Notes under the pieces: generated by a model
The model's database searches: none
What the model was told of the DNA's origin: nothing
Seen by the model: the letters and a program-made list of their open reading frames with translations, nothing else
Source of the DNA: Ginglymostoma cirratum
Lineage: Eukaryota
Assembly (NCBI GenBank): GCA_024137785.1
Contig: JAHRHZ010000025.1
Coordinates: forward strand, 22,670,921 to 22,734,920
Length of the DNA: 64,000 nucleotides
Reading direction: 5' to 3'
Made by a program: the position numbers and the translations under genes
Part shown: piece after piece, positions 1 through 64,000 of the stretch
Position numbering within the stretch: position 1 is the stretch's first letter
Layout: every line of letters begins with the position of its first letter

Positions 1-246
1 GAAACATGAATTAAGTTACACTATGAGGTCACGTTCAGTTCAGATCGGTTTGCTCTATATTTAATGTTACTTTCTCATGAAAGTGTGTCCAAACCAATTC
101 GATGTACTTTTTCTAATTAAAGTAAGAATGCTTTGAAGCTATGAGGTTGCCTTTCTGTTCTGGTTCTTTTTCTCATTGTAATTATAAACCTCTCCCTTCT
201 TAAAACAAAATATTTTTACTTATCAAGCCCTCATTTCTCTTGGCAG

Positions 247-334
247 ATACCGCGACCCTTAGCAATGAAGAAAGAGGGAATTCAGACCAGGAAACGCAAA
301 CCAAAGAACGTGAACAAAGACAACCCTTCTGCAG
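247..334 (+). CDS. GATA4/5/6-family transcription factor, internal exon encoding the basic region after the C-terminal zinc finger (5' exons are left of the window)
   Basis: cag|ATACCG...GCAG|gtaaac; 88 bp, phase 0 to 1; translates [29 protein letters not shown], matching the (V)PRPLAM(K/R)[13 protein letters not shown] motif of GATA4/6. Length and phase match my recollection of the equivalent human GATA4 exon. Confidence 0.96.
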
Positions 335-591
335 GTAAACAACAGTCTCCAGTATTGATGCTTTAAATATACAATCTCTTAGCTTTTCTGGTAAAGTCTT
401 CTGAGTCATGAAAAGGGATAGGAAGAGCATCAGTGCAATAATGTTAGTATTACATGCCAACCATAGGGAAGGTTTTATTGTGAATCTTTTCCAAAATACC
501 TGTTCCATGTAAGTAGTTCACCACTGCAGATTCTGAAGACAATTGTGAGAGAGACTTTCATAACTATTGTCTTTATTGTCTTTAAAAAAGA

Positions 592-902
592 GGTGCGGCG
601 CAGTGGCTCAGTGCTGCCTCACAGCACCAGGGACCCAGGTTTGATTCTACCCTCGGGCGACTGTCTGTGTGGAGTTTGCAGATTCTCCCTGTGTCTGCAT
701 GGGTTTCCTCCAGGTGCTCCAGTTTCCTCCCACAGTCCAAAAATGTGCAGACCAGGTGGATTGGCCATGCTAAATTGCCCTCAGTGTTCAGGGATGTGTA
801 GCTTAGGTGGGTTATAGGGGGATGGTTCTGGTTAGGATGCTCCTAGGGTCAGTATGGACTTGTTGGGCCAAAGGGCCTGTTTCCACTCTGTAGGGATTCT
901 GT
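592..902 (+). mobile_element. HE1/V-SINE (tRNA-derived SINE)
   Basis: tRNA-like head, V-domain gtttgcagattctccctgtgtctgcatgggtttcctccaggtgctccagtttcctcccacagtcc, and LINE-like tail aagggcctgtttccactctgtagggattct. Confidence 0.9.
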
Positions 903-1967
903 GAACTCATGATCTGAAGATTACAAATAATGAAGAAATATTCAAAGGGAAATAGCAGACACAAGTACAGTTAGTGGACAAGTCAGAGGACACTAACAGA
1001 TTTCTTGTGTTACAGGGATATTTTTCTAAAGATCCATATACTTTTTTCAGAATCTTAAATGTGCTGAAAGCAGTAGTTTGTTTTAAATTTAATGTAAGTT
1101 TTTATGTATCAGTGTTTGAGGGAAAACAAGAAGCACATGCTATTTTCTGATAAGCAGTTTTAGCAAAAAAGGGCACTGTGCACAGATGGGACTATAATGG
1201 GATAACCAGAATGCTGAAGAAATAAGCTTCAAAGACCCATTTTCATATTTTAGAAAGTATTCTTATATTGGTGGGAAATAAACCAAGCCATTCATAAGTA
1301 GAATGATATTTCAGTATAATAACTTATTTATGCTATTACATCCTACAATGGGTATTGTCTTTTTGTCCTGTAGAAATGGAAAGCTGCACTGCTTGATGAT
1401 TTTATGAATGTTGCCAATTTACTTCAACTAGTCTTCTTTCCTAAGATATGCAAAGCCATCAGTAAAATAAATGTCTTATTTCATAATACTCTCTACTCAG
1501 AAAAGATTGTTTGTAATATACACGGCCCCAATGTTTAATATACAAAGCCTAGGGAACCACGAGTAATACTGAATAAGCTCTTAAATATTCCTCATACATT
1601 TATTTATTGCCCTACATTTAGAAGAAAATTGTTAGTTTATGGATGAATATGGATTTTAATAATTTTCCTAATATCCCACAAAACACTTTATAGTAATCTA
1701 AATTTATCAGTTTTAATAATGTGAGCCACCTTCCTCACAGTTTATGAGAATTGAATGTTTTAGGATTTGGCAATCCCAAATCATAAGTGTACAAATGTAT
1801 ATGCATTTGGAGAGAATTATTTTCTCTTTCTAATGTACACAGACTGATTTCAGGTTGTATATTTGAATAAAATCAGTTTCAACATGATTTACTCAGAATA
1901 ACATATTGGGCCACATTCAGGAAATAAATTGAACTTAAATTGAAAATAAATTGAATCCTTAGTTTTC

Positions 1968-2070
1968 ATTTCTGAGGAAAGGTCTTGACTCAAAATGCTC
2001 ATCTGTCTTTTTATATTGCATATGTTGACTGATCTGCTCTTCCTTCCTAGTATTTTTAGTTTTGTTTAGC
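1968..2070 (+). mobile_element. Degenerate Penelope-like terminal fragment
   Basis: tttctgaggaaaggtc...aaaatg...gactgatctgct resembles the better-preserved termini at 37049 and 34922. Confidence 0.4.
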
Positions 2071-2239
2071 TATTTATTTTGTTGGACATGGTAGAGAACT
2101 ATTCTCTTAATTAATACCAGTTAACTGTGTTTTCAGTCTAATAAAGTACTGAACAAACATCATTTCCAAATATTAGACAACCAGTTCACAGAATACATAA
2201 CAATATTTTGCCATAATGATATTTTGGTATACCAAAGCA

Positions 2240-2797
2240 AAATCACCATTGTCCTACCAGACCATAGGGCTGCTTTCTCTTAGATGGAAGTAACTGAAGT
2301 TGGTTTAAGCTGAGGGTCACCACGCCTTAGGTGACAGAAGAGGTCTTTTTTTCATTGGTGGGAAGAAGGCATCACCCACTGGGCCAGCACTTGTTGCCCG
2401 CAGGGCAGTTAAGACTCAACCACATTGCTATGGGTCTGGAGTCACTTGTAGGCCAGACCAGGTCAGGATGGCAATTTCCTTCCCTAAAGGACAGTAGTGA
2501 ACCAGACGGTTTTTTTCAATGAAAGGCAATGGATTCATGGTTATCACTCGGCTCTTAATTCCAGATTTACATTGGAATTACTTCTGCTACAGTGGGATTT
2601 GAAGCCGTGTCCCCAGAAAATTACCTGAGTCTCTGGATTAACAGTCCAGTGATAAGACCGCTAGGTCATCACCTCCCCAGTGATCGAAAAGGAGAGTCCT
2701 TCTTCGTAACCAGAGGTAGTGTGGGAATTGAACCTACACTGTTGAGGTCACTCTGCATTGAAAACCTGCTGTCCAACCAACTGAGTTAACTGACCCT
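2240..2797 (-). mobile_element. Nested tRNA-derived SINEs (inner element about 2345-2680)
   Basis: Inner segment is homologous to 57745-58077 (ttccttccctaaaggaca...gtccagtgataa...ctagg.catcacctccc). The outer element has a tRNA-like head at about 2720-2797. Confidence 0.7.
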
Positions 2798-2966
2798 AAA
2801 ATGACCACTAAAAGCACTGCTCTCTTTCTCAACAATGTTTCTTATGAAAAGCCACTTATCATAAGTCTAACTTATTATTGAATTGCATTTAGTTTAGTTC
2901 CTTCATATTTTGCTTGTGTTATTATGATGCTTATGCACCTCTAATGTTTCTATTTTTGTTGTTAAG

Positions 2967-3091
2967 TACCCTTCTCAAGTGTGCCATCTACCCCTAGTAG
3001 CACTGCTGCTGGAGCTTTAGAACTTATCACACCAAAGACTGAACCAGGCCTTTACTCATCTGCGTGCAGAGTTCAGAAGGTCAGCTCACAG
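2967..3091 (+). CDS. GATA4-like factor, penultimate exon (Ser/Thr-rich, KTEPGL motif)
   Basis: tttttgttgttaag|TACCC...TCACAG|gtaggg; 125 bp, phase 1 to 0, in frame with the previous exon; (V)PFSSVPSTPSSTAAGALELITPKTEPGLYSSACRVQKVSSQ; cf. GATA4 [21 protein letters not shown]. Confidence 0.9.
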
Positions 3092-5714
3092 GTAGGGCCT
3101 GTGAATGGGAAAAGGGATGATCTTGTTGCACTATTCACAAAGAGACAACTAAATCAATACTTTCCATATACAAAATTCTACAACAAACAATTAAGTTCAT
3201 GTAATAAGAATGATGTTTTGGATTCAGCACAGCACTGTTCCAGGTTCCAGATACAGGTCATCATCATATTCAACAAAGGCATCTATCTCAGTAATGGTAC
3301 AATGGATTTCTCATCCAGTAGATGAGGTTAATCTGCCGTACCTAAATGGGGGCTCACATCTGGATCATGTTAAAGTTTTTTTTTCTATGCCTTTTCCTCT
3401 GATATGGGGATCAATCTGTGGTCCATAACAAAACCTGTGTCTGCTCTCGGCTTGTGGGCTGCCTAAACCTGCTATCAGGAGTGTTTCTTGGGGATATTCT
3501 CTGAGTGACTGGGAGACACCCTTAGAGATCCCCATACCTACTCTTGACTTACGAAGGGAGATTGGAAGGCTTGTCATTACTCCCACTTTAGCCCTCCCTG
3601 CCCCAAAGTCAGAGTTCACCAGAGAAGCCTTGAAGCAGCAGAAAAAAAAACCTAGATTTTACCTCACTGTCAGTTCCTGAACAAGGTCCATGCCAGAATT
3701 ATGTTGCACAGTAAGAAGAGTGGAAAATGTATTGCTAAAGTTTTAGGCAAGAAGCATAATTTATTCATCAGCTCCAAATTTTATGGGAATATTTTTGATT
3801 GTTGCTGGTCAGCATGATACTAGAAATAGTATCACAATCTACTGGTTAAAGCATAAAAGGAAATAATTGCACCCAGAGATGAAGGAATGCAAATGATAAA
3901 GTCTCACTACGACTTAGTGATACATGGTTTAGTATACAACGGAGAATTTAGCATGTCAAGTAATTATTGATATTTAGTAGCATAAGGGAGACTTTTCCTT
4001 CAACAGGTTATAGTATTTGCCATGTTTTGGATCACTGTTGATCACAATTGGATCACAATATATCAGTCTATACTCTGATCAGTGTCAGAACACAGAATCC
4101 ATTTTATGCTGACTAATTGAATGTTTGTAATTATTTTTAAATTGTGACTGTAATTTTAAAAGCATGCATTTAATTAAAAATGTTCATTCAAAACCTGTTG
4201 TCTATAAGTTCATGTTCTTATTGAACAGGCTTTAATTTTTAAAAATGTTTTGAAATGTTATTGACCAGATTTTATTTTATCACTGTCACTGCACTGGAAA
4301 AGTAAGGAAATGACTGTTAACACAAGCCCAGCTTCCTCAAAACTCCCTGCTTGAAATCCTTTCATGTTATTAATCTCTTAGTTTGCGCACAACACCCAAA
4401 TAACTTTTGTCAAAGTAATCAGTTATGATTTTGTCGTAACTCTGGAACACCAGCCAGAAAATTATCCCTAAAATGTTCCCTTATTTGACTTTGAAAGTAC
4501 AGTCCATTTAATATATTTCATCACTGCCAAATTTCATCATGAAGAATTCAGCACATTGTAAATACATAACCAAAACCTCAATATTATACTGCTGTGAAAT
4601 ACAGTGCTGAAAGGGATTAGATTTACTGGGCTTCATGTTTACTCAGAGCCAGTTATAGAGGAACTTGTGGAGGTGTAGAGGATATTGAGCTACTAAACCT
4701 AGTTGTAAGGGCTTTGCCTAGTTGTGTGATCTGACCCTAACCGTAACTCTAACCCTACTGAAATTGATGCAAAGATTTACTGGTAGATTTCCACTAAGGG
4801 AACATTGTCCAGCTACCTGCTATGGAGCCAAAACTCAATCACACAGCCATTGTTGGGTACGCCTGATATTGATGGGGTAAGGTGGAGATGGGGAAGGCGA
4901 GTCAGGGGAGGGGTCAGGGAGGGCAGGCCCATTACATTGAAGCTGACACCACATGAATGACTCTGACATCATAGAGGTGGTTGTGAACTTCTAGGGAAGG
5001 GTCTGTCATCATGGATGCTGAATGTTGGGCAATCACGAGGGACATATGGGTGTGGAAATCAACCAATTGCATGGGCCCAATCAAGAGGAGATAAGCTCTT
5101 TGATACAGGGGGAAAGATCCTCGATCCTCTTGGCTCACAAGCAGTGCAACAGAAGTATTTTCCCCATGGATCTGACCTCTCTTCTCTCCTTTAGCCTATC
5201 GGGATTCTTGAGGTCCTGCCTCAAGATATGAATTTAAAATCAGTTTGAATTGAGGCATACAGCTTTCTTTCTAAGATATTTTATTGACAGACTCATCTCC
5301 TGATGGTGTCATGATTGCCTGCCTATAACCCCCTTCTGACCTATGTCCATTAAAACTGGAAGTGAGCAGGTTGGGGTAAAGTTTTGGAGATTTAACATTT
5401 TTAACTTCTGATTCATCTCCAAACATATCTGTCTTTGATGGTTAAAGCTCCCCACTCTGGCCTCAATTTATTAGGAAATTACATGAAAATTAGCTGAATT
5501 CCTCACTTTATATGAGCTCAGATCCTTGAATGTAAAAAAGACATGTCTTGGCAGAATAGTTCTGAAGTTAATAGGATTTGAGATTAGTGCCAGATTTCTT
5601 TCAGACAATTAGTTAATATTATGAGAGACTGATATTGCACACCTAATATAACATAGACTTACCAAATGTTATGTATGCTCTACTTTAACAGCTCCCATAT
5701 CCTTTCCTTCCCAG

Positions 5715-5852
5715 GACACTTCTGTGACAGGTGACAGTAGCCTTCGCTTCAGCATTCCAGCTCTAAAACTGACAAACCCGGGTGAAGCAGCCACAAGTAG
5801 AGATTCCAAGGGAGGCAAACCTTATCCCTGGGGCAGCATGGAACTTGTCTGA
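5715..5852 (+). CDS. GATA4-like factor, last coding exon with TGA stop
   Basis: cctttccttcccag|GACACT...GTC TGA; 138 bp, phase 0; DTSVTGDSSLRFSIPALKLTNPGEAATSRDSKGGKPYPWGSMELV*; cf. GATA4 LSALKLSPQG...KQDSWNSLVLA. Confidence 0.88.
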   Translation, partial: DTSVTGDSSLRFSIPALKLTNPGEAATSRDSKGGKPYPWGSMELV

Positions 5853-6333
5853 CACCGAAGTGACCTCCCGTACAATTCTTCAGAAGCTACACAGATGGAG
5901 TATGCAACTGAGATTCGTTTTATCGGAATGAAAACTGGAAATGATAAAAAGAAGATAAGAGAGTGCCAGGACAAAAAAATCAAATGGAGTGCTGGATCAT
6001 ATTGTGCTATAATTTTTAAAAATTGAGTGTTGCAAAAATGATGTCTTAATGCCAAGGCTGAGCACCACTTAAATTCACTCTAGGTGACCTTGGTGCAATT
6101 CTGATCCAACATTGTTAGTAATTAAGTGCATTTTTTTCTGGACCACCACTTGCTTTATGCCCCTGGCTTTCCACTTGAATATGGATATTTCAGTGTGTAC
6201 TCCCTGGACAGTTGCAGCTATGGAACAGTTTGAACAGACCTTGCCTTGGGTAAAAATACAACAGCATTCATAGAGAAATTATTTTTTTCGTAGTGTAAGT
6301 AGTTCTAGTTCTATATTGATGGCTCAGACTAAT

Positions 6334-6339
6334 AATAAA
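6334..6339 (+). promoter_or_regulatory. Candidate polyadenylation signal for the GATA gene
   Basis: AATAAA about 480 nt after the stop; another AATAAA at 7143-7148. Usage cannot be determined from sequence. Confidence 0.4.
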
Positions 6340-8045
6340 AGCTACTTATTAAATTCAGATTGTCTCTCAGCTATTAGTGTCATGCCTGTCTGTTGGATCA
6401 GTTACAGTTGTGTATAGACTGTCAGTCATCGAGTAATCTTTTAACTGGAAACTATTGCATTCCACTTTCCACGGCCCTTGCAGTATTTACTTTAGAAAGG
6501 ATATGAGAGCATTCATATACCAATGTGACTGGGCTTTCTTCGAAGCTTATTTGTTTACACGTAAGCGTACATGTGCTGAGGTCAGTGTTTATGGGGATGA
6601 AATTGTTAATCCAATCTTTTTCCACTGACATTCACAGAAAAATAACACAAACTCTTTTTGAAGACTTCTCCCCTAGTCACTGTTACTTGGCCTGAAATTT
6701 AAACACTAAGTCCTGGCAGTATTTTCCAAGTCAATGCTAAAGTTATACTTCCACAGTGAAAAATTGCCTATGAGCCCATTGCACACTACTATTGATGAGT
6801 CTAACTCCCTGCTACTTTTCCAAAAATACCCTTTTGCATATTTTCAAGGGAAGAAGGCTTCATTGTTGCTTCCAAACATTTATTATACTGTATATAATTT
6901 TTTTTAATGTCTCTGGAAGTGTAGTATTACCACACAGCTCACCTCTTGACAATATAAGCTGGTGTGATACACCTGATGGTTTTTTCCACATACAGCCTGA
7001 GCCACCTACACAGCCTAGCTGTGAGTAATCTTGTACTGAAGATTTCAGCGACTAACAGCCTGTAAATTTTGAACATTCAATGTGGTCTGAAGTCAGGTCA
7101 TACAAACTGGGTTTGAGTCAACTTCAAGCAACTGTTAAGTTTAATAAAAGTGTGTGAAAATTGAGGGATGGAGGAATTATGTGCCCTCAGTTATAAGCAA
7201 TGAAAAAAGACTGAATCAAACAACAGCAATAATATTTGGTTATAGAAAACTCCACAGACCTGGGAAGTGTGACAGAGTATTGGACACTTCAGGGACGTAA
7301 GGCACACGATACTTCATTCATGACTCTGCCAGTGGTGCTAATACAACTTACCAAGATCAGAAAAATAAAATAGCGTAATATGGAAACAAAGCTGTGGTGT
7401 GGTAATCTAACATACATGGAATGGAAGGTGCACACAATAATACTCTCCCAGGGAGCAAAATAAATTGAGACGAGATTACGTGTGGGGTCACAAGCCATCT
7501 GTATATTTATAACAGAGCTTTATTATCTGAACTATCTTTTTATTCCGGGCAGGTATGTTATAAGCTTCACATAAAAGGCAAGGGAGTGGAGAATTTTGCT
7601 CCTGTTGCATGACTTGGAGATGTTTACAGACTCCTGGCAACACTTTAATGTTCAGTAAAATATTTATTTTTATTCCTTCAATTCCTGAAACCTATAACTA
7701 TCTAAAAAAATGTTAACCCATTATCCAAAAAGTCATGCTATTATTGAAGCATATACAGCACAGATGGAGTATGGTAAAGTTAATCTAAAATCACTATGCA
7801 CGTGAAAGTGATTTAACTTGCTCAATGAAATACCACGTCTAAAACAATTTAGTCATGCGTTAATATGAATTAAAACAAAACTGACAACATTGTTTGTGCT
7901 TTTCATTGAAACAAAATAAACCTTACTGACTTTCATCCATACAATTTTTTGGCGCACTGAAGTTTTCATGTATTTTGCCCCAAATTCTATCAAAGATTTT
8001 AAAATTGCTTCTCCAGTATGTACCCACGTAAGAGTAGAAGGTTTC

Positions 8046-8268
8046 AGAGATAGTAGGAACTGCAGATGCTGGAGAATCTGAGAGAACAAAGTGTAGAGCT
8101 GGATGAACACAGCAGGCCAAGCAGGATCAGAGAAGCAGGAAGGCTGACGTTTCGGGCCTAGACCCTTTTTCAGAAAATGAAGAATGGTCTAGGCCCGAAA
8201 CATCAGCCTTCCTGCTCCTCTGATGCTGCTTGGCCTGCTGTGTTCGTCCAGCTCTACACCTTGTTATC
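8046..8268. mobile_element. Inverted pair of Penelope pseudo-LTR termini (long imperfect palindrome)
   Basis: 8085-8175 is the reverse complement of about 8178-8268 (gagctggatgaacacagcaggccaagcag / ctgcttggcctgctgtgttcgtccagctc); same sequence as the 3' end of the element at 45525-45650. Confidence 0.85.
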
Positions 8269-9584
8269 CTACATTTAGAAGGTAATGGAGTTAAGGGTAC
8301 TGACTACACTAAAGGCAAGTTGCATGCTAGAAGTACATTTAATCACACTGTAGCTTGGCTTAATTTGATAGTGCTGGTGATAGAAAAATTGATGTCAAGA
8401 TCTCACATTAATAAATATTTTTCAAATACAATGACTGGATGGTGTAGCTGATAAATTAATTTTACAGATTTTGCCGTCAGTGTTCATGGTTATTAAGAAG
8501 TATAGCAGACAGCAACTTCTGATATAGGCTTGTGGAAATCAGGTAGTTACTGTTTGATATGTCCTACACTTTACATCTTCAAGGGCTTCATACAGATGAT
8601 GTCTCAACAATCACATATGTGGAAGCGCAGGAAATTGTGAAAATTCCCATGAGATCCCTACAAAACCGATCAGTAAAAAACAGGACTACCATTCCAGAAA
8701 ATAAAATGTTTACCTTTGTGGTAAGTATTAATTACTGTCAAACAACCTCACTGATACCAACAGTTTACTTTTACAAGTGTGGAACTTCATCCTTCAGCTT
8801 TTCATACAGTTGAATATTTAAAACAATTAAAACTTCAAATGAGAAAAGAAAGTGCTGGAGAAACTCAGCAAGTCTGGCAAGATCTGTGGAGAGAGAAACA
8901 CAATTAATGTTTTGAGTACAATTCAAATATGTTTTCATTTATAAGTTTTTGCAGTTTGTTTCATCTTTCTATTAACGTGATCACTATTTCACTTCAAATT
9001 ATTTGACCTCCCGTGTACAATTTGCATTAGATTAAATAATTTAGCTCATATTTCCTGATTTAGAGTCCATGAACTTCAATAATGCTTCTTCACTGAATCG
9101 TTCAGAAGACATACTATTACTTGCACTGCTCATACAGGTTTCAGATCTGTGCAGTGCTTTTTTGACTCTCCAATAACCACATATCGCAATGTACAAGCCG
9201 AAGGAAAGTCTAGAGGCAAATATGAGTGCTTGAATGGCACATACCATTCTTTCACTGCTACCTACAAATTCCAGGCTAGGTAGACAGTGATAGTACTTGC
9301 TGTTGCACAAAGCCAGATGAAGCAAGGTGTTCATAGTTTGATATGTGTCTTCTTAGTTTAGCTCAAGTAACTGCAGAATTATGGAACTCTCAGGCCTGTG
9401 CCAGTTCCCTCTTTCCAACTGGAGCTATCTCACGCAGCCTCTACATTCTTCATCTTCAAATGGAATCAGATATAGGAAGCTGCATTGAACATTAAGCTTC
9501 TCATTGCACAAGGGTAAAATCTGCTAGTGCCTAATCTCCTACAGATGACCTGCTGGAAGTGTGAGTGTGTAGCCATTGAAAGGA

Positions 9585-9700
9585 GGGTTCTTGTGGTGCA
9601 GTGGTAGTGCCCCTACTCTGGGTCAGAAGGTCTCAGTTCAACTCCCACTTGCTCCAGAGGTGTGTTGTAACATCTCTGAACAAATTAATTAAAAAATATT
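9585..9700 (+). mobile_element. Short tRNA-derived SINE (same family at 24087-24500 and 39589-39695)
   Basis: Shared gtggtgcagtggtagtg.ccct...ctccagaggtgtg...aacatctctgaaca. Confidence 0.7.
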
Positions 9701-12700
9701 TAGCAATTGATATGTGTCTCCAACTTCAGCTGAGGCAGCACATTAAGTATAGGGACAGGGCCAGCCTTTGCTGACAGTCTCCCTTTAGCTGAATGCCCAC
9801 TGAATCTAATTGTGATGATTCACGCCTGAAGACTGACCATTTTGAGGAAGGAATTGGATAATATTTGATGCCTTTGCTGAAGCCAAAGCCTTCAGGGAGA
9901 ATTGAAAAGATGAGGATAATTAAATCTTTTGAGAATTAACATAGAAAACACTGAACCAGATTTTTCATTTGCAAAGACAGTGAAGCTTTGTGGTACCTGT
10001 TTATGATCAGTTAAACATGGAAATTCAGAAATTAATCTCAGTGCTTCCCTGGTGCTCCAGTGAGATGATCCTGCAAACAGAAGTCATCAGAAATTTGAAT
10101 TGACAGCAAGTTGCATTGTGAAGTGATTATCTCACTTCCAAAAGTCTCGAAATGTTATGCCTTTTTGAACGAGGTGTAATTATGTTTTTAACTCCACACC
10201 AAGTCCATATTTATTGTTGAGAAACCTCTCTGGTTCTGAAAAAAACCTACATTTATGCTTGTGAAGTGCAAAATTTTGCCATTATGATAAAAAAATCCAA
10301 GTTTAAAAAATGGAAATCTATTTGTTAAAGTTTCTGATATTTCAGTTTTGTTGGTGCTTCAATTTTATTCCATTTTCTGTAAAATGATTAGCTAGAAATG
10401 GATAATCAGTGCTTTTCACTCTTTGATGTGCTGTCTATGAGAATTCTTCAATACCATTAGCCTTTTGAAATCACTGTTGATGAACACGAGAGATTTCCCA
10501 TCACTCCAATGAAGTTGATGGTGGAAAATCCACAGCCTCACAGAGCTGGTAGGTTTCCTTTTGGATTGCTTTTACTGAGCTTTATTTTGGACTCTGCTTT
10601 TTACACTGACCCCAAAATTCAAGCCATCATGTCAAAAAAAGTTACTTACAAATCATGCAATGAAAGAAGCGATTTAATTCTTCCATGAGTTAATACCATA
10701 AAGTAACTTTTTAAACGATGTTAGTTAAAATCAGCAATCAGCAGATACTGTGCAATAAATTATATTTTCACACATAATACAATATTCAGTAATGCGCTGA
10801 TGAGAAAATGATATGATCACTTTGTTGACAAATTCCATCTGATATCTTCTGATCAGAAAGTTTTGTGAACAACTTTTCACACTGTAAGAACACTTTATAA
10901 GGATTTGAGAGACGCTGTGATTACTAATGGAATGTGATTGCCAGACTTTATTCTATATAAATGGAGCCACCAGTGGTTCTCACTATCTCAGTTACTATAT
11001 TTGCACTGGTGATTAAATCCATTGCAGTGTTGATACAATCATGTTTGGACACTGACTGTATCTGAGCAGCAGAAACAGAACACAGGATTTCCCTCTATAG
11101 AGATTGTAGGATCAATAAAAGCCCTGTAATTGTAATGTAATAAGTTGCAGTATATTTGGAGGGCCAACTTTAGGATTTGCTTTATGTTTTTGGTGCCTCT
11201 GCGTAAAGACTTTGTAGGGTCCTACACAAACGGATATACTACAGTTGTTGTCTGTTCACTTGCATTTCATCAGAATGCATTTATTGTATTTAAGTGATCT
11301 TTATAAGATATTTTGAATGGTAAGTCATTGTCACATTTTGTAATGAGTGCAAATCATTCCCACAATGTTGTCTGCTTTGAGCTGCAGCAGACACATTTGA
11401 ACCGGCAAGGTTTTTTGATTAAACAAAAGTTAAATGCTTGATTTAATTAACAACAATTAAACTTTGTTGGTTTAAAAATAAATTTCTCCACTTACACATC
11501 TTAATACATTGTGTACTATATGTGATAACTCCCATGTCCCCCAAAAATGCATCCCATATCCTAGTCTAGGAACAACATCTGAGAAGGTATTGTTTTAAAA
11601 AGTGGTTGATACTCAGTTTGGGATCTGATGGTTACAATAAAATCCAATGTACACCTAAATTGCCAAAGTTGGCACTCGTAAAATAAAAATCTGGCATGTA
11701 CATTCACAGTCTCATTTACTCTTATGTATCTGGGAGGCTATAACTTAATGTTAACGATCAAGTGAATTGTAAATATATTCTTTCTGTATGGACGCAATGT
11801 TGTTATAAATGGCCAGGAAAAAGAGATATTCCCCTTTCAGCTAAGTTAGCTAATTCATGTATTTAAAGTTTCTCCGTTGCCTGTGACAAGATCAATTTCA
11901 GGTTAGTACGCCTTTCACTTTGGGTATTCTACTCAACCAGGCTGTGTTACAGGACTAGCAATCAGATTTCTTTTAATATTTTTAAAATTTTGCAGTAATT
12001 GGATCAGTTTATTGCAGTTGACACTTCCGAGAAACCTCTGCTCAATAAATCTCTAACTCTTACCAGGATTTAGCAGATTCACTGATTATACCAGTTTTTG
12101 ATATTTGTGAAGAACTTCCCATGCATTTGTTCAGTCACTCCAAGGAAAGGCACTGGTGTTATCAGGAAACTGCACAAACACTGGATAATGATGGGACTGC
12201 CTGTCAGTACTGGCGTCTTAAACTTGGATGGTAAAGTCCGAGACTGATGTTTTGTCTCTAACCTTGGAGTTAGTGCATTTCTTTGGCCCTACCTTTACTG
12301 AGGTTCAGAACCTGACAGAACCCAATGAGCCTAAATATTCTTCAATTTTTATGTAAGAAATATTTGGTAAGACCTTTTCCCAAGGCAAGAAATTATTCTT
12401 TTAAATGTTAAGCTATCTACATAATGTTCAGTGCAGTTTAGCATTCCTAAGGGTTAATTTGATATTTGCACTTCTTTTGGAAGGTGTATTTCTACAGACA
12501 ATAGCTCTTGGTAGACACATGATAAAATGCAATAGCGTTTATAGTATAGTAGCTACAAATGTTCTCCAAAATTAGCATTTTCACAGGAAAAGGACAAATA
12601 GCCAACTGGGTTACAAAAATTCAAATATTTTATGACATAGTCAATTGTAAAGTTAACCCATGCATGCTTAATAAAGACTTCATGATAGCATTCAATTTAC

Positions 12701-12814
12701 TAGTGAAAGAATATTACTAGGATTCTAAAGACAGCATGAGTAACTTTGGAAATTGTTTGTACATTTGAGAATCATATACATTCCCTGAAATTTAAAAAAT
12801 AAATAAATTAAATA

Positions 12815-13190
12815 TTGGCAAAGATCTGTAGCTCAGGTTGCGGGTGAGGTTGTTGACTTGCTCGCCGAGCTGGCTTGTTTTTGTTCAGACGTTTCATCAC
12901 CATGCTAGGTGACATCATCAGTGGAGCCTCTGATGAAGCAATGTTGTTCTACTCTGCTTGGAATTTATACTGTCCGGTCCATTACAGTGAGTAGTGCCAT
13001 TTCCAGTTTTGACCTGTATGGGTTTGTATATAGGGTCCAATTCTGTATGTTTGTTGATTGAAGTATGGGTGGAGAACCATGCCTCTAGGAATTCCCATGT
13101 GTGTCTATGTTTGGCTTGGGCTACTATGGTTACCTTGACTCAGTTAAACTGATGGCCTTCATTGCCTGAATGTACAGATATTAAGGGGAT
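12815..13190 (-). mobile_element. Penelope-like element 3' fragment (GIY-YIG C-terminus plus terminus)
   Basis: Minus strand reads EFLEAWFST...INK...ELDPIY, typical of the end of Penelope ORFs, followed by a hammerhead-bearing terminus. Confidence 0.75.
12884..12925 (-). ncRNA. Minimal type I hammerhead ribozyme motif
   Basis: Minus strand UCCA-CUGAUGA-U-GUCACC-uagcau-GGUGAU-GAAAC-GUC-UGAA: intact core boxes, 6-bp stem II and a GUC cleavage triplet. Confidence 0.7.
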
Positions 13191-14699
13191 TGTTAAAATG
13201 GGATACTTGATTGAAAATTTAAGATGGCCAAATAAAAGTTATCTTTCCATTGCACTAATAATTCACTGATTTACCTGGTGTTCAAAATACTCTGTCCATG
13301 TTGCGCTGTAAGATAACCAAAGTCCAAGCATCCTGAAGAACATCAACCAAAATAACACAAGAATGACATTGAATACCTGAGAGGGAGGCAGTCATATTCA
13401 GAGCAACATAGCATGGTGGAAGTGAAATAAGAGTCTGTGTACGAAAGAGAACATCATAACTCTATGCTTTAATTTGGTTTAAGTTTAGTAGAAAATAACC
13501 CAAACTGCTTTAATAGCGACATTGCCTCTATTCATTTTTCAGGAGACCAGTGTCCATGAGCTTGTTCCTTTCTTTCCCACATTTGATCTGTAGACCCAGA
13601 TGAGTCAGTTACCAGGATAAGAATACTTAATTTAATAATGTAAACACTGAGAGCCAACTCACAATGTCTCATGGGTTCTGAAATAAACCAGCCCATGTCT
13701 CTTAGTAATCACTTAATACTTCATTGTGAACTTAGGTCATTTTTTTTTCAATCTCTTTGCATTATTAAATTTGCATTTAATATATATCTGCTCAATCCAT
13801 CAGTGATCTAAATCTTTTTGCTTTTTTAATCTTAATCTCTTTAGCCAATCTAACCAAGCAGTAGATGATTTGTAACACAATGCTTCCAGGGTTATGTCTC
13901 AATCAGTTCCACATATGTACACAAAGACCAATTAATGAGTTGAGCAGCTAATTCATTAAAGAAAGACTGTCATCATTAACAAAAATTATTCTCGTTGGTT
14001 TGCAAGTACACAACACTGTCACTTTTACGTCATTGCATGTAATGTTATCAGAATAAAATGACAATTAGTTCTCCGTAAACACAAACCAACAGAAAGAAAT
14101 TTATCGTGAATTCGTGGCAATGCAAGCATTGCTCCTTAACACATAATCAATGCAGTAAATGAATAAATCATTAAATAGCTGCTTATTGTAATGGATTTTC
14201 TATTTCCACAAACCTTGTGTTATGAATGATTTACCTAACATTCACTTCTGATTTGAAACGTCTGCTACGCATTGTTGCGAAGTTGCATGTGTAATCCACC
14301 ACAGGTAAAAGGTTATATAACTATGGAAGGTTTAAAATTAGGATTAAAATCAGAAACTCATGTCTTTAACAATTAAGAAAAAAAATTGCTAAATTCAAAT
14401 TAGTGTTTGAGTTTAATCCTAGAAAGATTTATGACACAGAAGAAAGCCAATTATCTGAAGGCCCAAATTTTCCCATTTTCATTTAATATATTTTGTCGAG
14501 TAAGATTCATGGTATTTACTCCGACAAGACTTGGAACAACTTTCTTACTCTTCTGCTTTTCATCTCATTTAATTATACAGCTGGGTTCCTGAGCACATTC
14601 CTTAGAGAACTGGTCAGCTAGAGAGGTGGCATAGTCACCGTAGATGCTGCAAGCAAGGAACTGACCTTGACATTGTGGTACTCAAGCTCTAACATTCAG

Positions 14700-15250
14700 C
14701 ATATGCCCCAGAGGAGAGGAGACCTCACTCCTAGTTTTACAGACAGGGACTTGGAGGTGTTGGTGAATGGATGGTGGAGAGGAGGCCTGCTCTTTCTCTT
14801 GCTACATTGTAAAGAAAGCCATGCCACTAAACTAAGGCATCTGGACAGATATTGCAGCTTGTCAACGCTGTGTCCTGGGTGAAGCAGGATGCCCTGGTGC
14901 TGACCTTCTACGCTCACCAGAGCTAAGTGCAACAATCTTTTCTCTGCTACCTCACACACACAGGGCTGCTACAGACTCTAACTCTCCACTCCATACCTGT
15001 CTCACTTAATTCATGGGCCACAACTAATTATGCCCACTCTTACCCACCATATCCTGTCAGAACTATTATTCCTTCCCGCCCACTAAACATCCTACTTACT
15101 CACTGACACAACCTTACCATCTCACCATGTCTCATAGTCATGTATCATCACTAACTGCTCTTCTATCCATATCATACTCAATTCCTCTCTTTGTCTCATT
15201 GCATGAAAAACCAGCCCAATTCCAGACTGATGTCTCCAGAGCCCCCTAAC
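14700..15250 (+). mobile_element. PIF/Harbinger remnant (Myb/SANT-like ORF fragment)
   Basis: MPQRRGDLTPSFTDRDLEVLVNG resembles the P.F.D.DLE.L start of Harbinger Myb/SANT proteins; then frameshifted. Limits approximate. Confidence 0.55.
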
Positions 15251-16329
15251 TAATGTACCATAATCCCTGGACTGGCTGCTTTTAACTTGTAAGACTTATC
15301 ATGGCCAATTCCTGGAATGGAAGATAATGAACCTCTTGTTAGACAATCCATTGACAATCTGTTGTTCCGCTCTGGCCCATTAGAGAAATTGCTCCCTTTG
15401 ACTTTTACACTTGAACATTTGCTTGTAGCTGTTTCAGCTTGTTCACCGCAGAAATTGTTGATACATGTTGCAGGTCTGATACTGACATAACACGGAACCA
15501 AAGAGCAACAGGTCCACTCCCTCGACTGTTGAATGCTCCCTACTGTGGCAAGCTGCCTATCTCTTCCTCCATGCTAAAAAAAATGTCAGTCACAGAGGCT
15601 GGCTGCCTGCGAGTGTTCACTAATGACCTTGACAGAAAGCAATGCGACCTACACAGAGGCTGACACTCCGTAAGTCAGTGCTGAAGTCAGTGAGCATGTC
15701 TTAAGAAAGTGATATGCAGAAGACAGGAGCTGGCAGCCTCCAATAAGTGGTAAAGTGAATGAGCACTAAGAAAGCGAGCAGATGTATCATATGTGTTTCT
15801 GTGTCCCTGAGCATAAAGCAACCTTGCAGAAACGTACGTTTTCCTGTGTTTCAGAGGAAACTGTTGAAGGGCTGAAGTGAAGTGTGAGTTGGTCTGAGAG
15901 CTGATCATGGTCATGTAGGTGGAGCTGGTGGTTTGCTGATACTAACTAATGTGAACAAAGCAGCAAGGACAATGAACACCATGGAGCATGTAGGAAAACG
16001 GTATTGAGGACACAGTTGGATGATGATCAGGACAAGCATTTGACAAGCTGCGACTCCCAGTTACGTGCTCCAATTTGCATACTGGGAATTCACACCATTT
16101 CATTTCTTAGTGAAGGGGAGGAGAATTGTATGTGGCTTGAACTAAGGCAAATTGAGGCTTTAATGAGATGCACAGATAGAAGGGACTCACTGTTCCATGG
16201 TGAGATCCTGAACGCATCATTCAAAACTTGAGGGGAAAATCTTCCTCAAAGTCAAGAATTTTAATTTTAAATACAACCCATTTTTCCCACCTTTGCTCTT
16301 GCCACACCAGGGAGGGGAAAATTCCACCC

Positions 16330-18150
16330 AATGTATCTGTGATGGCTGAAAAATATCAATCTAGTCTAATCTCACATTCCAGGTCTCAGTCCATAGTGCA
16401 AGTGTAATTTAAGTGCATTTCCTGAAATGTAATGAGGGTTTCTGCCTCTACCATTTCTCCAGGCAGTGAGCTGCAGTTCGTTACTACACCCTGGTTGAAA
16501 ATGTTACTGTAAACTGCCTTTTCATTTTTCTATAAGTAACTTTAAGGTTACATCTCCCTTGGTTATGGATTTCTCTGCTATTGAAGGCAGTTCCTTCCTA
16601 GCTGCTCTAATGAGGTCCTTTATAATTCAGTACACCTCAACTAAATCTCCCTACACCTATTCTGTTTCAAAGAGAACAAAATCAGCTTTTCTAAGGTTTT
16701 GTCGTAGCTAATATTTGGAATTTCTGGCAATATTCTTGATCTCTTCCATATTGTCTCTCATGTGATCACATCCTTCCTGTAATATGGAGACCAAGACAAT
16801 TTACAGTACTCTACCTGCAGTCTGACTAAGATTTTAGACAATCTAGCATGAGCTCCCTGCTCTTGTACTTTAGATCATTGCCATTAAAGGGAAATATCCA
16901 CATGTTTTCTCGACCACTGTATCTCATATCCTGGTCCTGCTTCCTTCAAGGATCAGTAGACATATACTCCAAACCCTTCTCTTTCTCCATATTTCTCAGA
17001 ATCTTAGAATTTATAGCATGATCTCTACTTTTAAAAATATGTCCCTTCTAAATGCTCTATCTAGGTCCTTCACAGGATGTCAGTTATCTCAGTTGGCTGG
17101 ATGGCTGGTTTGTGCCGCAGAGTGACTCTAACAACGTGGGTTCTGTCATATGGGTCCTTGTCAAAAGCCCTATTAAAATCCATGTATCAAGCACAATACT
17201 GTCATCAATCTTCCTCACAAAATTTTATCCAGTTAGTCAGGCATGACTTTCATTTAACAAATTCATGCCGATGATCCCTATTTAATTCATATCTGTCTAA
17301 ATGATGATTTGTATTATGTCTTGGTACTTTTTCCAATAATTTGCCCACCATTAAAATTAACTATTTAGGACATTTCTCTTTCTATTTTAAACAATACAAA
17401 ATTAGCAATCCTCTGATCCTCTTACATCACACTTGTAGCTGAAGAAGACTGGAAAGTGATGGACAGAGCCTCCATTATTTCTTCCCCTGTTTCCCTTAGC
17501 AGCTTTTGAAATAATTCATCTGGGTCTCTTGATTTATCTAATTTCAAGGCTGCTAAACAGTTGATATTTTCTCCTTCACTATGGTTATCCTGGCTAATAT
17601 TTTACTCTCCTCTTATTTAACCTTAACATCTGCTTCACCCTCACTGTAATATTCATTAAGAATCATACCCATGTTTTCCATCTCTTCACATTGTCATTTT
17701 GGTCTCCAATTGGTTTTACTTTTTCATTAGTTATCCTTCTGCAATTTGTGCACTCTTAACACATCATTGAGTTTTCCTTGATTCTATCTGCCAATATTTT
17801 TTGCTTTCTTAGTTTCCTGTTAAATATCATCTCTACGCTTCCTATACCCCTCTAGTTTTTCTGCAATGTCAAGCACTAAACTTTCCTTTTCTTTGCCTTA
17901 TCCTATTCTCTGTGCTCTGTGATAACCAGGAGGTCTAAATGAAAGAGCCTCATTTTTTCAATTTCAGAGAACAATTTTGTTCTGAATACTCTTAAGCTTC
18001 TCCTTGCATAATACTGCTCTGACAATAATTTACCCTCAACTAGTGTTTCCTATTCACATTTGCTAAATGACATATCAGCTTAGTAAAATTAGCCATTTCC
18101 CAATTTAAAATTTTTTCTCTATATTTTCCACAAGTATTATAAATCTAATT
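16330..18150 (-). mobile_element. Old degraded CR1-type LINE
   Basis: Pyrimidine-rich antisense LINE signatures (gcctctaccatt...ggcagtgag, cacatccttcctgtaatatggagaccaaga, tttgcccaccatt). No intact ORF; limits approximate. Confidence 0.55.
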
Positions 18151-18224
18151 AAATTATGTTCACAACTTTTCCTAGTATCCCTTTCACTTGGTTGGGCCTC
18201 TAAAATCTACAAGTCGATTTGTAA

Positions 18225-18680
18225 AGGATTTAAAGGGATGATACTAGAACAGGGAGGTTATAACTAATGCAGAAGACTGATCCCGTCAGGGATTATTTTC
18301 TCCAGAATAGGGAAGGTTAACGTGTGAAATAAAGACTTCGAAATTATGAAGGGCTTCAACAGGATAAACATTGACTTGTGAAGGAGTCAAAAACTGGGAT
18401 TGTAAATATAAAATAGTTGCTAATAAATCCAGTAAGGAATTCAAAAGAAACATATTCATCCAGGGAGTGATTAGAATGTGGAATGTGCTGCCAAATAATG
18501 TAGATGCATAAGCTAGGAAGTTAGATAAGCACATGAGGAAAAAGAGAACAGAAGGGTGTGCTGGAAGAGTTGGACAAAATAGGGTGGGAAGAAAATTTTC
18601 ATGTGGAACATAAAGGCCGACATAGATAAGTTGGCCCAAATGACCTATTTGTGCGCTGTAAGTCCAATGTAAAATAAATC
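18225..18680 (+). mobile_element. CR1 LINE 3' fragment
   Basis: Degenerate ORF2 end (aggaattcaaaagaaacatattcatccagggagtgattagaatgtggaa) and tail ttggcccaaatgacctatttgtgcgctgtaa. Confidence 0.7.
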
Positions 18681-20109
18681 TGCACAAAGTTGCATTGGAA
18701 ATTAAATATACTATGCTGTAATATTATTACTTCAATTGAGAAGAGTATGTTGAATAAAGTTGGCACAGTAGCTGTTTCATGTCATGTTTTAAGTTACTGC
18801 GGTGGCCTTGCTGAAACATAATGTTTCAATTTAATGAAATGTAACCCATGATTTCTTTCCATGATCATGAACTTGTTAATTTTTTTTTAAGGAAAGTGAC
18901 GAAAACAGGCCAATGTTTTATCCCACATTAAGGACTTAATGAACCCACATACTGGACATGTGGCAAGGCTACAGCAGAAGCTGAGTCAAAAACAGGCCAA
19001 AACTCTGCAACAATCCAATAAGAAACCAGAAGGAACATGTTCTCAAAAAGTTATGGCAACAAAGAAATAATTAAATTGTGAACCTAGACACAAAACTGAC
19101 ACAATAGAACTCAGCTCGGTGTCCAAAAACTGACTTAACTGTGACCTTTTCAACTGGATATTATGGCATTTTCTTAAAATGTGATTTTAATATTATATTA
19201 CATGATTATTACAGCTAATGCAAATTGGTCACAATATACCCTTGTTGTCAGGGTTTCCATTTTCTAAACAGAGTCAATAGTAGAAAATCTTTCACTTGTC
19301 TGACAGTTTACAATAAGGCTGACCACACATGTGGAATACTTTCCAGTCCACTGTGACATATTATGACATACAGTTAAACCCGACAGCATCACAAGACGGT
19401 TAATTTGCTTGTCACTATCATGTTTGAAAAACAGATCAAGTCTGTGACTTTCTGTAAAAACATTCTGTCTCTGTTCTCAAAGCACTGATAAGCACAAATG
19501 ACAGAGTGTCTGTACTGTGTCTAATGATAAAAGTGTCTGTATTGCTTCATGTATCACAGGGAAAATACATTACTCTAACTCAAGCAAAAGGTAACAAAGG
19601 ATTACGTTAACTCTTTGAACACTGGATCTCCTGCCTGTTTTTTAGAGCTACATCTGTATTGGCTTTATGAACTATTTCATGTTAGGAAATTAATAAGAGG
19701 AATCTTTGGCAGAAAGGTTCAGCAACTCAGCAGAAATGAGATCTCCATGGCTAAATAGTGGCTCCTGGGGGTTTTGGATTTGACAGCTACAGACACAGGA
19801 ATTAAAAGCCAAAACATCTAGCATCAGCAACAGTGAAAAAATGCCGGACAATATTACATAAGCAGATTTGAAAGAAAGATTTGCTGTTATATCATGTTTT
19901 GTCTTTCAGAAACTTCCCAAGCTACTTGCACATTTTGAAGTGAAGGGACCACTGTGTAGGCACAAGCTGTGCAATGGCAAGATCCCACAGACAGCAATTA
20001 AAATGAATCATCATCTAACAGGAAATAGAATTCAGAATCATATGTTAGGAATGAAAAAAATACATGAATTGTAAATAAATTCTTACAGTTTTTCAATCTG
20101 TCAACTTTT

Positions 20110-20450
20110 TAAATCATTCAATCAACCAGATGCTCCATATCTTGACTTTCAAAAGACATTTGATAAAGTGCTTCACTAAGGACGGATGAAGAATGGGGGA
20201 ATTCATGGAATTAGGGAGAAGCAGTGAATCAAATTAAAACATTCTGGATAATTTGTAACAGAGTTTAATTATTGTTGGGTACTGCTTGAGTTGGGGAGTG
20301 CCACTTAGTGGCTTCAGTCCCTGGATCTTGACTGTTCCCAGTGTTCATAACTGACCTAGAGAAAGGGAGTTAAAGCATCATATCCAAGATTGCTAGTAGC
20401 ATAAGTCTGTGTGGGAGGCATGTTTGTACTGAATGCAGATACTATTCAAA
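20110..20450 (+). mobile_element. CR1 RT fragment
   Basis: tatcttgactttcaaaagacatttgataaagtg = YLDFQK(A)FDKV; ttggggagtgccac = GVP motif. Confidence 0.7.
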
Positions 20451-22469
20451 AATACAGAGAATCAGGCTCTTTGGACTTTATGGCAAGTGATATTTTAGAT
20501 GAATTAATGGAGGTGATACGAATAGGTGTAATATGTATTAATTCTGACTACAAGATGAATGATTGCTGTAAAAGGTGGAACAAAGGATCTAAAGACCTGT
20601 CTTTGGCATTGACTCTGTACGATGAGGTGCTGATTAGTAAAAGACACTGAGATTACAGTCCTTTCACATGCCAGATGCTTGGAGTTTGTGTCCAAGGACA
20701 CTGCATCAGTTCACTGTAATTTTTCACAAAAATGTGAATGAAGAATAGGAGGAAATATGAAGTTGTTTTTTTAAAGTAGCAAGAGGAGTAGATAAAGAGT
20801 AGCCTTGTAAAATCTCATAGCAGCATTCAAAGCACAGACAAAAGATTGATTTTACAGATCTCAAACTTAGTACACTGTGCTTGGCTGGTTTTTTGGTTTG
20901 AACAAATTGTACTACTGTACTTTCTATGAATGAAATGGGTGCAATTCAAAACTGCCAACAAAACAAAAGGAAGTTGATTATTAAACTCAACAGACAACTA
21001 CACAACAACTAGAACAATTATATTACCAAGCACCAAAACATTAGAACCAGAAAAAATGTGTTATTTCTGGGTGTTTTGATCTTCAGCGCAATGCATTCAA
21101 AGCATATTTTAACAAAAACAGCACCAATCATCATATTTGATTGAATGAAATTTCATTTAAACCCAATGTGCTTCATTAAGGTCAAACAATCAAATCAAGA
21201 ACATCTTTAGTTCTTCAACAGGAAATGATATTGTTGGATCAGGTAGCATATCCTTACCACCAATTTTAAACTCCTCTCTTGCCATTGTATCTAGCTGAAC
21301 TAAAATGTTCATAACTTTGACTTCCTATTTGACTGAGCTGAACTTTGGATATTTTATGGTCTCCATCACATAGACTATTTACTTCCATAACAGTACTTAT
21401 CTCTGGCTCTGCCTCCTACCATCTACCTCAGAAATCCTCGATGTGTTTGTCATTTCCAGCCATGGTTATTCCAAGCTTTCCTGAACTACTCATCTGCATG
21501 CATGATAAACTTCCGTCCATGCCAATCTCTCATGGCGAATCCTATCCTGCACTAAGCCTTGTTCAGATGTTACTGCCATTTTTGTTAACTTACATTGACT
21601 TCAAGACACACAGTTGCTCCAATTTAAAATTTTCACCATTGTATTTAAACTTCATCCTCATCTCTGTAAATTTAACCCAAACAGACAGTCCTCACCTCAA
21701 AATCTATGTACCACTTGTACCATTTTGGTCATTACAAACATTTTGCAGGAACCTGGCAGTTGTGCCATTAGCTGCCAAACAGTCACATTCTGGATTATCC
21801 ACATAATGCCTTGTACCCCTTCACCTCCTTCATGTCTTTTCTGAACCCTCCCTATGGTTATCCTCTTTAGACCAAGTTTATTGTCATCCTTTTGAATCTC
21901 TCCTTTTAAAGCTTGGTGCTTATTTAGCTCTGATTCCATCACACACTAGAAACCATGTTATGGAAATATTGTTGATACGTCAATCACCTTTTGAAAGACA
22001 ATTCCAGACTGTGGACTGAGACAATCTAAGGAAAACTGATGGGGTGGCAACTCACTGTATAATTAAATATATTATATGTGGCGCCCATTTTTCTCCTATG
22101 TATTAATTACTGAATTTTGATTAAATTTTTCTGCTATTTATCTTAATTTGTACAGTCAATGCCATTGTGTCAACTGTGTATAGGTATTCAATAATAACCA
22201 GTGTTTGAAAATCTGATGATTGATAACTGAGATGATTGTGATGTAGAATAGTACAACAATAGGTACAGATTTACAGATGCTTATATAGATTTACACCAAG
22301 AATCAATGGGGAAAGTGATTGGTTTGCAGGAGCCAAGCCTTAGACACAAACAATTAATCAACTGCTGAGCTGAGTAGATTTATTTTATTTGTTCAGGGGA
22401 TGTGGATATTGCTGGCTAGGCCAGCATTTATTGTCCATCCCTAATTATCATGGAGAAGTTTCGGCTAGT

Positions 22470-23018
22470 TTTGGGCTATTGCGAGCAATTCTGGCCTCCC
22501 TCCTACAGGAAGGATGTTGTGAAACTAGAAAGTGTTAAAAAAAGATTAACAAGAATTTTGCCAGGGTTGTAGGGTTCAGCTATAGGGAGAGGAGGAATAG
22601 GCTGGGGCTATTTTCCCGGGAGCGTCAGAGGCTGAGGGATGATCTTATTGAGGTTTATAAAATAATGAGGGGCATGGCTATTGTAAATAGACAAGGTCTT
22701 TTCCCTGGGGTGGGGGAGTCCAAAACTAGAGGGCATAGGTTTAAGGTGAGAGGGGAAAGATATAAAAGGGACCAGAGGGGCAACTTTTTCATGCTGAGGG
22801 TGGTGCGTGTATGGAATGAGCTGCAAGAGGAAGTGGTGAAGGTTGGTACAATTACAACATTTAAAAGGCATCTGCATGGGTATATGAATAGGAAGGGTTT
22901 AGAGACATATGGTCCAAATGCTGGCAAATGGAACTAGATCTATATAGGGTATCTGGTGGGTGTGGACAAGCTAGATGGAAGAGTCTGTTTCTGTGCTGTA
23001 TATCTCTATGACTCTATA
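22470..23018 (+). mobile_element. Relatively young CR1 LINE 3' end inserted in an older repeat
   Basis: ORF 22665-22937 (KTRGHRFKV...RGNFF..RVVRVWNEL...TFKRHL) is the CR1 ORF2 C-terminus; tail ctctatgactctata. Confidence 0.92.
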
Positions 23019-24148
23019 ACTAAGGTGGCGGAGAATTGGGGTATTGGGACAGACACAGTACTGTTAAGAAAGGTCATTCCAGGTCTTTAATCCAGGTACA
23101 CTGAAGAAACAATGATATTGTTCCAAGTCAGAACGGTGTGTGGCAGACGTTGGCATTCTCATGCATATACTGCTCTTGACCTACTAGTAGCAGGTATTGC
23201 GTGTTTGGAAGATGCTGTCGGAGGAGTCGTGGTAAGTTTCTGCAGTACATCTTGTCAAAGTTTCAGATTGTTGCCACTGTGCTTCACGGTGAACAGAGGT
23301 GGTAAATGGGATGCCAGTCAAGCGGGCTCCTTTGTCCTGAATGTCATCAAGATTTTTGACTGTTGTTGGGACTGCTTTCATTCAGGCAAGTACAGGAATA
23401 TCCACTAAATAAATGTAATCCAGCTACTTTAAAGTGAAATTTAGTTTGTTTTGTTTTTGCTTACCATGGAGGTCAGTCAGGGAACATATTCAAAAGAGGC
23501 TGCCAAATTACTTCTCACAACTGAACATTAATGTGTATTACGTAAAAGAAAATACAAACTATACCACTCAAGACAAAAGCTATGACAAATATCAGAAAAG
23601 AAGGTTCATCCATTTTATCTCAGCAAGAGTCTTAAAGGCACTCATAATTTAAGTGAAGAGTCACTCCTGTCTCTGAATGAAGTATACGGTTCCATTTGGG
23701 CAAATTTCTCTGCATACATTTGGTACTATTTCTTCAGCCTATGACTCTCCACAAGATCCTAAAAACAAGTTGTTAATCCAACTTCACTTATTGCTTAGCA
23801 CAGATTCCCTAAACTTACATTTCCAACAACACTGTAGGATATGTTCCTCTCTGATATCCTCCCAGCCTTCTGCTTCTGGAACTTTCCCTGAAGACTTCTC
23901 CCTAAACCTGACTGCTTGGAACTGCTTTTGCTCCCTCCTTCCTCATTCTCATAAAACTCAAATTAGCAAACACTTTAGCAATTATCTCCCCAGGTGGCTT
24001 GCCAGCCACACAGCTAAAATCATGTGACTTCTTGACTTGAACTTACTGGTCAAAAAAACATTCTGACCTTTATAAAAACACCAGAGGACCTTCATGTGGT
24101 GCAGTGGTAGTGTCCTTACCTCTGGACCAAGAGGTCCAGGTTCCAGTC

Positions 24149-24463
24149 TGCAACGACTAAAAACAGCAAAATAACCTCTATATACTCTACCCTCCCATCA
24201 CATGGCACATAAAAGTTTTCTTCATTCTTTCATTAGTCACTTCAGACAAACTTGTCCTATGCTTCTTTCCATTACCTGCTGTGCCTTTTTTAATAGGATC
24301 CGTTTGAATAGAATTGAAGCAGAGGCATGTCAATAAATGGTCATTGCTGCAAAAGCAGAATCACCTTGTTTTCTGTATAAGCAACTGATAACACGTCTGT
24401 TCCTTCATAGTAAAAGTGCTCCTGAAATCTCCACACCAAATTCGAGAAAACTCATCAGTTTAC
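24149..24463 (+). repeat. 315-bp direct duplicate of 26227-26541 (derived copy, inside a SINE)
   Basis: Near-identical sequence from tgcaa.gactaaa to ctcatcagtttac in both copies, same length. Confidence 0.95.
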
Positions 24464-26226
24464 TCCAAAAGTGCGTAATAACATCTCTGAACAGGCTGAT
24501 TGGGACAATAGATTCAATTAAAAATTTATAAGCATACCAGACTTTCATAGAACTGAAAAATAACATCAACTTTTCTCATCACAGTCAAACCTAAGTTCAG
24601 AGATAACAATACTAACTCATAAGCTACCATCACAAGTGGGATGGATTGGAGTGATAGTGTTACATCATGCCAGGTTCAGATAGGGTCAGTCACTCAGCTG
24701 GTTTCTGTGTTATTCCTAAACCCGTGCATTTATAAATGTGTTTATATATTAGAAAATAATGAAAATTCATAGAAAAAAAGGCAAGGTGTGATATCATGTG
24801 GTTTCCACTTTTATCAATTTGATTCAAACTTTTAAATACAAAACCTGACCATATCTACAGAAATGTCAGTGATTCTTTACGGTTATATTAAATAATATGA
24901 TGTGCCAGGTAGTGATCCGTTGGAAATTGTCAGAAAGGTCTTGATCTCACGTAATTGCCAATGAGTGACTGAAGTTTACAAATCTATCTACTTCTCCATT
25001 TTAATTGTATTCAAACAACACATAACATCATTCAATACAGGCAAAGATTATAAAAACATTGTTTACATCCTGAACTAAAATAAATCTAATGAATAGCTGT
25101 CTTTCTCGAAAAGAGTGTTCAAGATCTGCTTATCTTTCATGTGCCTATCATCAACTTACATAACAACCATGATTCCATTTCAATAATATTCCATTGACTA
25201 TAAGCCCTTTGGGATGTGCTGAGGCCATTATAGCTGTATAATAACTGCTAGTCTTTAATGATACCGTTTTCAACCGAAGACCAGTAATAATTTGGAGTAA
25301 TGAATGTACTCCAAGAATGTGGATTGCTCTCTAGAAAAAATGCATCAGATTAAAATAAAATTCAGATAGAATTTTTATCAATAATGCCAATTTCTCATTT
25401 AATACAAGCTGTCAGTGTGCTGACTCTCAAGCTTGTGTGACATGCAGACTTAATGAAAATGAGGTTATCATAGACCAGATTCTTTGTCTGTATTGCATTA
25501 TCTTTTGCACCAGCATTACAATATGTGCATGTTGGAAAAGGAAGGGAAAATAAGCCAAGATTCCCACTTGTGCACTCTGTGATCTGTACCTTGACAGAAA
25601 ATATCTGTCATCTTTAGGCAGCCACTTCCCATGAATGATAATATCTGATCTATAACCACAGCTGGAACAAATTGTGAAAGGAAAATACAGAAACTGCAAC
25701 TTTCCCCTATTTACCAAGAAAAGTAAGCAAAATGAATCATGTCTCGCAAGATATCATGAACAATGACTTTTATTCTGAAATACTTCAAAACACCTAAGTT
25801 CTGTGCATAAATCAAACAAAATTCCAGAATATGCTTTATAACTTACAAAGCTCATTGCTGGCTATTGCCTTCCCTGTACAGTCCCAAGATATCAACGTTC
25901 CACAAAACTCTATCTGTATTTATCCTTCCAAGTTTCAGTCTCATACATAGTCAAGTATTAAATCAGTTTTCTTTTAAAACTTTAATTTATATGGTAATAG
26001 TCAATCTTGCAATCAGCTCATCGGAGTACTTCCACAGTTCGGTGAATTATTCCATCCTTGCTTTGAGAAAATTCTTGTTCAGCTAAACTATTTTAAATCA
26101 TTCAATCATAAGCCACTGAGGGACTGTATATGAAGTCAAATCTCATCACCAGTGCATTTAATTGGTGTTCAGTAGTAAGAACAGAACATATGCATCATTT
26201 CAATCACTGCCTTGAATTCAGTTTTT

Positions 26227-26541
26227 TGCAAGGACTAAAGACAATAAAATACTCTCTACATACTCCACCCTCCCATCACATGGCACATAAAAGTATTCTT
26301 CATTCTTTCATTCGTCACTTTAGACAAACTTGTCCTATGCTTCTTTCCATTACCTGCTGTGCCTCTTTTAATAGGATCCGTTTGAATTGAATGGAAGCAG
26401 AGGCATGTCAATAAATGGTCATTGCTGCAAAAGCAGAATCACCTTGTTTTCTGTATCAGCAACTGATAACACGACTCTTCCTTCGTAGTAAAAGTGCTCC
26501 TGAAATCTCCACACCAAATTCGAGAAAACTCATCAGTTTAC
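26227..26541 (+). repeat. Source copy of the 315-bp duplication
   Basis: Same sequence as 24149-24463 but with non-SINE flanks. Confidence 0.95.
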
Positions 26542-28840
26542 CCAAAACAGTTCAGCAGCTACCCACGTACTAGATAAGAACATAGATAATGGTCACTACA
26601 AGCCAGAACAGGGTACAATTTGTGAAGAAAGAAATCTATTTGTAATTTTCCATTCATTCCAGAGGAAACAACTATTTTCACTGTCTCGCATCCAACTGCA
26701 GCTAACATGCTAATGGCTGAAATACGTTAGCTGATCTGTTCTTTAAAAAACAAAAAAATCCACATTGAAACCACATTACAACATCCAAGTACTATGTTTT
26801 TATTTCATTTATCGTGTAAGAACAGCAAAAACCCCAATGAGGAATTACTGAGTAATCATATCAGTTGCCAGCTGGAATGCATGTAACACTCATTGAAGAT
26901 TGAATTGAAACCTGACCAGATATGAGGCCTGGGCCCACTCTTAAGTCACCAGGCCGTGAGAATAAGATCAATCCCCGGCAGCAGCTGTTAGCTGTGAGGT
27001 TCTTAGATAAACTAACACATTTCTGATTTCTCCGTCTTTAATGTAACTGCACCAATAAGTAACGAGGGGGTATAAAACTGTTAGCTGTACAAACAAATGG
27101 AAGATCAACAAGCCAACGGAGAAATAATCTGCTCAAATTGAAGCTCTAGAGTTACTTAAAAAAGGTGTTAATGAGAATTGGCAGAGGACCTTTGCTTAAG
27201 AGCACTATTCGTTCTATGTTGGACAGTAGCATTGGTAACAGAGAATGAAAATGTCTGCTTTTCAAATAAATAAAAGGATCAGCATTTTGATGAGAAGTTG
27301 ATTTAAGTTTTGGGCTCTTAATATGAGTGATTCAAGCTGTCACTATGCCAAAATGATGAGGGTCTACTGTCAACATTAAATGTGCTTTACCCAATAGGAT
27401 CCTAGCTTCTTCTGTAAAAAGTATACATCGTTGTGAAAATTCACAAAGATTTCAGATGACTGAGAGGTTTGAATATTTACTGCTGCATTGCGTCACGTTT
27501 TTCACAAACCCTGAAAGGACTGATCCACTTGCTCCTATGTTGTACTGTGTGTCATATGAGAGGTTTCAAGTCCTCACAAGCTGCATGCAAACATGTAATG
27601 CTGTTTCCCTGGACAGGGGAAGCCAATGTGTTGGATTATTTAGTTGACATAGCAACAACAACTGACAAAGAAACTTTCAATGAGATAGACAGTATTACTC
27701 ATCCTCACAAAATCCATTTAAGAACTGGAACAAGATAGCCTAGGAGGGCCCACATGGAGTAAACTCATCTGTGATATCAAAACCAAGTGCTCTGCATAAA
27801 ACAGGTGGCAAATCTACTTGATAAATTGGTATACCGAGAACATGATTGGTTGGACAAATGCTGCTGTTCCACAGAAGCATTAGAAACCACATCTTATGCT
27901 GATCACAACAACTCTGGTTAAACCTGGGGGGCAGCACTTAATCCACTATTTGAGGTCCTGAAACTAGCTGTTAGTTTGGCTCTGCTCTAGGTTTGGCTTC
28001 ACCATTGTGGACATGTGACTGCAAACGATGGAATTGTTTGTTATCATTTAATTATCTACATTTCTGTCATCTCCATGACTCACCTACAACATCTTAAAAT
28101 GAATTAATAATTGGAAAGTACTTAAAAATCTCTCATCAGAGCTATACTCCATAGCATTTCAGACTGGACCCATGAATTTTAATCAAGGTCATTTTTCTTT
28201 AATGTAATGGCTACCTGTAGTTAATATCACCACTTTTTAACTTTATTACCTACCTACTCTGTAAACTTGAATCCACCCTCTGAAGCAGTGTTAAATTGGA
28301 ATTATGCTACAATTCTATTTTTCACATTTGGTCAGAACATTGACCAGGGAGGAAATGGTATCTCTGCAAGTTTGCACCATCACAAAAACAGTTCATTTAC
28401 CACTGAACTATTGGGAATGGGGTGGGGGATGGGAAAGACCCGGAGCTGCACATTTTAAAGCTTCACTCTGTAATCTACAATTACTACTCTCAAACCTACA
28501 AATCAAACAACTGTATAAAGTTATTTTGAAGTGTACACAATTAGTAGTACAAAGTTTTAAAACAAGAAAGCTCCCAGTGGGTAAAAGAATGACATTTTTG
28601 AAAGTGGTGCAACCAAGTTAGATAACGAATTGCGCTTATTTCTAACATGGAACCTAAAACAAGATGTATTTTGTCTCCAATCCGTGCCTCTGCAACTTTG
28701 CCACATGATACAGAAATATCAGGCACATCTGACTTCTTAGCATCGTTAAATAGATCCTTAGGACATGATGTTGTTAATGGCAGAAAAATCATTTAAATGA
28801 TTTGCTTAAATTTGAGGTGGTCACAACTTGTAATAACAAA

Positions 28841-28913
28841 GGATAATAGGTCGGCACAATATCGTGGGCCGAAGGGCCTGTACTGTGCTGTACTGTCCTA
28901 TGTTCTATGTTCT
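28841..28913 (+). mobile_element. Very short 5'-truncated CR1 3' tail
   Basis: ggtcggcacaatatcgtgggccgaagggcctgtactgtgctgtactgtcctatgttctatgttct with CpGs retained. Confidence 0.8.
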
Positions 28914-31900
28914 TAAAGCAAAGTCATAATACATGAGGTATTGTACTACTGGCAGAGCTTACTGCACCTGTGAATTCACTTAAATTCCCCTCCCAGCATG
29001 CAAGATGTCTTCAGCAGCACACAGGTCTTAGCACAGTTTGTCAGTGCAGTTTATTTAGATGTGTCACTAATCTATCTGCAGCCAGGATTTGCACTCATTT
29101 AAAAGTGTTTCTTTACGTGAGGAATCATAGGGTAAAAGTGTAACCTGAAATAACTGTTCCTTCCCGGTGAAGTCAGGGTCAGCATTGAGCTCCAATAATC
29201 ATGCTTGAGATCAAGTTGTTATGTGCCAGTAGGCATTTGGTGGATTAGTCCATCTTTTGCAGTAATGCCACCAATAGGCTTATGTTAAGTTACTTACAGT
29301 CTAGATTTACTGTAAAAATGCCCATTTCAGTTAGTATGTTCAAGCTAATGTTAAGAATAATTTCAAAATGAGTACTTATTAATCCTGACCCCACTGATCA
29401 TCGTGACAACATCTTTCTACACATGTAAAACCAGGCCAAGGGAGACAAACCAATAGTGTTGGAAACATAACCATGTAACCCAACATGTGCTACCTCTGCA
29501 ACAGACTGTAGAAATTTGTCGACATGCCTTGGAAACTATAATAGCAATTTAACAAAAAACATAGATATTAATTTCCAAAAAAATGCATTTATAAAAATTA
29601 TATTTGTAAAAGTACACATATATTAATCGCCACCACCCTCCTCTGATTAATGTCAGAATAAAAGATTTTGTTTTATTGTGGAAAGCTGAGATTCTGTTCC
29701 AATGCAGCTAATAAGATTTTAAGAAGGGTCTTCTAAATAACCAATGCCACTGCTTAAAATAACTCACTTGTTTTGTTTACATAGTAACAGATGGATGACA
29801 AAATTGATTTTTTTTTTATTTTTCTTGGCGGGATTCAAGACCATCTACCAGGGCAGCAGTTTAGTGCAAAGTAAGTGCCATGAGTATATTAGCAAATCAC
29901 AATTAACATGAGCTTGGATGAAAATAAAATGCTGAGAAATGAAATTACTTGCTGAATAAGAAACAAAAGACTACTTCATACATCAACTGTAAATGCCAAA
30001 ATAAAGACAGGGTTTTCTTCATAGCAGGATGTTCTACTGCACCTTATGTTTCCTATACAATCTAAATTTCCACTTGCCTTCTCCTTGATTCATATACTTT
30101 TTAATGGAAAATGTGCGGTTTGGTATCCATCGCCAAACCATGAACATTTCGTTTAGCATCCACTTGAATGTGTGCAGCTACATTCAGCTGGTGAAGCAAT
30201 TGGTGAATAGTTTTGACACCTGACAACAGCCATTGCCAGTATATTACAATCATGGTATCTCTGGCATTTATCATCAAAGCTAGCATTCAGTATTGGTATA
30301 TCCCAGGATTGCTATGGTGCTTTTATATTTGTATTTATATTTATATTTCCATCTTGATGTTGTTTTGAAGCTTTTTCTCATGATCTCAAGAATATCAATT
30401 CCAGGATACTGAACTGAAGGGTAGGGTTGGTTAATGTGTGCTGCAAGGTAATTGTTCCCAGCACAACAATAGCAGACGAGTTAAATTTGACTTGTGTGCT
30501 CTGGTTAAGATGGGAACTCAATATTGGTTTCTATTCCTTGCTATCCAACTATGATTATAGATTATTAAGGGCAGAATTGGAATTTTTATGATTCATCCTA
30601 CAGTTGGAAAATGACAGGGTATTTGCTGGGTGGAATTGACGAAGCAGCAGGAAGCCACCATGGTCTGACAGAATCAAACATTCTTCAGGAACTAAAATAG
30701 CCATTCTTGGGTCCTGGCCACGAATGAAGATCCCAGAAGACCAAGTCCCACCCATCAGCTAATCAGAGGGCAGCAGCTCCTTTCTTTCCCAGTGCAGTGC
30801 CATGACACACCAAACCAAAGAAGAGTGAAGGCAGGATGGAAGTTGTGGGGCAATAGTGAGGGGAGGACTTTCAGCAGGGAAGCCAGGGGTTTTAGTAAAA
30901 AAGGGCTGCTTCCCTGCCTGAACCTGGGTCCCTCAATTCAGCACAAGGTGTCTGACTATGAAGCACCTTCTTGAGAGACCATTGACAAACCCGAAAGGGT
31001 TCACTGGGCTATGTTCTGAGGAAATGGGAAAGTGCTCAGTCCCGAAGTAATCTATAATTCACTTTTAACTGTCTTGGGGGAATGGGTGTCAATTGTCTCA
31101 TTAATGAGCCACGTGGACAAAGCAATATTTGCACCTGGGAATCTTTTCTTTCGATCCAGCTTGGAGGAGGGTGGAGGAAATGTTCCACCATTGAAGTGGT
31201 GCCTCTCCCAAAATGAAGGGAGCACAGTACCATGCTCTGTAACAAGATGGGCTGCCTTTGGTCCATCTAATTGTTAACTTTGGTCAGGTCACAGGAAAAA
31301 AAGAATTATCACTTAGACGAGGTAGTCGAGTGTGCTTGATATTGGTTAGTGCACAAGCCTGTCAACAAATATGATAATGTCTGGAAAAACCCTTTCTCAA
31401 GAAGATTTACTCTTTTAAATAATTTAATTTTTTGATGATATATCTTGGAGTGTTGATCTGCTGGCCACTGATCAATTGCCAGTCTTGACAGATACTGAAA
31501 TACACATGCTCTCATTGGGTGCATTGTGGTAATGGTTGCCTGGCTCACTCAACAGAAAACTAAAGGAGTGGACAAGATTGAGTCTGAGACTATCCTGCCT
31601 TGCTTCAGCAGAAGAAGGATACACATTTCAATAACTAAACGTAATGGTCCTGCTGCCTGTGACTCATTTGATTTTAACCGAGTTTGCTGCTTCGAACAAT
31701 CCACAGTTACAGGACATTAGGCCATAACTGATAACAGCATGAAATTCTTTACTCATTAGTAGAACATTCATTTACCTGTTTTATTATACAGTGTAATGTA
31801 ATTTGTGAGCAGATCCAGAAGTGTCCCTTAAGAGAAACAAACCATTAAGAAAAGAAGTATTTTTTCTCTGTTCTATAAAGTATGAGTTAATGATGCAGCA

Positions 31901-34900
31901 GACAGGAGGGGAACGGCCTAAGCGTCAACTATTCTCCAGTTTGTTTCACTGTTTTCAGAGTGAACATTCAGAGCTCTAAAGATATGTAAGAAATTCTAGA
32001 TTGCATGATATTGCAACTGTCCGCATGTAACTGTTTACCATTACCACCAATAAGGCTGACTAATAGCTCAAATCCAAGCTGCATATTGTAGTGTATATCC
32101 CCCATTAGAGAAGGCAGGGAAATCTCACATTAGATCCTAAAAGATGGTCAAGGTTATTTGCTTGACCCCTGGGCTTGATATATTTTCATCATATTACACG
32201 GAGCGCAGGTTGACTGGCTGGAGTTGGCTGTTACTTAAAACTAAATGGAATGTCTACTGTAAATATAACATTAGGAACATAGGTAGGATTTTGATTTGAA
32301 ATTTTGGTACAATTTGAAAATAGCTCAAAATGTAAAAAATAGTATTCTTTTCCCAACAGTCCGTGAATAAAGAGAACATGAGGCACCATGTATTACTGGG
32401 ACTTGACTTGTTATGCAAAACGTCAATGATATTTCTGTTCCATTTCACCAGTGCAAAATTCTATCAATCATTGTAACCAAGATATCGTCTAGAGCTGCAG
32501 GGCTGACAAGACGCTTGAGCAGGAAGGAGAGGCTAGCCTTCGAGTCTCCCATTCAGTTTCCCCCATCGTTCTCCAGCAGGAAGACGATAGCTTTTCATCT
32601 GCAGCACAAACACATCACAATAGCTTTTCATCTGCATTGGTTGTGCCACGGTCAACACTTATCAGCGGGTCACTAAGATAACTTCCAATAGTCCTCTACA
32701 GTGAAGGCTACACAGATATACTTGTTTTAAAAAAATGGCTGCGAATTTGTTGTTCAACTAATGTTATACTTCAATTGCAACTATTTCTCATAAAGACACA
32801 TAGTCTGCAAAAAAAAGTGAAATCCATATCCAGAACTTCATTGTTAACATGGTTAGGGTGTGACTTAGCAGACTAGAAGCTGAACCTCAAAGTGGAATGT
32901 CATATTTTATACAGCACCGACAGGTTAAACTATAAAGGAGCTGGGGGAGAGCTCAGTTCAGATGTAATGCAGTCCGAGTATTTATAGAATGATGCAATCG
33001 GTATAGAGTGCAGCTTCTGTGCTGGTGGTAAGTTCACAATGCTAAAGCACTTGTTATCTCTCCATTGCTATAAATAAATTTAACATAAGTTTGAATGTAA
33101 TACACATTAATAATGGCCACCAGGTTAACAAACACATTCACTTAAGGACGCATCATCTACCTGGAAAAATGTTTTGCAATTACTTTTGGAATGATTTCCA
33201 AATAATATGATTTAAGTTGTTTGAAAACATTTTTATTTTACATTTTAATGCCATTTCAACAATACAAGTTAAATTCTGATCCAACACCTGTCCTTTTTTG
33301 AATCCTTTCCCAATGGCCAGTGTTCCAAACATTTCTCTTAGGTGAAACAGCAATTTACTTTGTTACTAATGAAACAGTCATTTGTACATTGAAGAGACCA
33401 AATGCAAATTGGGAGATAACTTTCTGGACAGCGCTGTTCAGTCCATAAAAACAACCAAACTCCCAGTTGCATGTTATTTCAATTCTCTTTCCTGCTTCCA
33501 TTCTGAGATTGAACTCTGACACTGTTGCATGGAAGCTCAATGGCATCTCTCATCATTCACTTTACAGCCTTCTGGACTCAGCATCGAGTTCAACAACTCA
33601 AATTCTAGACACTTCTGCCATGGTTTGGGCACCAGTTCCTGGTAATGATTCTGCTTCTGTCATTTTTAGCTCCTCTGTGCAGTTTTTTAAATTCATTTTT
33701 CTGTCTCGTTAATAAATGTATTTGTGTTGTGCACTCATCCCATTTATCATTAAATCATATGTCTGCCCTAATACAAACCTCCCCTTTTACTCTTTACTCC
33801 ACCCTCTTCCCTACCTCCATAGTTCCTTAAAAACTTGTTACATATCTAATATCTTTTCAGTTCTGATGGAAATTCATTGAATTGAAATAACAACTCTGCT
33901 TCTTTCTCCGTAGGTGCGGGTTATCTCTAGCATTTGTCTTTATAGTCTACCCAGATGCATTATCATGCTTCTATGTTTAAATAATTGTACGTGGACTTCA
34001 ATGTTCTTTTGCAGTTCCAAATGTTGCATAGTGTTATTGTTTCTCTGAAACTGCATTAAGAGATGGAAAGAGAAAAAGTACAGAATTTCGGTCAGAGCAG
34101 CATATATTCTGTTGTTTATTAGGCACTGGCACTAGCTCAAAGCTCTCCATGTCCTCACGGAGCTGACCAATGTTAACATATAACTCAGTATAGAAATACT
34201 AAGGTTCCAAATTAAAACCTCTGGGCTTGGAGTCACCAATTGGTAAATATTTTGTAATAGTGATGGGAAGGGTAAACTTGCCTAAATTCTTTTATTTTGG
34301 AGGAAGAAGTGTCATTTGATTGTGTGCTCTCTGAAGGATTGGAGCTGATTAAAATCTGCTGAGCTCAATAAATACATTTTTTCACAAATGAATCCAACAT
34401 TTAATCATTGTGCAACACTGCTTGAATTTTTGACATCAATTGCAAAACATAAATGACTATTTCCTTGAACATTTGTTCGTATCAAAATCCCCTTAATTTG
34501 AAAGGGCTTTGGCTGTTCAAGGTAACTTTAATATGGTCAATATGTGACAGTAACATCAGGTCAACACACAACATTGTTGTTGAAGTGAGATGTTAACAAA
34601 CTCTTGATTCTGATAGCCGAAGCCCCGATCTCAATGCATGCAACACTTTGTTATGGAAATTTCTGTGTCAGATGGTGTGTTATTCAACTTCAGTTTGTTT
34701 CTGGTTACTTTAAGACATGTTTGGAGAGAGAGCGGTCAACCATGCAGATGGCTTTAGTACCTAAGAACTAGCAGCCCGCAACCTCAGGCTAGGGAACATA
34801 AATTCAAATCCATGGCAGATGGTGAAAAATAACCTGGAATTAAAACTTAGTCTATGACAACCATGTAACTACTGTTCAACATTGTAATATAAAAAAAAAC

Positions 34901-34910
34901 TGGTTCACTA

Positions 34911-35014
34911 CTGATTTTTTTCTGATGAAGGGTTTAGGCCCGAAACATCGAGTTTTCCTGCTCCTATGATGCTGCTTGACCTGCTGTGTTCATCCAGCCC
35001 CATGCTTGTTATCT
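34911..35014 (+). mobile_element. Short Penelope terminus insertion inside a SINE
   Basis: Flanked by the direct repeat ctggttcacta (34900-34910 and 35015-35025); contains CTGATGA-agggt-ttag-gccc-GAAAC-ATC. Confidence 0.85.
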
Positions 35015-35243
35015 CTGGTTCACTAATGCTCTTTAGGGAAGGAAATCTTCCCATATTGTCTGGTCTGGCCTACATGTCACTCCAGACCCACAGCAATATG
35101 GTTGACTCTTGCATCAGCCGTAAATTTGGCCTAACCAGTGACACCTACATCCTGGGAATAAACTTCTTTTAAAAAAAAACCTTGCGGGTTTTGTTGCCTT
35201 GCTGTGACAGCCTTCCACCTTAATACACCATATGCTGAATATA

Positions 35244-35485
35244 GGGGATAACAAGCATGGGGCTGGATGAACACAGCAGGTCAAGCAGCATCATAGGAGC
35301 AGGAAAACTTGACGTTTCGGGCCTTTTTTGATGAAGGGTTTCTGATGAAACATTTCTGATGAAGGGTTTAGGCCCGAAACGTCAAGTTTTCCTGCTCCTA
35401 TGATGCTGCTTGACCTGCTGTGTTCATCCAGCCCCATGCTTTTTTTCCCCGGATTCTCCAGCATCTGCAGTACCTTTTATCTCTG
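35244..35485. mobile_element. Penelope inverted-terminus insertion with hammerhead motif
   Basis: 14-bp TSD atatgctgaatata (35230-35243 and 35486-35499); an inverted arm followed by a forward terminus with CTGATGA...GAAAC GTC at about 35356-35383. Confidence 0.88.
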
Positions 35486-36519
35486 ATATGCTGAATATAA
35501 TTTATTCAAATTGCCAGCTTTAGTGAAAAAATAGGCGTGAAAGTAGAGGGGAAAACAATTCTTTCCAATGAAAGGAAAATATATCCAACTCTAATTTCAT
35601 CCATCATCCATCAGGAAAATACTTCATTTAAAACAAGAGGACTTGTATTAACTAATTCCTTACCTTATCTTCAGGATGTCTCAAAATTCTTAAATTTCAA
35701 TTATTTCAAACATGAATTAGTGACTTCTGATGAACTACAGAGGCATTTGTTTCCTTTATAATGTACAGGATTGAAAAAATTACAGGTAAATGTTTGTTTT
35801 TATTATGTTCACTGTAAAGTGTTGAAATGATGAACAAGATAGAATATAAGAACTAGGTGGTAGGTAACAAGTTATGTCTTAAAATATGAAATTAAAGATA
35901 AGAGAACTTTAGTACAGCAAGATATCTTTTGGTCCATCAGGTTTGCAGCAATGGTGGCTCTTCAGCTAGAGTTTTCCAATCTTAACTTCCATCCTTCATT
36001 TTTAAATACCTAAACAATGATCTCAAGGGACTATTGGATCATTTCCACAATAACCCTTCTAAATTTGAAACATGCTCTGATTTACAAATGTTATTCTTCT
36101 AATGTTAATTCTGCAGTGATCATCCCTTATTAACAAATTAATAATCCATGGAAACAATTGCTGGTGATGAACTTTTCAAAGTAACTTTAAATGTCAAAAA
36201 CTTAAACTGAATCTTTCTCTGTCAAATGGGGCTGCATGCCGATTTTCAGAGAAAATCAATTTGCTATTTGAATTTTGGATTCACATTCTCTTGAGATTAT
36301 TAATCTAGAGAACTATTTTCTCAATACCTTTCTCTATAACTTTGCATTTTTATTGTAGTGCACGTTGCTGGAAGGGACTGACACCAGGGTAACTACACTT
36401 TGATTTTCAGCTCGTAAGCTCCTTTCCATTATTGGGCATTTACTGAAACTTGTCTCTGAAGTAATTGATCGAACAATAAGTAACACATTTAAAAGGTTCC
36501 ACTGGCTGGTATCCCTTCT

Positions 36520-37548
36520 AAAGTCTGGAGATTTTTTGAAGAGGCTACAGAAAGGCTTGATGAAGATAACAGTGTTGATGTGGTATATATGGATTTCCAG
36601 AAAGCAGTTGAGACAGTATCACTCAACAGGCTTGAGTAAAGCTATAGGTCATAGGATAAAACGAACAGCAGCAACGTAGATTCAAAGTTGACTGACTGAC
36701 AAGAAGGAGAGCAATGGTTCATATATATTTTGAGCTAGAGGGACATTTGCAGTGGAGTTCCACTGGGGTCAGTATTGGGGCCTTTGCTTTCCCAGATATA
36801 TTTCAATGATCTGGATCTTGGAGTGCAGGGGAAAATGTCAAACTTTGCAGATGACACAAAACTTGAAAGAATTGTAAACTTTGTGGAGGAGAGTGAGGAA
36901 CTCCAAAATGGAGGATTGGGCGGATAGGTAGCAGATGAGATTCAATGCAGAAATGATGTGTTTGGAACATTGAAAGACAATATAAAATGGGCGGTGCTAT
37001 TGTAAAGGAGGTGGAGGAATAGAGGGAACTGAGTGTATATGTACAGAGTTCTGAGGAAGAATCACCGAACGCGAAATGTTAACTCTGTTTTTCTCCTTCA
37101 CAGATGCTGCCAGACTTGCTGGGCCTTTCCAGCAACTTTGTTTTTGTTCCTGATTTACAGCATCTGCAGTTCTGTCGGTTTTTATTTGGTATATGTACAG
37201 AGATCATTGAAGGAGGTTAGACAGGTGGAAGAACAGTTAGTAAAGCATAGTGTTCTCAGCTTTATTAATAGGACATAGAATACAAGAGCAAGGTGACGTG
37301 GAACTTGCATATAACACTTGTTAGACCTCACATGGAGTATTGGATACAAGTGTAGGTGCCACATTAAAGATATGAACGGATTGCAGAGATTGCAGAAGTG
37401 ATTTACAAGAATGGTTCCAGAAATGAGAAAGTTCAGTTATGCGCATAGATTAAGAAAGTTGGTATTGTTCGCCTTGGAGACAAAGCACCTGAGTGGAAAG
37501 TTGATAGGGTTTTTCAAAATCATGAGTGAACTGGACAGAGTAGATAGC
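36520..37548 (+). mobile_element. CR1 LINE RT fragment interrupted by a Penelope terminus (37049-37188)
   Basis: VDVVYMDFQKA, SGVPLGSVLGPLLF, FADDTKL and LVRPHMEY motifs; the inner insertion is flanked by the TSD gtatatgtacagag (37035-37048 and 37189-37202). Confidence 0.9.
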
Positions 37549-37549
37549 A

Positions 37550-39300
37550 TCTACAGACCAACATTTCTCAGGGCACATTGCTGGCATGGCTGCACTTCCT
37601 TGCACAAACAAAATATTCCTCCACCTATTGTCATTTAAGCAACAGGCCACGCAGCTTACCTGTCCTTAGCCACATCCCTCTCCAAGTCATTGTTACTCAT
37701 TCCCCAGTGCCCAGTGTAGCCCAGCACCTTCTCTTTGTTCAGTGTGGGAGGATTCATAGAGGAAAGTTTTCAACCAGTCATTTTCAACTGCAGCAGAAGC
37801 GAACTAATAAAAAGATGGAAGCTCCTTTTCCTACTCTGAACTGAAATGAACTATTAGCCTTTTGAACACCAACAATTTTACGATCGTTGCACACAGGTCT
37901 CATTTACAGGATCTATGTATCAATGAAGTCTTGTCTGTCCTGTAATGTCTGACACAGGGGCACTCTATCATGCAGAAGGTGGATGTTCCTCCTACTCAAC
38001 GTCCTCATTTTCCTTCTCCTCAGGTTGCTCTTCTCTTCTCCAGCTGTGTACAGAACAGCGTGCTAGGATTATGTGGCACACTCTGTCCAGAGTGTACTGA
38101 AAGATACAGCACCCCACCCCAGACTGATTCAACGATTGTAACTTCTTGAGGAGGCCTATCATCTGCTCCTCCAAAGCTGCTGGTTGAAGAGTGGCGCATT
38201 ACACCAACATGGCCTCAGTCACGGCACTGAGAGTCCCTTCTGTTGTTATATCCATCAGTTACATTGGCAATAGCTGTCGTGGGGAGCGTGAGAAACAGAA
38301 CAGGTCCTCAGTAATGAGAGTAATCAGCGTTCGCATCACTCACAAATAACAGTTTTCCATTATTCTCCACACAGTGGGACATGGACCACTCCAAGGAGGG
38401 CAATGGAATGCCTTGACATGGTACTTTGACATTGATCTTATTTCAATGAATGCAGTGCCAATTGTGTCACAGAGAGATGGTCGGAGATTACAAGTGCTGC
38501 ATGAGTACTGAGACTTTATGTTCCCAGTCCCATGTTCACCCAGCCTGATAATCAGCCTCCTCCCGAACCTCCTTAATGTCTCCCACTTGGCAGTCACTGG
38601 CCAGCCCATCACTACTAAACCCACCCATTCCCAGCCGTCACCTGCAATTACAGCTGGAATTCTCCTCTTTAGTCCCTGTGCCCTTTCCATACAGTTCCAT
38701 ACATGGGAGACCGTGGAGGAGGGGAGATGGTGGAGGAGGAAGGTATGTGGAGGAGGGGAGATGGTGGGAAGAAGAGTGGACAAACAGGAGGCTGAAAGAA
38801 CACAACAAGCCAGGCAGCATCTGGAGGAAAGGAGCAGTCAGCATTTCGGGTATTATGCCTCTTCAGAAGAATGGAAATAGTGGAGAGAAGAGTGGAAAAG
38901 GCGGGTGAAGAAGAATGGAGTTGCAGGCGGGAGAGTGGGAAAGGGTAGTTGGAGTGCAGTGTTGGAAGGAGAAGTGGGGGTAGGGTTCGGGTGGATAGAT
39001 TGGAGTGCAATTTGGGAGAAAGATTGGGGAATGTGAATGAATTGAGGTTGGGAGGCCCAAGAGTAAGCCCACCCAATCACCCCAAAAACATATCCATAAA
39101 AGAAAATGAGAAAGGATGAGAACGTTGACTGAAAGGAACACACTTCTGACATCTCCTGCTGTGAGAATTTTGCTGAGGCCACCTCGGAGTGTGCATCACC
39201 TGAAGTGAAGTGAGGTCCGTATTAGTTAAACCTAAGCCTTTATCCCAACATTTTTCCCCAGCTCCTTCACTGGCAATCTGGTCTGTGGGCCTTGTTCTTT
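37550..39300 (-). mobile_element. PIF/Harbinger transposon remnant
   Basis: ORF 37992-38174 EQMIGLLK...FQYTLDRVCHIILARCSVH matches the HARBI1-like C-terminus (EQTIGLLK.R...LQY.P.RVC.II.AC..LHN). Limits approximate; a Penelope terminus is nested at about 38785-38870. Confidence 0.65.
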
Positions 39301-42300
39301 GTTCCCTCTAGTTCTGTTCTTTACCCAAACAAAGTGGTGGGGAAGGGGGTGCAGTTGGTGGTGGAGAAGGCTTTTATTAGCTGGTTTTAAATTGCATTTA
39401 AGTTATCTACTCACCTAAGTTAGCAATTTTATTGTCCTGGATTCTTTTTTGCATGAAATACACGTTTACTGAAATAACAAACCCAATGGCTCCAAATTTT
39501 TCTCAGCAGCATTCCAAAAAAAAGAGGAAAATTAAAACGTCCATCTCCCCCAATGAGTTAAAGGGTGGCAACCTTGATCTAATAGTAAGGGTTCGTGTGG
39601 TGGCACAGTAGTAGTGTCCCTGTCTGTGGTTCAAAGTCTCACACGCTCCAGAAGTATTTATAGTGTCCCTGAACAGGTTGATTGGAAAATATCTACTGCC
39701 TCGTTGCAATATGAGCATTATTTGTAACCTAGTTGGACAGAAACTAGTCTTAAAAACCAGTCTTTAGCACTGAAAGAGTTAAAACATTAATGCATGCAAA
39801 ATAGTTTCCTTTTTGGCTTAGGAAAAAGCCTTATTTCTGTAGTCAGCAGGCAGAACAATAATAAGCTTGATGAGAGAAGGCAGCAAATTATTTTCAACAA
39901 AAGTACTCCCTCTGCAGTAAAGCTGCCCAAATTACGCCACAAGATTTGGACTATATTCTGAAAAGTATTTTTCAGCCTCCCACCCAGTAATCAGATTTAG
40001 CGCAGCTCAATTTAAAAAAAAGGTAAAACAAAAACAAATAACATCATTAAATTATTGGAAAAAATGTACATGCGGTGGAAACAACTATGCCATTTTAGTA
40101 ATTGTAAGCACTGTTACTATGAAAGGAGTGAGTGTGACATCTACAAACTTCTGATAGGATTATTTTAAAATTTGCTTCCATGCATAATTTATTTATTTTA
40201 CCATCTTGTAGTTGTCCCCAAAAATAAATTTCCAAATGGTAATTGCAATAAAAAAGCCATTATACTACTGTAATTTGGAATGATTGTTAAGTTGCTGTGC
40301 TTCTCATACAGACTTTCTTTCATGACTTTTATACTGCATCAAGAATCATTTCAGAATTAGTGCAGAACAGTCTGAAGCTGTGGAATCCACCTCAAGCAGG
40401 TCAGGACAGATTCCACAACCATAGTCTAAAGGAGAAACAACAGTAACCAATGTTAGGACACATGGCTACTTCAATTATAATTCATGAATATAAAAATGAT
40501 TGGTCAATTGTTATTAAAATACATTTCAATTAATGGGAAAATTACATTTTTAACAAGGGAATTGGCATAGAGGAAGTCCATACAATACCAAGAATATTAA
40601 TACAAATAGAGTATCTTCTGTAAAGGAAATTTAATAAGTTTTAATAGTTTAAGAATAGTAATACAATTGCCCTGCTAAGCAAACAAATACTCAGGAAGAT
40701 ATGTGCAAGTAACACTTAAATAAACATGTATGGCACCAAAAAAACCTAAAGGACAAAATGAAAAGATTAAAGTAAAAGCTATTTTTATGGCTGATTATCA
40801 TCCTATTTAAAGCTGCAATCCCATCAGATTGCAACTTCACTTAAGAAAAATGCAATAGTTCCAATAAAAAGAAACTGAACAGTTTGTAACACTTACTTTT
40901 CTATATACACAGAAGCCATTTCAGTGATTTACAACTAAGATATTCTTTCTTTAGTCTGTGTTCTACCTTCATATCTGTCTTTTTTTAAAAAAAGCTAATG
41001 GGCCTGATTTGTTAAATTACAGCAATTGAGATCCTCAACTCTAAGCCACAGTCTTGGAGTAGCTGAATGTTTGCTGTATCTGTACAACTTCCAACTCTGC
41101 TTACAATATTTCAGAGCTTTGAGTTTAACAATTGACCAGTGTTGGAACTGTGCAATTCTGTTCAAGTTTGGAAATGCTGTTTAAGGTTCTTTTCTGATAA
41201 CAAACACAAAGTCCAGCAGCCACTCCTTCACGGAGATATCATTCAGGAGTATAAATCACACAAATGTGATTACTCATTATCCGACAGGTTCAGTAACCGG
41301 CCATGAAAACTACTTAATCATGTTCTAAAAAAATGTGACTGGTATTGTAGCTGTTAAGAGTAAGGGTTTTATGAGAGTAAACTTCTTAATTCAAAATGCT
41401 CTGATAACAATGTTTAGAATACTAGATTCCAAATTTGCCGTGCTACTCACAATTACTTAGTTCATTGTTTTAATGGAAGAAACAACTGTAAATAAGCAGA
41501 AACAGAACACATATAGCTTTGCATTTTCCCTTTTCTCCATCTTATGCAGCACAGCCCAGACCTGAAAGGATGTTGAAATAAGTTGGTTCCAGTGAGATGG
41601 AGATATATGAAAAAGTAATTCAAATATAGATTTTCCGTAATTTTCAGGATGGAATCAGAAGCAATTTTACAAATAAATTGTTAATGTGGCAATGTTGTTC
41701 TAGATTTCAGACAGCAAATAGCTTTTTATGTAAGCATAACAGTAACATAAATTACATCAATAAAATGTAATTACAACTGCTATCATAATAGCAATAATTA
41801 CATAGGATTACACAGGATCTATTGCAGAGCAACAGTCTATTTAGCTCTGCCACTCTATTCAAGCCTCCTTCCCTTATTTTCTCATCTTTAATATATAAAT
41901 CACTGACTATCCATTCTCCCTAATCCGCTTGTCTAGTTTCCCCTTAATTTTATCTGTACTATTCCCTTTAACCATTCCCTATGACTGTGGAGTTTTAATT
42001 AAAATTTTATTCTGTTGCAATTATTTCTAAGGATAAATGTAAACATTTTGTTGCTTACAAACAATGAGGTATATATAGCAAATCCAGAAAGAATCTGGAT
42101 AAGTCAGGAAAAAACCCAGAGTGGAACCAGATTAGGAATTTTCTAGTTGGGCTGAAAATTTACTTAACTATCAATGAAATTCCTCCCTGAACAGTCAGCT
42201 TCCATCATACCTAATGCATAGACTCGACACATCAGAAGAGATCCAGTTCCTGACCTCAGCCAACACAGCAATCGGGGTCCGTAATCCTGCATTTGTTTTA

Positions 42301-42584
42301 AGTTCAAATTTCCAGCATCTGCAGAACCTTGCATTTCAACATGAAACAGGTGAACGCTTCATCGCAATTCAGATGTGTGATCTTGCTGTGCACAAATGGC
42401 TGCTGCACTTCTTACAATAGTGACTACACAACTAATCAACTACTTTAGCACATCCTGGACAGCACTATACCAATGCAAGTCTGTCCATCGTTCATTCCAA
42501 ATCATGACTTCATTGTGGTTCAGTTCTTCCTCATGTCTAGACTATGAGTTGGAATTGCAAATTGTCTTTCTGCAAAGTTTTTAG

Positions 42585-43300
42585 TGGGGTACCTCAGGGA
42601 TCGGTGCTTTGACAGCAGCTATTCACCATAAATTATTTAGATGATTGAACAAAATGTAATATCTCCAAATTTGCAGATGACAGAAATCTAGGTGGTAGGG
42701 CAAGCTGTGAGGAGGATGCAGAGATGCTTCAGTGTGATCTGGACAAGCTTAATGAGTGAGCAAATGCATGGCAGGTGCAGCATAATGTGGATGTGTGGTA
42801 TCTATTTTGGTACACAAATGAGAAAGAAATGAATTAGAAACAGAGAGGAGAATATTCAAGAAGCCCTGGGTCTCTTTGTTCACCAGCCACTGAAGGTAAG
42901 CATATAGTTGCAGTAGGTAGTAAAGACAGCAAATGGTATGTTGGCCTTCATAGCAAAAGGATTCAAGTGCAAGAGCAGGAATGCCTTGCAGCAATTACAC
43001 AGAGCCTTGGGGAGACCACACCTGGAATATCGTGCGCAGTTTTGGTCTCCTTATTTGAGGATGTTCTTGCAATAGAGGGAGTGTAGCGAAGATTTACCAA
43101 ACTGATTCCTGGGATAGCATATGAGCAGAGGTTAAATCGCTTGTACAATTTCAAGAAAGAGTTGGATATAACACTTGGAGCTGGAGGGGTCATAGGATGT
43201 GGTGGGAAAAACAGGAACAGGCTATTGAGTTGGATGATCAGTCATGGCTATAATGAATGGCAGAGTAGGCTCAAAGGCCTGAATAACCTCTTCTTATCTC
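42585..43300 (+). mobile_element. CR1 LINE fragment
   Basis: GVPQGSVL, ISKFADD, ANGMLAFI and RPHLEY motifs, with an internal deletion and CR1-like tail. Confidence 0.88.
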
Positions 43301-44334
43301 CTGTAAAAGGAGAACTACAACTTTTCCAGCCCAGTTCTACGTATGCATCAAGAACATGGGTTGGGAACTGCTTTGTATGGATAGTGCAGAAGAGAGATAT
43401 ATTTCTTCCATTTTGTTACTTTTTTTTAAAAAAATTACTTCTTTCTTTAAAGGTAGGAAAAATGCAGGTCTGATTCCACAGGGTGTGGCAGCCCTGTGGT
43501 ATTCTACTCACACAATTACCACTCTTGCAGATAAAACGGTTTATAGTTAATTAAAATTAACTTCATTAATTAAAGTTAGGAATCCAAGCAACTGACCAAT
43601 TTCCCTCTGAAGCTGAGGGAGTGATTTTTATTGTGTCGTCTGAGTCCTTGACAGACCAAGGACTATACATGGGACCATAACTACTGAACCCAGCATGGCA
43701 GAGGTAGGTGATGACTGTGGCATGTTCTGCATTCACTCATCTGACAGTAAAACTATCAGCCTGGTTTACTTTCCTCATTAAGGCTATTTCAATGTTATCC
43801 ATCAACTGAAAGGGAAAGCTCAGGCTTTCACATAAAACCTTAACATATAATTTGATTAGTTTTAAGTGATAGACTAACTCTTCTTTACAATGCTAGACAT
43901 CAACACTCTGATAACAACAAACCATAAATTATGACACTGCGTCTGATGGAGTTAGAAATTAGAACAATATTTAGAAGATGGTATAAGAGAAATAAAGGGT
44001 AGAGAAGACACATTAATTCTCTTCTAAATTAGATAAAAACAAACATCTTCAAGCAATTTGAATTCCTTGTTGGTATAATTGCATCAAATAACCTAGAGTA
44101 TTCAATCTGCTTCTTCCAACAATCAGGTTATCAGTCTTCTATGGGTGAGAAAAACCTATTGATGTGGTGAGGCTGGTGGTTTTGTCGATGGTGATGTACT
44201 CGGACAAAGTGTCACAGAGGATGGTAGCTCTGGAGCATGTGGCATTACTGTGCTGAAGATAAAGTTGGACAATGGCTGAGGCAAGCAATGACTGCAGTTG
44301 CCAGGCACACACTGATTCACATTGAAAATCATTA

Positions 44335-45655
44335 CAGCTCACCTATCCGTCGCACCCCTTCCCACTGACCGATCCCTACAGACCCCCACCTGCGTCCACC
44401 TATCACCATCCCACCAACTTGCCCCCAGCCCCACCCCTCTCCATTTATTTATTTCTGAGGCAGACACCTTATATTCTGCCTCAGGAACTTACAACCCAAT
44501 GGCTTCAACATAAAGTTCACCATCTTCAAACTCTCCCCACCCCCAGCCCATGTCCAGCTCTCCCTCGGAGGATGATGCATTGGATCCGGAGTTTGGTGGG
44601 GTGTGTGGAGTCCTCATGTACCACCCCACTAACCTCCGGTTCCAACGCATCATCCTCCAGCACTTCCGCCATCTGCAATCTGACCCCACTACCAAAGACA
44701 TTTTTCCCTCCCCACCCTTATCTGCCTTCCGGAGGGACCACTCTCTCCGTGACTCCCTTGTCCGCTCCACACTCTCCACCAGCCCCACCATCCCCACCAA
44801 CCCCAGCACTTTTCCCTGCAACCGCAGGAAGTGCTACACCTGCCCCTACACCTCCCCCCTCACCCCCATCCCAGGCCCCAAGAAAACCTTCCACACCAAA
44901 CAGATGTTCACCTGCACATCTGCCAATGTGGTATATTGTAGCCGCTGTTCCAGATGCAGCCTCCTCTACATCAGGGAAACCAAGCGGAGGCTTGGAGACC
45001 ACTTTGTGGAACACCTACGCTTGGTTCGCAACAAACGACTCCCCCTCCCACTTCTTGGAATGACATGTCCATCCTGGGCCTCCTCCAGTGCCACAATGAT
45101 GCCACCTGAAGGTTACAGGAACAACGCCTCATACTTCGCCTGGGAACCCTGCAGCCCAATGGTATCAATGTGGACTTCACAAGCTTCAACATCTCCCCTC
45201 CCCCGACCGCTTCCCAAAACCAGCCCAGCTCATCCCCGCCTCCCTAACCTGTCCTTCCTCCCACCTATCCACTCCTCCCATCTCAAGCGCACCCCCCACT
45301 CCCCACCTCCTACCTACCAGCCTTAACCTGCCCCCTTGACCTGCCAGTCTTCTCTGGACTGACCTACCCCCACCCTAACTCCCCACCTACTCTCACCTTT
45401 ACTGGCTCCATCCCCGCCTCTTTGACTTGTCTGTCTCCTCTCCACCTATCTGCTCCTTTATCCATCTTCCATCCGCCTCCCCCTCTCTCTCTATTTATTT
45501 CAGAATCCCCTTCCCCTCCCCCATTTCTGAAGAAGGGTCCAGACCTGAAATGTCAGCTTTCCTGCTCCTCTGATGCTGCTTGGCCGGCTGTGTTTATCCA
45601 GCTCCACACCTTGTTATCTCAGATTCTCCAGCATCAGCAGTTCCCACTAACTCTG
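44335..45655 (+). mobile_element. Penelope-like element (GIY-YIG endonuclease region plus terminus)
   Basis: ORF 44550-45326 has PCNRRKCYTC and FTCTSANVVYCSRCSRCSLLYIRETKRRLGDHFVEHLR; C-rich 3' region; terminus ctgaagaagggtccagacctgaaatgtc; possible TSD aatcatta. Confidence 0.92.
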
Positions 45656-45660
45656 AATCA

Positions 45661-46242
45661 TTATTAACACTTGGCCACCACAAACCAGTTAACCTTGTGG
45701 TAATTTTTCTGACACCACCTACTTAAAACTCAAAAAACAAGGTCAGCAGATTATGAGACCCCACTTTCATGATTTTCAATAGGAATACAGACTGATATCA
45801 AGTGAGTATGTCTTTCTGCTTCACAGGAAGTTTCTTTAATTCCTGATCTTGCTTTGGAACACCTGCACTGCACTGCACTGCACTGCACATGCACAGACTC
45901 CATCAAAATCCCCACCTGCTAGCACTTCCAGACCGGATCATGCCTGACTGCTTCCAGCCAGAATTGAAAGCCCCTTGGGGCCCACCTTCCTGGATAAGTG
46001 GAAAGAAGAGTGATAAAGGGAGTGGTATTTCACCAGCAGCCAAGACCTCCCAATTATTCTACATCTCTCATGTCTCTTTACAGAACCAAACAAGAGTCAA
46101 GCTCAATGGGGTCTTGTCGCTTCTCTGATTCTGCCAAGCCTGTTCACTTAGCTCTGTTTTAGCTAGGAAGTACGTAAGGACAGTGGGAAGCGTATTCATA
46201 CATTCACACACCTCACTGAGCAGGTCACATGGCATTTGGTTA
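45661..46242 (-). pseudogene. Degraded 28S rRNA fragment beginning exactly at the R2 target site
   Basis: Colinear with antisense 28S: cttggccaccacaaaccagttaaccttgtggtaatttttctgacacc, agtggtatttcacc, cctcccaattattctacatctctcatgtctctt, agagtcaagctcaa, ggacagtgggaa, ggcatttggtta (= TAGCCAAATGCC). Confidence 0.9.
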
Positions 46243-49200
46243 TTTTGAAACACTTAAGTGCGTGCCTTTTCCATGTTTTCACATTGCTCGACATTGGAAT
46301 ATATTTCAATTCATGTAACCACACTGCATGTTGAGTAGAGGCCTGCCATCAGAGATCACATTCGGTCAGGTGACCATTCCAAATTAACAAGGGGATGTTT
46401 TGTGCTAGAGGAATTGAGGCTGAGCACTGTTCTGGGGTTAGTTGACTGAAGACATTGACATCATTTGACATAGTCTACTGTTGAGCAAATAACATTGAAC
46501 CATGCAAATTAGCTCTTCATTGATGAAGTCCTGCATTATGATGATACTGAAGCCATGATTTTTTTCTTTTCCTCTTTACTGCTACCATTATTTTGTGACC
46601 TATGTTGGTGTCTACTCCACACGGCCTCAGACAAAGCAGCTTAGACTAGCACCCGGAGCCAACGTTAGTCATCTCCTATTCAGAGCTGGGTCTTGCAATA
46701 TTATTACCCCACCCTGTTGTTGATGATTTGAAGCTACTCTAGCGGCAGGGATATTAGTCAGTCTTAATGTTTGCCAGGTGAATGATTTGCATTTGCAGGA
46801 ATTGCATGAGTAAATTTTTTTTTGAGCCACTTGCCTCTTGAATCCATCACAAAGCCACCAGGAACTTGGTGGCCCCTGTAAATTCCATGATCTCTTGTAC
46901 AGGCTCTTTACATTTCAGGTTTTTATCCTCCTGTGTCTGTTTTAGTGCCTTGTCATTATCCTCTTAACAGACTATGACATCCCACTGCAACTTCTTGACT
47001 CTTCTAAATATTATGACAGGTTTTTAGTGAGAGCCACTGCTCTAACTAGAAACTAGGCTAAACGGCAAAGTCCAGCCATCTTTGGTGGTGTATCATTAAT
47101 AATTGGCCCAAGGGCTTCTTGTGGCACTTTATTCTTGTGTTCTCAGCACCCAGAAATATGCAACAGTTTCATTAGGAGCCTTGCATTTCTAACAATTTTT
47201 AAAATCATATATGGTTGACCAAGCTCGAGGTTCAACCCTTTAGGGTAAAGATTGCATCGTAGCAAGAAACTGTCAATCAGATGAGACAAATTAAATTATA
47301 TACAGATTGGACCCATGTTTTGAGACTTCATCATATTTGTGGTATATGTCATGACCATATCATGGCTTTTGGAAGTTTAACCACATTGCAAATTCCCATT
47401 CCCTCCACAGTGCACATTTCTTCATTGGTTTCATCGCAGAGATATCGACCAAAATCAATGTCCCTTCAGGAAATGGAGACAGTAAGGACTGCAAATGCTG
47501 GAAGCTAGCCCCCAACACCTCATCTTCATCATGGACTTCCAGTCTCTGTACACCTGTACTCCCCACATGGATGGTCTAAAAGCCCTGTTCCTTCCTCTCC
47601 CATAGGCCAAACCAGTCCCCCTCCACAGATACACTCATTCGCTTGGCAGAACTGGTCTTCACCATCAACAATTTTTCCTTTGATTCCTCCCACTTCCTAT
47701 AGACCAAAAGGGTGGCTATGGGCACCTGCATGGGCCCCGGGCTATGCCTGCCTCTTTGTAGGATTCGTCGAACAGTCCCTCTTCAGCAACTACACTGACA
47801 CCATCCCTCGCCTCTTTCTCCGCTGCATTGATTACTGCTGTATCAGTGCTGCCTTGTGCTCCCGCAAGGAGCTCAAACAGTTCAATGACTTTGCCAACAC
47901 CTTCCATGAGCGCCCTCAAATTCACCTTCCTCCCCTTCCTGGACCTCTCTGTCTCGATCTCCAGTAACTGACTCACCCCGACATCCATTTCAAACCCAGT
48001 GACTCCCACAATTACCTCGACTACACCTCCACTCACCCACCGTCCTGCAAAAAAATGCTATCCCACACTCCCAATTCCTCTGACTTCGCTGCATCTGCTC
48101 CCAGGATGAGGTGTTCTACTCTAGGAGTTCTCAGATATCCTCCTACTTTAGGGACTGTAGTTTCTCCTCCTCGGTTATTAAGGATGCCCTCAACTGCATT
48201 GCCCCCATTTCCCATGCTTCTGCCCTCAAACCCTCTCCACCCAACAATGATAGAGCTCACTTAGCCCTCACGTACCACCCCACCAACCTCCAACTACAAC
48301 ACATCATCCTCCTACATTTCCGCCACCTACAATCAGACCCCACCATCAAAAAGATATTTCCCTCCCCACCCCTGTCCGCTTTCCGCAGGGACCGTTTATT
48401 CCACGATTCCCTCATCAGCTCCACACTCCCCACCAACCCCCTCCACCAAGCCCGGTACCTTTCTCTGCAACCACAGGAGGAAATACACCTCCCTTCTCAC
48501 CTCCATCCAAAGCCCTAAATAATCCGTCTAAGTCTGGCAGAGATTCACCTGCACTTAGCATCTGCGCTCTGCAGGTACCAACCAACATGACCTTCCAGTT
48601 GCAATGCACCTGAACTCACCTTCCCACTCCCCCAGTGACATGTCCATCCTTGGCCTCCTCTGCTGTCAGTGTGAGGCCAAATGTAAACTGAAAAAACACC
48701 TCATATTTTGCCTCAGGAGCTTACAGCCCATTGATCTGAATATTGACTTCACCATCTTCAAAATCTCTCCACCCCCAACCTGTCCATCTTCCAACTCACC
48801 TATGCATTCCACCCTTCCCATTGACCAACCACGATAACCCCCCTACCTGCATTAATCTATCTCCATCCTGCCAACCTCCCCTCAGCCCCACCCACTCCCT
48901 CTATTTATTTCTGGGCTCCCCTACCCCCTCAAAACGTTTCAGCCTGAAACACCGACTTCCCTGTTCATCAGATGCTGCGTGACCTGCTGTGCTTTCTCAG
49001 CTTCACATTTATTTTTTTTCTCTTCAGGAAATGTTCAATTTCCCAGAGCGCTAACAGTCCCTTGTTGCTGTGTTGCATTCATCTCAGAATTGGAATGGCT
49101 CCTGAATCACTGAGTCTATGGACGTTTTGAGTGCTTCACGTTTGAATTAATCACAGGTAGAATTCGCACTTCAAAAGTTGGCCTGCTGATCCCCCCACTA

Positions 49201-49600
49201 GAGTGTTTGGGGTGCAAAGTGTAAGAACTGGTGTGAAGAAGCTTTGGTGATTTGATGAGCATTTCCTGTGACACTTCAGACAGGATCTGATGGAAACGCA
49301 ACCTGGTGATCACGAGAGCCCTCAGCACCTCAATTTTTTTGTGCTGGTTGGTGAGCAGCTGCTCTCAGGCTAACCACCCATGCTTTCTGGTTCCAATCAT
49401 CCTCTGCCATGCCTGCCCAGGAATCTATACAGCCACCTAGGTTTATCTATATCTAAGCTGGTGGGATATAGGATGCAGCTTTGCCCTGAAGCTCCCACTT
49501 CTTGCCAAGGTTGTAAAGGAAGATCTATTCTTATGGGTGATGAGGAAGCCTTTTATCTTTGTGGTATTAGTGGTTATGCTTATGCTATAATGATTGGACA
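46243..49600 (-). mobile_element. R2-clade non-LTR retrotransposon, degraded 3' half (RT end, zinc knuckle, restriction-like endonuclease, 3' UTR)
   Basis: Minus-strand motifs in R2 order: HKKIEVLRALVITRLRFH (about 49300), GGI.RP.F (about 49190), LLRCNLYP (about 47250), C*KCKAPNETVA/ISG..RIKCH (about 47120-47200), KP(V)IIF..DV.V (about 47000), GFVMDSRGKW (about 46830-46860). 3' end abuts 28S; 5' limit approximate. Confidence 0.82.
47476..49021 (+). mobile_element. Penelope-like element (RT plus endonuclease fragment) inserted in the R2 ORF
   Basis: FIMDFQSLYT, VAMGTCMGPGYACLFVG and LTYHPTNLQLQHIIL motifs; 12-bp TSD cttcaggaaatg at 47464-47475 and 49022-49033. Confidence 0.92.
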
Positions 49601-49689
49601 AGCTTAATGTTCAGTTCCAAACCAGCATGCCAGACACTATACTGTCCACAAAGGTTACAGAGAAACAGCTGTAGACAGTCTGCAGAGTG

Positions 49690-51245
49690 ATAAAGGCAGT
49701 TAAAATGAGTGGAAAAAAGCTTGGCAGATGGAACATGATGTAGGAAAATGCGAGGTTTTGCACTTTGGCAGGAAGAACACAAGCTGAATAGGATTTAAAT
49801 GGAAAAAGACTGCAGAAAGGTGTAGCGCAGAGGATTTGGCAGCGCTTCTGTATGAATTACAAAAAGCAAGCATTCAAGTTCAGCAGTTAATGAGGAAGGC
49901 AAATGGAATGTTGGCCATTATTTCAAAGGAAATGGAGCATAAAAATAGGGAGGATTTGCTAAAATTATACAAGGCACTCATTAGACCACACCTAGAATAC
50001 TATGAACAGTTTTGGTCCCCTCAGAAAGGAAATAATTTACTGTCACTGAAGACAGTCCAAAGAAGGTTCACTTGGTTCATCCCAGATATAAAGGGATTTC
50101 CCATGAAGACAGGTTAAGTAGTTAGACATAGACTCATTGGAATTTACAATTGGAATTAACAAGATTCTTAAGAGACTTGACATGTTAAATGCAGAAATGT
50201 TTTTTGAATCGAGGACTATAGAGTTTAATTTCAGGGTGTTAAACCGTTATTAAATTAGAAAGGGTGCAAAAAAGATTTTACAAGGACTTTACCAAGACTG
50301 GAGGGTTTGACTTAAGAAGAGGCTGGGACTTTTTTTCCTGGAGCATAAGAGGCTGATGGGAGTGACCTTATAGTGGCTTGTAAGGTCACGAGAGGCAAAG
50401 ATAAGGTCTTTTCCCCCGGGGAGGGGAATCTAAAACTAGAGGGCATAGTCTTAAGGTTGAGACAGGAAAGATTTACAAGGGATCTGAGGGGCAACTTTTC
50501 TACAGAGGGTGGTGCACATAAGGAATGAGCTGCCAGAAGAAGTGGTAGAGGTCGAGTATAGTTACAAGATTTAAAAGGCATTGGGCAGGTACATGGATAG
50601 GAAAGGTTTAGAAGGAAATGAGCCAAATTAAGACAAATGGGACTAGTTCAGTTTAGGAAACCAGGTTGGCATGGACGAGTTGGGCTGAAGGGTCTATTTC
50701 TGTGCTGAATGACTCTATGACTAGTAAGGGATTGCCCACTTAAGTCAAAGATAATTAGGAATTTATTCTCAGAGGGTAGTGAATCTATGAAATTTCTTTC
50801 AAAGAAAGCAAAATACAATAAATGTTGGAAATTGGAAATAAAAAGTGAGAGTGGCTGAAAAACCCAACATGCCCTGGAACATCCATGGAGAGACAAACAG
50901 AGTTAATGTTTCCAGTCCAAAGGCCCTATTCCAAAGAAGTGCCTTTGGTGTTGAAACATTAACTTTGTTTCTGTCTTCATAGGTGCTGCCAGACCAGCTG
51001 CGTTTCTCCGGTAACTTATTTTCATTTCTGTAGAATTCTTTACCGCAGAGGGCTGTTAAGGCAGGATCACAAACATCATTCAAGGCAGAGAGGCAGATTT
51101 TCAACCTGTAAGGGAATCAAGGGGTATGGGGAAAAGGAAAGTAAGTGAAATTGAGGATTGCCAGATTAGACATAATCTATTTGGATGGTACAGCAGCCTC
51201 GATGAGCCTTCAAATAGCCTACTTCTGCATCTATGTCTTATGATT
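49690..51245 (+). mobile_element. CR1 LINE with a nested CR1 3' end (about 50255-50722) and inverted Penelope-like termini (about 50800-51025)
   Basis: KANGMLAII...LLKLYKALIRPHLEY..QFWSP; nested copy ends gactctatgact; outer copy resumes gaattctttaccgcagagggctg. Confidence 0.85.
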
Positions 51246-54200
51246 TATGGACAAGAAAATCTCTCATTACTTCTACATATATACATGACTACTTTAAAAA
51301 TAACAACAATATCATCTGACCGGCGGTCAGTGGGAGGAATTGTTAGCTCGTTGTGATTTGAAAATAATATACCAAATAGAAGTTATATTGACAATTTGTG
51401 ATCAAAGCCTACAATTTTTTTTTAAAAACTGTAGCAGGCTTAAGAACATGGATAACTGGTGCAACATTACAGGAAACAGAAATGCAGAGTTGGAAATTGT
51501 TTAGAAATTAGGCTTTCACTTGTAATGTGAGTTTTTCTAACACTATTATGTTCAAACTGACACAAAGATTTCTTTTAAAATTACTGCCTTTGGTGTCAAA
51601 ACCTTTTAAAATGATCATTACTCTCTTTACTTGCTCAAGTTTAGACAATGTTACCAGAATAGCATGTTAAAATTTATTTCCTTCTTCCAACAAATAATAG
51701 TGTATAATTTATAAGCTTTGCATAGACAATCCAAATTAATGAGGGAATAGAATACAATTTTGTCACCTAGATATGACTTAATATTGACACATCTATACTT
51801 AAAAAAGATAAAAATCAACACAGGCAATGAAATTGGCAAAAAATTAAATTCCACGAAGATTAGATTACAGTTATCCATCATAAGCTTTACACCTCACAAA
51901 CAAGGTAAATTGGATAATGCTTTGTCATCCCCTCAGGAGTATTTATTAATTGTACGTAGTATCTGGTCATAACATAATGACCAGAAAAGAATACTTTAAG
52001 AATTAATAAAAACACGAATGAATGAAACTAAATGAAAATGCACTGAGATGCCATTTTAATGGAAAAAAATCCTTACTCCAGTGTTATTTCGCCATATTAT
52101 ACAATGTCACAATAAACCAACCTTCTTGGACACCTGACAATTAAACAGTATGTCAATGAAGGAGTTAACCTTTTAAACATTAAAATAAATGTTTTTAGCT
52201 TTTTTTAAAAAATAAATTTTAGATATCGACAAAACTTAAAACAAAATAAACAAACTGTCAAATTTTTTGAATCCTTACTTCAACTGATCAGCTGCTTATT
52301 CCCAGAAATCATCCACTTACTTTTAAAAGCAGAACTTGTACTTCACAAAGTTAACAAAAAAAAAACACGACTTCTATGAAAATTCTCCACAGTGACAAAT
52401 GCTGGTGCATAGTGCAACATTTCAATACAGTATGCTATGCAAGAAAAGGTGAACGGTACAATTGTTGACATTCCCTATAACTGTAAATGTATTCAACGCT
52501 TGCATCTTCTAAGGTCATTGTCTAGTTTTAGAAATGAATGGTTAATCTCCAAGTATTATTCTTTTAGTGAAAATTTACTTTTGTATACCTGGGTTCAAAA
52601 GCAGTGTATTTAAGAATATCTCATGATTACCTTATCCCCCTCATCAAGTGCAATACAGAAGGCTTTACCACCAAGTGAATTTATGAAATACATAAACTGC
52701 AAGTTTACTGTAAAATAATTGCATTATAAATTAAATCAATTTGTCCAAAAATCCTGCATTTGTTGGAATATGGACAAATGGATGGAAGACCTTTCTGAAA
52801 TTCTGGTTTATGACAGCCTGTGGCTTAATCAAAGAATGCATCTCTCATCCTTTATGTGAAACATTGTCAATCTGTCAGTCAATTCAAACTCTACTTCCGC
52901 CAATGACACCTGGGGAAAAGCAATTTATAAGAACTTAGTACAGGATGAATTAAAAAACTAATTATGGATGCTATACCACTCTAAATATGATCAATTAAAG
53001 GTGGTTACATATAAATCAAACTAGTTCAGAAATTTCTTCGACGTTTTCCTCAGCCATGTACCAAATCCAAATAGGACTGGGTTTTAAAAGAAAAAAACAA
53101 CGGAGATAAAATGATTCAAATGGACATTTGTTGCCATCCTTGGCTCAAGACTTGAGCACAGAATCGACCCTGATGTATATCAGTACACCGCTGACTGCTG
53201 TCAGGGATGCCATCTTTTAGTTAAGTTGTTAAACCAAAGCCCATCTGATCTTTCAAATTGTCTAAGAAACCACTGCTTTAAGCATGGAGAAGCAGTGAGT
53301 TATCTGCATGCAATACTTTTTCCGTTAGCTAATTCGGGGAAAAAAAAAATCATTTATCTCGTGGCTTGTGGCATATCACAATGTACAATTGACTGGCAGT
53401 TTCTCGAAATTACAACAGTTTTTGGACTTGAAAACCATTTCACTGGTCACTCAGTACTTTTGGACATCAAGATCATAAGTTCTTTCCTTCCTAAATATTA
53501 GTTTCCAGGCCTTCTCCTTCTGTACTCAACATCCACAGGTAAATAGACAATAGTAGGTTTTGTCCATTGCATTTTCTCTGTGCATGGATTATTTCTGTAA
53601 GTCAATTAAACATGTTGCAATACAATACAACTAAATTGATACCAACAGCCTTTTTGGTACATCATTTGTGTTGCCTTTTTGGTTATGCAGAAACAGACTA
53701 CACAAGAGCTAGAGTTATCACCATTAAGTTCAGTCTAATCAATAGATGCGTTTTTCCAGAAACACCTGGATAATTTTCCCCTTCTCAAAAAGAATCAGAG
53801 GGAAGATTTCAGCAGCACACACCAAGAACTGAGATCTTCATGGATAGCTCAGCAGCATATAGTTCGATATATTTATTCCATAGTGCAACATGGACCCATA
53901 CCATCTCTTTTTAAGCAAACGGAGCAGCTCACAGGATAAATGCTCCAAACTGGGAAAAATCCACGAACATGCCCAATGAGCTCATTCTGACGATATCACC
54001 TTTTCTAAAAAGTCACTCATACAACAATATACAAGGAGCAATCCAGTTTACATTATTCTTCTGACAGGAATCATTGTGTGCAAATGTTTAAGTTACAAAA
54101 CAATTGAAAGAACTGTTAGAATATTTACTTACAGCAATTGCAAATAATGGACTATTGACATTTTAAAATAACAATATAACATTACTGGTTGGATTTTGAA

Positions 54201-55487
54201 ATAAATCATAACAAGCAGCCAAGTTATTAGTGCAGTCTTGCCAACATTGAAAGATCAAATCAATAAAATAATTTTACCTACTTTTGTTTAAACTTTTGAA
54301 CAAATCATCCAGAATTGATCATTATCAAGGTTTTCAACTTTTTGCCATTTTAAACCAAGATACGTAGTTCATTTAAAACTTCTTTTTTAATTATCAGGCG
54401 CACAACATTTTTTTTGCTGTGCACAACATATATATTTCAAAAACTGTTAAGTAATATTTCTGTTCTTGGAAGGCACTAAATGGGGACTGTCACTCATGCC
54501 TTGCTCATTACATTATTCTTCTGTCACTTTAAAATGTGCACCAATTGGATCGTTCACCGGTATCAAGATGTCAGGTGTCAGTGTATTTAAAAGGAAGACT
54601 TTTTTTTTTAAAAACGGAGAAACAAGTGAGCAGCAAATACAGACCTACATTCATTGGAAGGGAATAACATTGCAAATTGGTGCCTTCCCAAAGAATAAAT
54701 TAAGAACACCCTGTCAATACTTCACACTAATAAAAACCAACACATTCCTAATATCAACAGAAAAATACAGTAGTGATAATTATTTTTACAAACTAAAAAC
54801 AACCCAGGGCCATTACCAGATGTGCAACACTTCTGCACTGGAGTCAACTCACTAAGACAACAAGTGAAGACGATAAATCCCTTTGTGATCACTTGCATTA
54901 CAAGTCTTCAAAAAGAGAATGGTAGAAGTTCATAGTAAAATTTCCAGAATCTCAAGACAACGCTTAGTATCACAGTATTCAGTTTTCCATGGACTTCAGC
55001 ATATTTATCCAATTGCTGAACTGAAGGAAGTGGTCATATCCAAGCCTTGGGTAATGGTTAAAGTTCACAAGACATCCAGTGTGTTCCCATGTCACATTTT
55101 TGGCTTTAAATTTTTAAGCTGCAGTGCAATAGATTTCCAGTAGATGTCTCACTGGAAACACAGGGCATCAAAACCACAAAACTGCAGATTGTTAATTGCT
55201 GAAGCATCAAGTGCAGCCACAGATTTTTTGGCCAATTTGCATCTCTCCCAAGTCTTTTTCTCACCTTCAAATGAGAAATCAGATTCTGTTCATCTCACAC
55301 AAGATGAACAGTTTAAGCATTAAAATGCTGAACCGACTCATTTTGCAGATATGGATGACACACTGCATGCAACACAGCAGTCACTATTGCTTCAGAACAA
55401 TCTTCATTTTACTGAGCAGAGATAATACTGGGAGACAGCTTCTATCCTAGCTCTATAGCTTCTACAAGTCTGGTGGCTACATTCCGC

Positions 55488-55675
55488 TTATAGGATTTCT
55501 TCCCTTTGTTTCTTAGTTTTTTGAACTACTTGGCCATTGTGGATTGATCCATTCTGGTTTCGCAGTAATTTCCCTTTCTCTCTGTCTGGCCAGGTGAAGA
55601 TTGCTTCATCACTGTCAAGTTCAGATTCTGAAACCATTAAGCTGGTGTTCTGTGCTGGAGCTTTCAGCCTGCCAA
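55488..55675 (-). CDS. KIAA0319L: KIAA0319-like (AAV receptor), last coding exon
   Basis: cattatag|TTGGC...TAA; (V)GRLKAPAQNTSLMVSESELDSDEAIFTWPDREKGKLLRNQNGSIHNGQVVQKTKKQREEIL*; matches human SLMHSESELDSDDAIFTWPDREKGKLL...QNGS...REEIL. Confidence 0.97.
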
Positions 55676-56939
55676 CTATAATGAAACATTTATCAGCAAT
55701 ACCGCAAAACAGAGAGGGAAAATAATTACCTTGAAAAAAAACATCTTATTTGGTATTCTTGCTGGTGAAACTACCATTAGTTTGATAATGCTGCCTACTT
55801 GAGAAAGCAAAATTGAAATTTAGAAATTCAAGCCATGTAGCTACAACACCAATGTTTTAACCATGAATATAGTCAGCATTAGCTGCATATTCTTCATTAC
55901 CATTAGCATAACTCCATTTCACATAGGCACATGTGGTTCAGTGACGGTGTTTTTTAAAAAATTGTCATTGTTTGGCTGATCAGCTGAAGTAGGATTGTGC
56001 AACAGTAAATGTGAATATATCAACAAAGTGAACATTAAACTTTGGACTCCAAAAAATGAGTCAAATTAAAATATAAGAGCACCATCTTTAAGTTACAGAG
56101 CAGAATTTTAAGGTCCCAAACTGTGAACAAGTTAGTGTGTTGATAAAATGCTTTAATTTTTGTCAAATAAATTACAACCGAACAACCGAAATAAATAACA
56201 CCACAAAGTATTTTACATCGTGCCAAACCCAAATTCTTGCATTAGGACTAAAATGAAAAACAAATTAAAGTGAAACAATTTTTTTTGCCTATCATACATG
56301 TTAAGTTGATTTGCAGAAATTGCTCAACTTGTTTTTATATACAGTGTTATAACAGACACTATTCAAAAAAGATGCCATACAATTTAATTCAAAAAGCAGG
56401 ATCCTAGGCTTAAATCCATTTTATTTTGCATAGACAGATGCAGGTGTTAAATGGGCTGGTTCACAGCTCTGATGGGATTTGAGCAAGTTTAGATCAGGCC
56501 TTTGTGGCCCACAGAGACTACAGAAATATTTTCTCACTTCAAATATTAAGGAACCAGAGATACCCGTAAAATGCCTCTTTGTTTATCCATAAAAGGCCTT
56601 TGTAATTGAGGCCAGGCACAAGTGTTTTCTGAAGGCTCCAAGGTTTCATTTTCGTTCCCTACCACAAACCCTGCATCTTCACCAATTTCATTTCCTGCCG
56701 AGACTAATTCTTCAGGCTGACCTAGTTCTATTTGTTTGCCAAGTTTAGTGGAAGTCTAGTTTCTACAACTGTTGACATCTCACTACTAAACTTTCACATC
56801 AAGAACAATGTCTATCTTTATGCTGTTTCAATCCAGTGCTGAATCCCTAATGTATGCCTCAGTCATACCATCACTTCAAGATCTAAAACTTTCAGGGTCT
56901 GCATCTTCCATAAACTTGAACTCATCCAAAATATAACTG

Positions 56940-57425
56940 ACTGTACAGTATTCCACACACCATCTGTGTGCTCTCTGACCTACACTGGCTCCCAGTTCCC
57001 CAAAACTCAAAATTTAAAATTCTCATCTAAACAATGCATCTAAATCTCAGTACAACAAATCTCACTTTCACATCTCTGTAATACTCCCCTCATCCAACCA
57101 CCACAGAAATGTGACAGCACAGAAAGAGGCCATTTGGCCTATTGCGGCTATACCAGCTGAATGAATCATGAACCTTCTGAGAATTCTGTATTCCTCCAGT
57201 ACAGCATTTGGTTCTTCTTCCACATCAGTACTGTTGGTAGTGCCTCAAGAGTTTCAGCACCAAGCTCTGAAAGAAGCAAACTCTGGCTCTCCTCTCAAGA
57301 TTCTAAAAGTCCAATGTCTTCACAATACTATTAATTACTGTCCTAATGTCTGCTAACTTGGCTTGGCATCAATTTTTGTTTAAGTTTCTGTGAAGCACCT
57401 TGGGATGTTTCCCTATGCTAAAACT
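56940..57425 (+). mobile_element. L2-type LINE/SINE 3' remnant (related piece at about 21560-21950)
   Basis: ctgtgtgctctctgacctacactggctccc (L..LHWLP), tttaaaattctcatc (FKIL), tail ctgtgaagcaccttgggatgttt...ctatataaa. Confidence 0.6.
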
Positions 57426-57744
57426 ATATAAAAAAAATCTTAATTATTGTTAGTACAATAATTCTGTTGGGTTTAGCAGCTCCAGTGAGAGTTGAAGGTT
57501 ATAGTTTTGTTTCATTGGGATCTTGGGTGGAGTGGTCAGGTACTGCTATGTTGCAGAACAGTGAACTGTTTCAGACTCAGGTGGCTGCTGCTCATGCATC
57601 TCGAGAACGCCAGATACATACACCAAATACATCCTTGTGATTTGGGTAAGGGCAAGAAAGAACGTTCAGACCTGCTTCTTAGTTCAAGTTCTCACGAAAG
57701 ACTTAACCTGAAACTGTGCTTATACCTCTCCACAGATTCTTTTT

Positions 57745-58077
57745 TCTTTCATTATTCATTCACAGGATGAGGGCATCGCTGACATGGTAACATTTATTGC
57801 CCATCCCTAGTTAAGGGTCAATCACATTTCTGTGGGTCTGGAGTTACGTTTACAGCAGACCAGGTAAGGATGGCAGTTTCCTTCCCTAAAGGACATTAGT
57901 GAATCAGATAGGTTTTTCCAACAATCAACAGTGGATTCATGATCATCACTAGATTCTTAATTCAAGGTATTTATTGAATTCAAATTCCACCATGGCGGGA
58001 TTCAAACCCAGGTCCCCAGAAGGTTAGCTGGGTCTCCTTAACAGTCCAGTGATAATACCACTAGGCCATCACCTCCC
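57745..58077 (-). mobile_element. tRNA-derived SINE inserted in a Penelope-like terminus
   Basis: Homologous to 2345-2680 and to the + copy at about 34790-35160. Confidence 0.8.
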
Positions 58078-59156
58078 TATTCTGCCAGAGCTGTTTAGCA
58101 TTTCCAGCAATTTGTGTTTCAAGTTCAGGTTTCCAGCTTCTGTTTCTAAATTTTAATCTGCCTTGTCCCAACTGAAGATCAAGCATTCATGTTGCAAAGG
58201 TCTCCAAATACAAGTTGCATTCTCCACCGGTGTGCAGATTGCTGTGCACCATTTTGATGAAGGCAACTCTGACCAACTGTAACGCTTAACACACTGTAAA
58301 ACCCTGAAATTCAAAAGTTTTGATGCTGCCATTCCAGACGGGAATAACTGTGCATAATGCACAAGCACATCTATGCTGGTATGGACTTGTGTAGAGTAAA
58401 TCTCCCTTTATTCTATCCTAAATCTCATTCTAATTTCAGAAGAGCACCTCTGTATGGCAACATTCCTACTTTTAATGTTATCTGTCAGTTAGACGCTGAG
58501 GACAGCAATTTAAACAGTAAAAGGTATTTACATTAAGACTTGATACACATATTTAAGCCAAGTATCATGGCATTTTTGCAATTAGCACTGAAGGGATTGA
58601 GCTGTTACTGATAGAGGTGAAAAGGTGGTGAGCACACAATGTCTACTTCTCCAAAACGACAGTGAATCTCCACTCCAATTAGTTCAGGTTGCAACAGCGC
58701 AGATGGGAGAACTGACACACCAGACTCATGGTGCTCAGGATTTTCTTCTGCAACAGAAATGGGTCAGCTCCACCAAGACGTGGCTCAAATACATAATTTC
58801 TGAGATCAGATGGGGCGCAGGGGTCATTAAAAAATAGCATGTCAAAATATTCATGCCAAAACCAATTTATCTTTGGAATTTCTATAACTTTGCAAGAGTT
58901 AAATGCTTCTTGCCTGTAAACATTGGAATTGTAACATGCTGTATCATTCGGTGACTGGAGTAAAGATCTTGGCAGTGTCTCTTGGAGAGGTGGGTTCATG
59001 CTATAGAATAGTTCTGGTACAATATTAAGTGTAGGAAGGCATCCAGCTATTGTCATGAAGACTGTTAGGTGATGTGGTGAGATTCAAGGAGTAAAAGAAA
59101 AAAGTCGATCAACCCTCAAAAGTCACAGCTTCAACGTTTCTTTCGCATCCCAATAC

Positions 59157-59251
59157 CTGGCTTGGAGTTAGACTTCAATTCCAGACTTTCATGATCATCT
59201 GTAGCATCTAGTATTTTATATCTGCTCTTCCTTCTAGGTTTTCCTTTGCGC
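59157..59251 (-). CDS. KIAA0319L: KIAA0319L penultimate exon (juxtamembrane cytoplasmic tail)
   Basis: tttcag|GCGC...CCAG|gtattg; 95 bp, phase 2 to 1; RKGKPRRKSRYKILDATDDHESLELKSNSKP versus human QKGKPKRKSKYKILDATDQESLELK. Confidence 0.97.
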
Positions 59252-62211
59252 CTGAAACATCAATTCACACTGTTTAGAAGCTTATGTAAATTGAGTTGGA
59301 CTAAATTACAACTATATTACAGAAGAACCAGGATTAACATTATAATGCACAACTAAGGGTGATAAATCTTCTTTACTTCACTCAAAAAACTTGATATTTC
59401 AGATTTAGCTTTTATTAAGCAACGCTCTACACCATGCCCTCACCACCTATTTGTGTTCTGCAAAACCTTGTATTTCAAATAAATACATTCTAAGCTGAAA
59501 GCAGTAAAATGGCAAACAATTGACAAAAGCTGATACAGGGATAAAAGAAAACTTAAAGGAAAAAAGGGTGTTAGAAAAGACACACTACAGCCAACGTTTG
59601 TACAGGGATTTAAAACATTATCTGATCAATCACACTGCATTTTTAGGACCTGTGGTGCAAAAATTGGCAACTGTATTTCCATCATAACAAGGTGCAGTGA
59701 TTATATTTTGAAAGTACTTATTAATTGAGGAGTGTCTTGGAATTTCACAAAAGGGGCTGTGAAAACGCAAGTCTGTTCTTTGAGCTGTAAAGATATTTTT
59801 TGATTTGTTAGGTGGGGGAAAGAGGAAAAGAAAAATCACACTCTCCATCATCCATTTGGACAAGCATAAACATACACGGGAACAAAAGATATTGGGAAGA
59901 ACTGCCTTAAATGTCACTGAGCATACACTGGTAGTGGCTCCTAGCTATGTACAAAAAGTAATTCAACTAGAAATATCCCTAGAGGGATTAAAAAATGCCT
60001 ATGTGTGCTCCTGTCTGGTTGTACTGGTCTAGATGCATGTCCCCACATGAGTGAAACAAGTTGACACTGCTGGAGGGATAAATACCGGCCAGGATACCAG
60101 CAATAACTTCCTTTGTTGAGAAACAAGAAAAAGCATCCGCAAGTTATTACAGAAATCAAATGATTGGATTCAACTTTATGAACAGAATTCATTTGTTATA
60201 CTATTTTAGTTAAAGAGAGGAAAGGGGAATACCATTTACTTTCAATTACTGAATATGAACTATGGCTTGTACGCAGTTCTTGCAAATCCCATGTTGGTTA
60301 ATTGATGGACAACAACCATACCAAAGTTTAAAAAGAAACACTCATCAAGCAGTATTGTTTATATGAGCAGAAAGAGATAGCAATCACCTTCCATCCTTGA
60401 TCTGTATATTGAGACCATTACTGAAGCTTCCCTAAATTCTCCATTCAATAACTTGTCTTTAGTTTCCCTTTCCAATGTTGTTATTGTGGTTGCACAATTG
60501 TAAAACACCACTTGATTGCATAGTGATCATATATGATGCAATGTCTCAATGTAACAATCTGATTGAAGGGATCTTTAGAATCACCCAATCAGCTGTTTGC
60601 AACATTTTCCAAAACTAAATGTTCCTCTTATTGATGGGTTCATGAGGATCATGGGTCAAGATTTCTGTAACTGTATTCTTCCATCTTGCCTTAGGTAATA
60701 ATGCCACCTTCACTTAGCCAGTCTCATATTACTGCCATTTGTCACATGCAAACAAAGTCGCATTTCCCTTTTACTTCGGCCCAGAGGTACTTACACCACC
60801 TGAAATAGGTGGAAGGCAGCAAGACCTCATTGGCATTGAGATGGCTTCAAGATGTCATGTTGTAGATGAAAAGTTGTTATTTGATAGTCCATGATACAAC
60901 CAGAAACCATTACAGAAGACAACCAAGTCCACTTTAATCTAGAGCTGTTTGTGACTGATCAACCAGCTTGACTCATTACTGAAAGCACGTTGGTCCTACT
61001 TGGGCAAAAATCACTGTTAAAATTACCGAGTTTAACATCTTAAACAAGTGCAGAATCCCTACATCCCTAAGCACAAGTTAGCACCAGGAAAGTCTCACCT
61101 CTCAAGGATTAGAGCAATCAATTGTGTAATTAGGGTGGAGAAAAAAATCATTTTTATTAGGCAAACAGACTTAACTGGTGACATTTAAATATTGTAATAA
61201 ATTTGTGTGGTACATCAGACAACTCCTCCCGATGTGATCTAGCAGATTACTAGTCTCAGCCTTGATGTTCCCATTTTCATTGTAGGCTCTCTCATATACT
61301 GTGCTTCAAGTGGCATCGAAGAAGTGAAAGGGGCAAGTATATATTCCAATCTGGGCCAGTTTACTTATTAATGTACGGTACCATTCCTCAGGATCTAACG
61401 TGTTTAATCTGATCTGCAAAACTTGAACACCAAATCAAGTTGTACTCCATGTACCATCTAGCCTGGCAGGCTAGATTAAATTCAGCTACTAATGTTTGAT
61501 TACAAATGAGTTGGAGCTATCCAACAACTAAAACCTTGCAGTGAACAGCTGGAGTCTCTGTACAAACTGAAGAAACTGCACAAAACTGAAAATGGTGACA
61601 CTCAATCTAGGTAGCAAAAGGAGGGTGCTGCAATACCTAGGTAGTAAGTCTAGAATGGATCCTAATCTTGACATAATTTATAAGATTTTGTTTCTAAATA
61701 TATATGCATACATGCATACAGCATACACCTCCAAACATAATAATTAGTTTCAGTCATCTCCTACATAGACGAGCATAAGTGAATCGCTAGTAATGCCTAC
61801 CACCTAAACACGATGAAATGTGGAATTAAAACAGAATCAACATGTAGCACTCTTCGCACAAATTGACAAGCACCAAAATTTTCCCCAAACCCTTAAGTAG
61901 GTAAAAGATGGCCACTGGATCTAAGCGTTTTGGGAAAATACTGAGCTATTGTTTTTGACTTGATATAAACTTAATTCACCTGTAACTAATTCCAGCCACT
62001 CTCACCCAGCAAACTAGACAGCAGAAATTTGAATGGCCTAATCATGACCCTGACAGAAACATGCCACCTTGGCATGAAAAGCTCACACAAATAAAAATGA
62101 GAGGTTAACTAGGTCCAGGTAATAAAACAATACTCTTTTTTTTCTGTAGAACATCAGGGAGTGGTTCATCTTGCCCTATTGTAAGAATAAAATTTCATAG
62201 AATAGATGAGT

Positions 62212-62515
62212 TATAGAATCCCTACAGTGCAGAAGCAGGCCATTCAGCCTATCAAGTCCACACTGACCCTCAGAAGAGCATTCCAGCCAGACCCAACCCC
62301 AAACCTATCCTGTAACCCTGCATTTCCCATGGCCAATCCACCTAACTTGCACATCTTTGGACTGTGGGAGGAAACCGGAGCACCCGGAGGAAACCCACGC
62401 AGACAGGGGGAGAATGTGCAAACTCCACACAGACAGTTGCCCGAGGTTGGAATTGAACCCGGGTCTCTGGCGCTGTGAGGAAGCAGTGCTATAAACACTG
62501 AGCCATTGTGCCACC
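62212..62515 (-). mobile_element. HE1/V-SINE
   Basis: Reverse-complement homolog of 592-902; full head, V-domain and tail. Confidence 0.92.
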
Positions 62516-62692
62516 TGTGTCTTCACAGATGAGCTTTGAAAGGTAATAGTAATGCTGTGGTAAAGAGGAAAGATTATGTGTTTTGAATTTGTGGGGAGGG
62601 GATTGGGGAGGGGGTGTGGGGGGGGGAAGAAGCTGAGAGGAAATACTGAAGACTAGAAAAAGATTGAGTTGCACAAGATTCCTGAGCTTTAC

Positions 62693-62783
62693 CTTTTACA
62701 GAAGCAGAGGACCATCCAAACTAAAATTCCAATGGCAACCAATATGACAAATGCAGCTATGACAACGTAGAGCACGCTCCACT
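62693..62783 (-). CDS. KIAA0319L: KIAA0319L transmembrane exon (gene continues right of the window)
   Basis: ttttcacttttag|AGTGG...AAAAG|gtaaag; 91 bp, phase 1 to 2; (E)WSVLYVVIAAFVILVAIGILVWMVLCFCK(R) versus human EWSVLYVIIATFVIVVALGILSWTVICCCKR. Confidence 0.97.
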
Positions 62784-64000
62784 CTAAAAGTGAAAACAAA
62801 AAGCAACTGATGTAAATTCTTAAAAGGTTTATAATGGAAAATGATTTGGTTATTGCTGGCACATTCAAAAACTAGTTGACTCCATGGACTTCAATGTTAA
62901 ACTCCTTTTCTTTTCCAAAAATAGCCTGTTAATGTACAGAGCATTCAATTAATCAAAACTAGCAATTTAGCTACAAGATATTTATAAACTACTGCTGTAT
63001 ATGATTTACAGGTAAGTTCACATTTTTGACTTGTTTTGGAACCAAGTTAACTTTGGGGTTCTTAACTGTTCTGTAAAATAGTGGAATGAATAATTTCCGA
63101 TGACACCAGCTCATAATTCGTATATTTTGTATCACTGTTGGTTTGTTCAGCATTTGTATACTGATTGAAATCCCTTCCTTTTCCTTTGCCAAAAGGCAGT
63201 TTTACTCTAAACAAACAAAATCTCTGTAGACACAGAAGGGCCACAGAAAGAATGTTCATAATTAGTCTGAAAAGTGCACTGTATACACATTAGTGACAGA
63301 AAATAAAGCTGATTCAACAGGATTCATTTCTAAATGATGTGCATTGCTCCCTCGTGAAGAAGAACACTCTTAACTTGTTCATCTACATGGTCGATTACTG
63401 AATGTGTTTTTCACTGTCCAGCTACTTTGGGCTGGTTTTGTTCCACGCTATCTTCAAAGCTACCTCTATCAGTTGCCTCTTTTTAATCTCCACGTGGTTA
63501 TTTACATCCTGCACAATTTACCTACTATCCCTGCTTTAATGGGTGCATTGGTTCTCTACCTCCATTGTCTTAGATGTTAAATGCACTCGGCAATGGAGAA
63601 AATATCAAACAGAAAAGAAAGCAGTAAAGCAATAAAAGCTTTGAAACATCTTCTTAAGAAAGAAAAATGGATAGATTATTAAATATACTGACAATTCAGG
63701 GTTACTTTGAGGAACTAATGACAAAACTAAATCAGAATCATTCATGCCCGAATTAGATGTATTTTAATGTCAGATCAGTTGAGACAAACCAAGAAAATTG
63801 GTTTAACATTCTTGGATCCTATGACCAATACAGCATTTTCAGACAAAACACGTTCACAAGAGTCCAAATCTAAGCACAATTTCACGAAGCTTGGAAAACC
63901 AGTGATTGTAACTAGCTTCACGCTGTAATCATATTTGGTACATGATACTATCCCAAATATTTTGAAAATCTATTCAACAATATTTTGTACTACAATGATT

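What the first reader, a model, noticed from the sequence alone, without database searches (positions are those of the whole stretch)
247..5852. Candidate fourth GATA4/5/6 ohnolog beside KIAA0319L
Seen: three intact, phase-compatible exons of a GATA4/5/6-class gene, convergent with KIAA0319L about 50 kb away. Known: human has only GATA4 (8p23, near BLK/NEIL2/FDFT1), GATA5 (20q13, RBBP8NL/CABLES2) and GATA6 (18q11, RBBP8/CABLES1). KIAA0319L is on 1p34, the member of this paralogon that carries LCK (paralog of BLK/HCK/LYN) but no GATA gene. Inference: this is the missing 2R copy, sister to GATA4, kept in cartilaginous fish. The open frames and canonical splice sites suggest it is still functional.
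Basis: partly seen in the sequence, partly recalled or inferred. Interest (0 to 1): 0.88.

Follow-up and report, generated by a model that had tools for sequence, protein, structure and literature searches.

The report
Missing GATA4 sister found in sharks
This shark DNA holds the end of an intact GATA heart-and-gut regulator gene shared by sharks, rays and chimaeras, which is likely the long-missing twin of our GATA4 from the early vertebrate genome doubling, kept while these fish apparently lost GATA4 itself.

Summary
The three exons are real and complete an unbroken 388-aa, six-exon GATA4/5/6 gene. It lies between ADPRHL2 and KIAA0319L, on the contig that also carries LCK, a FAM167 gene and a TFAP2 gene. 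Orthologues occur in 18 named sharks, rays and a chimaera and in no bony vertebrate listed. In the elephant shark it shares a scaffold with LCK, not BLK (PMC7406891, Table S3). Trees put it on the GATA4 side, outside bony-vertebrate GATA4, at ohnologue-like distance.

It is not an extra fourth copy. This assembly shows only this gene, GATA5 and GATA6, and two protein searches listed no second chondrichthyan GATA4. The assembly is blank where GATA4 would lie, so that loss rests on other species.

Best reading (0.62): the 'GATA4-ogm' predicted in 2009, kept by reciprocal loss. Main rival: true GATA4 moved (0.2). Databases call it GATA4 or GATA4-like; ten paper searches found no such interpretation, and the scan had not noted it before.

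The parts
247..334 (+). Coding exon 4 of the GATA4-like gene: basic tail of the C-terminal zinc finger
   Evidence: AG/GT sites, 88 nt, in frame; matched by bird and coelacanth GATA4 queries
2967..3091 (+). Coding exon 5: Ser/Thr-rich region with the KTEPG motif also seen in bony-vertebrate GATA4
   Evidence: AG/GT sites, 125 nt; same exon content in P0002-P0009 and motif in P0029/P0031
5715..5852 (+). Coding exon 6 with stop codon; the C-terminus ends in a clade-specific variant of the W-x-x-L-x-L tail
   Evidence: Only acceptor in 5680-5720 that gives an open frame; conserved in sharks, rays and chimaera
55488..55668 (-). Last coding exon of the convergent neighbour KIAA0319L (context, not part of the GATA gene)
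   Evidence: Open frame and stop; gene identity from its PKD exon; assigning this exon to that gene is partly recalled
62693..62783 (-). Transmembrane exon of KIAA0319L (context; boundaries approximate)
   Evidence: Splice-bounded hydrophobic exon candidate

Best explanation
This is an intact two-zinc-finger GATA4/5/6 transcription factor gene that is likely the second-round genome-duplication sister of bony-vertebrate GATA4 (the predicted 'GATA4-ogm'), kept by cartilaginous fish, which apparently lost GATA4 proper. Shown: the whole reading frame, its neighbours, its presence across sharks, rays and a chimaera, and its place on the GATA4 side of the tree. Inferred history: the first duplication split GATA4-side from GATA5/6-side genes, and the second gave GATA4 (BLK chromosome) and this copy (LCK chromosome). 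This copy changed fast while redundant. Bony vertebrates then lost it and cartilaginous fish lost GATA4, so each lineage has three genes, but not the same three. Inferred function, from established GATA biology and untested here: the C-finger binds WGATAR sites, the N-finger binds cofactors such as FOG2, the N-terminal domain activates transcription, and the gene stands in for GATA4 in heart, gut endoderm and gonad.
For: Location: same 43.3-Mb contig as a kinase whose SH2 exon best matches LCK, one of the two FAM167 genes and a TFAP2 gene 1 Mb away; ADPRHL2 and KIAA0319L flank it. PMC7406891 supplements put elephant-shark XP_007902515 (our P0008) on scaffold NW_006890174.1 with LCK, 1.3 Mb apart, and BLK on another scaffold. 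They give LCK on chicken 23 and GATA4 and BLK on chicken 3. The skate gene named Gata4 is on Leri_26C, which that paper tentatively labels 'KJ_2beta?'. The bony-type block NEIL2-FDFT1-CTSB survives on another contig. The contig is 1.0% of the assembly, so a random move would seldom land there (my arithmetic). Tree: clade 100/100; GATA5+GATA6 99/96; joining it to GATA5 or GATA6 is rejected (p-AU 0.022 each); joining it to GATA4 is 2.75 lnL better than the free quick tree (p 0.645). Distance to coelacanth GATA4 is 0.63, against 0.28-0.33 for shark-coelacanth orthologues and 0.57-0.74 for GATA5-GATA6 pairs. It has 13 clade-fixed changes at sites uniform in GATA4, 5 and 6, and only 1 site shared with GATA4 alone, a state also in 4 of 5 outgroups. 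No second chondrichthyan GATA4 among the best 120 of 824 hits or the best 120 of 613 hits, where 28 of 28 chondrichthyan rows are GATA5 or GATA6. Beta segments are reported to evolve faster (PMC10115646, section 7). Two skate proteins from assembled sequencing contigs of 1.9 kb hold the whole frame, which implies spliced RNA (inference).
Against: Almost all the distance to GATA4 lies on this gene's own stem (0.44-0.45). The bony GATA4 stem (0.065) equals those of GATA5 and GATA6 (0.071, 0.076), which is what plain orthology plus acceleration would also give. Its place is unstable: beside cyclostomes at 81/66, basal and unsupported in the 33-row quick tree. No close neighbour shared with a GATA4, 5 or 6 locus was identified in the 200 kb upstream and 80 kb downstream read, and LCK is 21.6 Mb away here. 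Absence of GATA4 in this assembly is uninformative: the contig reads N beside FAM167A for at least 189 kb and in 11 of 11 further samples, about 97 kb of the 308 kb upstream of NEIL2 is N, and BLK itself was not found. Both protein searches show only 120 rows, and this gene's own clade missed the list, so a diverged GATA4 could be missed too. No read-level expression data were obtained.
Confidence: 0.62

Rival explanations
1. It is the true GATA4 orthologue, moved from the BLK-NEIL2 site to the LCK chromosome in the chondrichthyan ancestor and then evolving fast. The databases' names would be right.
For: Three GATA4/5/6 genes per chondrichthyan, as in bony vertebrates. Best non-chondrichthyan vertebrate hits are GATA4. 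The bony GATA4 stem is as short as the GATA5 and GATA6 stems. Sister position is preferred. Gene order is reported as heavily disrupted between chondrichthyans and bony fish (PMC10115646, section 6).
Against: It needs a move onto exactly the one paralogon member that lacks a GATA gene (about 1% of this assembly by length). The stem shared with GATA4 is only 0.04-0.05, against 0.23-0.30 from the same depth to crown GATA5 and GATA6. All five coding introns are kept, so it is not a retrocopy. NEIL2-FDFT1-CTSB did not move with it.
Confidence: 0.2
2. One reading: it is the fourth ohnologue and cartilaginous fish still have GATA4 too, hidden in a repeat-rich region that assembles badly.
For: The expected site is N or fragmented here: the NEIL2 contig is 1.3 Mb and about half repeats. 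BLK was not found, and only 3 TFAP2 genes were. The elephant-shark BLK is listed at 5.42 kb of its scaffold, so a neighbour could fall off the end.
Against: GATA5, GATA6 or this gene were recovered from more than 20 named chondrichthyan species, but a second GATA4 from none of the rows listed. Of 174 proteins checked (27 unnamed, hypothetical or oddly named hits and 147 representatives), none of the GATA4-side rows printed looked like one. Shark GATA5 and GATA6 are only 4-6 points further from coelacanth than tetrapod ones are, so a normal shark GATA4 should have ranked near the tetrapod GATA4s that were listed.
Confidence: 0.1
3. Late exchange between the two duplicated chromosomes: the GATA4 locus stayed interchangeable between the BLK and LCK chromosomes until sharks and bony fish split, and each fixed it on a different one.
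For: It would explain both the paralogous location and the orthologue-length bony GATA4 stem.
Against: The second duplication is described as an allotetraploidy with distinct alpha and beta sets, which should limit such exchange (established expectation). It does not by itself explain the long stem.
Confidence: 0.08

Closest known systems
GATA4 of bony vertebrates (coelacanth P0031, lungfish P0029)
   Same: GATA-N plus two GATA fingers; six coding exons; KTEPG motif; nearest vertebrate relatives by score; same side of the GATA5/6 split.
   Different: About 60% identity over aligned columns, near paralogue level (57-59%) and below shark-coelacanth orthologues (65-73%). It sits with LCK, ADPRHL2 and KIAA0319L, not BLK and NEIL2. 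13 clade-fixed changes, 4 in the finger region.
'GATA4-ogm', the predicted missing ohnologue (Gillis et al. 2009, PMC2857956; passages read)
   Same: Predicted sister of GATA4 from the second duplication, on the fourth member of the paralogon.
   Different: That paper could identify neither the gene nor its paralogon, and the word 'shark' does not occur in its main text.
Database entries 'transcription factor GATA-4-like' (17 elasmobranchs) and 'GATA-4' (Callorhinchus milii, XP_007902515)
   Same: The same gene: one clade with the window gene at 100/100.
   Different: Named by similarity. PMC7406891 lists the elephant-shark copy with the GATA4/5/6 genes and draws it at the GATA4 label of its tree; the passages I saw do not remark on its LCK linkage.
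nkx2.5-like of zebra shark and thorny skate (PMC12019251; passages read)
   Same: A cardiac-family ohnologue found in chondrichthyans and not in bony fish, while another member (nkx2.6/7) was not found in chondrichthyans.
   Different: A different family; there nkx2.5 and nkx2.5l coexist, whereas here the direct sister appears to be the one lost.

Membership tests
GATA4/5/6 subfamily | Two C4 GATA zinc fingers with basic tail | tested here: met
   Both fingers over the Pfam cut-off in the genome; cysteines intact in the alignment
GATA4/5/6 subfamily | GATA-N activation domain (PF05349) | tested here: met
   E 7e-27 on orthologue P0002; own exon 1 aligns with shark GATA5 and GATA6 exon 1
GATA4/5/6 subfamily | Binds WGATAR DNA and activates heart and endoderm genes | not testable with these tools
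   Inferred from conserved fingers only
GATA4 orthologue | Supported clade with bony-vertebrate GATA4, excluding cyclostome genes, as for GATA5 and GATA6 | tested here: inconclusive
   Not recovered in free searches; not rejected and slightly better when imposed
GATA4 orthologue | Position between BLK and NEIL2-FDFT1-CTSB | tested here: not met
   Neighbours are ADPRHL2 and KIAA0319L; NEIL2-FDFT1-CTSB is on C269; elephant-shark BLK is on another scaffold
GATA4 orthologue | Shark-to-coelacanth distance like that of GATA5 and GATA6 orthologues | tested here: not met
   0.63 against 0.28-0.33; rate acceleration could explain it
GATA5 or GATA6 orthologue or duplicate | Groups with GATA5 or GATA6; lies next to an RBBP8-family gene | tested here: not met
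   AU p 0.022 each; separate GATA5 (C88) and GATA6 (C77) lie 0.3-0.35 Mb from RBBP8-family genes
Second-round ohnologue GATA4-ogm | Lies on the fourth, LCK-bearing member of the paralogon | tested here: met
   elephant-shark and chicken positions from PMC7406891 supplements
Second-round ohnologue GATA4-ogm | Older than the shark/chimaera split; not a recent duplicate | tested here: met
   Callorhinchus is basal in the clade, which follows species relationships
Second-round ohnologue GATA4-ogm | Split from GATA4 predates the shark/bony-fish split | tested here: inconclusive
   Total distance fits, stem asymmetry does not settle it
Second-round ohnologue GATA4-ogm | Coexists with GATA4 in at least one genome | tested here: inconclusive
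   None listed; the expected site is unreadable in this assembly. Reciprocal loss predicts none.

The most novel reading that the evidence does not exclude
No living cartilaginous fish has GATA4. Their hearts, guts and gonads are built with the 'ghost' ohnologue that bony vertebrates discarded, so the jawed-vertebrate ancestor had four GATA4/5/6 genes, and every shark-versus-mouse 'Gata4' comparison has compared paralogues with their own regulatory landscapes and altered N-finger and activation motifs.
Probability: 0.6. Interest if true: 0.78.

Novelty: new member of a known kind. Interest (0 to 1): 0.66.

Why it matters
GATA4 is a core regulator of heart, endoderm and gonad (established knowledge). 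A 2009 study predicted a lost fourth GATA4/5/6 copy and could not place it. If this is that copy, the ancestral jawed-vertebrate set is complete and the orthology of shark 'Gata4' has to be revised. It also gives a natural swap experiment: can a sister gene with different flanking enhancers and 13 fixed changes do GATA4's job? Shark-retained ohnologues as a class are known (135 in PMC13450315, 19 in PMC10115646), which tempers the surprise. Reciprocal loss of so central a gene is the unusual part.

Tried and rejected
C76 GATA-domain hit: a single finger that I recognise as TRPS1 (recalled), not a seventh GATA. PF00494 hit on C75: recognised as NDUFAF6 (recalled), not FDFT1, so the 200 kb fetched there served only as repeat-mask material. 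Src-type kinase on C148: BLK was its best Src-family match by only 2 bits on 37 aa, with SHP2 entries scoring higher; its neighbours look like RBM12, CPNE1 and SNTA1 (recalled), so I rejected it as BLK. Arowana GATA-4-like (P0241/P0377) shares two motifs with the shark clade but nests among ray-finned-fish GATA4s (100/99), so it is not a bony-fish survivor. The cathepsin-propeptide family search rang nowhere, controls included; CTSB was recognised later by recalled motifs. A Pfam scan of two window ORFs found nothing. Sequencing-run search: no RNA holder listed; no reads were laid, so there is no junction evidence. The 33-row careful tree did not finish; its quick tree was used, and the AU tests rest on it (21 of 54 rows dropped: long or redundant rows). 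Searches dropped 1 and 2 long rows. dN/dS was not computed (no DNA from other species). No amphioxus or tunicate sequence was in the trees. Literature: ten searches listed no paper proposing this reading; the library lacks most subscription journals. The PMC13450315 supplement held as text had no GATA hits; the PMC8302630 supplements had none in 5 files searched, with file 4 not searched; the 68-gene list of PMC10115646 is not in the held table. Any of these, or the ohnologs.com database, may already flag the gene.
Full report
Observation. The window starts inside a GATA gene. Exons at 247-334, 2967-3091 and 5715-5852 have AG/GT ends and compatible phases and splice to an open frame ending in TGA. 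The two finger exons lie 2.8 and 6.7 kb before the window and the first coding exon 17 kb before it. The six exons (523, 167, 126, 88, 125, 138 nt) give 388 aa with no internal stop. KIAA0319L is convergent, its stop 49.6 kb away. ADPRHL2 starts about 170 kb upstream on the other strand. The genome is a shark: its GATA6 exon 1 is 96-100% identical to carpet-shark GATA6 proteins.

GATA genes in this assembly. The GATA-domain search scored 127 of 127 candidates and found six two-finger genes plus unrelated single-domain hits. Three are GATA1/2/3-type by finger sequence (C209, C64, C46; names recalled). Three are GATA4/5/6-type: this gene (C25), GATA5 (C88) and GATA6 (C77). GATA5 and GATA6 each lie 0.3-0.35 Mb from an RBBP8-family gene. 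Searches with bird and coelacanth GATA4 added nothing (one search ran with a stricter filter).

Why that absence is weak. NEIL2-FDFT1-CTSB, the block beside GATA4 in bony vertebrates (order recalled; a bird GATA4-NEIL2 fused model, P0042, shows the adjacency), lies in order on a 1.3-Mb repeat-rich contig. There is no GATA match in the 308 kb read upstream of NEIL2, but about 97 kb of that is N. Beside the second FAM167 gene, where BLK and GATA4 would be, the contig reads N for at least 189 kb and in 11 of 11 further samples. BLK was not found either, although the elephant shark has it. This control fails, so this assembly cannot show that GATA4 is lost.

Other species. The first coding exon found 8 clusters among 8,000 scored candidates, all chondrichthyan. 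Their members come from 18 named species, including the chimaera. With the sevengill-shark protein as query, the best 120 of 824 hits were 9 rows of this clade, 108 bony-vertebrate GATA4 rows (unnamed ones assigned), 2 GATA5 and 1 mite protein. A profile of shark GATA5, shark GATA6 and coelacanth GATA4 N-termini listed 120 of 613 hits: 28 of 28 chondrichthyan rows are GATA5 or GATA6, and every GATA4 row is a bony vertebrate. Shark GATA5 and GATA6 are only 4-6 points less like coelacanth than tetrapod ones are, so an ordinary shark GATA4 should have been listed. No bony-vertebrate member of the clade appeared; the arowana candidate nests among ray-finned-fish GATA4s.

Location. Contig C25 also carries a kinase best matching LCK, a FAM167 gene 0.1 Mb from it, and a TFAP2 gene 1 Mb from the GATA gene (the TFAP2 subtype was not determined). 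PMC7406891 (passages, section 14, supplements S3 and S5) treats GATA4/5/6, SRC-B, DLGAP, STMN and XKR as one paralogon. It has LCK, DLGAP3 and a stathmin on chicken 23, and GATA4, BLK and DLGAP2 on chicken 3. Its table gives the elephant shark three GATA4/5/6 genes. The 'GATA4' is XP_007902515, our P0008, 1.3 Mb from LCK on one scaffold, with BLK elsewhere. So the LCK linkage predates the shark/chimaera split. In the little-skate supplement 'Gata4' is on Leri_26C, a chromosome tentatively marked as a 2-beta copy; that this is the same gene is my inference. In skates and rays without large fusions the gene is on 33-42 Mb sequences, like GATA5 in skates (38-42 Mb) and unlike GATA6 (110-122 Mb). 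Against: no shared close neighbour with other GATA4/5/6 loci was identified, and LCK is 21.6 Mb away in this shark.

Trees. In the careful 54-row tree (LG+C20+F+G4) the clade is 100/100 with a stem of 0.60 and the chimaera basal. GATA5 and GATA6 each unite sharks and bony vertebrates (100/100, 100/99) and join each other (99/96). This clade falls on the other side with GATA4 and the cyclostome genes, unresolved (72/55; with cyclostomes 81/66, which I read as long-branch pull). On 33 rows, forcing it with GATA4 improves lnL by 2.75 (p-AU 0.645); forcing it with GATA5 or GATA6 is rejected (p 0.022). With it held as sister to GATA4, its distance to coelacanth GATA4 is 0.63, against 0.28-0.33 for orthologues and 0.57-0.74 for GATA5-GATA6 pairs. 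But 0.45 of that is its own stem, the shared stem is 0.04-0.05 and the bony GATA4 stem is 0.065. GATA4 is slow throughout: 0.11 from the deep node to the bony crown, against 0.31-0.37. Scaling by that rate, my rough expectation for shared and bony stems is 0.03 and 0.08 under ohnology and 0.09 and 0.02 under orthology. The observed values are nearer ohnology, but long-branch pull biases that way, so this is weak. Since the chimaera split the gene has stayed nearly as conserved as its paralogues (82% against 85-86% identity), though its tree distance is larger (0.20 against 0.07-0.12).

How it likely works. Both fingers, the basic tail and GATA-N are present. Thirteen positions uniform in GATA4, 5 and 6 are changed and fixed in this clade. 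They include three around the end of the N-finger (own positions 215, 216, 227), one after the C-finger (273) and three in the N-terminal activation motif (28, 33, 34). From established GATA biology I infer a WGATAR-binding activator working with FOG2 and NKX2-5-type partners, filling GATA4's role in heart, gut and gonad. None of that was tested. Full-length skate proteins on 1.9-kb assembled contigs imply spliced transcripts; direct read evidence was not obtained.

What is known. PMC2857956 (passages) proposed a GATA4/GATA4-ogm pair and could not find the second paralogon. PMC7712675 (passages) used the Callorhinchus sequence simply as gata4. PMC12019251 (passages) reports a comparable case for nkx2.5-like. 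PMC13450315 (passages, one supplement) and PMC10115646 (sections 6-7, passages, stored supplement) report shark-retained ohnologues without naming GATA in what I could read. PMC12955574 mentions GATA4 only in a reference. PMC8302630: supplements searched only, no hits. Other papers were seen as search listings only. Ten searches listed no paper with this reading. The scan's own notes hold three analogous shark ohnologue cases and nothing on this gene.

Verdict. The gene is probably the missing second-round sister of GATA4 (0.72 in all: 0.62 with GATA4 lost, 0.10 with GATA4 still hidden), against a moved orthologue (0.20) or late exchange (0.08). The protein is already in databases under the GATA4 name; what is new is its identity and the apparent reciprocal loss. 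Interest 0.66.

Noticed in passing
L147:7252-8028 and L148:1669-4635 (G000:C148): A strongly diverged Src-family kinase, 36-63% identical to the LCK exons of this genome, with DFC where kinases usually have DFG. It lies next to genes I recognise as RBM12, CPNE1 and SNTA1 (names recalled).
   Followed up: partly
G000, whole-genome family searches: Only three TFAP2 genes and no clear BLK were found, so genes of the BLK-side chromosome end seem under-represented in this assembly.
   Followed up: partly
L005:1387-2826 (G000:C209): The GATA1-type gene's C-finger exon frame stays open for 480 codons through a Pro/Ser-rich tandem repeat.
   Followed up: no
L022:2670-3192: Exon 1 in this shark has a long poly-Ser and poly-Ala expansion and lacks a short stretch present in the other sharks' proteins. 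No carpet-shark copy of the protein was listed.
   Followed up: no
P0241 / P0377 (Scleropages formosus GATA-4-like): A fast-evolving second GATA4 in arowana shares the RREG and GIPRP changes with the shark clade, apparently by convergence; it nests among ray-finned-fish GATA4s.
   Followed up: yes
P0042: A bird gene model fuses GATA4 to NEIL2, probably an annotation artefact of the two adjacent genes.
   Followed up: no
window 44300-48600 and 49800-50100: Long open frames of two repeat families that recur in every contig read: a retroelement with endonuclease-like motifs and a LINE reverse-transcriptase fragment (types recalled).
   Followed up: no

Follow-up and report, generated by a model that had tools for sequence, protein, structure and literature searches.

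A decayed R2 retrotransposon joined at its target site to a 28S rRNA fragment outside the rDNA of a shark

How does the 3′ half of an R2 retrotransposon, still attached to a piece of a 28S rRNA gene, come to lie outside the rDNA? This question is raised by a minus-strand locus in a 64,000-nucleotide (nt) stretch of the Ginglymostoma cirratum genome, referred to below as the window. We conclude, with a probability of about 0.97, that the locus is the 3′ half of a shark lineage-A R2, now dead, with its own 3′ untranslated region (UTR), that ∼585 bp of 28S still follow it at the canonical site, that it lies in single-copy DNA and decays without a sign of constraint, and that two Penelope-like elements and a CR1-like cassette came later. 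The features are listed in Table 1.

Table 1. Positions in the window of the R2-28S fossil and of the elements in and around it
Feature	Position	Strand	Evidence or remark
R2 ORF, decayed 3′ half overall	49670-46713	-	interrupted by Penelope-like insertion
R2 ORF: reverse transcriptase end (starting at decayed FADD box) and thumb	49034-49670	-	87/202 identities to P0012, 84/222 to P0010; HMM E 2e-11
R2 ORF, C-terminal part: linker, zinc knuckle, restriction-like endonuclease; stops and frameshifts	46713-47475	-	95/238 identities to P0010; profile HMM E 8e-11
Zinc knuckle	about 47195-47130	-	within C-terminal part of R2 ORF
Restriction-like endonuclease	about 47025-46810	-	within C-terminal part of R2 ORF
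R2 3′ UTR, ∼470 bp, abutting the 28S site	46243-46712	-	ORF alignment stops at 46713; last 48 nt match R2-1_STig 3′ end
Decayed 28S rRNA fragment, R2 target site (+1) to about +581 to +587	45656-46242	-	Rfam RF02543; LSU loci alignment; end set by 8-bp duplication of next insertion
Short (GTGCA)n expansion in 28S fragment	45857-45894	-	sequence; flagged repeat; insertion in Rfam alignment
Penelope-like high-copy insertion inside R2	47476-49033	+	12-bp target duplication at 47464-47475 and 49022-49033
Penelope-like insertion at 28S fragment end	44335-45655	+	8-bp duplication at 44327-44334 and 45656-45663
CR1-like cassette with nested elements, hiding the R2 5′ boundary (limits approximate)	49675-51240	+	repeats elsewhere in window; high depth up to 50300; no Pfam match
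Candidate further remnant of same R2 RT, 14 codons	51292-51333	-	motif matched by 4/5 shark R2 proteins

The open reading frame (ORF) was compared with shark R2 proteins by frameshift-aware alignment, and 38 to 43% identity was found. The alignment of 49629-49025 to the protein P0012 scored 302, and that of 47431-46713 to P0010 scored 224 with 11 frameshifts and 7 stops, both against nulls of 48 to 50. The 466 aligned residues of the fossil carry 16 frameshifts and 14 stops. The reverse transcriptase (RT) is followed by a zinc knuckle and a restriction-like endonuclease homologous to those of R2. The alignments, the profile HMM, and the tree described below uphold the first-pass annotation, which had read these three R2-type parts on the minus strand. 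Single frames gave no matches in PDB and Pfam, because they are too decayed, and the RT piece, used in a word search, matched 0 of 141 candidates. When one frame was searched against 1.84 billion proteins, three matches were obtained. Two were shark R2 fragments present as gene models, one of which matches the solved R2 proteins 9nl2, 9nl3, and 9dou at 5e-49 to 5e-44; the third was a repetitive chance match. Two further protein searches returned shark and other relatives, and the shark gene models recovered include GCB70372, GCB71176, GCB76005, GCC17605, GCC31962, and XP_078059768. The 5′ junction with upstream 28S, the 5′ ribozyme, the N-terminal zinc fingers (three in lineage A), and Myb are lacking, this part being absent from the 64-kb window. 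An active R2 is not what was found: the ORF is broken by stops and frameshifts, and the 28S is decayed and present on one side only. The fossil is without present function.

To place the fossil among R2 elements, 95 proteins were scored against it. The best nine were the elasmobranch set (scores 204 to 462; reversed nulls 33 to 44). In a tree of the fossil and 34 of the scored proteins, built without a non-R2 outgroup and from a comparison set holding no labeled R4, NeSL, Utopia, HERO, or CRE members, the fossil fell within an 11-row elasmobranch clade that includes R2-1_CPu (support 100/99), on a long branch of 1.51. The best matches of the peptide were shark R2. The protein P0009 matched 9nl2, 9nl3, and 9dou at 1e-44 to 1e-49 and matched 8gh6, which we take to be the lineage-D Bombyx R2 protein, at 3e-10. 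The start of P0013 resembles the ORF printed for R2-1_CPu. Shark lineage-A R2 elements including R2-1_STig, R2-1_SCa, R2-1_SAc, and R2-1_CPu were described by Hassan et al. 2026 (PMC13188248); in the parts of that source available to us, R2-1_STig is listed as clade A (Table S7), and the R2-1_CCar entry is given without 28S flanks. By its sequence, the fossil belongs to this living, 28S-specific lineage and not to a lost one, and the idea of an undescribed R2 lineage was not borne out. With R2-1_STig, R2-1_SCa, R2-1_SAc, and R2-1_CPu, as far as the source presents them, it shares the order and sequence of RT, thumb, knuckle, and endonuclease, the conserved 3′-terminal 48 nt, and the joining to TAGCC of 28S. 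Its UTR (∼470) resembles those of R2-1_CPu (478) and R2-1_SAc (500) in length. Unlike these elements, the fossil is dead, lacks its 5′ part, and lies outside the array, and its 28S is ∼21% decayed and ends at about +585. As a separate observation, the Mustelus asterias gene model P0011 (XP_078059768) has an R2 C-terminal piece between zinc-finger arrays; this arrangement is likely an annotation artifact over an inserted R2.

At the join with the 28S, the last 48 nt of the UTR matched the published 3′ end of zebra-shark R2-1_STig at 35 positions, ungapped and up to the junction (hand count). Identity to 28S dropped at 46242. In ungapped comparisons with 11 loci having canonical upstream 28S, the bases upstream of the junction matched at 13 to 16 of 48 and 20 to 29 of 100 positions, and the bases downstream at 29 to 35 of 48 and 53 to 72 of 100. 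Local alignments to LSU loci extended 17 to 34 bases beyond 46242 in 11 of 20 cases. The score of an anchored extension past this position was equalled by 91 of 300 random stretches. A 28S continuing upstream of 46242, corresponding to a shifted site, was ruled out: the extension is at random level, and the same bases match the shark R2 3′ end better. The junction is the canonical R2 site, before TAGCC. The first-pass annotation had placed it at the exact target site and had let 28S similarity end at 46242, and both points stand. It had also described a 3′ UTR of about 450 bp; the UTR does adjoin the 28S, and its length was corrected to ∼470 bp. Folding of the last 88 nt of the UTR yielded a z value of −0.02.

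The bases downstream of the junction were identified as 28S in two ways. The Rfam family LSU_rRNA_eukarya (RF02543) matched 46106-45698 on the minus strand with 123.9 bits (E = 3e-29) and was the only family reaching its gathering score in the window; in a narrower Rfam scan, the alignment to the model covered 46242-46060, starting at the TAGCC site. Against 20 eukaryote LSU loci from genome contigs, the best local alignments showed 71 to 74% identity over ∼555 columns, and seven of the 20 ended at +581 (45662). These data agree with the earlier description of about 580 bp of colinear, heavily decayed 28S directly after the R2, the length being 581 to 587 bp. The first 220 bases matched the shark 28S flank of R2-1_STig at 174 positions, and all 10 CpGs of that flank were lost, seven of them to TG, CA, or TA (hand counts). 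When computed against four LSU loci, 0 to 1 of 16 to 22 aligned CpGs were retained. This is the usual decay of methylated DNA and not the divergence of a working rRNA. The outer insertion did not create the 28S end at about +585, since its 8-bp duplication is intact. Resumption of 28S past the outer insertion was considered and rejected, all five references giving shuffle-level scores. No matches to the 28S piece were obtained by BLASTN in collections of E. coli, plasmid, and phage sequences, nor by motif scans of viral contigs and, for a first motif, of genome contigs. Independently, we observed that the contig L004:1501, filed under a tubeworm endosymbiont MAG, joins non-28S DNA to TAGCC at the R2 site. 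It may reflect contamination with the 3′ junction of a host R2.

The fossil is interrupted and bordered by elements that came later. The first-pass annotation had set 47476-49033 apart from the R2 sequence, and the inner insertion proved to occupy exactly this interval, together with one copy of the 12-bp duplication. It is 69 to 80% like the outer insertion and has very high read depth. The outer insertion gave GIY-YIG look-alikes at a score of 0.96, with the family on 11 to 27% of cluster members, and no Pfam match. It was called Penelope-like because of this protein likeness, and for both insertions the label draws in part on motifs that we assume to be typical of Penelope. The 5′ part of the outer insertion (44332-44660) is rearranged: compared with the inner copy, two blocks have changed places, and there is a 37-bp inverted repeat. 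Termini of the Penelope-like family were seen at 8038-8275, 34919-35486, 45524-45657, and 50857-51008, several of them as inverted pairs. Their CTGA..GA and GAAAC boxes are presumably reminiscent of hammerhead ribozymes; no Rfam match to these boxes was obtained at gathering score in the window. The cassette at 49675-51240 was named CR1-like from peptide motifs that we take to be those of CR1.

On the far side of this cassette, the mean score of the motif at 51292-51333 exceeded that of all 200 random stretches, and its best score was reached by 13 of the 200, in a post hoc comparison and with no profile HMM match. It is suggestive of a further R2 RT remnant. Other candidates were dropped. A second R2 fragment at 44330-44130 was unsupported by R2 alignment, HMM, and Pfam, and weak R2 peaks at 43117-43335 and 57986-58345 (scores 62 and 61; null about 50) were read as chance, with no HMM support. 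Just beyond the 28S end, a 67-codon open frame on the minus strand (44142-44342) has a faint LINE-RT look by eye and no R2 or Pfam match. Elsewhere in the window, a 300-bp direct repeat with 94% identity occupies 24149-24448 and 26227-26526, 2078 bp apart.

The surroundings were searched for rDNA, and no other piece (upstream 28S, further downstream 28S, 18S, or 5.8S) was found in the 64 kb. For upstream 28S, 49660-53000 gave shuffle-level scores with five of five references, and none was found elsewhere in the window. The earlier placement of the R2-28S piece outside an rDNA array stands. In one possible origin, a 28S pseudogene already resided here, R2 entered it at the usual target, and the upstream 28S was deleted later. 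Normal R2 specificity would suffice for such an event, and for R2-1_SCa the available part of Table S2 shows, as judged by eye, upstream 28S over only ∼115 bp and then unrelated DNA. Two events plus a deletion would be required, however, and the window holds no trace of the upstream part. Among the origins weighed here, we consider this one the least probable. As to host genes, one of 35 ORFs had a Pfam match, WDR93 at 27460-27735 on the plus strand (E = 0.0023; 17.7 bits, cut-off 27), 18 kb from the fossil. The Atlas returned nothing usable for this candidate. If the match is real, the window lies near WDR93, whose human counterpart is in the same chromosome band as FES and MAN2A2. With a sub-threshold match at this distance, no host gene is established, and the location in a gene interval given by the first-pass annotation was not sustained.

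Copy number and age were addressed with reads. Sequencing runs of a related organism contain about one fifth of the words sampled, and four of 24 runs were compared at a likeness threshold of 80%. For a related species (organism A), the first run yielded one contig covering 45631-47536 with 87 differences in 1877 bases at a depth of 9.45, and the unique flank showed 27 differences in ∼640 bases at a depth of 11.9. The second run yielded one contig with 86 differences in 1854 bases at a depth of 13 (flank: 26 in ∼600, depth 12.6). In both runs this contig reaches from the 28S across the junction and the UTR into the endonuclease, and the two nested insertions connect to it there as well. The orthologue is 4.6% diverged, like its flank. 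A second contig was detected only near 49450, over a short ORF stretch, and the small runs of organism B gave no cover on the R2 parts. In three of the four runs, contigs had high depth over the 28S bins, dropping in the bin starting at 46254; we read these as live rDNA.

One contig with the depth of the flank speaks against a family of copies at least 80% identical in the related species, bearing in mind that depth is no copy number and that older copies would be missed. The composite repeat family proposed at first pass runs counter to this depth and to the one contig across the junction in both runs at 80% likeness. In its ancient form, an R2 subfamily would have acquired 28S at its 3′ end and multiplied with a tail of constant length, ∼585 nt. 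Copies more than 20% apart would be invisible to the read comparison, long scaffolds carry many of the shark R2 proteins (two of which share one 90% cluster), and fish R2 with 28S-like 3′ UTRs provide a precedent in the part of PMC5035012 available to us. Against it, the depth is that of a single copy across both UTR and ORF in the two runs, with the second contig confined to the short stretch mentioned, and the R2 3′ end of the fossil matches that of R2-1_STig, an element sitting in real 28S. We regard an ancient composite repeat as improbable.

Fossil and flank are equally diverged, which indicates no constraint on the fossil; it is apparently old and neutral-like. The 28S fragment has drifted by 0.20 to 0.25 changes per site, compared with about 0.023 per lineage since the species split. 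The insertion would thus be roughly eight to ten times older than the split from the related species, on an uncalibrated scale. With a pedigree mutation rate of 7e-10 per generation, as given in the accessible text of PMC10587355, 0.20 changes per site would take ∼3e8 generations. This number is too high to be credible, and for this reason no absolute date is given. The orthologue and the heavy 28S drift confirm that the relocation is old, as had been stated at first pass.

An R2-occupied 28S gene supplied the R2 3′ half and the 28S together, in a single colinear piece. As to the route, the reading that we prefer, and to which we give an even chance, is that a read-through R2-28S RNA was retroposed here. 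An R2 would have sat in an rDNA unit and been co-transcribed with it, and the read-through RNA would have extended ∼585 nt into the 28S. This RNA would have been reverse transcribed from its downstream 28S end, either by the R2 protein at a non-target nick or by the protein of another LINE, and the cDNA would have integrated here after being stopped or cut within the RT region. The order of the parts suits this route: R2 is followed by 28S, co-linear and in sense, and only downstream 28S is present. Read-through R2 RNA carrying downstream 28S is a good working template, according to the available parts of PMC6530143 and PMC6795142. R1 offers a parallel in the portion of PMC2718515 available, its copies outside rDNA having up to 14 nt of downstream 28S. 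Nine of 10 named shark R2 proteins are on scaffolds of 40 kb to 4.4 Mb, which is in keeping with frequent escape from rDNA; orphan 28S copies could also house them. Against the RNA route, no poly(A) was found at the 28S end and no duplication flanks the whole piece (longest shared words 6 to 8 bases, none clearly at both ends). The 585-nt tail is also far longer than the 14 nt reported for R1, and R2Ol injected with 100 nt of downstream 28S is reported to have inserted only in rDNA. The 5′ end is hidden by the later cassette, and if the candidate RT remnant at 51292-51333 is real, the 5′ truncation is not original, which again speaks against retroposition.

The missing poly(A) and flanking duplication, and ends that look arbitrary, favor a capture of DNA. 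What was captured here would then be part of an rDNA unit carrying R2, supplied by a circle, through break repair, or by an orphan unit that was later reduced to a fraction of its length, and no transduction would be involved. The candidate R2 remnant upstream, with its internal gap, points the same way. Displacement by recombination is named as a source of non-rDNA copies in PMC2718515, and bird R2 with fragmented 28S is read as remnants of old elements in PMC5035012, both as far as these sources were available. The lack of other rDNA in the 64 kb weighs against capture in that the piece must have been small or have lost both sides. Tentatively, we rate DNA-level capture nearly as likely as the read-through RNA route.

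Strays of R2 with 28S are already known in vertebrates (birds), and the shark fossil is a further case. Many mutated R2 copies of birds have fragmented 28S, or else non-rRNA DNA, next to them (Kojima et al. 2016, PMC5035012). They are likewise mutated vertebrate clade-A R2 with a 28S fragment on one side; the host class differs, and tail length and route are not addressed in the sections available. Actinopterygian R2 families, in the same sections, also bear a diverged stretch of 28S at the R2 3′ end. These families sit in real 28S with shifted 5′ junctions, whereas the shark fossil is a single stray with plain CpG decay. SINE28 (PMC4994717; mentioned in PMC10946416) is, in the text seen, another 28S-derived sequence dispersed in a vertebrate genome. 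It is a multi-copy SINE without an R2 part, whereas the shark fossil shows no amplification. The available parts of PMC10946416 and PMC4994717 cover rDNA pieces in mobile elements. No paper examining dispersed shark R2 systematically for long 28S tails was found, most subscription papers being outside the search.

Shark lineage-A R2 might routinely escape the rDNA by retroposition of read-through RNAs, and many copies with long 28S tails, products of a natural 3′ transduction of rRNA, would then be dispersed over the genome. We think this unlikely. If it were true, the positions of the tail ends would reflect either cleavage of the co-transcript or the points at which reverse transcription can begin. 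The insertion sites, for their part, would preserve a history of off-target events of the R2 lineage used for gene insertion. In the strongest form, all members of an ancient composite family would share one fixed tail of ∼585 nt. As a single locus the piece matters little, being a fossil. It shows that the 28S site and the 3′ end of shark lineage-A R2 were already in use, unchanged, well before the 4.6%-diverged relative split off, and it is usable as an orthologous marker. If many such tails exist genome-wide, they would bear on the end of the R2 template RNA and on the off-target behavior of lineage-A R2 proteins.
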